DNA of 64,000 nt. Source: Sphaerodactylus townsendi. Lineage: Eukaryota. Positions 1-64,000 of this stretch are shown here, in pieces (the stretch's first letter is position 1; every line of letters starts with the position of its first letter). Location of the stretch: positions 1,116,001 through 1,180,000 of the forward strand of contig NW_025950341.1 of the NCBI RefSeq assembly GCF_021028975.2, written 5' to 3'. The notes under the pieces were generated by a model that did not search any database, had not been told where the DNA came from, and worked only from the letters and a program-made list of their open reading frames with translations. Made by a program: the position numbers and the translations under genes.

Positions 1-1032
1 TGAATCAATCTAGTCCACAATGTTGTTTCAAGCAGTGGCCAGTCAGATGCCACAGGGAAGCCCACATATAGAACCCACTGGGAATAACCATTACCAACTG
101 GCTACCCACCCACCCTGTGCCCAACCAATGACATGGTTATCAGAGGCACTCACAAGCCAAATATCCATTGAGTAAAGTAGTACTTTTTTGTGTGTGTCTT
201 AAATATATTGCTAATATGTTTTGTAGGTGGACCTCCCACACACACACACAGGTTCTAACACTATGAGAGAGAAATGAAAGTCTCCTTCTATCTACTTTCT
301 TCACATAACCCTATAAACCTTTATCTCATCGCTCCTCAGACACCTGAAATGCACTGGTTTGCTGCTTGAACCCCATCCAAAAGTTCTGTTGATGGAAAAG
401 GAATATTTTCACCATTCCCTTCTCCCTTGGCAGACTTTTGATACCCCAAGTTATTACTGAGGGGGTCCCTTTCCCCCAAAATCAGGATTTGGGTGGTATT
501 TTTTGGGTTGTAGTAGGAGGGGGAGGGAGGAGGAAGTCATCCTTCCCCCATGGAAAAGAAAAAAATTAGCACACCTATGAATATTTTCCTACTAGGTTCC
601 CCCCTCCTTTTCATGAATGGATGCAGCTTTCTTATTTTTGGTGCAATGTATGGACTAAAGGAACACCCAAGGAAGTATTCAGATATTTGATGATTGCTTC
701 GGCATGCTTAGCCCCTGAAGGATATCAACTTTGTCTTGCCTTGGCGTCTCAAAGGTCAGGTAAAAATAATAAGATTGTGTATATAGTGTACTGTAATCTC
801 AGTCCTGGACTGTTTTTTTCCAGTTCTTCTGAGTTTCTTCCCTCATAGCTACCCGCCTTGAGCCCTTTGGGAAAGGGCGGGATAAAAATATGATTTAAAT
901 AAATAAATTTGCCAATGGGATGGCTAGGATCAAAGAAATGCAGTATATGAGGAAGAATAACTGATTCATGAGCTGCCATTGAAATCAGAAAGTCAAAGCA
1001 ATTCATGCACTTCACAGTAGAATGGGCTAGAG

Positions 1033-1170
1033 CAGGGGTCTGCAACCTGTGGCTCTCCAGATGTTCATGGACTACAAATCCCATCAGCCCCTGCCAGCAA
1101 GGCCAATTGGGAATTGGGATGGGAATTGTAGTCCATGAACATGTGGAGAGCCACAGGTTGCAGACCCCTG
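1033..1170. mobile_element. Palindromic hAT (Buster/Charlie-type) MITE
   Basis: TIR caggggtctgcaacc / ggttgcagacccctg; TSD ggctagag / ggctagaa. Confidence 0.9.
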
Positions 1171-1436
1171 GGCTAGAAGGAGAAATAAGAAAGATCAGTT
1201 TGGTTTAAAGGCCTCCAGAAAGGAGTCCCACTCCCTATCAAAGCAACACATGAAGAGTTGAAAAGCAATTGTTACCATACATCTCTGATGTTTGTACCTT
1301 TACTCTTGGTAGTGATGGAGAAAGCAAATGTTAGTAGCTTTTGTGCATGTGGCATTCTGTCCAGTAGCATGCAAAAATATGTTAAAGCATATTAATTTAA
1401 ACTTTGTTGGCAATTAGCTGAACAATTTGTGATAAA

Positions 1437-1885
1437 TTTTTAAATGATATTTTAATTAATTTTCTTAAATATAATTCAAAAACAGAAAAGAAAATATAGA
1501 AAGAGAAAAAAGAATTACCTAAAAACTATATATACATAACAAATTAATATTCTTTCTATTATTATTATTCTTACATAATCAATTTAGGCTCAAATAAAAA
1601 ATACAGTTCCCATTTCCCATTGAACTTTTGTTTTGACCATCTGTTTTCAGGATGCGTTAATTTGGCCATTGTAGCATATTCTCTAACTTTATCTTCCCAA
1701 AGTTCTGTGTTAAGATCGCTTTCAATTTTCCAATGGGATGCAATAATTACCCTTGCAGCTGTTAATAAATGCCAACTTAGTTCATTAAGCTTCTTTGGAA
1801 GATTTTCAGGCAAAATGCCTAATAGCATAATTTTAGCAGTAAAAGGAAATTTTTGTAAACAATTTTTTGACATCTTAAGGTGCTA
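1437..1885 (-). mobile_element. L1-clade LINE 3' fragment (ORF2 C-terminus plus 3' UTR)
   Basis: ORF 1571..1873 LLTAARVIIASHWK...W..KVREYATMAKLT...F.GKW is typical of non-mammalian L1 ORF2 ends. Confidence 0.8.
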
Positions 1886-2494
1886 GTACGTTTCATTTGA
1901 TGGCCAGAACTTTGTAATTTTCAAGAAACTGCAAATCAGGGACTTGTGTCTTGAAACAGTAGCCTGTAAAATTCCATAGCTTACAAGGCAATGTTCCCAC
2001 CGGACAGGATGCCTGCAAAACACCAGAAAAAAAGGTAAATAACCTATTGCAAAATGTAAATACATCCTCTTATATTTCCCTGGTGGAATCTATCCTATTT
2101 TCCTATTTCTACATGTCTTCCCTGCTGATACCAGCTTGTCCCTCTCACTCAATGTTGCTGTCCAATTGCATTTGTCACTTTTCATTTGACCACATGCTCA
2201 GCCCATATAGGTGAATCTGCCAACTGGAACTACTCAAACTACACAACTACAACCGATTACCCTCACCATCAAAACCAGCTTAAACAAGGAGGCCTTATAC
2301 AACTCCCAGATAGTACTAAGGTTTAAACTTCAATAAGCTCCGAAGAGTTTAACCACCTAGAACACCTCTCTATACTATCTAGAGTTGGTGCACAGATTAT
2401 TACTATTATTACTACTATTTCTAAAGTAGTGGAGGGCTTCCACTCATTTCAAGTGTTGTAATGGGTAAAAGGGAGTTTTTCAGATTTCTTTTTT

Positions 2495-2740
2495 TGCAGT
2501 CAAATCTCAGCTGATTTATGGCAATCCCTTGGGTTTTCAAGGCAACAGACATTCCGAAGTGGTTTGCCATTGCCCGTCTCCACCCTGGCATTCCTTGCAG
2601 GTCTCCCTTCCAAATACTAGCTACAGTCAGGTCCAGAAGCGTGTGACTGCCCCGCCCCCGAGGTCACCCAGCAAGCTTCCATGACATGAGTGGGGATTTG
2701 AATCTGGGTTTCCCAGATTCTATTCCAACACGTTAACCTA
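2495..2740 (-). mobile_element. Fragments of a 5S-derived SINE and a tRNA-derived SINE
   Basis: gcagtcaaatctcagctgatttatggcaatccc tail followed by ggtcacccagcaagcttcc...ggatttgaatctgggtttcccagattc. Confidence 0.65.
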
Positions 2741-3168
2741 GGGATGCCAAACTCATTTTTTATGAGAACTAGATGTGACATGAATGTGACTTGGTTGGGT
2801 CAGGCCCTGGGGGGCTCCCTCAGCTGGCCCCTGAATAATTTGGGGGGAGGGGTCTCTGGTGAGCCTGCAGGGGTGGGGTGGCTGCCTTGAGAAGGCTTAT
2901 CAACCAGCTGAGGCACCACCACCGCCTTGCTCCAATTTGTTGCCTTAATCACTATGCCATGCTGGCTCTCATAATGTTTAACCTTGAATTATTATTCTCA
3001 TTTTTCTGGAGGCAAGCCCCATTAAACTCATTGGGACTTGCATTGGGACTTGTATCCAATAAGTTCAAGAGAGCTAAAGCAGATAGTAGATTTTTGGTTC
3101 AGGTAGTCAAAGCAGTATATTTTGATAGTTGATAGTTGATATTATGATAGTTGAATCTGAAGACTACA

Positions 3169-3464
3169 GCAGTGGCATAGGAGGTTAAGAGCTTGTGTAT
3201 CTAATCTGGAGGAACCGGGTTTGATTCCCAGCTCTGCCACCTGAGCTGTGGAGGCTTATCTGGGGAATTCAGATTAGCCTGAACACTCCCACACATGCTA
3301 GCTGAGTGACCTTGGGCTAGTCACAGCTTCTAGGAGCTCTCTCAGCCCCACCTATCTCACAGGGTGTTTGTAGTGAGGGGGAAAGGGCAAGGAGATTGTA
3401 AGCCCCTTTGAGTCTCCTGCAGGAGAGAAAGGGGGGATATAAATCCAAATTCTTCTTCTTCTTC
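3169..3464 (+). mobile_element. tRNA-derived squamate SINE (Squam3-like), full length
   Basis: A-box tggcataggaggtta, B-box gggtttgattcc, body ctctcagccccacctatctcacaggg, (TTC)n tail. Confidence 0.85.
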
Positions 3465-5413
3465 TACATATGGTTGTCCCCAGCCTAAATGCCAGATAAA
3501 AGGTTGCAGTCCCTTGAAAAGCAGTGAAAAGCAATCCTGGTGGTCTAGGATAATCAGATACAGATCACTAGCCTGAGATTATAAAAACAAATACACGTCA
3601 CATTCAATCCATAAAACATTGATGGAAATTAGATTAAAATTCATCTCCACCTTTATTCAAGAGGGACTTGCATCAGGATCAGCAAAAATTAGGTTTACAG
3701 TTATCATGTCAATTATCAAGGTGAGGCATATGTGTATTTCCTTCTCCTGTGAGAGATCCAGTTTGCAAATTATGAAATGTCTATGCCTTTGCTGAGATAA
3801 TATCTTAATTCATGTATTCTTTGGGGGCATGAATGAACATATGGAAGGGTCAAATCAGGGTAGCTCCTGCTGGCCTTGCTGTCAGACTGCCAGAACTCAG
3901 GGACCTATGTAAAAAGAAGTTCAATTATCTCAGCCGTGGCTCTCCTAACTTCCCAAGCAGAAAGAGTGCCATTCCATTCTGAATGCTTGTTCTAACATTT
4001 TAAAAGGTTGGGTCCAAGGTATGCATGTCTAAATTGTTTATACGCTCTGTACACAAATGTACAATTGCTGAACATTAGTGTCTGTCTCCCCTATTTTATG
4101 CTTTCTCTCCCTCTCCGCTCAGCTCATTCCTTCCTACAAGATGCTCATATTAATTCCTTTTCTTCACATTTTATGATAACAGGCTCAATCTTGATTCCCA
4201 AGAGAGCAAACTTATGCTTGAAATAATAGGAGTCTGGCACTTTAATCCTTAAGCAAAAATGAAATTTGAAAGACTCAGGTTCAAATTCCCATTCACAAGG
4301 TGACCTTAGTTCTATTTTAGTCTAACTACCTCACTGTCTGATTTCTGTAGGATAAAATAGAGGAGAACATGATGCACAGCACCCAGAGCATCTCGAAGGA
4401 AGGACAGGATAAATAATGTACTAAATAAATAAATACCAAAGCAAAAAAGGCAAAAGTCACCAGACTTGTATCCATTATATTGCCTCTGATCATCACACAT
4501 ATTAGGATCATATTTATATCAGTGCTACATGCACACATCCATAATATCATAAGTACCAACTCAAATACCATGGAAAATGATAGGATCTTGGATGATGTGC
4601 AGGAACTAACACACTTTCAAAGGTATGCTTTTCAATACTGCACATAGGGTCATTGTATTCATTCCTGATCAGCTCCTTTCAGGTGTCAAATTGCATTTGA
4701 ATGAACACTTGATCAAGGCTGCTGTGGTTTTCCATTTGTGTCACTTATAAGTATCTCATAAAAACATGGTTGTATAAATGCACCCTAATTAAGCATATAG
4801 AGAGCCTGCAGAGAACCTAGCAGTGTAAGCATTAGAAGGGACTCTCTGATGATGTATTTAGATGTTGGACTCTAAAATGGCATTGTACCCTTTGTCATCC
4901 TTCTGGCATACCAAGGGTTCAGTGAAAGACAAAGCTATAGGTTAGGGCACTACTGTTCCTGGAAATCTTATAAAATATTTGAAAATAAGTCATAAAAGTT
5001 CACTATCAATATATAATGAAAATAATACATATTGCAATAGCAGTCCTCGTTATGTTCTCAGTATTGCTAACAACACCAAGAAACAGACAGGAATTCACTC
5101 ACCAGTTCTGCACATCAGATAAATCCAATTAAAGGTGACCAGTCCCTTCACACTTACACAGTCTCTGGATGGTCAATAGAAATCTTAATCTATCATACTT
5201 AAGTCTTTTTCATGTTACTTCTGATGTTATCCATATCAAGAATCCCACGAAACTGAAAATCTTACAAAGCTATAGATCAACCCTGACACTAAGGGGCATC
5301 ATCTCAGCTAAGAGGTAAAAATCAATTTGGGGGAAATGTCCCTGGTGTCTTAGAACTTTTAGTTAGGTTCCTTGGTTCCACATGGCATCAATGACAATAT
5401 TGTTACTTTAGGG

Positions 5414-5559
5414 CAGTGGTGGCGAACCTTTGGCACTCCAGATGTTATGGACTACAATTCCCATCAGCCCTTGCCAGCATGGCCAATTGACCATGCTGGC
5501 AGGGGCTGATGGGAATTGTAGTCCATAACATCTGGAGTGCCAAAGGTTCGCCACCACAG
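5414..5559. mobile_element. Palindromic hAT (Buster-type) MITE
   Basis: TIR cagtggtggcgaacc / ggttcgccaccacag; perfect TSD ctttaggg. Confidence 0.93.
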
Positions 5560-6676
5560 CTTTAGGGGAATAATACAGAGTACAGTTTTCACAAAAATAG
5601 ATGAGTATTTGCAAACTGGGAGTCTATGCTTGAAGCCAGGACTATTTTTGTTTATTGAATTCATGCATGGGATTCCCAAGAGGTTTCCCATCCAGGTACC
5701 GGCAAGACCAGACCTGGTTAGATTAAGCGAGGTGACTGCAGCCTGCTTTTTGTACCATCTATCCATACACTGGGATTAAATTTTATCCTTAGGATTACAT
5801 GAATTGCAGGGAATTTGTATTTTCTTATTAAAGAGTTCCAATCTCATAAACTCAGGGTAAGAAACCAAAGCAAATGAAAGACTATTTTTGAAATTATCGT
5901 GGGTGTAAGAGTGTGTAGCACAGTCCAAACCATATTTGTTATAATTACCCTGAAACTGACTGATTTAGGCATGACAAGAAGGCCATCTAGTGGCTTTTTC
6001 AGAAATCTCACCTTGTTCCATCTGGGATATTGTTATAACCATCTCATTACAAACAGGAGCCTAAATTTAATTGGATCTCTGAAAATCCTGCATGTCATAT
6101 CAACACCTTTTTAAAACAGCATGCTGAATGTAATGATCATTTAATTGAATTCAAGAGCATTTCTACCGACACTAATATAGTACTCTTCCTGTTGGTGAAT
6201 TAGACAAGATAGATGACTCTTTGAATAGTACGAGCTGTTAATTGGAAGAACCATTTTTAAAACAAAAAATATGTGAGTGCTGTTTTACAGACATGAATAT
6301 GACTTCAGTTGAGACTGGAACAATCACAGTGTTACCTTGAGCAGTGTTTCCTGAATCGTTCATACCACTGGCACATGATTCTTATGGATTAAAATGGGAG
6401 GCACTTGGTAGTAGAAAATGCTATCAATTCATAGCCCCTATAGTGACCCCAAAGGGATTTTAAAACAAGAGACATTGAGAGGTGGCTTGACATTATCTGC
6501 TTTTAGGTGAGTTAAGAGAGTTTTGAGAGAACTGTGACTGGCCCAAGGCTTCATGTGGAGGAGTGAGGAATTGAACAATTCTTAACCACAACCCCCCACT
6601 GGCTCATAGTTCATTATTTCAGATGTATTCGCTCCCAGAACAATGTGCAAACATCTTTCTTGCAACTGCTAATTCC

Positions 6677-9600
6677 AATCAATCAATCAATCAATTTTAT
6701 TGAAAGCCATAGGCCATTACAATATTACAATATTATTACATTAAAACTTCTGAGCCAACTTGTTATTCCAACAGGTAAGAAAAAGAAAAAAAAATCACTA
6801 AAAATCCATCATGTGAACACTAAGTCTTTCACTTTCCCCCCTACAGTATGTCTAGATTGTATTCCCACCTAACTTATACCTCACCCTTCTAGGGTTTGAT
6901 CATTTACTTTATTACGCTTGTTGGAGCGAATCTTTGTAGCTGGCTAAGGCTTACTAGGCCAACCCCTATAGGATATATATAGGGATCCAAACTGGGTACA
7001 AGTGAGAAGGTGCATAATTTGTCCTGACTCATATATATACCTGGGACAGGGATATGGAAACTATTCAGAAACTTAGCCCAAGGCTCTGCGTGCAGGGGCA
7101 AGTTCCAGGAGACATAAGAGGTAAATCCTCTACTTCCTGTTTCCAGATACAAATTCGTTGTTCAACTGGTATCTTTTGGCATATCTGCCTTCTCTAAATA
7201 ATTTTGTTGGCACTTGTTTTGAAATCAGAATGCTTTCAAGTAGCCTTCCTTATCTTAAACTGAGTAATGCCAGCAAGATAGGAGGCCTCCTATAGCGATG
7301 ATCCTTTTTTTAAGGTGGACTATACCAGGGAGCAAACTTGGAATGTAAGGAATTATATCTCTGTCCATACAGGTTATCTCCTTTGAATATCCAATCCCGA
7401 AGGTCGTGGATTTAAAATTGGTGAAGAGAATAAATGATCTGGAAACAGAATAACTGGAGACAATATATTATTTAGGGAGGTATTATGTAAATTTTGAGGC
7501 CTTTAGTAATATCTGCAGACTTTGATTCCCAAAGCAGTAGAGTCTTGGTTTTAGTGGAACTCTTTTTAACGTATCTTTCCCAAAAATTGCCAATTCAGCC
7601 TCGAGCTTTTGTAAATCAGAAGGTGCAAGCCGAAGTTCTGCCAACTCTAAGGAGGGCTTTCGCATGGCGTTCCCTTTAGGGAGTAGGGAGGAATTCGCTC
7701 TTAAGGAAAGCTGAGTTTTGAATAGTTTCTATTTTATGTAGGGACTTGGACATTTCCCATCCCCAAATCTCTGTAGCATACAGTAACATAGGATATAACT
7801 TTTAGTTTTAAAGATTTTTAGGGCTGGATCCAACTAAATGAAAGCCCTTCCCTTTTGTATGATAAAATCTCAGTATTGGCCCCTAACAGATTTCTTGGGC
7901 AGCTGCTTTGACCACTGCTAAGTGGGCATTTCCAATTTGAGTGTAGAAGGGCTGAAATGTAACACCTAAATATCTTTAAAAAGTAAATTGCAATTGCTCT
8001 TATAGGAATATATTATGGATGTTCCAAACTGTATTTTCTTTGGTCTCTTTTCCTTGAACACCTCATTACCTTAGTTTTGGAATAGTTTATGGAGAGGGCT
8101 CTCCTCTCTGCAGTGCACTCACCCAAACTATATATATAGGAGTCTCCTTAAAACCATTCCCTTGTAAGTGGAAATCTAGGACCATTCATCATCTGCATAA
8201 AGCAGAATTGAAATTCTTCTGTTTCTCTCCTTAAGCCGAGGGGCAACAAATTCATGGCCTAGTCAGCTTAGGGAATTATATCATTAATATAAAGATTGAA
8301 TAAAATGGGGGCACAGTAAACAGCCCTGCTTGCCACTCCTTTCCCCTGCTCTAAACCCATCTGTTAGAGGAGCCTGATGTATTTACATCTGAGGAAGCTT
8401 TGATCCATGTATCCCTCGTGCAGCTCTCTAATAAGGAAAAAGTAAGTCAGTTTATCCATTATTTGTGTTCCAGCGAATTTCCACCAGAGTCTCTTCTCTA
8501 CATACTGAGTCAAAAGCTAGAGGCCAAATCAACAAAATGCCGTGATATAGGAAGCTTTCGTTGGCTAGCCTCTTATGGCTGAAATGAGACTTAATTGATA
8601 TAGTACAAGGCAGTGGTCAACTGTAGCTTGTCCCTTCCTAAATCCTGCCTGTTGTGGGTGTAATATGTGGATCTCCTCAATTTCCCAATCTTCTAATTCC
8701 TTTCCAAGGAGATATTTGACGGCATATATTTTTTAGGAGGCAGTGTTCAATAGGGCTTCTATTGGGCTTATAGTTCTTTGGAGTCATTTTGTCTCCCTTT
8801 TTTATGTATAGGGACAATTATGCTGGTTTTCCATCCACTTGGGAAAAAAACTGCTGCAGTATTATTGTTAATCTGAGTGGAAAAGTTTGGCAAGAATTGG
8901 TACCCACCAAGATGGAAATTGCTCTTTGAACACACATCATTCGGAATCAGACCTTCACCGAGCCTTCCCTGGTTTTAATCAGGAACTGATCTAAGTTCTC
9001 TCATTCTCTTTTCTCCCTTACTGGAGGAGACCAATTTGGAGAGGATAGGCTTAAGTCATCAAGGGGCACCCTTTTCTTGTTAAGTCTGGAAGTAACTTAG
9101 GGATCAAGGAGGAATCGAAAATTTGGGAGAAATGCTTAAAACCAAAATATCACCAGGTATCTGTGCAAATTTAAAACTGTGCAACATGAACTCCATCCCA
9201 ACAGAATGAGACCAGAGCCCAAAAATGTGCTTCGCTTTTCCTCGAGTCCACGGCTTGGGGCCAGTGCCTTTCCCATTGGCATCTTAGAATATGCTTTTTC
9301 TCTTCTGCCTAATTCAAAGCTTCTATAGCACTGTGATCTTAGTATGAGTATTTGGGAATTTCTGTCTATATCCCTTTTGCCGGCTGCAGTAAAAGTTTTA
9401 AATTATTATTTAATTTCCTCTTTAGTGCTCTTGCACTCCTGGTCCAAACCTAGCCCTTATGTGAGCAGGCTTATGCATTACAGTAGTTGGAGCATTAGAG
9501 TAAAACAAGTATGTCGGCTTGAGGCCATTGATTATCTCTTGTATCATATTCTCTTCCATCACACTTAGCTCTGAGTTTTATTATATTCAGCCTTTTGGAC

Positions 9601-10150
9601 TCTCAAAGGCTCCTCACTGCCTTAAGCATACAGCTTGGCTACTTCAGTCATGAGCTGTTCGGACCCATTTTAAGATCCTACGGGTACATGGAAATGCATT
9701 TTCTTTGGTCTCATAGTTTGAGTTAGCAATTTTTTTTTATTAAGACCAACTATTAATTTCTATGGGGAAATGGTCACTCTCTATTCGGTCCAACACTGCA
9801 AACTCCTGAAACTTGGAGGTAATTAAATCAGGTGGATACTTGCTATATAGTCAGTGGTGCTTGCAGAAATAGATGACAAGAAAGTGAACCCACCTCCTGA
9901 CGAATCAAACTTTGTACCATGCAAAATACTTAAGCTATACAAGGAGAACAGCTCCACAAGTTCAAGCCCTGCTTTGTTTATAATTTGATCTTGGGCACAA
10001 CGATCTAAGAGAAGAGCGTTATCAGCTACTTGTGCATCAATTCCCGAGATCGGTTTGTATTGCCCTGGACCTATCCTTAACTGCTAATTCCAGTTAACAG
10101 GTACACAGTGATAGATTACACCCCGACATATCAGCTAATTTTCAAGTCAG
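6677..10150 (-). mobile_element. Decayed LINE, probably RTE-X clade (AP endonuclease + RT + C-terminal Cys/His motif)
   Basis: Minus-strand remnants: D.IINKAG.EL...LHG...GFTF.S...DYI (EN), KQGCLL.P and ISILLYADD (RT), KIPVEQRIC...EVEDL (Zn motif); 3' end AATAAA plus (ATTG)n tail at ~6677-6712; many stops and frameshifts. Confidence 0.75.
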
Positions 10151-10459
10151 AATTCAGTCTCTTTCATCATGGCATACTATTGTACTCAGCACACCATTTA
10201 GGATAGAATCACGGCTGTAGCATGCTGCCTTAATGGGAATTCCAGTGTGATTTAACACTTCACCAGAGTTCAGAATGACACTCCCTTTGCTCCTTGAATC
10301 GATTGGTAATAAAGTTATCAAGCTATATGTTACCTTGTAGGCATTCCGTTCATAATGGAGCTGCAATACAGAAAACAAAACATTTACAATAAGTAGCATT
10401 GAAAAGAACAGTTATTTCTTCTAGACTTGTGTATAAAAAGTGCAATGAACAAATTATAC

Positions 10460-10656
10460 AGCCTTGTCATTAATCAGACACATTGTCCATCAAGGTCAGG
10501 ATATAGTCAGATTGGAAGCAGCTCTCTGGGGTCTCAGATACAGGTCTTAACACATCACCCACTTCTTGATCCTTTCAGTTGGAGATGCTGGGGATTAAAC
10601 CAGGGATCTTCTGCATGCCAACCAGATGTTCTGCCACTAAGCCCCATCCCCTACCC
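10460..10656 (-). mobile_element. tRNA-derived SINE (Squam2-like)
   Basis: Reverse complement of the element at 50283-50495. Confidence 0.75.
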
Positions 10657-11023
10657 CAATGGTGGCGAACCTGTGGCACGGGTGCCAGAGGTGGCACTCA
10701 GAGCCCTTTCGGTGGGCACACGTGCACAGAGTTCATCATGTGGGGGGGGGTGGAAAATCAACCACACACCCCTAGGCTGGCCTGGGTGTGATCCTTTACC
10801 TGGGAGTAAGCTCGGTTGCTGGCAATAAGGCTTGCTTCTGAGTAAACCCTCCTAGGGTCGTGATTCATCCATTCGAAGCGTTGCACGGTTGCTTCACCAA
10901 GCTTACTCCCGAGTAACATGCGCCTCGGAGCCAACTGTTTTTTCTAAACTAGAACATCAGTATTCAGGTTAAATTGCCGTGTTGGCACTTTGCACTCGGT
11001 CTCGAAAAGGTTCGCCATCACTG
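10657..11023 (+). mobile_element. Non-autonomous hAT (Buster-type), internally deleted copy of the 45161/62879 family
   Basis: TIR caatggtggcgaacc / ggttcgccatcactg; perfect TSD ccctaccc. Confidence 0.92.
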
Positions 11024-11409
11024 CCCTACCCATATAGTTGTTGTTGTACAGGCAAACAGAAAGGGAGTAGGTAGATATGTAGATTGTACTTGACCAGACG
11101 CAATGAGAGCAAGCCAAGTTGAAGTAACTCTTCCAAGTGTCCGGAGCTCTCCTCAGAGCTGTCTGGTATCTACATGGGCACAGGAGATGATGATGCAGGG
11201 GCAAAAAAGCATGTCCTTTACCTCATATGCTGCTGACTTGAGCCACACTGCTCTGGAGCTTATCTCAGTTGTTCAGGTGGAGAGCCACCCCTGCGTGCAG
11301 AGCAAAGTGGTCTGCTGTGCTTTTGTTCAACTCCTGTGCAGAGGTTTGTCTCTTATTCTTTAGATGTTACAAAGTCCTTATTTTCATTGAGTGATGACAT
11401 TTACAATTG

Positions 11410-11723
11410 AGCTCCCATCTCCTATTAGCTCCCATTGAAAACAATGGGGGATGGGGCACCCCTTTGGGAGTCCATAACTTTGGACCCCCTGAACCAAACC
11501 TTACCAAACCTGGGTGATATCATCAGGAGAGTCTCTCGAAAAATCCCTGAAATGTTGGTGCTGCTAGCCTAAAAACTGCATCCTCTGCAGGCCACACACA
11601 AATGGAAAAAAACACTAAAAATACAAAAAAAAACCACAAACGGACCTGCATTTCTTGCACCCCCCACAAGGGGGCACCCAGGGACATTTGACTTCCCATG
11701 TCTCCATTGAAGGTATGCCACTG
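11410..11723 (-). mobile_element. Truncated hAT element end, homologous to the left end of 59073-60263
   Basis: gtccataactttggaccccctgaaccaaac module; ends ggtatgccactg. Confidence 0.75.
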
Positions 11724-13620
11724 CCTTCCAGAACTAACCTCCTTTCAACTGTTTTTTTTACCTCAGCAAGACATTAACTGTCTTTCTGTTTACTATTCTA
11801 TTTTTGTGTTTCTGTAATATCATTCTGAAGTAAAGTTATTTTTCTTCAAAAGAAACATTGCTTATCCCTCACTAACAAAAGGGTTATGGATCTAGCAATA
11901 CTAGAGTGAAATTTCCCTCAGAAAGTAATAACCATGGTCATATATACAAAAGCTCTGAAAGTTTTGGAGTCTTCTGTTTCTGTTCTCACCTCAAGTAACT
12001 ATCCTTTGTGGAGATTCAGGAGAATAAATGAGCTTATGAAAAAGGATCTCTGGGAGACAGCTGAGATGTCTCTGGCCAACAGAAGAAGCACAGAAAGCTC
12101 AGTGTGGGAGAAGGGGAGGGCAGAGATTTCTACATTTGTGAGTGACAATCGTTTATATCACACAAGGGATTTAAAAACTGCCAAGGATCTATAGCTGGGT
12201 TTGAGAATTATAGTGTTGAAAAAACACTCTTAGTGAAAAATTGTATTTATCTAGAAAGTTGTTTAATTTGAATCTAAATGGAGAAGAACTAGAAAAACAT
12301 TTAAGTCAAGTAACAGAATTGATGGATCATTTAAGTACTCTAGGCAAGAAATTTGACAAAGAAAACAAAGTTATTTTAATTCTATGAAGTCAGCCTGAAA
12401 GTTACAATTTGTTGATACATGCTTTGTATATTAGATGAACTTTCTATGAAGTATGTAGTGTCATGCCTTAAAGAAAAGACAGCTAGAAGAACCGAGAAGG
12501 CAGCAAAGGGTAAAACCCAAGCACTTTCTATACAAAAGACTGGTAAGCATAATGTTAAAATGAATTCTACTTTACAAAGTATAAAAAGAGGCAAAATTAG
12601 TAATTGTTATAATGATGGCCAGTTGGTCATTTTTCTAAAGATTGTTTGAAACCCACTGACAAAGAAAAACCACAGGGTGGCAGCAGAAGGCATTCTGAAA
12701 GTATTTTTATTGTACATCAAAACAACGTGGCAATCTCAGATTGCATAAATAATGATGACAAAGTAACCTCTTCCAGTTAGTTAATTGATTCAGGGGCTTC
12801 AATGCCCATGGCCTATAATTCTGAATTTTTCAAAGAGTTATATAAAAATTTGACAGAGACAGTTACAATTCCAAATAGTAGCAGAATTTCATTCAAAAAA
12901 AAGGAGCAGGACTTCTTAGATGTGCTGCAGGAGGAAGAACTGTTTATAATCATGTGCAAAATGTTGTTACTTGTCACAGCTGGCAGACAACTTGCTCAGT
13001 GAATCAGCTTTGACCAAGCCTGGTTTTAATATAAATTTCAATCAAAATAGGTGTGTAATTACCAGAAATGGAGCTCTCTATGCACAAAGTTTTGAAAATA
13101 ATTGAGTTTTTGTACTAGACACATGCAAAGAAAGTGTGCATCCCGTCAAGAGTAATTCAAGCACAAGTTGTATCCATTTGTGGCATAGGAGGCTTGGGCA
13201 AAGAGACTTCAAGGCCTAACACTCTTACAAATGAGAGATCTGGTGAGAGGGATGGAAATTAAACCTTGTAAAGTTGATCTAGACAGTAAAACATGTGAAA
13301 GTTGTTTCTTGGGAAACAGAACATGACCTTCTGTTCCCAAATAAGCTTAGAGAGGTTTAACAAATCCCTTGCAACTTATCCATTCAGATATATGTGGTCC
13401 AATTCAACCAATGTCTTGTCCATGTAGTAAATATATATTAACATTTATTAATGACTTTCCCAGATACTATATAACTTACCTTTTAAAGGACAAAATAAAA
13501 ACTGCCAAGAAATTGAACAGTTTTGTTGCAGGTGTTGCAAATCAATTTGGGAGGAAACCACAAGCAATAATTATAAATAATGGTGGTGAGTACATATCAC
13601 ATTACATGGAGCAGAATACC
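11724..13620 (+). mobile_element. Decayed Ty1/copia LTR retrotransposon: LTR end, PBS, gag, protease, N-terminal part of integrase
   Basis: ...ctaaca then ggttatggatctag (copia PBS GGTTATGGGCCCAG-like); gag LTSSNYPLWRFR..DLWE, LKTAKDL, LSRKLFNL; broken CCHC; protease LIDSGAS; LWHRRLG; integrase LQLIHSDICGP...KYILTFIND...NNGGEY. Gag-PR-IN order is copia-type. Confidence 0.9.
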
Positions 13621-13680
13621 CACTGCAAAGCTGAAAGCTATAGTGTGGAGGTACAGCTGGACTAGCCACCTCTCAATGTG

Positions 13681-14603
13681 TGTCAGGATTTTTTATACAT
13701 ACACACACTCAAAGCCAAAATGAGTAACAGTTCAGGCTCAACAAACGAAATGACAAGTGCAATACCCACATATAGTCAATTGGACTAAAGCCAAGAGCAT
13801 CAAGCTAATTGCCAAAAATAAAATAATAATATAAAAAATATCCATGGTACAGCGTAGCCTTAATTTCAAAAGAAGCTAGCAAAGGAAAAAATTCTGCAGC
13901 CAAAGTAGCAGCCAAGATGGCACCAGTGTCAGAATTTGCTTTGTTACCCTGTGGCTTACCTAACATAACACTGTATTGCTTTGAAACGGAGACTTTAGGA
14001 ATCAAGTGGATGCTACACACTCCTGGAAGACCACAAGTGGAATGAACTGATCAGCAGCCAGCAGAAGAGACTTTTGAGTGAATTTTGCCAGGAGGCAAAT
14101 CTGAAATGGCCAGATGTTCTTCCTAAAGCGTTGTCTCGCATCAAACTTCTTAGGAAATCGGGGTTTAGTCCCCCCAATTTGATCTGTGGTAGGCCTTGGA
14201 GCATGAGGCAGAATTCAGATTCTGAGACTAGAAATCAGTCTTTATCAGAATACATGCTGTTGTTGGGTTCTGTTTTATCTCTTTTTGGGTATGTGAAGGA
14301 GAATCTGCCTACACCAACCAACACCCCTGTGCACCCATTTCAGCCAGGAGACTGGATCTACCTCAAGAAGTGGACATCAGAACCTCTTCAGGAGAAGTGG
14401 ATGGGTCCTCACCAGGTTCTGCTAACCACAGATGCAGCATTGAAGCTGGAGAAGGTCAAGAAGAACTTTGTCTTAGAGAGACACCCTGTGTTCGGCACAG
14501 TAAAAACAAATCTTTTTGTTTAAAGCCTGATTTTTGGTATTATTTCCTTACCAGTCTTTATAAATGTAACTGCGCAGGGCTAGATTCGAGGTCTGGCCTG
14601 ACA
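13681..14603 (+). mobile_element. Heavily deleted class I (gamma/epsilon-like) ERV remnant: RNase H trace, integrase C-terminus, LTR end
   Basis: LGIKWMLHTPGRPQ, CQEANLKWPDVLPKAL, HPFQPGDWIYLKKW...KWMGPHQVLLTT (GPY/F module); bounded by tgtcagg...cctgaca; no TSD seen. Confidence 0.8.
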
Positions 14604-15639
14604 TAAGCCTATTTCAAAATGGCTACAGTTTGGCTAATACATACAGTTTCTCCACATATGGGATAGATATTGCATGCATAAAAGGCCTCAGAAAGGTGCA
14701 GGAAATTTAGAGTGAAGGTGGAAATTGCCCTTCTGTTCTTCCCACCCCAAACTGTTGGCTTGAACAACAGAGAAAAAGGAAAGAAAGACACTCTTTTTCC
14801 CTTCCCTTTTCCAATGCAGACATTAAAATCTTTGCTTCTGTCACTGTCCAGCTTGGAGGGGAAATTTCATTGTATAAATTGCTAGTAAACCTCATGATCA
14901 AGTTACCACACAGAGTTTATATAAAATTTGTGTAAGTACAGCTGTTGAAATTCCACTCTGCAGTCTTTATGTTTGCTTGCATTTATTTTGTGTACAACTC
15001 TCCTTTTCCTCAAGTCTTTCTTATATCTTCACCCAAACTTGATGTGAAAAACTCTTTGTCAATATTTACACAGTTCATTTGCTATTGATCTGTCTGTTTA
15101 TCCTCATTCCGAAACCATCTAGTACTCAAGCATTTGAAGCCCAAGAAGGAAGAACAGCATTCCACCCCACCCCCAGTTTCAAGCATTTGTTTTCAAAGTT
15201 CAGTTGACATTTGTCATGAAAAATGCAACTGCCTTAAAATGAATGCGACTTAACACACACACACACACACATATATTTCCTAAAGATAAGGGAGCGAAAA
15301 CTCATTATATTTTCTACAAAGATTTGACCATAGGGAACAAACTAGAAATCACTTTCACAAACAAAATCAACTATGCCAGTAAGTTAGACTCAGGAGACAA
15401 GCTAACTGTCATTTTGATATAATATACTTGCTCGCCATAGATAACTGGGAATAAGCTAAACAAATGTACTTGGACTTCGAATTGCTTGAGGACAGAGCTA
15501 GCTAAAGAACAGAAATAGGCCTATGACAATCACAAACTTAAAAAAAGACCAAGACCACATACATAAATGGATCCATGAAGCTTCCAGGCATTACTCCTTG
15601 ACTGAAAATACAATATGCATACATATCTCATGGATATAT

Positions 15640-15745
15640 GAGCATATCTTTTCGGTGCTGAAAGAGCTTCACTGGCTTCTGGTATGTTTCCAAACTCAAT
15701 TCGAAATGTTTATGCACACCAATAAAGCCTAATGGAGTGCTACAA
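15640..15745 (+). mobile_element. L2 LINE ORF2 C-terminal fragment
   Basis: VLKELHWLLVCFQTQFEMFMHTNKA resembles L2 LHWLPV.FR..FK...T.KAL. Confidence 0.6.
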
Positions 15746-15920
15746 CTGAGAAGGCCCTGCTATCAGTGACTACCTGCCTACCTAGTTTCTGACACCAGAG
15801 CACCACCCTCCATTATTTCTGCATACACTTTTGAACACATAAGATGGAGGGGTGTGACAAACCTCACCCTTTCAGAGAAGCAGTTGATGGCGATCTATTT
15901 CATGTAGTTCCTCATTTAAC

Positions 15921-16198
15921 AGAGCCAGTATGGTGTAGTGGTTAAGAGGGACAGACTCTAATCTGAAGAACTGGGTTTGATTCTCTACTCCTCCACATGA
16001 GAAGCAGATGCTAATCTGGTGAACCATGTTTGTTGCACCACTCCTAGACCTGCTGGCTGACCTTGAGTTTTCAGAACTCTCTCAGTCCCACCTACCTCAC
16101 AAGGTGTCTGTAGTGGGGAGAGAAAGAGAAGGAGTTCGTAAGATGCTTTGAGATTCCTCACAGTTGAGGAAAGCGGGCTATAAATCCAACTCTTCTTA
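15921..16198 (+). mobile_element. Squam3-like tRNA SINE
   Basis: agagccagtatggtgtagtggttaag head, gggtttgattc B-box, tataaatccaactcttctt tail. Confidence 0.85.
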
Positions 16199-17184
16199 AA
16201 GAAAGAATGCCTTACGGAATGCCCCACAGTTGTCAGCCTTGACAATTTGGCCTGTGTGGTACATTTCATATTAAAAATAGCTTAATTTGTCTAAAAAAGT
16301 TCTTCATTTAGTATTTTAAAATTCAGTTGTTTGAAAAAAGGTTTAAAATGGATCATTTGTTCATTAGTCAATTAATGTCCCTTATACATGTTCTTCCTTT
16401 GTGACAGAAAAGCCAACTCAAATTGATGACCAAAGCAATTTATGCTTATTAAATCCAGAACGAACTGGTTTCTTTTTCTCTGTTCTGTCATGTACTGGAA
16501 TAAATGCTGGCCTATTAGTTGTAATGGACAATGAAGAATATTGAATCTGGGAATACTTTTTATATTTAACTTCCATTTTTTAAATTAAATGATTAAAAAG
16601 CAATTCTACAGCTTGATTTGGGCTCTCATTATTCACTAGAAATCCACCATACATATGTCATGCCACATCTTTCCACTAGAATATGTATTTTCTATGAACA
16701 AGAAAAATGTAGGGGAAATCTATTTAAATACCAATATCTATTTGGCTTTCCACCCCCCTCCCCCTCCCACTATTTATGTTAAGAACAAGAGACTGAAATG
16801 TAACAACTTGCAAAAAAACCTTTCCGTGAATATCTTCATCAAAGAGTAGGTCAATATATACCATAACCCAGGAGAAGCTGAGTCTGTGTATTTATTTTAC
16901 TTACATCTCACCCTCTCGCCATTAATACCGAGTTTGGCTTACAGAATATAAAAGTACAGCCCTAATCAGAGCTACACCCTTCTAAGACTACTGAACTCAG
17001 TGGAGTTTTACATAGTTGTAAACCCTCATTTAGCCACTGTAAAATTCAAAAGAGAAACAAGTGTAACACCTAAAAAACTGACAGCCTATAATTGCAACCT
17101 CACTATACAAATCACAAAACTAAACATCACCAATGTGAACGTGCAGTAGCCTCAAATCAACTGGGACCGACCTTCTTTGTCTTG

Positions 17185-17350
17185 TGGCTACCCTGAGTGG
17201 AGTGAGATTCATGAACATTGGAGAGAGGGTCTTTACAGCTGTAGCCCCCATGCTTTGGAATTCCATGCCCCAAGAGACCTAGTCAGCTCCTTCATTGTTG
17301 GCCTTCTGGGAGGTGATGAAGAAAGTTCTTTTTGAATGGTCTTTGAGGGA
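17185..17350 (+). mobile_element. L2 LINE 3' end fragment
   Basis: gagagggtctttacagctgtagccccccatgctttggaattcc, an RAFS.AAP.LWNSLP-like motif. Confidence 0.55.
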
Positions 17351-18524
17351 GACTAAACCCAATATGATTATTTTAGTGCTGGAGTAGTAATAAAACCAGC
17401 TGTCTGCCCATTTAAGCTATCGTGATCTCACTAGAAGGACCAAGGGTGGCAAACTGCAAGAAGCAGGAAACACTGACTGGGCACCAGGCAGTGTACTACT
17501 GTGAGGAACCAGGAAGGTACCCCTTTCCACTGGCCTACCTTCACTGCTGCTGGTCATGGTACATGTACAAAAAAAGGCAAGAGGTATGGCACCCATTTTT
17601 TTGATGCTTGCAGCAGATTCTTCCAAAAGGCAACAAAAAATTGCTCTTCTATATAGTTTTATGACCCAGTTCATGACATTTTGTGACTCACTGTAAGGGT
17701 CTGACCCATAAGTTGAAGACCTCTGTTCTAGACATGACTGGAGCAGCAAGTCTCAACCGCTGTGTTTTTCTGTTTTGGATGGAATCACATGAACCCAAAG
17801 GACTGATTTTGTTACTGCTCATCCATTCTTTGGTAGAATTTGCCTTTTTGAAGTCCAGCAATTGTCTCGTCTTTTAACATCACACATCCAGTGATCCACT
17901 TCCCAAAGCTACATTGTTCTTCATCAGGAACATTTTTCTGTAAGGTCAGAAAAACCAAGAATATGGAGAAAGAACCATAGATAAAACAAAAATGTTGTAA
18001 TATTCTTAAAATAAAGAATACCATTCCAAGTCCATGAATTTTTGATACTGACCAGACATCATAGTCACTGTTACCAAACAATTTACCGTCAACTGAAACA
18101 TGGATTTGAGTAAGATATTCTAAATGACATTATGGTCCTGTGAATCATCACTTCAAGTCCATGCTTTATCTTTTAAAAGATCTGTGAAAGATCTCATGCA
18201 AATACTTTGACAAAAAAAACTGTTCCATTCATTTGTTCAATGTAGTAGAATGTTGAACCCACACTGATATTTCTAGAGCTGCCTTGTTTTATTTTTTCTT
18301 CTCTTAGCATTTCATTGTAGTAGGGACAGAGTTATACTTCGTAGATAAGCATTGCAGACTACTGTATTTTTTTTACATGGAAAATTGCATTGTAAGGTGC
18401 CTGTCCTTTACCTACCATAACTTTGTTTCCCATGGAATCCTGTGAATTGTTCTTCATTGTCTACATGATGGATTAGGTTTCAAAGACAGAGCCTTCTTGA
18501 AGAAGCTCAGAGGTTAGATTCTGT

Positions 18525-18770
18525 GTGTGAAATGCTGTCAAGTCACAGCTGACTTACAGCGACCTCTGGTGGGGTTTTCAAGGCAAGTGATTAAGCAGGG
18601 GTGGTTTGCCATTGCCTTCCTATGCAGAGGCCATTTCCACATGGGCGGAAGAAACGGCTGGCCACCAGCATAATTTATGCCAGTGGAGCCTCGGGACCGC
18701 TTGCACGGTTCCATGTGGGGGTTCTTGAAGCCGTCGCGGGCTGCAGGGGCAGCTCTGCACAGAACCACCT
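18525..18770. mobile_element. SINE tail (minus) followed by the left end of a PIF/Harbinger-like MITE
   Basis: gctgtcaagtcacagctgacttacagcgacc tail; aggccatttccacatggg resembles the TIR of 23624-24033. Confidence 0.55.
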
Positions 18771-20698
18771 CTACTCCTCCACTCCTCTACTACAATCCTA
18801 TGGAATAAAAAGAGACACAGGAAACAAAAGCAGATGTTTCAGCTACAGGAAGTGAGTGCTTTTCTTGCATGTCAGCCCTAGCAAGATCCTTAATGGAGCT
18901 TTCTTGTCTGAAGACCTAGTTCTCCTTGAAGGACAGCCCCAATGGAACCAGAACAAGCAAGATACAGCCTTTCAAAAGCCACCACAGACTTGGCAACCCC
19001 ACCACAAGCAATAGTCTCAGTAAGAGCCCCAGCTGGAGCAGGATGTTGGAGAACAGAGAATGTTCATTCTACTGAAGAAACTCCTACATGAATTGGATGC
19101 ATTAAGGTGGAGACAAGGATTTTAATGGCATTAAGTTAATGACAAGCTGATGGTGATGATAAAGCAAGTGCCTTCTAGCCCACACCATTGCACTGAGGAA
19201 GAGACTCAAAACTTGACTTAGACCTATTTGTGATAGACCCTGCATCATTCAACACTATCTTTCCTTAACTCCCAATGTAAAAACGTTAGTCATATCACTC
19301 AGAATGTTTCTGAAGGATTATAGAATTTATTTTATATGATTTATTGGTTTTCTATCTTTCTGAGAAGGCCAAACTTCTATCTGCTAAGTCATTCTGGGAA
19401 GTCATATCTGTATCTGTAGATATGATGTGTGACATACTATCCACTGTGCTTGTATGTTACACCAGAGGATTTCCATAAAGGGTGTATGTGAAAATTCCTG
19501 TTACTGCTCATATGAAAGGGGTTTTTTTTGGGGGGGGGGGGTCTGTTGTTTCCTAGGAGCAGCATTTCAGGTGCCATTGGGCTACTGTAGGAGTTGAAAA
19601 CAAGAATGCACACTCTGCTGATGGAAATATCTTTCATCAGTAAAAACTGGGTTCCCTTAGAATCCAAAACTGAAACCCTGAAAACTGAAAATGATTTCAA
19701 ATCATTGTGTTGACAGAACCTAGTTTGCAATAACCATCGTTTGCATTAGTGAAACCATGGTTAATTCTGGAGGATGAAGGAAGAAAGCTCTCTAGAGTAG
19801 GAAGAAAGGAGAACACATTCATAAGACCAAGTCTTAATCTGCAGAGTGTGTACCAAACCATCAAATACAAATCTTTCAAAGGAAATTGAAGAAATATATT
19901 GAATTACATATTTTATTAAGTATCAGGCAACAAGGTAAGACAGGAACACATGTTGATATCTCACAATATACTTCCAGAAGTTCCTCTGATATCAGGATGC
20001 ATACAAAATTTTATTTTATATAAAAGTAACAAGACACCGCTAATCTATTTCTGTACAAAATCACATTAACAAAAAGTATATGAATAATACATGTTGCTTT
20101 CTTTTTTAAAGGCATATCAAAAATACAGCTCACCAGCTTTTGCCGGTCTCACAGCAAATAATTTTAAAATATATAATAAAGATAGCTTGCCTTTATTTTC
20201 CTCTCTTGGTTTTAAACATGTATTAATTCAAGCCAACATAACACTGATTAATCAATTAGATAGCTGTTTTATTAATTCCCTAGTATTGTATACAGATTTA
20301 AGGATGGATGATGGGATCATTATTAGGAAAACAAGCAAGTATAATGGGATCTTTCTTGTAGGTTTACATATTTTACAATTAAAAGGGTATCATAATTTGT
20401 ATAATACATGGAACAACCATTGAATAAGCAATAATCTTTGATAGGTTAGAAGCTGTTGTAAAAATTCTTTACTGCTGAAAGCATCATTTAAAACTTCAAT
20501 TTGACTTCTAATAAGTCATGGGAGAAACTGTTTTTGCTATGTGTATTAATAATTATTTTTACAGCACCGGTTTTATCTGAAATGGAGTAGGCAACTGGAA
20601 GACAGAAAGCTGGGTAAAGTCAATGGACTGGATGCTACAAACATATAGATATGGAATGTCTGAGAAACAGATAAACCCATCTAACAGTTCTCCTAGGC

Positions 20699-20802
20699 CA
20701 GGGGTAGGGAACCTGCGGCTCTCCAGATGTTCAGGAACTACAATTCCCATCAACCTCTGTCAGCATGGCCACATCTGGAGAGCCGCAGGTTCCCTACCCC
20801 TG
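20699..20802. mobile_element. Palindromic hAT MITE with an internal deletion
   Basis: TIR caggggtagggaacc / ggttccctacccctg; perfect TSD tcctaggc; 44 bp shorter than 42796-42943. Confidence 0.93.
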
Positions 20803-21299
20803 TCCTAGGCAAACGATTCCCAAAAGGAGACATAGTGGCTCTCTTGAATAAAATGGAGATTGTCAGATGGGCCCTCAGGAGCTGGCAGAAACAAGAGGTT
20901 TAAGGGATTAGGGGTTTGCCAAACTGAACCCCACCTCCGAAATGGCACCATTTAGACAATCTCCATTTAGACAAAGTCAAAAAAGTCAAAATCGGGGGGG
21001 GGGGGGAGAACCTGAATATGTTTGGCTTTTCCCTGGATTTTCAACTTTTCCCAAGACCTCATGGAGCCATTCCCTTTAATTTTCAAAGGCAATTACTCTA
21101 TGTTAGTCAATGGGAAATCTTTGTGGGAACCTGGAAGGGGGGCATATTTTCAGTGTAGCTTCTGGTGCCTCTTCTTACAAGAACCCCCAAGTTCAGATAA
21201 GTTGGTTCAGGGGAAACAATTTTATGGGTGCCCAGTTTTCCTCTATTTGGTGGCCCATAAAATTGGATCCCAGAGCCAATATTTACCAAACCCAGGGAT

Positions 21300-21560
21300 T
21301 CTTCTGAGGAGATTACTGACTCATGGTGTGACATCGCATCATGACGATTACTAGGCAGAATGTGTTTACAGGGTGGTTTGTTATTGCCTTCCCCAGACAT
21401 CTACTCTTTACAACCCACAAGCTGGGCACTCAGAAGGATGAAAGGCTGAGTCAACCTTCAGCCCGCTACTTGAAACCAACTTCTGTCAGGATCAAACTCA
21501 GGTTATAAGCAGATCTTTGACTGCAGTACTGCAGCTTACCACTCTGCACCATGGGGGTCC
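21300..21560 (-). mobile_element. Sauria SINE (Squam1-like)
   Basis: gaaggatgaaaggctgagtcaacctt body and tRNA head gactgcagtactgcagcttaccactctgcacca. Confidence 0.75.
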
Positions 21561-22797
21561 TTCAAGAGGCTTAGAAGCATATAATTCATATAAACAGTTC
21601 CGCTGGATCAAACCAGTTGTCCATCTAGTCCAGCATCCTTTTTTACACAGGTGCCAACAGGTTGCTTTGGAAAGCCAACAAACATATCATAGAGGCCTAA
21701 TGTTGCCTCCCAAAATTGGCATTCAAAGCTTGACTGCATCTGAATGTAAAGGTTCCCTTCAGCCACCATGGCTAGAAATAATAATTCTTCGTTGGATGGC
21801 ACTATGGACCTGCGGTTCTTGATGCTACTTTTCTTCATCATTAGTAACTGCTGCAGGAATCCAAACATACCTGCCCATTAAATGACTGCTTTATGCATAT
21901 GAACAAGTGGTATTCAGATCCTTAAGGCACAATAAAATCATTAGTCTTTATGATCTCACAGGACTCTAGTTTCCACTCAAATGTTATTGACTACAAGATG
22001 CTATGGGTGGAGTCAGATGACCTATTAATCATATATTTGCATTGTAACATTTCCTCCCGCATATTGTTGAAAGTTGACAGTTGACAGTTGATTGGATTTG
22101 CTCTATTTAAAATTTAATTTAATAACAAAATTTAAAACAAGGCTTCATCATGAAGGACATTTGTCCTGCTACACAACATAGCCTGATCAGCACCTAATTC
22201 TGCAAAATATACACCAGCCAATTGCCAATGATATCTGTTTCAGCATTGCAAAGACTTTACACAGATATCAAAATGCTTACTGCGTTACTTCAGCCTATGC
22301 CACAGACCATTCCCACAATAGTATTCAGTTGCATTGGAAATGGCAATATTTCATATGATAGTACTGGAGAAAGTGTCATTTTTTTCCCACAGAGTCCTCT
22401 CAGCAGCAGTTTCAGTACACATATGCTTCATCAACAGACCAAATAGCTACTTCTCAGAGCCAACTCAGGTCAGGAAAATGTCATACAGAGGATAAAGCTT
22501 AACCTCACTTTTAAATAATTGATCACAGAAAACCACTGGGAGCTCTGATCATGAAGCTTCCACCATCTTGTTAGGTGTAGTCCCTAGTCAAATAGCTTCA
22601 AGACACTGACAATATTCAGCTAAGCAGAGAACTTCTGATAGAGAAATTGTTTGCACAGTTTGAGTATGGGCTACAAAAGGGGGCAAGGGTTTTTTTAATG
22701 AATGTGGACAGCCAGGAGGCAGGAGGTCGTTAAAATGTGACTTTTGAGCAAAAGCTGTTGCTTGTGTTTTTAGGATTTTATGTTCCAATAAGAAAGC

Positions 22798-23035
22798 TAG
22801 CCAGGTGTAATAGTTAAAGTGTGGGACTAAAATCTGAAAAACTCAAGTTTAAATGCCCACACTGCCACGGAAACTTGCTGGGTGACCTTGGGTAAATCCC
22901 ACACTCTCAGCCTCAACTCTGGCATGCATTTGATTGGGAGACCTCCAAGGAATACCAGGGATGTGATGCAGAGGCAGGCAATGTTTTGAAAATCCCTCTA
23001 GGGGTTGCCATAAGCCAAATGTGACTTAACAGAAA
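22798..23035 (+). mobile_element. Adjacent tRNA-SINE head and 5S-SINE body/tail fragments
   Basis: ccaggtgtaatagttaaagtg...gggtgaccttggg; gattgggagacctccaaggaatacc...gggttgccataagcc. Confidence 0.6.
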
Positions 23036-23623
23036 AAAGTGTTACAATATTACAGAAAGAAGTATAAACAAGATCAGAGCCAGGAGGAAGAGCTGAGCTT
23101 CCAGGCATATTGCACTTCCCTTTTCTCAAACTTACAGCCTCAATTCAGCAGTGCTGAAATATCAGCAAGAAATACACTAGCATGCTCTCTAAAACCCAGG
23201 GGCGTACCTAGGCAAACTGTAGCCCGGGGACAAAACTTGAGTTTGCCCCCCCCCCCATCACGACCAAACAATGATTTTTTTTGCACCAGGTCATTTCTAA
23301 TCACCATCACATTATAGAACATGCCTCAACGCAGCACTAGTCCATACCACTCAGCAGAAATCAAACATTTAGACAATTTTTTCAAAATGCTTTCAAAATG
23401 TTTTATCACTGCTGTGAAAACGTTTACACTGTTATATCCAGCACCCCCAATTGACCCCAGCATTGGAAACACAGCACAGTGCTGGGAGGAAGAGAGAGAG
23501 GGAGAGGACAGGGACAAATTTCAAGTCATGTTTTCCACAGTAGTTGCACACTACTTGGATTTTAATACTGACAAAGGCACTAACTGACATGAACTCACAG
23601 TCTTCTGAAAATAACTTAACTTA

Positions 23624-24033
23624 GGCCGTTTCCGCACGGGCAAAATATGACGTCGTCGCAACGGAAAAAGAAGCGTCAGAGCGAGCGTCAAGACGCCGCT
23701 AGCGCGATAGGCCCGCCGCCAAAACGCCAAACCTGCCGAAGACGGGTGCAGACCAGAAAAAACGCTTAAAACCACTCTTTTCCCATGTGACGATCGACGC
23801 CAAGACTGCATGCAACAGCCGCCACGGAGCTGTCGCCAAAATGGCGTCAGCTCGCATCAGCCGCGGCGCGCAGGCTAACATCGCAGACGCCGCCTCGCTT
23901 CCCGCGGCGAACTGGTCATTACATACCCGCGTGGGCTGCGGATCGCGAAGTCTCGCCTTCTGCTCCAAACGTTTTGGGATGTCAGCAATTTGCACGCCAT
24001 CGCTGTTGCCTGCTTTTGGCCGTATGAAACGCC
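23624..24033. mobile_element. CpG-rich PIF/Harbinger MITE
   Basis: TIR ggccgtttccgcacgg / ccgtatgaaacgcc; TSD tta. Confidence 0.85.
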
Positions 24034-24994
24034 TTAGAAAAACACAATTATAGTCTTGGAAATAACCTCGAACAACTGCTTTTTCCTCTGAAATATGTTC
24101 AAAGCCTAGAATGTAAGAAACTCATCTATGACTAACTAAGAAGGCACCCCAGACTACCTCTCAGTTCAGAACTATTCCATTGTAGAGATAGGAACCAAAG
24201 CCAGCTTCTGCTGGAAGTTTGATGTCTGGACACTCATTCTGTGGGCAGCAGCTTCACCTTCAACTGCGCCCCCGTAGCATTTGCCCCTCCAAAGCAAACT
24301 TCAGCAAAGTTGACTGGTTCCTTTTCAGGACACTCCAGCAGCAGCTCCTGAAGTAAATTTTGGTGCCTCTCTATCAGAGCAAGACCCCAGCAGAGTGCAC
24401 TGCCATTGAAATCTCTACCACCAGAGACAGCTTGGCATAACAGCAAGCCTCACCCAATCCCACACCTCTCTACTGCTTCAAATAGAGTGAGAAATATAGC
24501 ATTTTCCCCTCCAGAAGAACAGAGGCACACACACCCTTCCCTACTGCCTTCCACGCACCTCCCTTTTAAAATACAGCTTTCACTTTACAACACCTAATGA
24601 ACTACGCATTATCAAGGGGGGGGGCACATTTGTAAAGCCCTGAATCTCCTACCAAATCCACACAGCACTACACCAAGCAGTTGCAGAAACACAACTCCCT
24701 CCCCCCCCCAAACCAAAAAACCTGAAGTGGCGAGACCCACAGATCCGCCCAGGGCACAGCAAGAACTACAGGAAAACAAACCACTTCTAAAGAAAAGGTT
24801 GCTTTTCTTTTTTAAAAAGCTAAGACAACAAACTTAAAAGTAGAACCAAAGCAAGCTAGCAAGTAACAGCCTAGCCACAAAGCAGGGGTGGGGGGACAAA
24901 CTGGGAGACACCTATATAGAAATTTCAAACCCAAACTAACAGAAGAAGGTAAAATTATGAAACCACAATACTGGGCTACAGGGTGTAACACACC

Positions 24995-25127
24995 TCTTCT
25001 CTCTGAAGATGCCAGCCACAGATGCAGGTGAAACGCAGGGGAACAAGATTCACTAGACCATGCATTACACAGTCCGGAAAACCCACAACAACCAGTTGAA
25101 TCCAACTTAGAAGCCTTTGACAATACA
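24995..25127 (+). mobile_element. Penelope-like element 3' end with hammerhead-like core
   Basis: ctctgaagatgccagccacagatgcaggtgaaacgcagg...gcctttgacaata; homologous to 57961-58085 and 33545-33617. Confidence 0.75.
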
Positions 25128-25327
25128 AAAAATAAATTTTGTTTTGTAAAATAAGATGTCAATGGTAAATTTTTCCTTGCAATAAGAAAAGTTCCGAAGT
25201 TATGTGAACACATAGTTCAGAAATTAGTTTTTTAAGTCTACTGAGTTATACCTTAGCTAAGATTTTACATCCTCTTTATTAAGGATTTTAGTTTTAAGAA
25301 TAATTGAATAATATAAAGAGATCCCAC

Positions 25328-25862
25328 CAAAGTGGTGGGATCCAAAACTTTTAGTGTCAGGTTCCCTCGCCAGCTCCCTCAAAGCAAAGTGCGTAGAGGC
25401 TGCATGTAGGCAAACCTGAGCCCTGGGCAAAACCTGAGTTGGATGCCCCCCCCATGGGCAGCCACCCCACCACGACCCCAAAAAAAATTTTTTGCACCAG
25501 GTCATTTCTAAATCACCATCATATTATAGAAAATGCCCCAACTCACAAATCTGAACACAGCAATGGTGAAACACACAGGTTCTTTGATAGAGACTGGTGA
25601 GATAAAGGCAACTTAAAAGGCTGAGAATCACTGAATTGCAGGTCCTGAAAGCGATTAACCCAGTTCAGGGAGTGACATTATTAGTCGCACTTGCTAAATG
25701 GAACTCCTTCATGTTCAGCAGCAGGATGCCTCTCGGGGAGGCGAGGGCGCGGAGATGGAAAAGCTTAATCACTTGGTAACCCCCTCTCGGCACACACAAT
25801 ACCAGTCAATTAGTAACCCACTCTCGGGAACTGGTGGAGAACCCGCTGGATCCCACCCTCTG
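25328..25862 (+). mobile_element. Nested non-autonomous hAT element
   Basis: TIR caaagtggtgggatcc / ggatcccaccctctg; perfect TSD gatcccac. Confidence 0.8.
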
Positions 25863-27740
25863 GATCCCACCCCACCTCGAAGTTGGCCTTCGCTGCAAAA
25901 GGCAGGAATGCCTGTTTTCAGCTCTCATATACCAAAATCAAACATCTCTGGAAAGATGCAAATAACGGTTTAATTTAGTTTGTTCCTTCCTCCTATGTCC
26001 ACAATGGAATCAGACCCGAAGCCAACTCAAACAAACAGAACAAGAAGATTTTGAATGGCTCTCTACCCCCAATCACATTCTCTCTTGTAAGGTGGCTAAA
26101 AGTTCCTTTCCTTTCCTCCCCCCCACACCTTTGCTGGCCCCCCCCCCAACATCTGAGAGGCTGCCAATGCAGGGTAAATACTAGTATTGGGGGGGAGAGG
26201 GGATTCTTGGGGTAGAATTCTTTAGTTTTTAAAACGGAAGAATTTTATCTCAACCTATGCAGAGGGAACCTGTCTTTGCTGATGCTTGCTGATCCAAGGA
26301 CTGGGCTCCTTCAGTGGGAGACAGTCTGTTGGATTAAGCAGTTTGGAATGCCTCCCCTCCTTTCTCTCCTGTAAGGAGGATCTGGAGGTGCAGTGAGAAA
26401 ATCAAGGTGGGCGAAAATTGTCCTTTTCGCTTTACTCCCACACACATCTTTCCTGCTCCCCATTACTAACAACAGAGCGCCCCCCAGCAGAGGCAGAAAT
26501 GCAATGGCGGGAGGCAACCCCAGGGGGTAAGGGAAGAGAATCCCAGGGGCGGGTTTTTTCTGTTTTCCTTTGGGTGGGGGTGTTTGGGAATTGGGATCTC
26601 ATTTTGTTCCTCCTTTTAAAAACTTTTCAAGCTGCTCTGGCATCCGGCAGAGATCTTGGAGTTTCAACTTCCTTTAAAAAAAAAAAAAACACCTTTTCAA
26701 GCCTCATGCTGCAGCAGAGAGTATCCTGACGTCTCCGGTTTGGTTTTTTCCCCCCCAAGCTGCTTAGGGAGAGGAAATCTTGCAAAAAACACACCCCCTT
26801 TTAACTTTTTTACTTTTTCAAGCTGCAGTGTGCCAGCCATGGAGGGAGACTGGGACTCGGGAGTCTCGTCTCAGGAGGGGTTTTTTAAAAAAACTTTTTC
26901 AAGCCACTCAGCAGAGATGGCTCAACTTGGGGCAAGGAGGGAAGGGGGGGGCGATGGGCAGGGCCGGCGAAAACAAACCTCTCTCTCTCCTCTTGTGACG
27001 AGGCGGCTGCGAGGGACATGGGCTGCTGGCAGCAGGATTTGGAGAGGCAAAAGCCGGAGCCCGCTTCTTTCCCCACGTGCCTGTGCTGCCTTGCCTGCCT
27101 GCTGCTTCCTCCCAGGCCTGCTCTTTCCTTTCCTTCTGTGCTACTGCCTGGGCAGTCAGCAGGGGAGGAGGCAAGAACGCTGGGACAAAGGGAGGCGGAG
27201 CTCCCCGTCCTGCTCGGGTGGCTTGCTTGCTTGCTTGGGGTGAGAGGTGGAACTGGCCCAGTGGGCCACCGTCTGAAGTGGGCGGGGATAAGGCAGGAAA
27301 TAGGAAAACAATCTGGTCCACTGCTTTCTCTGCAAAGTTCTACTGCTTTCTCTGCAAAGGTTTGCTGGCGCCCCCACGTGACCAAACACGTGACAAAAAT
27401 TGGTGTGCCCGGGGACAAAGGGTACCCTTTGTCCCTAGGCAGGTCCGCTACTGCTAAAACCAATGGCTTGTATCCTACCACTCTGCTTAGCAAGCTGTGA
27501 AGCCTTCCTCCAACAGAAGCTCTTCGTCAAATGAAACGCTCCTTGTTCAGGAGGAAGGTTTTGTACTTACAATTCAGTTCTAAAAGGAGTTTTACCCTTC
27601 TGAATCCATTGATGTCACTGGGCCTAGAGTGGTGTAACTCTGTTTAGGATTTAATTGTTAGATACATAGTCAAATAGAACACAACCTACTAAATACAAAG
27701 TCACTGGGACAATGTATACTTGGTATTTCATTTTGTTAGT

Positions 27741-29570
27741 TTTACCCAGCTCTCTAATCTGTACAGATCATTTTGAATCCTGTCCCTGTCCTCCAGAGTA
27801 TTAGCTACCCCTCCTAATTTGGTATCATCTGCAAATTTGATTAACATGCCCTCTATTTCATTATCCAACTTACTGATAAAATATTGAATAGCACTGGGCC
27901 CAGGACAGAACCCTGTGGCACTCTACTACTCACTTCTCTCCAGGATAAAAATGAGCCATTGATGAGCACTCTTTGTGTTCAGCCAGTCAACCAATTACAA
28001 ATCCATCTAACAATTGCATTGTCTAGGTCACATCTTTCCAGCTTACTTGCAAGAATATCATGGGACACCTTGTCAAAGGTCTTACTAAAATCAAGGTATG
28101 CTACGTGCACAGCATTCCCTTCATCTACCAAGTTTGTCACTCTATCAAAAAAAGAAATAAGATCAGTCTGGCATGATTTTTTTTTGAGAAACCCATGTTG
28201 ATTTTCAGTGATCACATTATTCCCTTCCAAGTACTTAAAGACTGTCTCCTTAATGATCTGCTTTAGAACCTTTCCTGGTATTGATGTCAGGCTGACTGGG
28301 TGGTAGTTTTTTGGGTCCTCTTTTTTCCCCTTTTTGACGATGAGGACAACATTAGCTCTCCTCCAGTCCACTGGGACTTCTCCAGCAGTTCTCAAAGATT
28401 ATAGCAAGTGATTCTGATATTACTTCTGCCAGTTCTTTTAATACTGTGGGATGTAGTTCACCAGACCCTGGAGATTTGAATTCATTTAAAGTATTCAGGA
28501 ATTCATGTACTAGCTCTTTATTTATTCTGTGCTGAATTTCTCCTATTGTATCTTCTGATCCATTCCCCCCTCCCCCAGTTGAGTAGTGTTTTTCTTTTGA
28601 AGAAAAAACTGAGGCAAAGAAGGTGTTGAGTAGCTTTGCCTCTTCTCTGTCCCGTTAGAATTTCTCTATACAGTGACCCTATTATATCCCTTTTCTTCCT
28701 TTTGCTAAGGACATAGCCAAAAAAACCCTTTTTATTGTTTTTAAAATCCCTTGCAAGTCTGAGCTCACTCTATCACTCTGAACTTTAATTTTTCTGACTT
28801 TCTCCTTACATGTCTTGGCTATTCGTTTGAATACCTCTTTAGTAATTGCCCCCCTTTTCCATTTCTTGTACATGTCCCTTTTACATCTTAGCTCACTTGA
28901 GAGTTCTATAGACATCCCTCCTGATTTCTTTAGACACCTTCCATTTTTTCTCCTCATTGGAACTGTTTGAAATTGTGCCTTCAAGATCTCACTTTTAAGA
29001 AACTCCCATCCATCTTGTACTCCCTTCTCTTCTAGTATTCTTAACCATGGGATCACACCCAGTAGTTTCTTAAGTTTACTGAAATCAGCTTTCTTAAAGT
29101 CTAGAATGTGTGTCTGACTAGATTTGGCATCCCCTTTCCATTGTATAACAAACTCCAGGAGAACCTGGTCACTCCCACCTACCACTTCCACCCTATTAAT
29201 TCAGCTATCATTGTTGGTTAGGAGCAGATCTAAAATAGCCAATCTCCTTGTTGCCTTGTCCACTTTCTGGCAGAGGCGTAACTCCAAGGGTACATGGGGG
29301 TGTGCGACGCACTGGGCACATGCCCCTGTGGAGGTGTGGCAAGGGCATTCCAGGGGCGTGGGGGCATTTCAGGGCAAGGCGGGGGCATTCCATGGTGGGA
29401 CGGGGTGGAGGACGTACCAGTGCCCTGGGTCCTTTCCCCCTTGCTACGCCTCTGCCTTCTGGACCATGAAATTGTCTGCAAGGCAAGAGAGGAAACTGTT
29501 GGACCTGGTAGTCTTGGCAGAGTTTGACTTCCAGGATATATCTGGATAATTGAAATCTCCCATTACTACT
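27741..29570 (-). mobile_element. CR1 LINE ORF2 fragment (EN end to RT), truncated at both ends and disrupted
   Basis: [91 protein letters not shown]. Confidence 0.95.
29271..29454. mobile_element. hAT MITE inserted in the CR1
   Basis: Perfect 10-bp TIR cagaggcgta / tacgcctctg; TSD ctttctgg / ccttctgg. Confidence 0.9.
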
Positions 29571-30045
29571 CAGCTGATTCCTGCACCCAGCTCTCTCCTG
29601 CCACCTCCCATCACCACATGGGCTTCGGAGATGGTGAGGCAGCCATGAGAACTATGTATAGGGTTTAGTTCAGCTAATTCCTGAACACAGCTCTCCCCTG
29701 TCACATCTAAAGCCCAAGTGGGCTCCAGAGATGGAGGGGTGGCCAGGAGAGTTGAGTGCAGGAGCTGGCTCAGCTAATCTCCACACTCAGTTCCCCTGCC
29801 CCCATGTCCAAGTGGGCTTTCAAAGGTGACAGGGGAGGCAGCAGAGCTGAATGCAAGTATGGCCCAACAAATCCTTGCGTTCAGCTCTGTGGCTTGGATT
29901 TTTTTTAAAGATCCCCCTCCCCCTGCTAAATCGGAAAAATTGAAAAAGCTGGTATAGGGGTTTGGTTTTTTTAAAAAAATGTCCAGGTCTTTTAAAGCCA
30001 AACCCAAAAAATGTCCCAAACCCCTATGTGAACACCCCATGCACA
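29571..30045. repeat. Three diverged ~100-bp tandem units plus a probable DNA-transposon end
   Basis: Units begin cagctgattcctgcac (29571), cagctaattcctgaac (29671) and cagctaatctccacac (29772), each with a tgggct core. Confidence 0.55.
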
Positions 30046-31375
30046 ACTTCTAACTATAAGCCCAGGTATGTCATCCTTCCTCTTTCTGCATTTCCATTGT
30101 GATATGCCAGTGTGGAATGGCATGTATTATATCACAAGCAGAAGAAGAGGAAGCATGCTGCACACAGCCTATCATTTGAAACAATATGTATATCCCCCTA
30201 TTTGGAGAGGTTTCAACCTTGCAGCAGATGTGAAAAAGAACTAGTTCAATTCTTCATACTTCACAAACGGTTAGCTTGGATCCTAAGCATCGTGAGTAGA
30301 GGTGTGCAACTCTCCCCTTCCCTTCCCACTGCAATCTTTGCCTAACTGCACATTTGGACTCTCAGGAATAGCACAAAGTACAAATCAGGCATCTGTAGCA
30401 GGAAGTGACAATTGATAGAAATTACAATGTAGTCTGGATCCAACCAAAATGCTGACCCAGTTTTCATGAAGAAATATTCCATTTATTGTTAAATTTAACA
30501 TTTCTACTAAAATTTGAACCTTGTAGGATTCAAGAGTTTTTGTCCACGTTGCAATAATCTGAAACAACAGATGATTAATGAATGACATTAACCACATTTA
30601 TAACTGTAAGATTTTTCATTTCAACTATACTATCAGTCAAATCATACACAAATTTTTCACAGAATTCCAAGGTGAAAAAGTGGTCATATTCTTAACAAGT
30701 TACACAGGAATTCTAACATGAAATAGTATTAATATATTAACCAGTACCTTTACTATTAACAATGTTATGATATTACTAAAAATGCAACTTCTACAAATAA
30801 TTATATAATCAGGAAATTACAGGAACAAAAATGTTACTGTATACTATTAGACCACTGGTCTATAAAACATACTATTGTTACTCTGGCTAGTAGCAATTGA
30901 ATAGGCTTTTAGTTTTTCCCAAGATCTGCTAGTAGAGGCCATTAAATAGATGTGCTAGATATTAAATCTGGAATATTTTGCATGCAAAGCAGATTCTCTA
31001 CAAATGGTCTTATCAGCCTCCATAAGAGACAGTTTCAAGGCTGAGATGGACCCAACATTGAAGTTATTCTTGATTTACTATACCTTTTTCAACATAAAAA
31101 TGATCCCATATTTGAGAATTCCTCTGCCATTTTCTGGACTGGCTTTGTTCTAGAATGCTCCACTTGGACCCTAGTGCCTTGGGGACAGAACTAGGTAGGT
31201 ACCAGGTCCCAAATAGATCATTCTAGATAGAAGAAAGACAGTCCAGGAAATGGCAGATGAATTCACAAATCTGGGGTCATCTTTATCCTGAAATAGGTAT
31301 AGATGCTGCAAAAATACTGCTCACGGGGGTTTGGAAGGCTCAGCCCCGGAGTCAGTCAGTATGGTCCTTAAAATA

Positions 31376-31856
31376 CCATATATACTTGCGTATAAGCCGA
31401 CCCTTATATAAGCCAAGGCACCCAATTTTACCTCAAAAAACTGGGAAATTTTATTGATTTGCGTATAAGCCGAGGGTGGGAAAGATCCATCAGGAGGCAC
31501 GGTGCTGAGCCGGCAAAGGAGCCATAGCTGGAGGAAAGGAGCGCACCAGAAGCCTTTGGAAGGCTTTTTAAGGAGGGGCAAGGCGGTGCGCACGGGTCTG
31601 GGGAGAGGGTAAGTGGCTGAAAGCAGGAGAAAGCGAAGCAGAGAATGCCTCCTCCCCCTCACTAACTCACACTTTCTTTCTTACAGGCTCAAAGTTTAAG
31701 GCGTTGTTTCAGGGAAGCTGCCGGCTTTCTTTCTTGCAAGCTCTAAGTCTACAGGGAATCTGCCGCTCGAGGCAGCTTGTCTATGGTTTTCTTAAAAGGG
31801 CAATGCTGCAGCTAAAAAAAGGCTGAAAAAATTGGCTTATACGCGAGTATGTACGG
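31376..31856. mobile_element. Tc1/mariner (pogo/Tigger-like) MITE
   Basis: TIR ccatatatacttgcgtataagcc / ggcttatacgcgagtatgtacgg flanked by TA on both sides; internal tataagccga repeats. Confidence 0.88.
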
Positions 31857-32449
31857 TATATAAGATCCTAACAGCCGACACTTTATATGTATATTTGGAA
31901 ATGTATCCTGTTCAATGGAAATTACATCAAATAAACATGCTTAGCACTGGAATCCAACAGCATTTCAATAAGTACACATTGTCAAGTTCAAGAAGATAGG
32001 GCAATGTTCAGAAAGAATAAAAGAACTGTGTATAGTTGTATAATTGTGAATGTAGTCTCAGTCAAACAAAACTTTGCTTAATATTATGATGTTTCAGTCT
32101 AAGGAATAAAGTTATTGTGACATACATCGAAATAGTAAGAAGTTGGTTTACTGTAGTTCCTGTCCACATTGAATTATTTGGAGAGACATGCTTTTTTCCA
32201 CTCTGAAATTATAGTCCAATGTTATAGTTTCACAAATACAAAACAGAAATGTCACATGAAAAAAATTGTTGCAGAAATAAACTGTTCATGAAATAAATGG
32301 AACTTTAAAAATATATGTTTTCATATTGCTTAAAACCAGAGAATTGCCATATTGCTGTATTAAAAACTTATGTATATTGAAAAGGCAGGAAAGAAACTCC
32401 TGATGTATCCATCTTCCTCTGTTTTGCAGCATTTCATTCTCAAACAATG

Positions 32450-32455
32450 TTTATT
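32450..32455 (-). terminator. Candidate polyadenylation signal AATAAA about 75 nt after the PLA2G4A stop
   Basis: tttatt on +; no obvious GU-rich downstream element; alternatives at 31450 (inside a MITE) and 30482. Confidence 0.3.
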
Positions 32456-32529
32456 TTCTCACAATAATGTCCATGTGACGAATCCAGATCCTTCTGCTTC
32501 AAGGCAAAGAAGGCTGCAGTGAATTGACC

Positions 32530-32658
32530 CTAGGAATGGTTATTGTTTTGGGGCTTGTTGAAGTATCGCCTTGCCTCCACACTGCTGAGGGACACGGAAC
32601 AACGGGATGGGTTCAGCCTCCGGTATTCAATGCTGTCTGCTATTGCTTCCTTGATTAT
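32530..32658 (-). CDS. PLA2G4A: PLA2G4A last coding exon: IIKEAIADSIEYRRLNPSRCSVSLSSVEARRYFNKPQNNNHS*
   Basis: Acceptor ttctgtttttcag; RCSVS motif (S727 equivalent); TAG at 32530-32532. Confidence 0.96.
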   Translation of the reverse strand: MIKEAIADSIEYRRLNPSRCSVSLSSVEARRYFNKPQNNNHS

Positions 32659-35600
32659 CTGAAAAACAGAAGAAAAGACACTGCTTTGAGGATGGCACTG
32701 AGCGTGTGGGTGTCTCAGACATTTCTCCAGCTGCTCTGGCAGGCACCACTGTTTAGTCAATACTGTTTACAGTTTGAAAATCATTTCTCTGAGCTTGTAA
32801 ACACTGTGGAGGGAACTACTGCAAGTGAAGGTTGTTGCTTTAAAAGAGACAAATATGAAATCAGATAGCACACATGGAGCTGTTGATGTTACTCCAAAAG
32901 GCAGATCGATTAGTATGTCTTATACACAACGGCAGCTATTTAAATGTGATTTATTTCCAAATCCATCTTTCCTTGACTTGAATGCTAGATGTAGATTATT
33001 GTTCTGTAGCCAATATGGCCAATTTCTGTAAACTGTGGATATGATTCTAGTCTTTGGACAGTGATCTGGGAGCTAGGAGAGCATTTTGATTCACATACTT
33101 GTTCATACATGGTAAGACTCTACAGCAAAGTTGGCACAAACAAATAGTAACTGCCTGCCAGTTATAGAAGAAAAGAACTAAGACACAGTAATCCAACCAG
33201 ATATGCCCATGTATTACAGAAAATGGGGGGGAGAGATGGATGTAACACTCAATGCAAAGAATTTCACTGTTCTTTATAACTTAAAATCATTCATTACTTT
33301 GTGTGTGGGACTGTGAGGAATTTGTTAGATATTTATTTAGTTAAAACCTTTATTAATTATCTTACTTATGATGCTCAGTATGGCTTTCAACAGGGATAAA
33401 ATAAGTCAACTGCAATTTAGGGCTACTAGTAATAAAATGTAATCCTAAATACAACTATCTTTATCACCTCCTAAAGGCAGAAAATGATGGGGAGGTTGTT
33501 CCATAATCCTGGGGTTGCCACTAAAAAAGTAAAACTATAAGTTAGGAACCATGGCCACACAGCCCAGAAAACCCACCAGAACCAGTTGAATCTGGCCGTG
33601 AAAGCTTTTGACAATATATGGAATGGTATGTTTTTCTTTTTCTGAGATACAGCTCATGGGGTCAAATGAAACAAGAAGTTAACTTTTATTTATGGTTTGA
33701 ATATAACACTGTAGGAAGTAAGGTCCCTGTTAGAATGAACTTTTTAACTGTGGTCCTATTTTCAGCCAGCTCTAAGCAGTTTTTCTCTACAGATTCACTC
33801 AGTCAGACATGGTCGACTCCTGAGCGGCCAACTCCCAAGCTGTCAACTTGCCAAAATTTCATCAGCTCTCATTTTTAGCTTCCAGGGAGAGTTGGAACCC
33901 AGCTTGTTTATCACGTTGAGTTAGAGCACATTGAGTGAGACCACATGCATATATAAAGGGGGCAATGTACCAGGCACAGATATGATGTACTGATGAAAGC
34001 TGACACTGCAAAACATATAGAAAGACTGCATAATATGATTCTTACAATTATACTGCTGGGGCACTGCCATGTGCAAATGGTATAAAGTATCTGATGACCC
34101 AACTTGTACAGATAGCAGACACTCAAAATAGGATGTGTGTGTGTAAAAAGATCACTAGTGTTACCTTTTTATGCTTTTATACACAGGGGAATTCATTGTG
34201 GGTATGTGGATTTGGGACTCCATATGAAATACTTACAGCTAAATTAGGGTAACAGCTGCTAAGATTATTATCCATGCCAAATACTCAGTTATTGTTAATG
34301 GGGCAATGTAATTAAAGGGATTTCAAAGAAATACACAGCTCTGGCCCAGAATTTAATAGAAGTACTAATCAAAGTGGAGGAAACTGCTCAGTTAAATATT
34401 TTAATAAATCATTGGATAGATAATTACAGATTAATGTCAGCCTCTGAATTAATTTAAAAGATGTAGCCGTTTTGAAGAAAACTATGTTTGAAAGCTAGCA
34501 TAAAGATTACAATGCAAGCTGTCAAATCTTGTTATCTCTTATTTTAAAAACACAGTCTGCCCCACCCTGGTTTATCCGTGTATGTATTTGTGTTTTATTT
34601 TTGTACACACTGAAAATTAATTCAAGCTGAAGGATGAAATATAGCCAGCAGCAGGCGGCGTAACCTAATCACATTCTGAGAAGAGCTTGGCCACCGGTGG
34701 CTGGGGGGCAGGGAATACTTTGTCTAATTAAAATGATAGCAAAGCGGGGGGAAAACTTAAATCTCTCATCACTCAGGCTGACGGCACTGGCAAAAAACTG
34801 TGCACTGGAGTCAACCCTTTGACATAAAACTAGAAGAATAATAAACATTAAAATGGTAATATTATACCATTAATTTGCTTAAGAATAGGTTAATGCTTCT
34901 TACAACTTCTTCACTTAACTTAAATATTTTAATACTGATATTTTCTTTCCATACTAATTTACATATTTTAATCTGCATCTGGAAAGAGAATTGGGGTGTG
35001 TGTGTGTGAGGAGGTAGTAGTTCATAACAAGGGCTTAACTGTCCTCAGACATCCCTTGGTCCTCTCTGCCTGTTCACCTGGCAGGGTGCCTTACCCCACG
35101 TCCATTTCAGGAGCTGTGGCAGAAACCTAGCCTCAGTGAGAGTTGGAAAGGATTATTCACCCCCTACTTGCCCTATTCAGTGTTTATTAAATAATATTGT
35201 CATGTATATCAAGAAAGAGTTTGCTCTAACAAGAAGTCTGTCCTCAGAGTCAGCCTGACCATTGGATTTACAAGTCAGTTGTGCTTTTCTTTTACCTTCC
35301 TGGTCCAGCATACCTATTCCTTGAGGGGAAAATGGCAGAGCTGGTTTTACACACAAGGTCAGTAAGTTACAACTTAGTTCAACTGGATTTACACATCAGC
35401 TCAGTAAGTTACAAATCATTGAATTTGCTGTTCCCTTTCCTTACCTTTAAGTTGGGGCAGTCTATGAAGAATTGTGTTGTAATCGCCTCTGTTATTGCAG
35501 TTAGTTAGCTGAGTGTGTGCAATTTCTGGCACATCTAGTCTTGCACTTATGCAGACAAATGCTATGGCGTCTAAGGTCCCCTTGTGTCAATCAAAGCACA

Positions 35601-38600
35601 CTCTCCATTATACTTACATCTAAGTTGTTTAGAGTATTAAATTCCATCAAGTCATGCAGTCTCTTGAAAGCCTCATTCGAATACTGGAAGTTGAAGGTGG
35701 AGAATGGTGTATCGGGGTCATCAAAAATATCAAAGTCAGCAAAATCCTTTTCTTCCTGGGTATCTCTAGGAACACCTATGAGTAAACCACAAAGAAGCAA
35801 CCATTTTAAGATGCAAAGTGTCCAGAAGGCAAACAATATAGTACCATTTAGTAGCACTGAATAAAACAAAGCAGAATTTAAATGGTAGGTTCCTTCAACC
35901 AGAGATCTGCTTTGGATTGTTACTTTGCAATATAGTGTTATTAGACTGATGAAGAATTCCAATTTATGCTATTGAAGAATTATTGTCTTCGTTGGCTGCT
36001 ACTTTTATGGCTGCGGATTTGAATGGTTTTGCTGCTATGAAGTTATGATTGAATTGCTTTAACTTGCAGTTTTATTGCCCCCCCTTTTTTTTTCAATTGT
36101 TAGCTCTTTTGAGCAGGTCTCTACTAGGAACTCCATCCCATTACAAACATGACAAGAGTTCAAGGCTGACAACTTTTATAAACCGAACAAAATCTACTTG
36201 ATTAGACTAGCCTCAGGATAAAGTAAAAAAAAAAAAGAACAGTGAGATTTCCATGTATTTAGTTTTGTTCGTTTGTTAGTCAATGCTATGAAGGATGTGG
36301 TTGGCCACAACATACCTTTAATATATGGTGGACTGTCCATTCAACAAATAGTTAGCCAACCACACCTTACTTTAGTATAAGGATGTTTGAAACTGTCGAT
36401 TAAAGAGATTTTGGTAGTTTGGATGCTGTGGAGGATTTCTGCTGATGGAAGGAAAGGCAATTTTTTCTGACTTTTCCCTCATGTTGCTCCGGGTGGGGGG
36501 GGCATCCCACCACTGATTCCCACCACCACCACCACCACCACGAGCAGCATTTGAAGGGACAATTTGGTTAGCAGGAGGAGAAGGGTGGCAAGGAAGTCAC
36601 ACTCTGCTGACAGAAATCCTTCCAACAGCGGGTCTTAGTGGGATCCAAGTCAATGTTTTTAAATTATACAAGGGCAAAGTCTCTTCTGCAAAAAAGAGAG
36701 TGCATATGATATGAACGCACACATACTTGTCCTGGGTGTCCAATAATCAACATTGGGATATGCAGTGAGCTACAAGAATGATGATAACTGTTAAAGTCAC
36801 ACTAATTTTTAGAAAATATGCTATTTTTAGAAAATATGCTATGCTATCTCTACATAATCCAGTATTATTGGAGAGGGGGGGCTTTTGACAACTCACCTGG
36901 TGCTTTGAACTTTCTGAAATTTATATTAGCCAAAACAAAGTGGATAATTGTTGGACAATCGATGTCCGATGCAGTATTCTTGGGTTTGAAGATGTAGCAC
37001 TCCTTTAATCCCTCACGATCAAACACATGTGGGTCAATTTTGGGGAAAGGAAGTTTGTTCATTTTGGCCCATTTTTCAGCAAGTAAAATTTCCTGGGGGG
37101 AAAAATCAAAGGTTTGTATATTCACAGCAAGCTGATGTAATGAAAAGGAAAGTATGAGGTGGAATGTATTCAATATGATAATCACTACTATGCATGTTAC
37201 AGAAAAAGAACAATAGCAAGAATGTGTGGGTAAGGAGTAAAGATAACAGAAATTTCACATCTGTGTAGAATCTGTGTCCTTGGTAAATGGAAACCCCCCC
37301 CCAATTCCTCTAGTATTATGTGGATGGGGAAACATGTTTGCCACTAACATAGAGCTCTGAAGAAAGACCCACTCAGTGAAGCGGCTCACTGAGATCCAGA
37401 ACAACCAGAGAAGGTACAGATGAATATAATGCTGTGTGTGCTATCTTTCAGTGATATTTTTAGTAACTGCTGTGAAAGCACTAAGAAGAACCTGTTAGAT
37501 TCCTGGAATGAACTCCTAAGTGGCTAGGACTCCCATTGAGGAAAGGCCAGGAAGCATCTGCACACCACCAAGTCTAACTGAGTGCATAGTTTTGGGATAT
37601 CAGCACATCTACTACATGATCCCTCATTGGCTGAAATCTCTTAAAGAAGAATGAGACAGAGTGCAAAATGGCTGCCAAAGCAACAATAAAGAAGGGTTGT
37701 GGCTCATGAATAAAAGGTACATTGAGGACTTCAGCATCTCATTCTCCACAATCCCACTCCACCATTGTTATATATTATCTACTTAGAAAAAAATGTGAGG
37801 AAGGGTACAACTACCTATATCAGTTCCGTTTGGAAGAGAGAACACTGCAGACTTAAGGTGTTATTTTAGCTATTTGTTTTACTTACAGCCATATAGAGCA
37901 AAGACAGAGGCACAGAAACACTATTGTACAGGAGGATCCATCAGATCTCAAGGAGAGAGATCTTATCTCTCAGAAGCTTCAGAGAAAACACAGCACTTGT
38001 TTCCAAACTCAAAATCTACTGTCCCACCCCCTCTCTCTCAAATACACACCTCTCCCCCACACACATTTACACAGGAGGAATCACCTACACCAAACTCTTC
38101 TGGACTTAGAAGGGGTCTTTTGCTTAACAATTAGCACCTATTAAGAATGGCCCAGGCTAGATCTCACAAGATAAGCAGGGTCTGTCCTGGTAGTTCTTGG
38201 ATGGAAGACCAAGAATACCAGAGTCACTATACAGAGGAATAGCACCACTTCTGTTAGTCTCTTGCCTTCAAAACCATATTGGGTGGCCATAAGTTGCCTG
38301 TGACTTGGTGGCACTTTATGTACACAAAAAGAATCATCAGCTGACCATTCTGGACAACTGACCCAAGAAGGAAGAGTAATTTGGAAGCTGAAACACCAGT
38401 TTCTATGTGGAGAAAAACTGGCTCACCACTTGCAAAATAACATGAAGGCATATAATGACAACTTCAGAAAGCAGGTTAAATTGAAAGATGGGAACCGGCT
38501 CAAGATCACATAATGAGCTTTATGGCATAGTGGGGATTTAAACCTGAGTTTCCCTGATATTGTTTGCATTCTAACCACTATCTTGCACTGGAAAGCCAGC

Positions 38601-41600
38601 ATTTTGGTCAAGGGTAAGAGACTCTAGTCTGGAGAACAGGGTTTGTTCCCAACTCCTCCACATGAAACCTGCTGGGTGACCTTGGGCCAGTCATAGTTCT
38701 CTCAGAAGTCTCTCAGCCCCACCTACTTCACAAGGTGTCTGTGGTGGAAAGAGGAAGGGAATGATAGTAAACTGCTTTGGTACTCTTTAAGGTAGAGAAA
38801 TGTGGGGTATAAAAACCTACTCTTCTCTCTTTCCATGCCAAGGTAATGGGACAGGATCCCCTATTAAATCACTACTTTTCCTGGTAACAGTAGCTGTTCC
38901 AAGATAACAATCCAATCACAAATTATTCTAAACACTTCAGCAGTGTCATCTTAGGCAGAATTGCACTCTTTTTAGGCCATTAAAAGGGGATAATAGCTCT
39001 GGTTAGGATTTCACTTAGTGATTTGCTGATAGCAAAGGAAACTTTTGCTGTGTGCAACTTCCTGATAGTACGTTTATCAGCATGAAAAGTTATCTTTGGA
39101 CTTGTAAGAGCACAGCCTGTACTATGAAAGTGAGAGGCTTATGGAAGATGCTAACGCCCCACAATGTGCACACGAAGCCAGATGCAAAACAAAATAATAA
39201 CAACTTTCTCCTATAACAAGCTCAGCAAACTAGATGCTTTACAAATCCTTACTTAATACCATGTTATAAGGACTCTGTCAGTCGGAAGATGCAAAGGGTC
39301 GGATTCTAATGAAAACTAGATTATCTCACCACAATTGTGAATAAGACAGACGCTTTCTTTATAAGCAAGGAGAAAATGAGAAATTGTTATATATCTGAGA
39401 GATTTCTTCTCTTCTCAGAGCAAAAGCAGAGTGTCTTCAAATCTCAAATCAAATACTATCTTGAGGACATTTACACAAGCTGTACAAGGTGTGTGTGGGT
39501 GAAAGTGATGTTTTTGGCCGGCTACTAATAATCACAGCAACGGAACCAGAACATAATATATTTTGATCTGTACTTCTGGTTTGAAATTAAATGTGGCTAT
39601 TTGCAGAGATGCAAAGTGTGTGTGCCTATTTAGGAAATTTGTATTCATAGTTATTAATGAACTTATCACCATAATTAAATACAACGTGCCAAAATATGTA
39701 ATGTGTTATTTTGTTGCTGTTCAAAGTTATTTATAACATGATGCAATATACCAGCTGCATTTAGTTGAGGGGTTCAAAGACTGTGTCTTGCCTTGGGTCA
39801 CTCTCTTGTGGCTCTGGGCATTTGAGTGGTCATGTAATGTCAGCAGATCCTAAGATCTTACGTATGAAGATTTGCGAAAAGGGAAATCCAGTTTGCTCCT
39901 ATGCCCTGCCTCCTCAACACTGCTTTTACATTCAGTTCAGAAGTTAAATGTACTCTGTTCCCTAGGATGGCATGAAGCTTTTTGATTAACAAGGGGACAC
40001 AAAATGGCTTACAAAAACGAACAGATTTTCAAATTACTTTAGGCCAGACTCTATGTGTATATGTGGATATTACAAGGATATAAATGAGAAAGGGGAAACA
40101 TGTTTGCTGCTCTGAGCTCCTTGGAGGAAGGGTGGGGTTTAAAAATGTGCTAGACAGCAGCTCTTTATAGAAACCAACATTGCTTATTTTGGCACCAGTT
40201 GTGAAAAATCTATTTCTCTTCCAAATATTGCAAAAGTAGCTACTGAAGGAGAGAGACTGTCTATATGACATGGAGGAACTCTCCCCACAAAGTGAAAACA
40301 GTTGTTCTACAGTGCTGGAAATTACATAGGAGACCATGGCTTGCTTCCCAACTTCCACATTCTTTCCAGATTTGCAGAAGCACTACGGAATTAGCCTTGT
40401 GAATCTCTCATGTTGTCTTTGAGTCAGCCATCATCGTAAAAGGATAAACTTAGATCATTCTGATGATATCTCTAGTGGGGTAAGAGACTCCACTAGAAAG
40501 CAAATTCGGTGAGCGGTCACAAGTTCATTGACACACACACAAATAACAATGTGTAAATTACACACCCACACTTTCCGTCACCCCTTTTTGAATAGGATTA
40601 ACTATATAAGGTGTGCAAGGAAGGACTTGGGGGAATCCAATAATTCAGAGAAAGAAGGAAGAGGGCTTTGGAGTGTCATGAACCAGTAATTCTAGCACAA
40701 ATACAGTGTGACCTGGTGCAGATGTCATGCTCCCCAACCATGGCTTGGAGCCCAGCAGCACTTTATGGGATGACACACTTCTTCCCCATCTTGGACTCAA
40801 ATAGCCTCTTCTCTTTCACTGTCAGGCTAAACAAAGATTCAATACTGTATCTGCACAAATGGTAGCCCTTATATTTATTATCTCAAACCACATTTTTGAA
40901 ACCTAACCATGGTTGTGAATGGTGACTTAAGCTAACCATGGTGGGCGTCGAACACAAAGAAGATGAAACCCTATATCACACTTAAATGAAAAGGGAATAT
41001 AAAATTTGAGTTAAAAAGATAAAAAGGGAAGGAAAATAATACGAGAGCTTCCCAACATCCTAACCACTGTTAGACTATTAGAAACACTATGGCCTGGGTC
41101 CTATTCAACATGAACAGAGCAGCTCTATCTAAGTAAACTTTCCTACCTCCAGCTACAGCCTGCTGTTCCCATGAAACAATGACCTGAGGGATCAGTGGGC
41201 CCCTGGGAACAGTGTGGGGACAAAGTGAGAGTAAGTAACGGGAGGGAGGAAAATTACTCTCATTTTTCCTCTAGTGCAGTGGTGGCGAACCTTTGCCACT
41301 CCAGATGTTATGGACTACAATTCCCATCAGCCCCTGTCAGCATGGCCAATTGGCCGTGCTGGCAGGGGCTATGGGAATTGTAGTACATAACATCTGGAGT
41401 GCCAAAAGTTCGCCACCACGGCTCTAGTGGGTCATGTGATTAGGAATCACCCCGACGTTCCCACTAGGTATCTTTCATTTTCATTAGTCAGAAACACACT
41501 TAACATCTAGGCAAAACACAATTGGAAAAACAGAATAATTTCTCTAACCATCACAGAGTACAGTGTACTTTAGTGTACAAAGGACTGACATGTTCTTTTT

Positions 41601-44600
41601 GTAAGAAGTGTGAAACAGTGGAAAACTAATATTTGAGTAAATCTGTAATGCAAAATCAATAGCAGCTGAACATAGGCAAAGCTACTGCAGTCTATTTTCT
41701 ACAATGTTCAATTCATCCTGAAAATATCCAAGTGAGTACTTATAGGCAAGAAGTGGAGGGACTTGGCACCATTGCCTTCTAATTTTGTAGACAGTTTATT
41801 TCTGGAAGCATTTTAGATTTCTTTATTTGTATACACACAGGTTTTTGCATTGTATTAGCCCAGATTGCTCACCTTGAAAGGAGGACTGGAATCACTGGGA
41901 CGTGCAGAAAAATCAAATGAGATGATAAGGTCAACTCCTCTTTGTGGTCGCAAGATAAGTGGGTAGGGCAAGTTGAAAGTGAGTCCACTATCTACAACAT
42001 GTATCTTCTTGCTCTGGACATCTAATGGCTCGTATATCCTATCAAATTCATCAGGATCTAGTAAGAATGAGACAAAGAAAGCAAGCTGGCTTAGGAACAC
42101 TCAAGACAATCTCTTGTATCAAAGCTACAAATAACAGAAAAGCTCATTTATGAGGCAATCCTGAAGAGCGTTACACCCCTCTAAGCCCCTCTAACTTCAG
42201 TGGACTGAGAAAGTGTAGTTCTACGAAGGACCACACTGTTAGTCATTTAAAAGAACATAAGCTATTGGGCACCATTAGGCAAAAATACAAGAAATGCATG
42301 TTTACCATGATGAGACCAACGTAGTTCCTATCCTTTCATCTATTTATCTGATTCACTTTTACCCCACCTTCCTGTCCCATGGTAACCCAAAGTGGTTTAC
42401 AATGGGGCTTTCCCCACTTACCATTTGCGGCGCGCTACTCCCAGCGTGCTCCCGGCACGAGTGATTTCTGCTGCGGGGTTGTGTTCCCACAGTCAGAAGG
42501 TGCCATTTCTTCAGCGCCAAAAATGATGCGCGCTGAAGGGCGGCAGCGTCGGGGCAGCTGCATGGTTGCCGCCCTTGCAAGTGGGGAGCGCCGCTGGACC
42601 CCGCGCTACTTTCCCGGAGTAGCGTGCAGCAAATGGTAAGTGGGGAAAGCACCATTATTCTCCTCTCCTCCATTTTATTTTCACAACAGCCCTGTTAAGT
42701 AGGTTAAGCTGAGAGAGTTGGACTGGCCCAAAGTCATCTAGCAAACTTCCAGGGCATCAGTGGGAATTTCAGGCTGTGTCCTTCAGATTCTACACCAGGG
42801 GTAGGGAACCTGCGGCTCTCCAGATGTTCAGGAACTACAATTCCCATCAGCCTCTGTCAGCATGGCCAATTGGCCATGCTGGTAGGGGCTGATGGGAATT
42901 GTAGTTCCTGAACATCTGGAGAGCCGCAGGTTCCCTACCCCTGTTCTACACTCTTAACCACTATACCCCTGTAGGCTCTCAATCTATAGATCACTGCACA
43001 ATACCATTGGTATGCTCTTCACCAGAGCAATACTGTTTCAGATTCCACAAAAATATCTCTGCTTCATTAAAATACACTTGTTAATAATAACCAGCATTTT
43101 GGAGAAGCTAGATCACTGACTTTAGGCCATGGAAGCCAATGTTCAAATTCTTACTATGCAATAAAGCAAACTGGGATGCTGGGCCAATCATGATCTCTCG
43201 TAGGATTGGGGATATAAACCTACTCAGGGCTCTTTGGAGGGAGGGAAACAAGCAAAGATGATTGCAAAATTGGTAGAGCAGGAGGACAGAAGAATGTAAC
43301 TTTGTTAGTACTGATCAATTACTTCTTTCATTTCAAAACCAGCAAATATAATTTCCTGGCTGACTATTGTTCTGCAGCCCTGACCTGGGTGGCCCTTATC
43401 TCATTTTTCAAAAGTTAAGCAGGGTCAAATCTGGTTAGTGCTTGGATGGGAGGCCACTAATGAAATCTAGGGTTGCGAGGCAGCCAATGACAAACTACCT
43501 CTTTCCCTCTCTTGCCTTGAGAACTCTGTGGGCTCACTCAAAGTTAGCTGGGACTTGACAGCATTTTCCACCACCAGCAATCCTGTTTAGAATTCCACTG
43601 GGCAATAAGGCAAAAGTAGGACACCTTTTTGACCTGTGTGACAGAACTTCCGCAACGGCTTCTGTAAAGATGCTGGTGAACAAAAGAGAGAGGAAAGAAA
43701 CTAGAGCTATACTTGATCAGGCATGCAAGCTGAGCCCAGCAGCACTGTGACAAACTTCACAGGCTCACTCCAGTCTTTTGATTGGAGAACTGGCCCTGAA
43801 TGCTAAGCAAAATGATCAGGTATGCCACACTGTTCAGCACATGTGCCTGCGGAGAGTGCTAACACCCATAAGCCATTACAAATTAATACTCACAATCCCC
43901 TACCTACTTATTTAGATTGCCGTTCCATCAATTGATAATGTCTTGGTTGCACTCTGACGTTGTGTTTACATAAGCCCATTGACTTCAGTGGGCTTGTGCA
44001 CATAGCTCTGTGTTAGACTGAAGCCTCAACGTATGCAGAAGTATTTCACTATGCAATCCATTCTGCCAGTAAACTTGTTTAAATAGAACACTGACATTTC
44101 CATTCAGCAGAGACCAAGACATCAAATTCCACAAGTCCCGCCAGGGAAGAGATGAAGAATTGGACAAAGCCCTGTATTCTGTCTGGTGAATCACACAGTT
44201 GCTCTGGTGCATGCTGTTTGTTTCAAACCGGTTTAAGATGTGTTTGTATTATAAAACATTGAAATGCAACGTTAACTCAAGTTCTCGGTACATTTTAGTC
44301 AAAAAAAATTGTTGAAAATTTAAAAATGGAAATGGTCAAATTGTAAAAGGGGGTATATTAGACATTTTATTTTAAACTGTATGCTATCACAAATACAAGG
44401 ATCTAAATGCCATGTGGAACAAGGAGCAAATAAAAAGCCACACATTACTTTCAGCATTGCCTACTGCACCTTGAAGCAATCTTTTAAAATGATCCTATTA
44501 TTTTTAAAAAAATTCAAGGAAGTAATAGAAAAACGGAATTGGTGCAATTAAATTTAACATAGCGATAGGGGCAAACTCAGAGTGCAGTACGTGTCTGAGG

Positions 44601-47600
44601 GCATCCCATCAGGAAGCAATTGAGCTTCATTCAGAACGGCCCATTAAGTGGAGTGCTCCAATGTGCAGTGCCGACTGACGCAATCACTAGATAAGTAAAC
44701 ACATAATGTATTTTAAAGGTATTTTACATCAAAGACACTAGATGCATTTTCTAATCAGTTGAAGGAACTGTGTGATGGTTCTTTAAGGAATAGGCTTTTG
44801 GCAGATGGGACATGAGAACTAACCAAACCACAAGCACTCTTACACAGAATTATTATAACAGAAGAAATCTGTCATCTGACATAATGTTGTTTGTGGAGCT
44901 TTGTTTAATTTAGTCCTTCTGTTATGCCACAGTTGTTATGTTCTTTCTGAGGCAGGACAGAACCAAGCTCATCTTCTCATGCCTGGAGGTTTCTTTCAAA
45001 TTGAAGGAGTTTGCTTCTAGAAAGCACTAATTGCATTATGTGTCACTGGGAAATTTTAGTGGGGAAACATGGGTTGATGAAAATAAATCTGTGTTTTCAT
45101 TATTAATTTGATCTGTATGATCAACCTTATGGATATGCTAATTTCAGTATTCTCATAAGACAGTGGTGGCGAACCTATGGCACGGGTGCCAGAGGTGGCA
45201 CTCAGAGCTCTCTTTGTGGGCACGCGCAGAGTGCCCCCCCCACACACATCTAGGCTGGCCTGGGTCTCTGGGCTCGATTATTAGCATTAAACCTAAGACC
45301 TAGTTTTGGGGAAGTAGTGTAGGTAACCCTGTTAAGCACTGTTAAACTAAAGCATGATCCTTTACCTGAGAGTAAGCTCAGTTGCTGGAAATGGGGCTTG
45401 CTTCTGAGTCCTAGGGTCGTGATTCACCCATTGGAAGAGTTGCATGGTTGCTTCAAAGCAAAGCCATTGACTACCACCAAGCTTACTCCTGAGTAATGCA
45501 CGCCTCGAAGCCAACCTCAGTATTCAGGTTAAATTACTGTGTTGGCACTTTGCGATAAATAAGTGGGTTTTGAGTTGCAATTTGGGCACTCGGTCTTGAA
45601 AAGGTTCGCCATCGCTGTCATAAGAGGTGCCCTGCTGGATCAGACAGGTGGTACATCTAGTCTAGCATCCTGTTTCACACAGTCTCCAACCAACTGCCCT
45701 GGAAGGCCAACAAACAGGCCAACAAACAGAGATCTTTGATAGCCCCATTTCTTATTTCCAGGTGCTTCTTGTCACAACCTGCAGCTTAAACGTGTGCAAG
45801 GATTAGCCTAAAACATTATTTCTCTTAGAATGCTTTCCTGTAAGGAAAGAGACTACAAAAGGTCGCCCTGCCTGTAACCAGAGATTCATAAACAGAATTC
45901 AATGTCAGAACCAAAAACAACAACAAAGTCATGCTATGCATGTTCTGTGTTAAGGCACTTGCAATCAAAACAGGCGTGCTTGTGTGTAATAGTTAAGAGT
46001 GGTGGACTCTAATCTGGAGAACTGAGTTTGATTCCTTACTCCTCCACATGAAGCCTACTGAGTGACTTGGGCTAGTGACAGTTCTTTCAAAACTCTCTCA
46101 GCCCCACCTACCTCTCAAGGTGTCTGTGGTCTGAAAGGAAAGGCAATTGTAAACTGCTTTGAAACATCGTAAAGGTAAAGAAAAGCGGAGTATAAAAATT
46201 AGCTCTTCTTCATGTATGGGGATGATGAACTTTGCGCGCACGTGTGTGTGTAAAGTGACATCACGTCATAGCCAATTTATGGCAACCCAGTAGGGTTTTC
46301 AACAAAGGTGGTTTGACACAGCCCTTTTCTGCTTAGGGGTTCATCTAAGTACTAACCAGCCCTGACTCTGCTTAGCTTCTGAGATCTGATGAGATCAGGC
46401 TAACCTAAGACATCCAGCTCAGAGCTTTTACATGAATACTGTTTGGTGGACAGCTCAAAGAAAATGCCAACTCAGTCTGAAAAGGCAGTGTGAAGGACAA
46501 CTTCCATATTGAGGAATAAGGGGAAAAGATTTTAAAATGGTCTGTAGTGTAAAGTCTCTTTATGTCCATGGTGTGTTTGCTGGAGTGGTTTTGGCTGCCT
46601 CTTCTAAAAAATGATTCTGTAGAATTGGAAAAGGTACCTAAAAACAAGCAAGGTAATCAAGGAGGAGGAACACCTTGATATCTAATACACTTGAGGATAA
46701 GAAAAAGGGGGTTTGGTAGAGGGTTACAAATTATGAATGGCTTACAGAAGTGGTTTGTAAAATTCTGTCTCATAACACAAGAAGTCAACATCCATGTAGT
46801 TTTTAGACTGCTGTTCCTCCTAGAAGTTTAGAACAGTGGACATATTTTCCCCAGCTCTCCATTTTACCCTCACACAAACTCTGAGATAAGTTAACAGAAA
46901 GCGGCTGGTGAAAGTTCATACAGCAAGCTTCATGGCTGAGTGGGATAAAATTCCATGCTTGGTCACTCTATGACACTGGCTGGCAGACAGAGCAAATTAC
47001 TTCTTCACACAAATGTATTTATATACCTGACCTTTCTTCCCAACGGGAGCCCAAAAAAGCTTACATTGTTCCCCACTCCCCCATTTTATTCTCATAACAA
47101 CCCTGTGAGCTTGATCAGGCTCAGAGTGTGTGACCAATCCAAGGACACTCCGGGGAAAAAGTGGGGATTCAAACCTGGATGTCCCAGATCCTAATCTGAC
47201 ACTCTAACCACTACACCCATGCTGGCTGATGGAAGTAACTGGCAGTGACAGTCACTATTCAGTATTGTGCTTATCTTGTGGTACACTTGCTTGCATGAAC
47301 TAATCAACATATCTCAATTTGTAATTAGTTTGCCAATGACAAAAGGCATCTCTGGATGCCTTGAAATAGATGGCCCAGCAAGCCCTATCTTGTCAGATCT
47401 CAGAAGCTAAGCAGGATTTGGTCCAGGTTAATACTTGTCAAAGTGTTACGCATACATACAATCTTAACAATGGCAAAAAAAATATTCTTATTCCAGCTTT
47501 GTTAAATATGAATCTAAAATATATTAACAGCACAATCCAGNNNNNNNNNNNNNNNNNNNNNNNNNNNNNNNNNNNNNNNNNNNNNNNNNNNNNNNNNNNN

Positions 47601-50600
47601 NNNNNNNNNNNNNNNNNNNNNNNNNNNNNNNNNNNNNNNNNNNNNNNNNNNNNNNNNNNNNNNNNNNNNNNNGGGTTTTGTTTCCCTTCAGTTTGTTGGT
47701 ATTCAAAAATCACCATTGTCTCCCAAATTGAAGCAGAAATCACAGTGAATTTGTTTGTGTAAACCAAAACAGAAGAATGAGAATGATTCTTAGTGTATAC
47801 AGAACTATTTAAGACTTATATTGTAAGCTTCACTTTATTTTAAATGGTGGTTTGGTGCATAGGCAAAGCTACCATGGGTTGGAGAAAACAAACGCCCCGG
47901 GCGCAGGCATGGAGAATTGCTCCCCCATCCCTCCCCTCAGGCCGCCTCCGCAGCTTGGAGCAGCCTCCACAGTCTGGAGAAGCCCCAATGGATTGGAGCA
48001 GGCTGTTCTTTTAACTGTAAGAGGTAAATGAGATGTGTTTGGGGGTGGGGGCACAGGGGTGTGTGTGGTGAGGACGTGGATACCATTTTGCCCCAGGCGC
48101 CATTTTCCCTTCCTATGACTCTGGTTTGGTGGCACTGCCTTGAATGGATGTGGTTTCCTCAGTGCATATAAAATTATTGAATACATTGATTGGGAACTTT
48201 AATATTTTTTAGATTCATATACAACCTTCCCGGCTGGAATAAGATTTTTTTTGACATTTTTAGGATTATATGCATGCATGTTTGACCTCAGAGGAAGACT
48301 GATTTTGGTTGAAATATGTTATGTCCTTGTGCTATGTGTTTTGTTTAACCATTTACATTATCTATATGAATTTTTAAATTATTATTCAGGTCTTTTTTAC
48401 ACTTACAGCTTTCTGCATGGTTGTGTGCTTTGCAGTGGTTTTTCCCAACTTCTTTCTTAGCAAACAGGATTCTCCTGATGTGAAGTACCCCCCCAGCTAT
48501 GTGGATATACCCCCCGCTCCCCCCCCTTCACTTTCTGGTTCTATCTCTGCCAGAGGAACTGCTGTTGTGAGGGTGGGGAAAGCCAGAAGAAGTGAGAATA
48601 TTTGCAGAAAGCAAAAAGAACACTTTTTCCTTTTGCTTTTTCTGTGAAGGAAGGTTTTTTAAATGTGTGCATTACAGGGAGAGGCCCCAGAAGGAGACCA
48701 CATGTGCATAAATGGTCTCAGTTTTTAATGACTATAGAGTGATTTTAACTTAAAAATTGAGTACACTGTGGAATAAATGTTAATTACACATTTTTTTGTT
48801 ATTTTCTTCTTTGTTCTTAACTTGTTGGTTCATAACATAGTGTGCCTTGTATCTGTATGAAACTTACTTTAAGCTAACAATGGTGACTGGCCTTGGCTAC
48901 CTAATGTCATTAAGATCAACTGTGCAGAGGCAAGAGCAGCATGGAAGTCTAAAATACATCTCATTTCTTAACTGCATGTCAATAAGGCAAGGAGGATCAA
49001 CTCAGTAAGGAAAATCACAGTCCATCCTATTCAAACTGGATCCAAGAAACACTCAAAGTAATCCCACTGAAAGAACATGTGCTTTGATTTTTCAGCCCCC
49101 GCTAACTGACTACTGCTCCATTCATGAAGACTTGGGACAGGAAATAATTGAAATAAGGCCTGGCCATAGGCCGATGGGCAAAAACAAAACCTCCTTATAT
49201 GACATCATGCATAGGAAGTCAAGTAACATTTTGAAATGGCCCAGTTCAAGCCTACAGAGGCCATCTGACTGCTTTTCCCAACTTACACATTCCCCAAAAT
49301 TCTTCTTAGATGCCCACTTTGGTACTCTCTGTAAATAATTGGAGTCAATAGCTGTAAACACTTATGAGCAGATTAAAAAAACATTTAGCAGAACCCAGAT
49401 GGAAATGATGATATGGCTACTTAGAAGAGTGAATTGTATTAACAAATGCTCTCCTCAGAGTTTTGGCATTATCTGAGCTTTTAAACACTTGGGTACAATT
49501 TACAATCCCATGATGACAAATAGTTCCATCTTCCTTGATGACTTCTTTTTTTTAAAAAAAGAGAAAATAGTTATTACAGAATATTGCAAAAGTACCATGG
49601 TTATTAAGATCTATCCCCTCTTCCAGTCCTTCCCCCAACAGAAAATGCCTCAAGTGCCACATGAACAGATATTGAATGCCAGGGGAAGAAAAATGCCACC
49701 CAGGAGTCAATCCTGGGTGAGGGGGTCAATCTGGGGTAGATTACCAAGACCTAGCTGGTTGAATTGAGGGGTAGGTGTTGATTTGTTTTATTGTTTCATA
49801 TTGTTTCATTATTTTATCAGTTCATTTTATTTGCTATTTGGAAATGTTTTCTTAAATGCTAGCCTCTTTAAGCATCGAAGGGTGAGATGCCAGTGCCATA
49901 AATATATAAATAAGCATACTATGTTGTTTTTTTAATTTGATTTCAATCTCTGGATTGATGGGGAAGGGCTGTCTTAATGCATGGGCATGCTGGGCAGTTG
50001 CCCAGTGCCCTCACAGGGATATGTATGTTGTGACTTGTTGTTAATAAATAAATACTACACTAAACTTACAAATATTTGTTATAAAAATGTATATTTAGCA
50101 TGTGTTTTACTAAATATAATGAACAATATTAATGTTAATTTTTATGATAACAACCGGACATTGTCATTTGCCTCTGATTTAGTATCATGGTCACCTCTGC
50201 AACCACATGTGCATGTATATGTACTTATCTCACACACTGCTTTGCTCAGGGACCTATAATGCTGTTAAGATGGTCCTGGGTGGGGAAGAGTCTGTGGCTC
50301 AACCGTAGAGCACCTGCTTGGCATGAAAATGTCCCAGCTTCAATCACCGACATCTCCAGTTGAAGGATCACATAATAGGGGATGTGAAAGAGTTTTCTCT
50401 GCCTGAGTCCGTGGAGAGTCGTAGCCAGTTTGAGTAGACATTACTGATCTTGATGGACCAATGATCTGATTCAGTAAAAGGCAGCTCCCTGTGTGATCAT
50501 GTGTTACCACTGGTTTTCTGGTTTAAGGTTTCATTTACATGCTTCATTGTTCCTCTGTATTGATGTTGATCCATTTTATTTTTAATTTTTTTAAACAAAA

Positions 50601-53600
50601 ACTTCATTTAGTAGAAAGAAAGCTGGATATGAAGTTTTACAAGATCATCTTCCATTGCAGAAATAGCTTCATGCTGCCATGTTGCTAAATTATCTTTGTT
50701 TTGTCTCACAACAGGCACACCCAGTAAAGAATCCACACCCAGCAAATTACACATGCTGCTTTTATTATCATGCCGCCGCCAGCTGGGTCCAAGTTGAGCC
50801 CTGCAGCAACACTGTAGGGGCTAATCTAACTCTCAAGCATTGGGGGTGTGGTTTCAGGAAGTGCCCATCGCCTTATACCACCAACAACTGAGAGTGAGCC
50901 AAAGCCCTGTGACAGATCACTGCCCTTTTCCACGCTGCACAGAACTGGACCTGTAAGGATCCTATTCCTAGAGGAACAAGTAAACTCCTTCTGTACATGA
51001 ACCTGGCAATAAATATTGTATTCAAGCAAAGGTTTTGTTCTTATACATTTCTTTGGGAGGAAAATGCACGAGGTTTAGTGGGATGTGTACAAATATGCAT
51101 GCATAGGATGAGCATCACATGTTAGTTTCTTGGTGTGAGAACAGCTGAATGAAGACTGCCATGTACTAACCTGCCACAGCAGTATCCAGTTCATCTTCCT
51201 CTAGGGATTCCTGAGTAGTGAAGCCAGTCAGAGGGGAAAATGGATAGCATGTGTTAAGATTCAAGCCTAGCATGAAATTGTGCACTTTGCCCGCTCGCCC
51301 TTCTCTGGTGTTGAAGAGGGCGCTGTCCCCCACAAGGGCCATAAACATTCTCTGGACCCAGCTTTCCTGGCTGCTGCGCTGATGCTCGTTTTCAGCATTA
51401 GGATTTTCCGAGCCTATATGCAGAAGATGAGTAGAGCAGTGATGGTCAGTACACAAAACATGACAAAGTCAATATTCATGAGACGATGTTTTTATAAATC
51501 AGCCATAAATCAGGAGGGACAGAGACTGGCCATATTTCTGCTCTAAATGGGCATCCCCGGGTACTTCCCCCCCCTTACAGAATCCCAAGCACATATTTAG
51601 GCTTGCAAACATGCACTGGGATCCTGTTTGGGAAAGGTAATAGCTGGGGAGTCATTCAAGTAAGAAAAATAGCTGGAAGGGAAAGGGGTGAACTTCTTAA
51701 CAAAAAAATGCATATATGCTGGTTGGTTGCCATGGGGCAAAAGGCAGTTTGCACAGCAGAAAGCCTCGCCTAACTGGACTTCCTATGCATTATAATGGTG
51801 GGATCAATCTTTTGACAAGGTCAGGGTTGTTGTTTTTTATCCACCAGCACCAAGGGCCAAAGGAAGAACTGACACCAGGAATAAGGGAGATCCATTTGTC
51901 TGGGCCATGTTACATGATAGTGTTCAACTTCATAAGATCTTCCCAAGTCATATTCAGCTCTACACACTCATACCAGAGATAAACAGCATTTGAGAATCCA
52001 AAATGGCTCACAGATGGTCTGACCCCAACAATTAATAAATGAAAGCTTTAGTTGATGCATATTAATTAAGTTTTCAAATGCCTACAGGCAATAACTAATG
52101 CCTACAGGCAATAACTAATGGTGTTCTAAAAGGGGGAAAAACCCACACAAAATCTTTAGGTGCACTGCCGGTAGCCTATGAAGAAAAAAACAGGTTTTAG
52201 TAATCACTGTGGAATTTAAAGTGGAAATGGCCAGCCACAAGGTTGGACATTTCCACTTCCATCTCCCATTCCCCCTGTGATTCATGCTCAAGGAAATCTG
52301 GTCTGATAAGAGCTATATTTATCAGCTGAGCTATGCCATATTCTCTTCACATAATTAATGTTAAATGCAAGTAAAACATTCCATGACAATGGGTGGCATG
52401 AGAAAGTGGAGCTAGTTTGACTAAATGGATAAGCAGGAGGGAAAATTCTTAGGCAAGAGGGAAACTTTATTTGCCAAATCTTTTTTTATCACTATTTTAA
52501 ATTGAGAGCAATATGTGAAAGGTCTAGACAACTCATTTAGTACTGTGTTCAAGTGGTCAGAAGATGACTGGCCCCTCATTGGATTATAAAGGTTCCCAAT
52601 CCAGAGGTTCGTGGCTGATATGACGTCAAAACATGAACATCTGAAGAACCAAAACTGACCTACCAACTCAGCAACTAGTCAAACCTGCACCCTCTCTGTC
52701 GCTTTCTCTCCAAGAAGGACCAGACCTGTTATACTTTGATAGAGAACCACTTGATACTTTACAGAAAGTTCAAATCCAGTAGTGCCTTAAAGACTGACTA
52801 GATTTCCAGTGTATAGTCAAAGCTCCCTTCAACAGATCTGTCAAAGGGAACTGTTGAAAACTTATAAACTGGAAATCTACTTGGTCATTAAGGTGCTACT
52901 GAACCTGAATCTTGTTCTATTGGTGACAAACATGGCTACCTATTGTATTTGTATGTTGAAGAATACCCAAAGTGCATATAAACAAAAGCTAGTGAAAGTA
53001 CAGACTCCTCCCTGTACTTTAACTTGTTAAACCCCTTTCTCATTCACATTAGGCAGATTTGTTCTGCTGGGTGCATAAATGTACATTTAAATGACTTTGT
53101 TTTTAATTCCCTTTGAACCAAGTATCAGGAAACATTTCATCAAAAAAACCTGCCTGTTCCTTTCATTTACCTCAACTAATGTACAATCTTATTCTTTCCT
53201 TTCCATTAAACCCTGCTTTGATGGGAAATGTTAAATTTTTTTGGTAGGCATGTGGAAATTGTCATGTTTGATGACTTCTCTTACCTTTTGGACCTTGTGA
53301 CTCATCATCGCTGTCTGAATCATTGCTCACTATATGCCTCAGTCTGATGTTTTCTGTGGAAAGAAAAGGCAGAAGAAATATGCTATTGCCTTAAAAGGCT
53401 GCATGAGAATGGAAGCAGCCAGAAATGCATGTGCTCTGACACTGGGTTTGTGTGCGCCTACTGCTTGCCCCCAAGGCTGTTTGCTCTGCAGGTTTCATAC
53501 CTTGCAACAAGGAACCCAGCCAATGTTGCTGCAGAAGCCACCAGTGAAGTAACATAAAGCTGCGTTCAAAGCATTAGTGAAGGAATGAGCGGACACCCCC

Positions 53601-56600
53601 CATTATCATCTGCATCATTCCTCAATAGGGTTAATATACTACAGACATAGTCTGCCATATTGACTGGTAAAGGATGCTGTGGAATTGGTTCTTCCCATTC
53701 CAAACCAAAACTTGGCTGTATCATAAATATTTCAGACAAGAAGAAGAGGAGGAGTTGGATTTATATCCCCTCTCTATCTCCTGTAAGGAGACTCAAAGGA
53801 GCTAACAAACACCTTTCCTTCCCCCCCAAAAAAGGGGGGGAGGGGAACAACAAGCATCCTGTGAGGTAGGTAGGGCTGAGAGAGTTCCAAAGAACTGTGA
53901 CTATCCCAAGGTCACCCAGGTGGAGTGTGTTGGAGTGCACAGGCTAATCTGAATTCCCCAGATAAGCCTCCACCGCTCAAGCGGCAGAACGGGGAATCAA
54001 ACCTGGTTCCTCCAAATTAGACAAAGACTTAAGCTTCTGTCCAGGATTGGCAGCCAGTGTATCCAGTCTAACCTTCAGCAATCCAGTCACATGACCTCTG
54101 TCTAAACTGAATTCAGCTTCAGGCAGCTCTCTTTCATCCACCCAACCACAGTCACCAAATAACTGGCTAGAACTTCTGGGGCAGCCTTTGGTCAACCTTC
54201 CATCAGCAGATATAACTAGGTGTCATCTGCATACTGATGACACCCAAGTCCAAAACTCCGGATTAGCCTGGCAAGAGGTCATATAAAGATGTTAAACAGA
54301 ATTGGTGAGAGAATGGCCCCTTATGGGACTCCAATGAATGGTGGGCAAATATCCTCTCACCAATTCCTATCCTCTGTCCTCAGCCCTGGAGAAATGAGCA
54401 CAGTCACTGCAAAACTCCCCCCAGAATTCCCATGTTGTCGAGTGATGTAAATGGGTTTTTGTTTCATGATTAATTTCATGACAAATGGGCTTTTTCATGA
54501 TTAATTAATTAATTATTTTCAGGATTGATTAATTCATTAAAGTTTCATGATTAATTTCTATAGAATTTGTGTGGATACTCCAACAGACTATTTTCTCATG
54601 AACACTGCTACAGATTCATCATAGAACCTGCTAAATCACAAAAACTTGAAAAGAGAATATTGTAGGTTTACTTTTCAATAGCTCAAAAAACCCTTGCACA
54701 GATGAATTGGGAGAGATACGCCTTTGGGAATATAAACAGAAAGATTCCTTCAAAGTATATTTGACTAAGACAGCTTTTACGACAGTTGAGCTCTTGCACA
54801 ATTTACATCTACGTGCATGTCCAATGCAGATTTATCACAATTATGTCACGGCAGATTTACATATTTCTCATGCGATCTTCCCAGATCTACTGTTACTCAG
54901 CAATGCTCAAACTGTTCTAAATGCTAACAGCATATAATAAAGCAAAGTGGCAGACATTTATGTGGGATGAGGAGACAAGACAAAAGAAACAACCTAAAAA
55001 GGACTCAAAGCCACATACTCTGGTTTTAAACACCTTGGCTTTAATTCAAACAGTTGAAACCAAGAGCTTCAATGCGTTAATTTGGTTTTGCAGATGCATT
55101 TGGCCAATTAGATATAAAGTCCTAATGCCTCTTAAACACATTAAACTACTGAGTTCAATTAGGATAGCACGGTTGAGCAACATGTTGGTGCAACCACATT
55201 CATAATTCAGATTTGTGAAATTCCATATTAAAGGACAAACAATCCTAGTGCTTCAGCTGGTTTCCAATGAACAAGCTGGACAAGTTTTACAAAATTATTA
55301 GAGGGAGTTTACATTTAGGCTGCATTAAAATGAAGCACAACTAGTAAAATTGACACTGTGCTCTTAATCACACTTTGCACCTTGCCACCAGGAAAAGCAT
55401 TAGAGAGCCAATATTGTTTAGTAGTTAAAGCAATGGCCTCTGACAGGTAGCTCATAAGCTACCAACAGCTTGAAATCTGATGCAGAGTAGTTCAAGTGTC
55501 CCCTAGAAGACCCAGGAAAAGAGTGCAAGATTTTTCCCTGGTCTGCTAAGCTGCTAACTTCCTTTCCTGGGTTCTTCCTCATGAACATTTGCTGTTCCTA
55601 GGAAAGAACAAAAGTTGGCAACATGCTGGGGGGGAGTAACTTTTATTATTATTGCAGGTCACTTAAAAAAATAATAATACCTAGTTCTTCTTCCATTGTC
55701 GGCCCTTTATTTTGGGAATTGGAAACTCCAAGGACTCTGTTGAATAGTATAGCAAATGCACTTCCCCAGATACCTGAATAAAACAAAATATTCATTAATT
55801 TTAAGATTTGATAATAATTACGCAAGTGAAGCACACTGAACATTGTATTAAGTGATATTTTATCATTCATTTCTACCTCACAAAGGATATTTCAGTCATA
55901 CTATCATAAGTCATACTCCAAGACAACACACAACCATTATACTCGGCAAAAGAGCCTATAATTCTTCATCAATACTTAATTCAAACTTCAAAGAATATTT
56001 AATAAATACAAATGAGACTTTGTGGCACACTGAACACATCCCTGACATTTTATTCCTAGCACATAAAGGGATAACACTTTCACCCATAAATCTTAGTAGG
56101 AATAAGTTCTTTGCTAAGTAATGCAAGTATATACAAATACCAATAGGCAATTGAAGTCACTGGGCTTAGAAGTTTATAACTCTGCTAGGACTGCACTGTA
56201 AATTGTTTTGAGAGACAGATAATTCCATGGTAAGTTGCATAAAGATCTGGAGCAAATCTGAATGTTGCATTTGCATGGACATGGGTGATTTTTCTTGATT
56301 GCTTTATCTTGCAAGCATCAGCCACTGAACGGGCCATAGGCAAGCAAACTAGCCAGTAGTCCAGCTCACATAAATAATACTCTGGAAGAGTGAGAAATTT
56401 ACTATGGGAACCTAATATCTAGACCAGCTCTCACTAGCAACAAATAAGAGGAAGAGGGTCTGTATGGTGAACTGACAACATTCCTAAAGAACCTGTTTTA
56501 CATTGCATAACATATTCTTGCTGACCTGGCTATAAAATGAGATTTGATGCATTGGAAAACAATGCACAGTGCTAATCCCAAGAACTCTTATAAACTAAAA

Positions 56601-57125
56601 CAGCAGTCAAAACCATTCTCTCATCCACATACCAAGCAGGATAATTCAAACAGGTTGTGACACTCAATTTAACAAACAAAAATATCAGCAAGTCTCAAAT
56701 TCAGATCTCAACCATGAAACCGCTTGGCAAATTAGCATCTCAGACCAGCATCTTAACACAGCACACTGTGGGAATACTGACCTATTTTAGTCAAATTTGC
56801 TATGAGATACTTGAAGCACTGAGGGTAAGTGCTATACAAACAGATCACATTTCCTTTTGTTATAGTGTTCTCAGAAATAAACAAACCATACCTTAAATAC
56901 TGAACAGTAAGCTTTTACTGGAAGGTTTAAAGGTTGCTCAGTGTTTAGGAGTGGGGTTTGCAGGAGGGGGGACACTCAGTTGCTTACCCATTAAGAAATG
57001 CAAGGGGTTCTCTGTGTATCTTTTCACTTCAGTTCCCATAAAAAATCTGCTGCCAAACAAATTGGGAGGCATGAAGGTGCCGTATTTAGCCATCCCAATT
57101 TCATAGGGACTGAATTCCACCCAAT
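32530..57125 (-). CDS. PLA2G4A: PLA2G4A (cPLA2-alpha), 3' part of the gene; spliced CDS of 8 exons (57125-56988, 55773-55681, 53353-53285, 51413-51171, 42057-41873, 37092-36897, 35775-35618, 32658-32530); 5' exons lie beyond the window
   Basis: Exon translations match the cPLA2-alpha catalytic domain and C-terminus (DWVEFSPYEIGMAKYG...VVDSGLTFNLPYP...NPSRCSVSLS). All junctions are AG/GT and phases are compatible: 1211 nt = 2 + 403 codons including the stop. Confidence 0.98.
33545..33617 (+). mobile_element. Penelope-like 3' end fragment
   Basis: catggccacacagcccagaaaaccc...ggccgtgaaagcttttgacaata. Confidence 0.65.
35618..35775 (-). CDS. PLA2G4A: PLA2G4A exon (158 nt): GVPRDTQEEKDFADFDIFDDP...NTLNNLD
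   Basis: Acceptor tttactcatag, donor gtaagt. Confidence 0.97.
36897..37092 (-). CDS. PLA2G4A: PLA2G4A exon (196 nt): EILLAEKWAKMNKLPFPKIDP...ANINFRKFKAP-G
   Basis: Acceptor ttttccccccag, donor gtgagt. Confidence 0.97.
38148..38330 (+). mobile_element. 5S rRNA-derived SINE with a Sauria/BovB-like tail
   Basis: aagcagggtctgtcctggtagttcttggatggaagacc (5S internal control region remnant) then ggccataagttgcctgtgacttggtggcac. Confidence 0.7.
38610..38830 (+). mobile_element. Squam3-like tRNA SINE
   Basis: gactctagtctggagaacaggg...ctctcagccccacctacttcacaagg...tataaaaacctactcttct. Confidence 0.8.
41277..41421. mobile_element. Palindromic hAT MITE (same family as 5414-5559)
   Basis: TIR cagtggtggcgaac; perfect TSD ctctagtg. 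Confidence 0.93.
41873..42057 (-). CDS. PLA2G4A: PLA2G4A exon (185 nt) containing the catalytic Asp (VVDSGL, D549 equivalent)
   Basis: Acceptor cattcttactag, donor gtgagc; DPDEFDRIYEPLDVQSKKIHVVDSGLTFNLPYPLILRPQRGVDLIISFDFSARPSDSSPPFK. Confidence 0.98.
42404..42653. mobile_element. PIF/Harbinger MITE
   Basis: Long TIR ggggctttccccacttaccatttgc / gcaaatggtaagtggggaaagcacc; 3-bp flanks aat / att. Confidence 0.85.
42796..42943. mobile_element. Palindromic hAT MITE
   Basis: TIR caggggtagggaacc; perfect TSD ttctacac; near-perfect 148-bp palindrome. Confidence 0.94.
43375..43580 (+). mobile_element. 5S-derived SINE
   Basis: aagttaagcagggtcaaatctggttagtgcttggatgggagg head; gacttgacagcattttccaccacc tail. 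Confidence 0.7.
45161..45617 (+). mobile_element. Non-autonomous hAT (Buster-type)
   Basis: TIR cagtggtggcgaacc / ggttcgccatcgctg; perfect TSD tcataaga. Confidence 0.93.
45983..46405. mobile_element. Squam3-like SINE (+, ~45983-46212) and 5S-derived SINE (-, ~46240-46405)
   Basis: gtgtaatagttaagagtggtggactctaatctggaga head; ctgcttagcttctgagatctgatgagatcaggc is a reverse 5S-like head. Confidence 0.75.
47010..47225 (-). mobile_element. tRNA-derived SINE
   Basis: ggggattcaaacctgg B-box and ctctaaccactacacc A-box, both in reverse. Confidence 0.75.
47541..47672. other. Assembly gap (132 N)
   Basis: Run of N in a PLA2G4A intron. Confidence 1.
47858..48123. mobile_element. hAT MITE
   Basis: Perfect TSD gtttggtg; degenerate TIR cataggcaaag / ctatgactctg. 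Confidence 0.75.
50283..50495 (+). mobile_element. tRNA-derived SINE (Squam2-like)
   Basis: tggctcaaccgtagagcacctgcttggcatg...agcttcaatcaccgacatctcca tRNA head; gatggaccaatgatctgattcag LINE-like tail. Confidence 0.8.
51171..51413 (-). CDS. PLA2G4A: PLA2G4A exon (243 nt) incl. REGRAGKVHNF, MAPK site (PFSP, S505 equivalent) and DELD
   Basis: Acceptor ctgcatatag, donor gttagt; peptide contained in ORF 51166..51456. Confidence 0.97.
53285..53353 (-). CDS. PLA2G4A: PLA2G4A exon (69 nt): ENIRLRHIVSNDSDSDDESQGPK-G (absent from ORF track)
   Basis: Read manually: acceptor cttttctttccacag, donor gtaaga; matches human ENITTKHIVSNDSSDSDDESHEPK minus one Ser; phase 1/1 fits both neighbours. Confidence 0.94.
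53738..54038 (-). mobile_element. Squam3-like SINE (same subfamily as 3169-3464)
   Basis: Reverse complement of the 3169 element including aggctaatctgaattccccagataagcctcc. Confidence 0.85.
54040..54442 (-). mobile_element. L2 LINE RT fragment
   Basis: GVP*GAILSPILFNIFI*PLARLIRSFGLGCHQYADDT*LYL...WMKESCLKLN. Confidence 0.85.
55681..55773 (-). CDS. PLA2G4A: PLA2G4A exon (93 nt): GIWGSAFAILFNRVLGVSNSQNKGPTMEEEL
   Basis: Acceptor ttttattcag, donor gtatta; matches human VWGSAFSILFNRVLGVS. Confidence 0.96.
   Translation of the reverse strand, partial: VSGEVHLLYYSTESLEFPIPKIKGRQWKKN
56988..57125 (-). CDS. PLA2G4A: PLA2G4A exon (138 nt): DWVEFSPYEIGMAKYGTFMPPNLFGSRFFMGTEVKRYTENPLHFLM-G
   Basis: Acceptor ttcttccgtacag, donor gtaagc; near-identical to the human peptide. 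Confidence 0.97.
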
Positions 57126-57937
57126 CTGTACGGAAGAAAGAAAATAGAGAACGCTGCTTAGGGCACAACAAAACAAAGCAAAACAAAACAAAATACAAAA
57201 TAGGTATGATCCCCATGGATGGAGGGTTCTTAAAGGCTCAACAGAAATCTGTCTCCTTCCTGTCTTCCTACACAGGTGTGCATGCAGGCAGCATAACAAG
57301 CCATCAGGGGTCACTGGGAACCTTTGCATACCACTTAGATATTCACACACACTCTCCCTCCTTCTGATATAAGTTGCACAAGAATCTTTCTCCAGGCAAT
57401 GCTATAAATGGGATTGGAAGCATGCCCATTCTTCCAGTGGTCCCCTTTTATTGCCTGCTTGTTTATGCAAACAGGACAGGTTGGAAAATAGAGCTTTGCT
57501 GAGAATCTCCATGCACTAACACTGCTTCTGTGATGACCTGGATCATGTCCCTTGCATGTAAATGACATAATCATAGATGACTTGGCTCTTCATTAAAGAC
57601 AACAGAAAAAAAACTTCAAGAAGCAAAGCTACATAATAATAATGAAGCCACAGTTAATTATAAAAGAATGAATATGTTGGGGATTCATTCGGATTCTATC
57701 ATATACTTGTTGAAGAAGCAGAATCCAACACAAAAAGCTTCTTACTGAGTGATGTTATTTCATTTATATAAAACATATCTATACTGTCTTTCCACCCAGG
57801 TAGAGTTTCCAGGGCAACAGAATATCAAACATTAAAACATTGCAAATAAAGTAGGTAGAACATGGGTTGTGGTGGAGCCTAGGTTAGAAGGGTGTGTTCT
57901 AAAATGAATTTTCCTGAGAGTTATTTCCATCTTATTC

Positions 57938-58085
57938 CTGTGTCTGGCATCTTCAGAGGATCCTCTGAAGATGCCAGCCACAGATGCAGGTGGAATGTCA
58001 GGAGAAAATGCTACTAGAACATGGCCATACAGCCCGGAAACCACACAACACCCCAGTGATTCTGGCCGTGAAAGCCTTCGACAAA
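57938..58085 (+). mobile_element. Penelope-like end with a 5' inverted duplication and a decayed hammerhead core
   Basis: ctggcatcttcagagga|tcctctgaagatgccag palindrome followed by catggccatacagcccggaaa...gccttcgacaa. Confidence 0.8.
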
Positions 58086-58198
58086 GTATATAAACAATAA
58101 TAAAAACATACAGACATAACATCAACTACCCAGGAAGAGGCCAATAACAGTTATGAGTATGGACTTCCATTATATAAGTTATGGATAAATAAAATCAA

Positions 58199-58200
58199 CT

Positions 58201-58280
<80 letters not shown>
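58199..58280 (+). repeat. (TTTC)n microsatellite, about 20 units
   Basis: Uninterrupted repeat. Confidence 0.98.
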
Positions 58281-59072
58281 GGCCAGAAGTCATTTCGTTT
58301 TAGGGCTAATTATAAAATTATGTCTCCACAAGAAGTTCACTGGGGAAAACACATACTTATTGGCAACCCTAAAGGTAAAGAATAGTATGGAGACACTGAG
58401 CAAAGTCAGGCCTATCAGGATGGAACACAATTTACAAAGCTTTGGACTGATTTGTGGAAGTAGCTATCATGCCAAAACATTCTTGTGGCAGCTTTCATGT
58501 AGAGCCATAATATTTGAACTGGCTCAAAATCAATTACAGCCTTCAGAAAGAAACATGTTGGAAAGCAAGTGGCAGTGTAGTAATACTTCCATGTTAGTTC
58601 TAGTGAATTTGGAACTGGGTAAAAGTGGTATTCAAAGAAACATCCTACTCTTAGGAGACCATGACTTGGATCCACCAGAGCAGTTCTGCAGACAGGAGGA
58701 GTTCTGCCCAAGCAGCACAGTATTTTCTCTTATCTCCTCCTACTGGAGCCAAGAAAAGCATGTTCCACAGTCAGAAACCCTTTCATCTGCAGAAACACTA
58801 CAAGTCAGAGTACGTTCTAAGCTCTGGTGGAACTACTGAGAAGCAATGATGCTAATTATCTGTTTTTCCCCATAAGGGGTTCCATACAAACCACAAAGCT
58901 AGATCTCAGACCAAGGCCTGCTTTATTATCTGTTTGTTTCCTAAGATGAATGTGAGAAGATTACAAAGAAGTTACAAAAACTAGGGAGTTTCCCAGTGAC
59001 AATACCTGGTGGCAGAGAAGCCATCAAAACATAGAAAATACAGAATTTCAGTTACAACTATATTCAAATATA

Positions 59073-60263
59073 CAGAGGCGTTCTTGCCATTGGGTAAAGT
59101 GGGCAGTTGCCCAGGGCACTCCCTTGTGGGGGGCGCAAAAACTGCAGGTTTGTTTGTGAAATTTTTGTATTTTCAGTGTTTTTTTGGTTTTTGGCCTGCA
59201 GAGGGCGCAGTTTTTAGGCTAGCAGCACAAACATTTCAGGGATTTTTCGGGAGACTCTCCTGATGATATCATCCAGGTTTGGTGAGGTTTAGTTTAGGGA
59301 GTCCAAAATTATGGACACCCAAATGGAGTGCCCCCATACCTCATTGTTTCCAATGGGAGCTAATAGGAAATGGGGGCTACACCTTTGAGGGTCCATAACT
59401 TTGGACCCCCTGAACCAAACTTCACCAAACCTGGGTGGTATCATCAGTAGGGTCTCATGAAGATACTCTGAAATTTTGGTGCTGATATCTTAATCATTTC
59501 ACCCCTTACAACAGGCACCCCCTAAATTTCCCCAGATTCTCCTTTTAAATCCACCCCTTCCCAAGCAATGCTTTGTTTTCTTTCTCTTTCTTTTATTCTC
59601 CTCAATGCCTAATAAAGGTTATTATTATTAGTAGTAAATCCACCCCCTTTGGCATGGATTTAAAGGGAGAATCTGAGGTCCCCAGTTTAAACATTGAAAG
59701 TGATGCTGTTTCAGGGGAGGACTCCACCCCAAAACAAAGAGTCATTCTGTCAATAATGTTGTTTAAACTGGGGACCCCAGATTCTCCCTTTAAAGTGGAT
59801 TTAAAAGGAGAAACTGGGCTCCCTCGTTTAAACACCATTGAAAATAATGCTGTTTGGGGGTGGATTCCAGCATCACTTGTTTAAACTAGGGAGCCCAGAA
59901 TCTCCTTTTAAATCCACCTTAAAGGGAGAATCTGGGATCCCCAATTTAAATAACATTGAAAGTGATGCTGTTTCCCCCAATTGGGGGGACTAGATACAAC
60001 ACCATAAAATGTTTTCATAGCAGTAATAAAACATTTTGAAAGCATTTTAAAAATATTTTCAAAAATTTTTCTGCTGTGTGTCATGGCCCATTGCTGTGTT
60101 CAGATTTGTGAGTTGGGGTATGTTCTATAATGTGATGGTGACTTTGAAACGACCTGGTGGAAAAAATCATTGTTTGGTCATGGTGGGGGAGGGTGGCTGC
60201 CCATGGGGGGGGCATCAAACTCAGGTTTTGCCCAGGGCTCCAGTTTGCCTAGGTACGCCACTG
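59073..60263. mobile_element. 1.19-kb non-autonomous hAT element with internal repeat modules
   Basis: TIR cagaggcgttctt / aggtacgccactg; TSD caaatata / aaaatata. Confidence 0.85.
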
Positions 60264-60580
60264 AAAATATATGACTATTTCAGTTAAACAACATCACATT
60301 TTGTCCAAAAAAAGAAGAAACTGGAAAAAATGGCATGTGGGAATTTCCCATTCTAATATGAATATCTTTTCAATTAGTGAAAATATGTCACATTACCATG
60401 CAAAGTATTAGCCTTGGTTTATTGCCTTGACCCTGGTTTTGATCCCAAACGTATAGTGACATCATAGTGTAACTTGTTGAGGCCTGCCTCTAGAGGTTAC
60501 TTCTAAAAGAAAACAGCAGTGAGTCTCTTCAACAGAAAAGAAATGTGAGCACACTGCCTTAGTTATTTTCTCAGTGTATA

Positions 60581-61559
60581 CAAGGACGTAGGTAAGGGAG
60601 GTTTCTCGGGTTCAACCCCCCCCATTGCATGTCCGAAGCTCCGCCCCATTTGTGTTTTTTTTATTTTAAGTGTTTTTTCGGTTTTTGGCCTGCAGGGGGT
60701 GCATTTTTTTGATAGCTACACCAAACTTTCAGGATATCATCAAGTAACACTCCTGATGATACCAGCCAAGTTTAGTGAAGTTTGGTTCAGGGGGTCCAAA
60801 GTTGTGGACCTCCAAAGGGGGTGCCCCATCCCCCATTGTTTCCAATGGGAGACAATAGTAGATGGGGCCACCCATTTGAGGGTCCATATTTTTGGATCTC
60901 CTGAACCAACTTTGCTAAACCTAGGTGGTATCATCAGAAAAGTCTCCTACTGACACCCCCCAGGTTTGGTGAAGGTTGGCTCAGGAGGTCCAAAGATATG
61001 GACTCCCAAAAGTGGTGCCCCATCCCCCACTGATTCCAATAGGATTTAAAGGGAGAATCTGAGATTAAACCTTGAAAGTGATGCTGTTTCAGGGTGGGGG
61101 ATAATCCACCCCAAAACAGCATCACTTTCAATGTTGTTTTAACTGGGGACCCCAGATTCTCCCTTTAAGATGGTTTTAAAAGGATAATCTGGGATCCCTA
61201 ACTTAAACATAATTGAAAGTGATGCTGTTTGGGGGTGGATTTCAGCATCACAGCAGCCACCCATGGGGGGGCCCCACAAACCTCAGGTTTTGCACCAGGC
61301 TCCATTTTCCCTAGCTACCCCTCTGCTTGCAAGGGAGGGAGAAGGGACTGCCAGCTACCAGCTGGGAGCCCAGCCGGTGGGGGAGCGGGGCGGGGCAGGC
61401 AGAGCAGGGGAATCTGCCATCTCTGGCCTTGGAGAGCTGCTTTTATAAGCACTGAGGCCAGGGGTGGGTCTTGGGGAGGTGTGGCCATGCCCCCAGGGGC
61501 GGGTGGGGGCGTGGCCTTTCCCCCGAACCCCCCATAAAAGATCTATACCTATGTCACTG
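60581..61559. mobile_element. 0.98-kb non-autonomous hAT element sharing internal modules with 59073-60263
   Basis: TIR caaggacgtaggta / tacctatgtcactg; perfect TSD agtgtata. Confidence 0.88.
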
Positions 61560-62737
61560 AGTGTATATATAATGCTTACTTATGGTTAAAATAAACCATG
61601 ATTTGCAAATGCAGTTTGAACCACTATTTCATTCTTGTTTGGCCTTGCATCCTTTACATGGCTTAGGTCAAAAGTAGCAACTCCCAACATTTTTGCTGAA
61701 AAGTGGCATATCAGACCATTTTGTCTGGTTTGCTGGGCTGTTTCTCCACTCAAATAACTGAGGTAGGACCTCAGATCTTAGAAGTGCCACTGGGCAGGGA
61801 ACGAAGCTCCCAAGTGTGCCAGCCAAGTACAATCACTTCTTTTCTGTTCCCGTTTGCTTGATGAAATGCCATTATCTTCACAGATTATACATTCTTTTCT
61901 CTGCCACCTGGACCAAAAAGGTTGCCTACCTCCCCCCACTATTTAGGTATTTAGACCAAGCTTAAGAAAGACAAACCATGCTTAGGTAATTTCATAGGAC
62001 TAGTACTACAGCTGTTCTCCTCTCCTTCACACGTTCTTGCTTGAAGGTTCTTGCTTGAAAAAGTCAGCTGTTTCTGCTATTTTCTGAACCTAACCCCAAC
62101 TTCTTGTATTTCCCTTTTAACACCGTTCAAAGGTTTTGCAGTTTTATGAGAAACCTTCCAGTAAAATGGACTGGCCTGAACAAGCCACCCACACTGAGTG
62201 ATTTTTTAAAAGTAATCTACAGGTAAGAAAAGGCTGCATCAACTCTAGCTCAACCATCTGTGAACAAGTCTTAACAAAGAGCTCAATTTTACACAGGTAC
62301 CATTGGAGAGTTTGTTCTAGTCAACAATTCCTGTGTTTTATTTGATACACTGTGACTCAGTGCGTGCTTTCCAGAAATCAATCATCTTAATTATGTTTGG
62401 TTCATAATAATTACTTACAGTTCTGGGCATGATCAACACCCATTTGAATAATAAATACTACAGATCATGTGAACTGTGAAAATGGTTTGTGGCTGGGCTG
62501 AAATACCGCATCCTAACTTTTCAAAGAAAAGTCACTGCCAAATCCAACAAGAAGGAACATAACTAGATTTATTTTTAAAATTTTCAAAATATTCTATGAC
62601 CCTGTTTCTTTTCAAGGAAAGATGTTTAATCTAATAAGGAGGGAAAGAAACATGGGCATTGAATATGCCAGATAGGAAATGCAGGAAAAAGACTGATAGA
62701 AGGAGGTCAGAGTGAAAATTTCAAAATGTCCTATATG

Positions 62738-62871
62738 AAGTGGTGGGATTCAAATAATTTAACAACCGGTTCTGGTGGTGGGATTCAAATAATTTAACAA
62801 CTGGTTGTTTACAAGCACCATTTTAAGAACTACTTCTGCCAATGGTGCAAACCTGCTGAATCCCACCACTG
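62738..62871. mobile_element. hAT MITE (gtggtgggattca TIR family)
   Basis: TIR aagtggtgggattca / tgaatcccaccactg; TSD cctatatg / cctatat(c); internal duplication of gtggtgggattcaaataatttaacaac. Confidence 0.85.
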
Positions 62872-62878
62872 CCTATAT

Positions 62879-63423
62879 CAGTGATGGCGAACCTATGGCA
62901 CGGGTGCCAGAGGTGGCACTCAGAGCCCTCTCTGTGGGCACGCACAAACAGAGTTCATCATGTGGGAATTCGCCCCCCATCACACACTACACATCTTAGG
63001 CTGGCCTCCGGGGTCAGCTGGGCTCTTGATTATTATTACCATTAAACCTAAGACCTAGTTTTGGGGAAGCAGTATGGGTAACCCTGTTAAGCGCTGTTAA
63101 ACCCCACTGATTTTCATGCAAAGAACTAAAGTGCAATCCGTTACCTGGGAGTAAGCTTGGTTGCTGGCAATGTGGCTTGCTTCTGAGTAAACCCTCCTAG
63201 GGTCGTGATTCACCCATTGAAAGAGTTGCACGGTTGCTTCAAAGCAAAGCCACCGACTACCACCAAGCTTACTCCTGAGTAATGCACGCCTCAGACCCAA
63301 CCATTTTTTCTAAACTAAAACCTCAGAATTCAGGTTGAATTGCCGTGTTGGCACTTGGCGATAAATAAGTGGGTTTTGGGTTGCAATTTGGGCACTCGGT
63401 CTCAAAAAGGTTTGCCATCACTG
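62879..63423 (+). mobile_element. Non-autonomous hAT (Buster-type), longest copy of the 10657/45161 family
   Basis: TIR cagtgatggcgaacc / ggtttgccatcactg; perfect TSD gcctatat. Confidence 0.93.
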
Positions 63424-64000
63424 GCCTATATCTATATACAAACGTATATCTGTTATAATTTGTGGAAAACAAACACACAAAAAGACAGAATGGTGATATA
63501 TACAATGAATAGAGAAGGATTCATTTCCTAGGATCCCGTCAGAATCCAAAGTTTTAGTTTTAGTTTTGCTATCTGCAGGTCAGGCTTTTGTAAATATGTG
63601 CACACCACAAAAATGTGAGAAAAAAATAGATGAGGAACAATCCTTATCCATTCCTAGTAATTTCATATTGTGACAACTCTTACAATTCAGTGCTAGCCAA
63701 CATTATCAGTGTGTTGGTGCTAGATTACACAGTGATACATGAACATCATTCTGATCCATCCATAGGGCCTTTGCTAGAAGTTGAAAGGATTTGCAACACA
63801 GCTAGGGCCAAACTAGATGTGACAGCATCCACAGGTCTGCCACATGGACTCTGATGCCATTTTAAACCAATTTAGAAATGTGGCAAGAGACCAATCAAGT
63901 GCCAACGCAGCCATTGGGGGGTGGGGAGGAGGAGGTATTTTGGCACTTGAAAAGGAACAGTGGGACATGACTACCTCAGCCCTCCACATGTGGCATTTCC

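What the first reader, a model, noticed from the sequence alone, without database searches (positions are those of the whole stretch)
23197..27453. 4.26-kb Pack-type hAT unit carrying non-transposase cargo
Seen: the whole block has a perfect 8-bp TSD (ctaaaacc) directly outside hAT-like termini, so it appears to have inserted as one unit. It encodes no transposase. Only ~250 bp at the left and ~100 bp at the right look like transposon ends. The interior looks like ordinary genomic DNA: splice-site-like signals, a decayed Penelope end, and a GC-rich segment at ~26450-27320. Known: cargo-carrying Pack elements are well described in plants and rarely in vertebrates. Inference: this hAT family may duplicate and move host sequence. 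This is the best candidate for undescribed biology in the window.
Basis: partly seen in the sequence, partly recalled or inferred. Interest (0 to 1): 0.7.

Follow-up and report, generated by a model that had tools for sequence, protein, structure and literature searches.

The report
Lizard transposon built from other transposons
This 4.3-kb piece is a real, recently inserted cut-and-paste transposon with dozens of sister copies, but about 95% of it matches other repeated DNA, with no host gene piece found, so it is likely a hybrid of two transposon lineages of a kind already described in the anole lizard.

Summary
The unit is real. The 8-bp duplication and 13-bp imperfect inverted ends are confirmed. 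18 of 23 closed sister copies have their own duplication. The site is empty, with one CTAAAACC, in two related organisms.

It is not shown to carry host cargo. Both ends, including the GC-rich right 0.5 kb, align with the ends of 4.7-14 kb transposase-coding hATs in the same genome. About 1.7 kb of the middle aligns with the inside of a second non-autonomous hAT lineage with TAG...CTA ends, like Anolis hobo-N. The rest is two nested mini-transposons, a Penelope-like remnant and an old low-copy repeat; about 210 bp stay unassigned.

Best reading: a hybrid non-autonomous hAT, likely made during repair of an excision gap and moved by a partner transposase. Filler-laden, recombining hATs are published for Anolis (PMC3014272), and Pack-TIRs for animals (PMC8277862). 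This scan has already noted end-swapping and exon-carrying hATs elsewhere in this genome. New member of a known kind; low interest.

The parts
23189..23196 (+). Left copy of the 8-bp target-site duplication
   Evidence: single copy at the empty site in organisms B and C
23197..27453 (-). Whole non-autonomous hAT copy (subfamily A), 4257 bp. Strand is set by the autonomous partners, whose transposase reads from the right end towards the left end.
23197..23623 (-). 3' end of the autonomous family, with terminal inverted repeat
   Evidence: 83-86% to L134 and L141 over element 1-428; 98% (1-49) and 89% (50-423) to L126
23624..24033 (.). Nested 410-bp mini-transposon with a TTA duplication and imperfect inverted ends (PIF/Harbinger-like; label recalled); private to this copy
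   Evidence: present in 0 of 18 other aligned subfamily-A copies; ends shown
24034..24085 (-). Rest of the autonomous 3' end beyond the nested insert (right border approximate)
   Evidence: subfamily B 1-464/499 aligns to L141, L134, L126
24086..24186 (.). About 100 bp with no source found; shared by subfamilies A and B
24187..24969 (+). Filler 1: inside of a TAG...CTA (hobo-like) non-autonomous hAT, starting in a palindromic module
   Evidence: 78-85% to L204, 72-74% to L205, 87% to L111 over 24609-24970
24970..25133 (+). High-copy fragment, Penelope-like end (label recalled); L111 and L204 share a longer, inverted-duplicate form of it
25134..25327 (+). AT-rich block, first half; piece of an old low-copy repeat
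   Evidence: 70-79% to G000:C3:13.106 Mb; relatives on C15, C17 and a second C3 site
25328..25862 (.). Nested 535-bp hAT mini-transposon with its own 8-bp duplication (25320-25327, 25863-25870); a free, abundant family that contains about 160 bp like the outer family's 3' end
   Evidence: 39 of 39 other scored places are 88-89% matches of 508-525 bp, from 3618 candidates; 10 of 11 free copies have a duplication; present in 11 of 18 other A copies
25863..26000 (+). AT-rich block, second half (same old repeat, split by the nested insert)
26001..26929 (+). Filler 2: inside of the same TAG...CTA lineage; firm to 26749, weak (degenerate repeat units) to 26914
   Evidence: 79% to L111 over 26005-26749; 62-80% pieces in L115, L117-L121, L205, L206, L210
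26930..27453 (-). GC-rich 5' end of the autonomous family (likely its promoter region), with terminal inverted repeat
   Evidence: 60-76% to L141, L134+L143, L152, L126+L142
27454..27461 (+). Right copy of the 8-bp target-site duplication

Best explanation
This is one young copy of a multicopy non-autonomous hAT whose ends match a transposase-coding hAT family in the same genome and whose middle mostly matches the inside of a different, hobo-like non-autonomous hAT lineage, so it is likely a hybrid that is moved by the first family's transposase. Shown: unit insertion, dispersed copies, autonomous partners with matching ends, and the sources of about 95% of the bases. Inferred history: (1) an autonomous element excised, and gap repair kept about 0.5 kb of each end but copied its middle from other templates, a hobo-like element close to L111/L204 plus about 320 bp of an old repeat; (2) the product was amplified in trans as subfamily A; (3) subfamily B swapped in a different right half; (4) a 535-bp hAT mini-element landed in one A master; (5) a descendant jumped to this site after the split from organisms B and C; (6) a Harbinger-like mini-element landed in this copy or its direct parent. 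Its likely effect is to raise the copy number of other repeats, not of genes.
For: 18 of 23 closed copies (11 of 16 A, 7 of 7 B) have an 8-bp duplication with at most one mismatch, all different. Empty site in organisms B and C. 10 of 26 transposase regions examined are closed elements of 4.7-14.1 kb with related ends and an 8-bp duplication; 5 of these 10 have open frames of 872-1042 aa. The closest is 14,114 bp with a 967-aa frame bearing DUF4371 and Dimer_Tnp_hAT and the expected catalytic motifs (motif identities recalled). The middle does not align to the 20 autonomous-family loci tested, apart from the Penelope-like and nested pieces. Complete TAG...CTA elements L204 (3965 bp) and L205 (4149 bp), each with an 8-bp duplication, hold element 991-1773 at 72-85%. 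L111 is 4.7-9.4% from the A/B majority; older relatives are 13-41% away. L111 and L204 keep sequence that A lacks. The L204 end TAGGCTTGGTC matches hobo_AC TAGGCTTGMTC at 10 of 11 (PMC3014272 Table 1). Family C, with the same left end, is 78% covered by these TAG elements (2188 of 2801 bp).
Against: Genome searches score only the best 40 candidates (65, 191, 49 and 103 candidates), so a gene-linked donor could be hidden. About 210 bp are unassigned. Trees do not fix direction: L111 sits in an open fork with A/B copies in two segments and pairs with one A copy (95/91) in the third. No single TAG element holds the whole filler. No autonomous TAG-type element was found in 70 loci, so 'hobo-like' rests on the terminal repeat only. 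The right-end identity to the best autonomous partner is only 62-71%, so the true helper may not be in hand. The hobo-like lineage may itself have taken its inside from host DNA long ago.
Confidence: 0.8

Rival explanations
1. Nested insertion, then deletion: a hobo-like element jumped into a CAG-ended element, and later deletions removed its ends and the transposase. Same parts, different route. I put the gap-repair route at about 55% and this route at about 30% within the best explanation.
For: Nested insertions do occur in this family (two in this copy). Copies show many internal deletions.
Against: No trace of TAG termini in any of 27 closed A/B elements. It needs two end deletions plus a separate gain of the AT-rich block. 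Family C also joins CAG ends to TAG-lineage modules, which points to repeated exchange.
Confidence: 0.25
2. True Pack element: the middle was copied from ordinary host DNA, for example the region upstream of the sulfotransferase-like gene at L111.
For: L111 is the only close end-less match to filler 2 among 40 scored places and lies about 270 bp upstream of a coding exon. About 210 bp are unassigned. Subfamily B has 1.9 kb with no match outside B except a short high-copy repeat.
Against: The matching stretch at L111 lies inside a 4.4-kb insertion that is absent from the neighbouring paralogue L116 and ends like the TAG elements. The AT-rich block has dispersed relatives. No Pfam hit in 7 ORFs, no Rfam hit at threshold, and open frames differ among copies.
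Confidence: 0.1
3. Plain deletion derivative of a long autonomous element that already held this filler.
For: Autonomous copies are up to 14 kb and carry kilobases of non-coding inside, as hobo_AC does.
Against: None of 20 autonomous-family loci holds the middle, and no transposase remnant is left.
Confidence: 0.1
4. Two independent insertions with a chance 8-bp match.
For: None.
Against: Full-length copies at other sites with their own duplications; clean empty site.
Confidence: 0.01

Closest known systems
Anolis carolinensis hobo_AC and hobo-N1 to N15 (Novick et al., PMC3014272; passages and all of section 8 read)
   Same: Lizard hATs with long autonomous copies (9-15 kb there, 4.7-14 kb here), kilobase non-autonomous families sharing ends but not middles, embedded Penelope and other transposon pieces, and recombination between elements. 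The filler donor here has the hobo_AC-type end (10 of 11).
   Different: The outer ends here are CAG-type, from a DUF4371 transposase family. The exchange is between lineages with unrelated ends, whereas the section read describes exchange within the hobo family.
Animal Pack-TIRs (Tan et al. 2021, PMC8277862; passages seen)
   Same: Terminal-repeat ends around foreign DNA; multicopy with distinct target duplications; gap-filling or template-switch origin proposed.
   Different: Pack-TIRs hold a non-transposon inside with a unique parental copy free of flanking transposons. Here the parent is itself a transposon, so the element fails that definition.
hAT superfamily, Tip group (Rossato et al., PMC3942097; passages seen)
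   Same: 8-bp duplication, short terminal repeats, non-autonomous copies that keep the outer parts.
   Different: Placement of the partner transposase in the Tip group is a recalled lead; no tree with reference hATs was built.

Membership tests
hAT superfamily (non-autonomous) | 8-bp target-site duplication | tested here: met
   window; 18 of 23 closed copies; empty site
hAT superfamily (non-autonomous) | Short terminal inverted repeat starting YARNG | tested here: met
   CAGGG fits; the right end of this copy reads CAGTA, most sisters CACTG; 10 of 13 bases match; motif from PMC3014272
hAT superfamily (non-autonomous) | Autonomous partner with matching ends and a hAT transposase | tested here: met
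hAT superfamily (non-autonomous) | The partner transposase moves this element | not testable with these tools
   inferred from shared ends
hAT Tip group | Transposase falls in the Tip clade | not tested
   only Pfam domains and source names of homologues
Pack-TIR / Pack-MULE type | Ends on both sides of foreign DNA, multicopy with distinct duplications | tested here: met
Pack-TIR / Pack-MULE type | Inside is non-transposon DNA with a unique parental locus free of flanking transposons | tested here: not met
   parents are TAG-ended elements and an old repeat; about 210 bp unresolved
Pack-TIR / Pack-MULE type | Carries gene or exon fragments | tested here: inconclusive
   no Pfam hit in 7 ORFs, frames not conserved; no search against an annotated gene set was possible
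hobo-N-like lizard elements (filler donor) | TAGGCTTG-type ends and 8-bp duplication | tested here: met
   L204, L205, L209 against PMC3014272 Table 1
hobo-N-like lizard elements (filler donor) | Autonomous partner related to the hobo_AC transposase | tested here: inconclusive
   no TAG end found in 70 hAT-domain loci, 30 of them with only 1.5-kb flanks

The most novel reading that the evidence does not exclude
In this lizard, kilobase-sized insides circulate among hAT lineages with unrelated ends and transposases, so an old non-autonomous family is revived by taking on the ends of a newer, possibly horizontally acquired family. The same family also captures and multiplies true host DNA, as the 1.9-kb subfamily-B segment at 40 or more sites may show.
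Probability: 0.3. Interest if true: 0.45.

Novelty: new member of a known kind. Interest (0 to 1): 0.25.

Why it matters
It is a well-resolved example of how lizard hATs grow: a parent element for the filler, an intact helper transposase and a cross-species empty site are all in hand. It extends the Anolis hobo picture to a second transposase family and to exchange between lineages. It also warns that GC-rich 'cargo' in such units can be the transposon's own 5' end. It does not show gene shuffling. The intact 872-1042 aa frames are candidates for an active vertebrate hAT that tolerates large inserts.

Tried and rejected
1. Decayed transposase in the middle: no tblastn hit in the window copy. 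The hits were to three sister copies, from an antisense frame over the Penelope-like piece.
2. Coding or RNA cargo: no Pfam hit in 7 ORFs; one Rfam match at E 0.17, far below its cut-off.
3. L111 as a host-gene donor: rejected, since the match lies in an insertion absent from the paralogue. The sulfotransferase label is recalled; Pfam gave no hit for the 47-49 aa exons.
4. G000:C3:13.106 Mb as a unique donor of the AT-rich block: rejected, it has dispersed relatives.
5. Listing all carriers of that block: 63 places, 3 in the control. Of 11 unfamiliar places fetched, 5 were B copies, 1 was the old repeat and 5 had no further match.
6. Donor of the B-specific segment: 40 of 40 scored places looked like family copies, and 10 of 10 fetched were B; no donor found.
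7. Expression: no RNA holder listed; no evidence either way.
8. Exact laying of three organism-A runs on 25560-25860 left 7-8 of 28 bins without cover, at places where the window differs from its sisters. A hole proves nothing; it is only a reason to recheck the assembly there.
9. Literature: five searches listed no description of this family. Repbase and Dfam could not be searched, and no supplements were read; those of PMC8277862 may list lizard cases.
10. No earlier scan note matched this sequence.

Full report
Observation. The 8-mer CTAAAACC stands at 23189-23196 and 27454-27461, directly outside 13-bp imperfect inverted ends. Contigs of two related organisms (B and C) join the left flank at 23188 to 27454, an empty site with one copy of the 8-mer. 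A contig of organism A runs from the element's right end into the flank. Those flanks differ from the window by about 1-2% (12 and 22 other letters in about 1090 bp), so the insertion is young.

Family. A search with the whole unit returned full-length and internally deleted copies at 81-92% on many contigs. Of 38 loci fetched, 23 had both ends; 18 of these 23 have an 8-bp duplication with at most one mismatch, all different. Sixteen are of the window's type (A, 2.3-4.0 kb) and seven share only the left 1.76 kb (B, 4.2-4.4 kb). A has roughly 35 copies (lower bound). A block shared by A and B gives 63 places, against 3 in the control. The terminal 20-mer occurs 828 times. Of 40 of these sampled on one contig only 1 was A-type; most belong to a 1-3 kb foldback family (C) or a 0.6-1.2 kb family (D). 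A copies are 1-7% from their majority.

Partner. Searches with hAT domains led to 26 regions. Ten are closed elements of 4.7-14.1 kb with related ends and an 8-bp duplication, five with open frames of 872-1042 aa. The closest is 14,114 bp, with 98% and 89% identity to the window's left end and a 967-aa frame with DUF4371 and Dimer_Tnp_hAT. In these elements the gene reads from the 'right' end to the 'left' end. The window's left 460-500 bp is thus the 3' end, and the GC-rich 26930-27453 is the 5' end, 60-76% identical to four partners. The GC-rich segment is not cargo.

Nested pieces. 23624-24033 is a 410-bp element with a TTA duplication, in 0 of 18 other aligned copies. 25328-25862 is a 535-bp hAT mini-element with its own 8-bp duplication; it is a free family, present in 11 of 18 other A copies and cleanly absent from 4.

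Source of the middle. The only close match to filler 2 without family ends was L111. It lies just upstream of a coding exon, but inside an insertion absent from a paralogue 25 kb away, and it ends like a set of older elements with TAG...CTA termini. Complete members L204 (3965 bp) and L205 (4149 bp) have 8-bp duplications and hold element positions 991-1773 at 72-85%; L111 holds 1413-1934 and 2809-3553 at 79-87%. L111 is 4.7-9.4% from the A/B majority and older relatives are 13-41% away. L111 and L204 share a longer Penelope-like insertion and other sequence that A has lost. That makes transfer from the TAG lineage into A the likelier direction, though the trees leave L111 unresolved among A/B copies and pair it with one A copy in one of three segments. 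The L204 end matches the published hobo_AC end at 10 of 11 bases. The AT-rich 320-bp block matches an old low-copy repeat. About 210 of 4257 bp remain unassigned (after counting 24034-24085 as 3' end and the AT-rich block as old repeat). No transposase, Pfam or Rfam signal was found inside.

Mechanism. Shown: the parts, their sources and unit mobility. Inferred: origin by repair of an excision gap from other templates, then amplification in trans. No TAG terminus survives in 27 closed A/B elements, and family C joins the same left end to TAG-lineage modules over 78% of its length. Both favour repeated template exchange over one nested insertion, which is not excluded. Because fillers 1 and 2 lie in one element at L111, A is likely ancestral and B a later swap.

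Comparison. It works like the Anolis hobo-N families (PMC3014272: passages and section 8). It resembles multicopy Pack-TIRs (PMC8277862: passages) but fails their requirement of a non-transposon inside with a unique parent. The labels Tip-like, Penelope, Harbinger and sulfotransferase are recalled, not tested; PMC3942097 (passages) defines the Tip group. Five paper searches listed no account of this family; repeat databases were not available. Earlier scan notes on this genome report end-swapping mini-elements and other hATs with exon cargo; I did not check them.

Limits. Genome searches scored only the best 40 candidates, so a hidden donor is possible, above all for the B-specific 1.9 kb. The filler modules could be ancient host captures by the hobo-like lineage.

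Verdict. A real hybrid non-autonomous hAT, a new member of a known kind; interest 0.25.

Noticed in passing
window 23197-27453 against L001 and L002: The three closest copies differ at only 0-3 of 425 sites in the 3' end and 7-12 of 520 in the 5' end, but at 3-15% inside, in clusters of substitutions and small indels. Assembly error inside young repeats is likely; conversion or error-prone repair is the alternative. Their age from interior divergence may be overstated.
   Followed up: partly
L021 element positions about 1765-3660 (subfamily B): 1.9 kb specific to B, at 40 or more sites, matching non-B loci only in a short SINE-like piece (label recalled) and at its last bases. Best remaining candidate for real host capture in this family.
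   Followed up: partly
L126 3549-6449 (-): The partner transposase is 61-65% identical to proteins named from a sea urchin, ticks, a toad and a cordylid lizard, a patchy spread that suggests horizontal transfer.
   Followed up: no
L123, L129, L130, L150, L224 (G000:C3, 12.95-13.09 Mb): A cluster of at least five transposase copies within about 140 kb, two of them with nearly the same 8-bp duplication, so likely local duplication or local hopping.
   Followed up: no
L111 2371-6620: A hobo-like element about 270 bp upstream of a sulfotransferase-like first exon, absent from the neighbouring paralogue L116.
   Followed up: partly
window 59073-60263 (-): A 1191-bp member of the same end family (type D) with an 8-bp duplication, one mismatch.
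   Followed up: partly
window 25407-25566: The free 535-bp mini-element itself encloses a piece of the outer family's 3' end, 84-88% like family D and some autonomous ends: another cross-family hybrid.
   Followed up: partly
L001 617-6760: Two subfamily-A copies in opposite orientation, 53 bp apart, one truncated.
   Followed up: no
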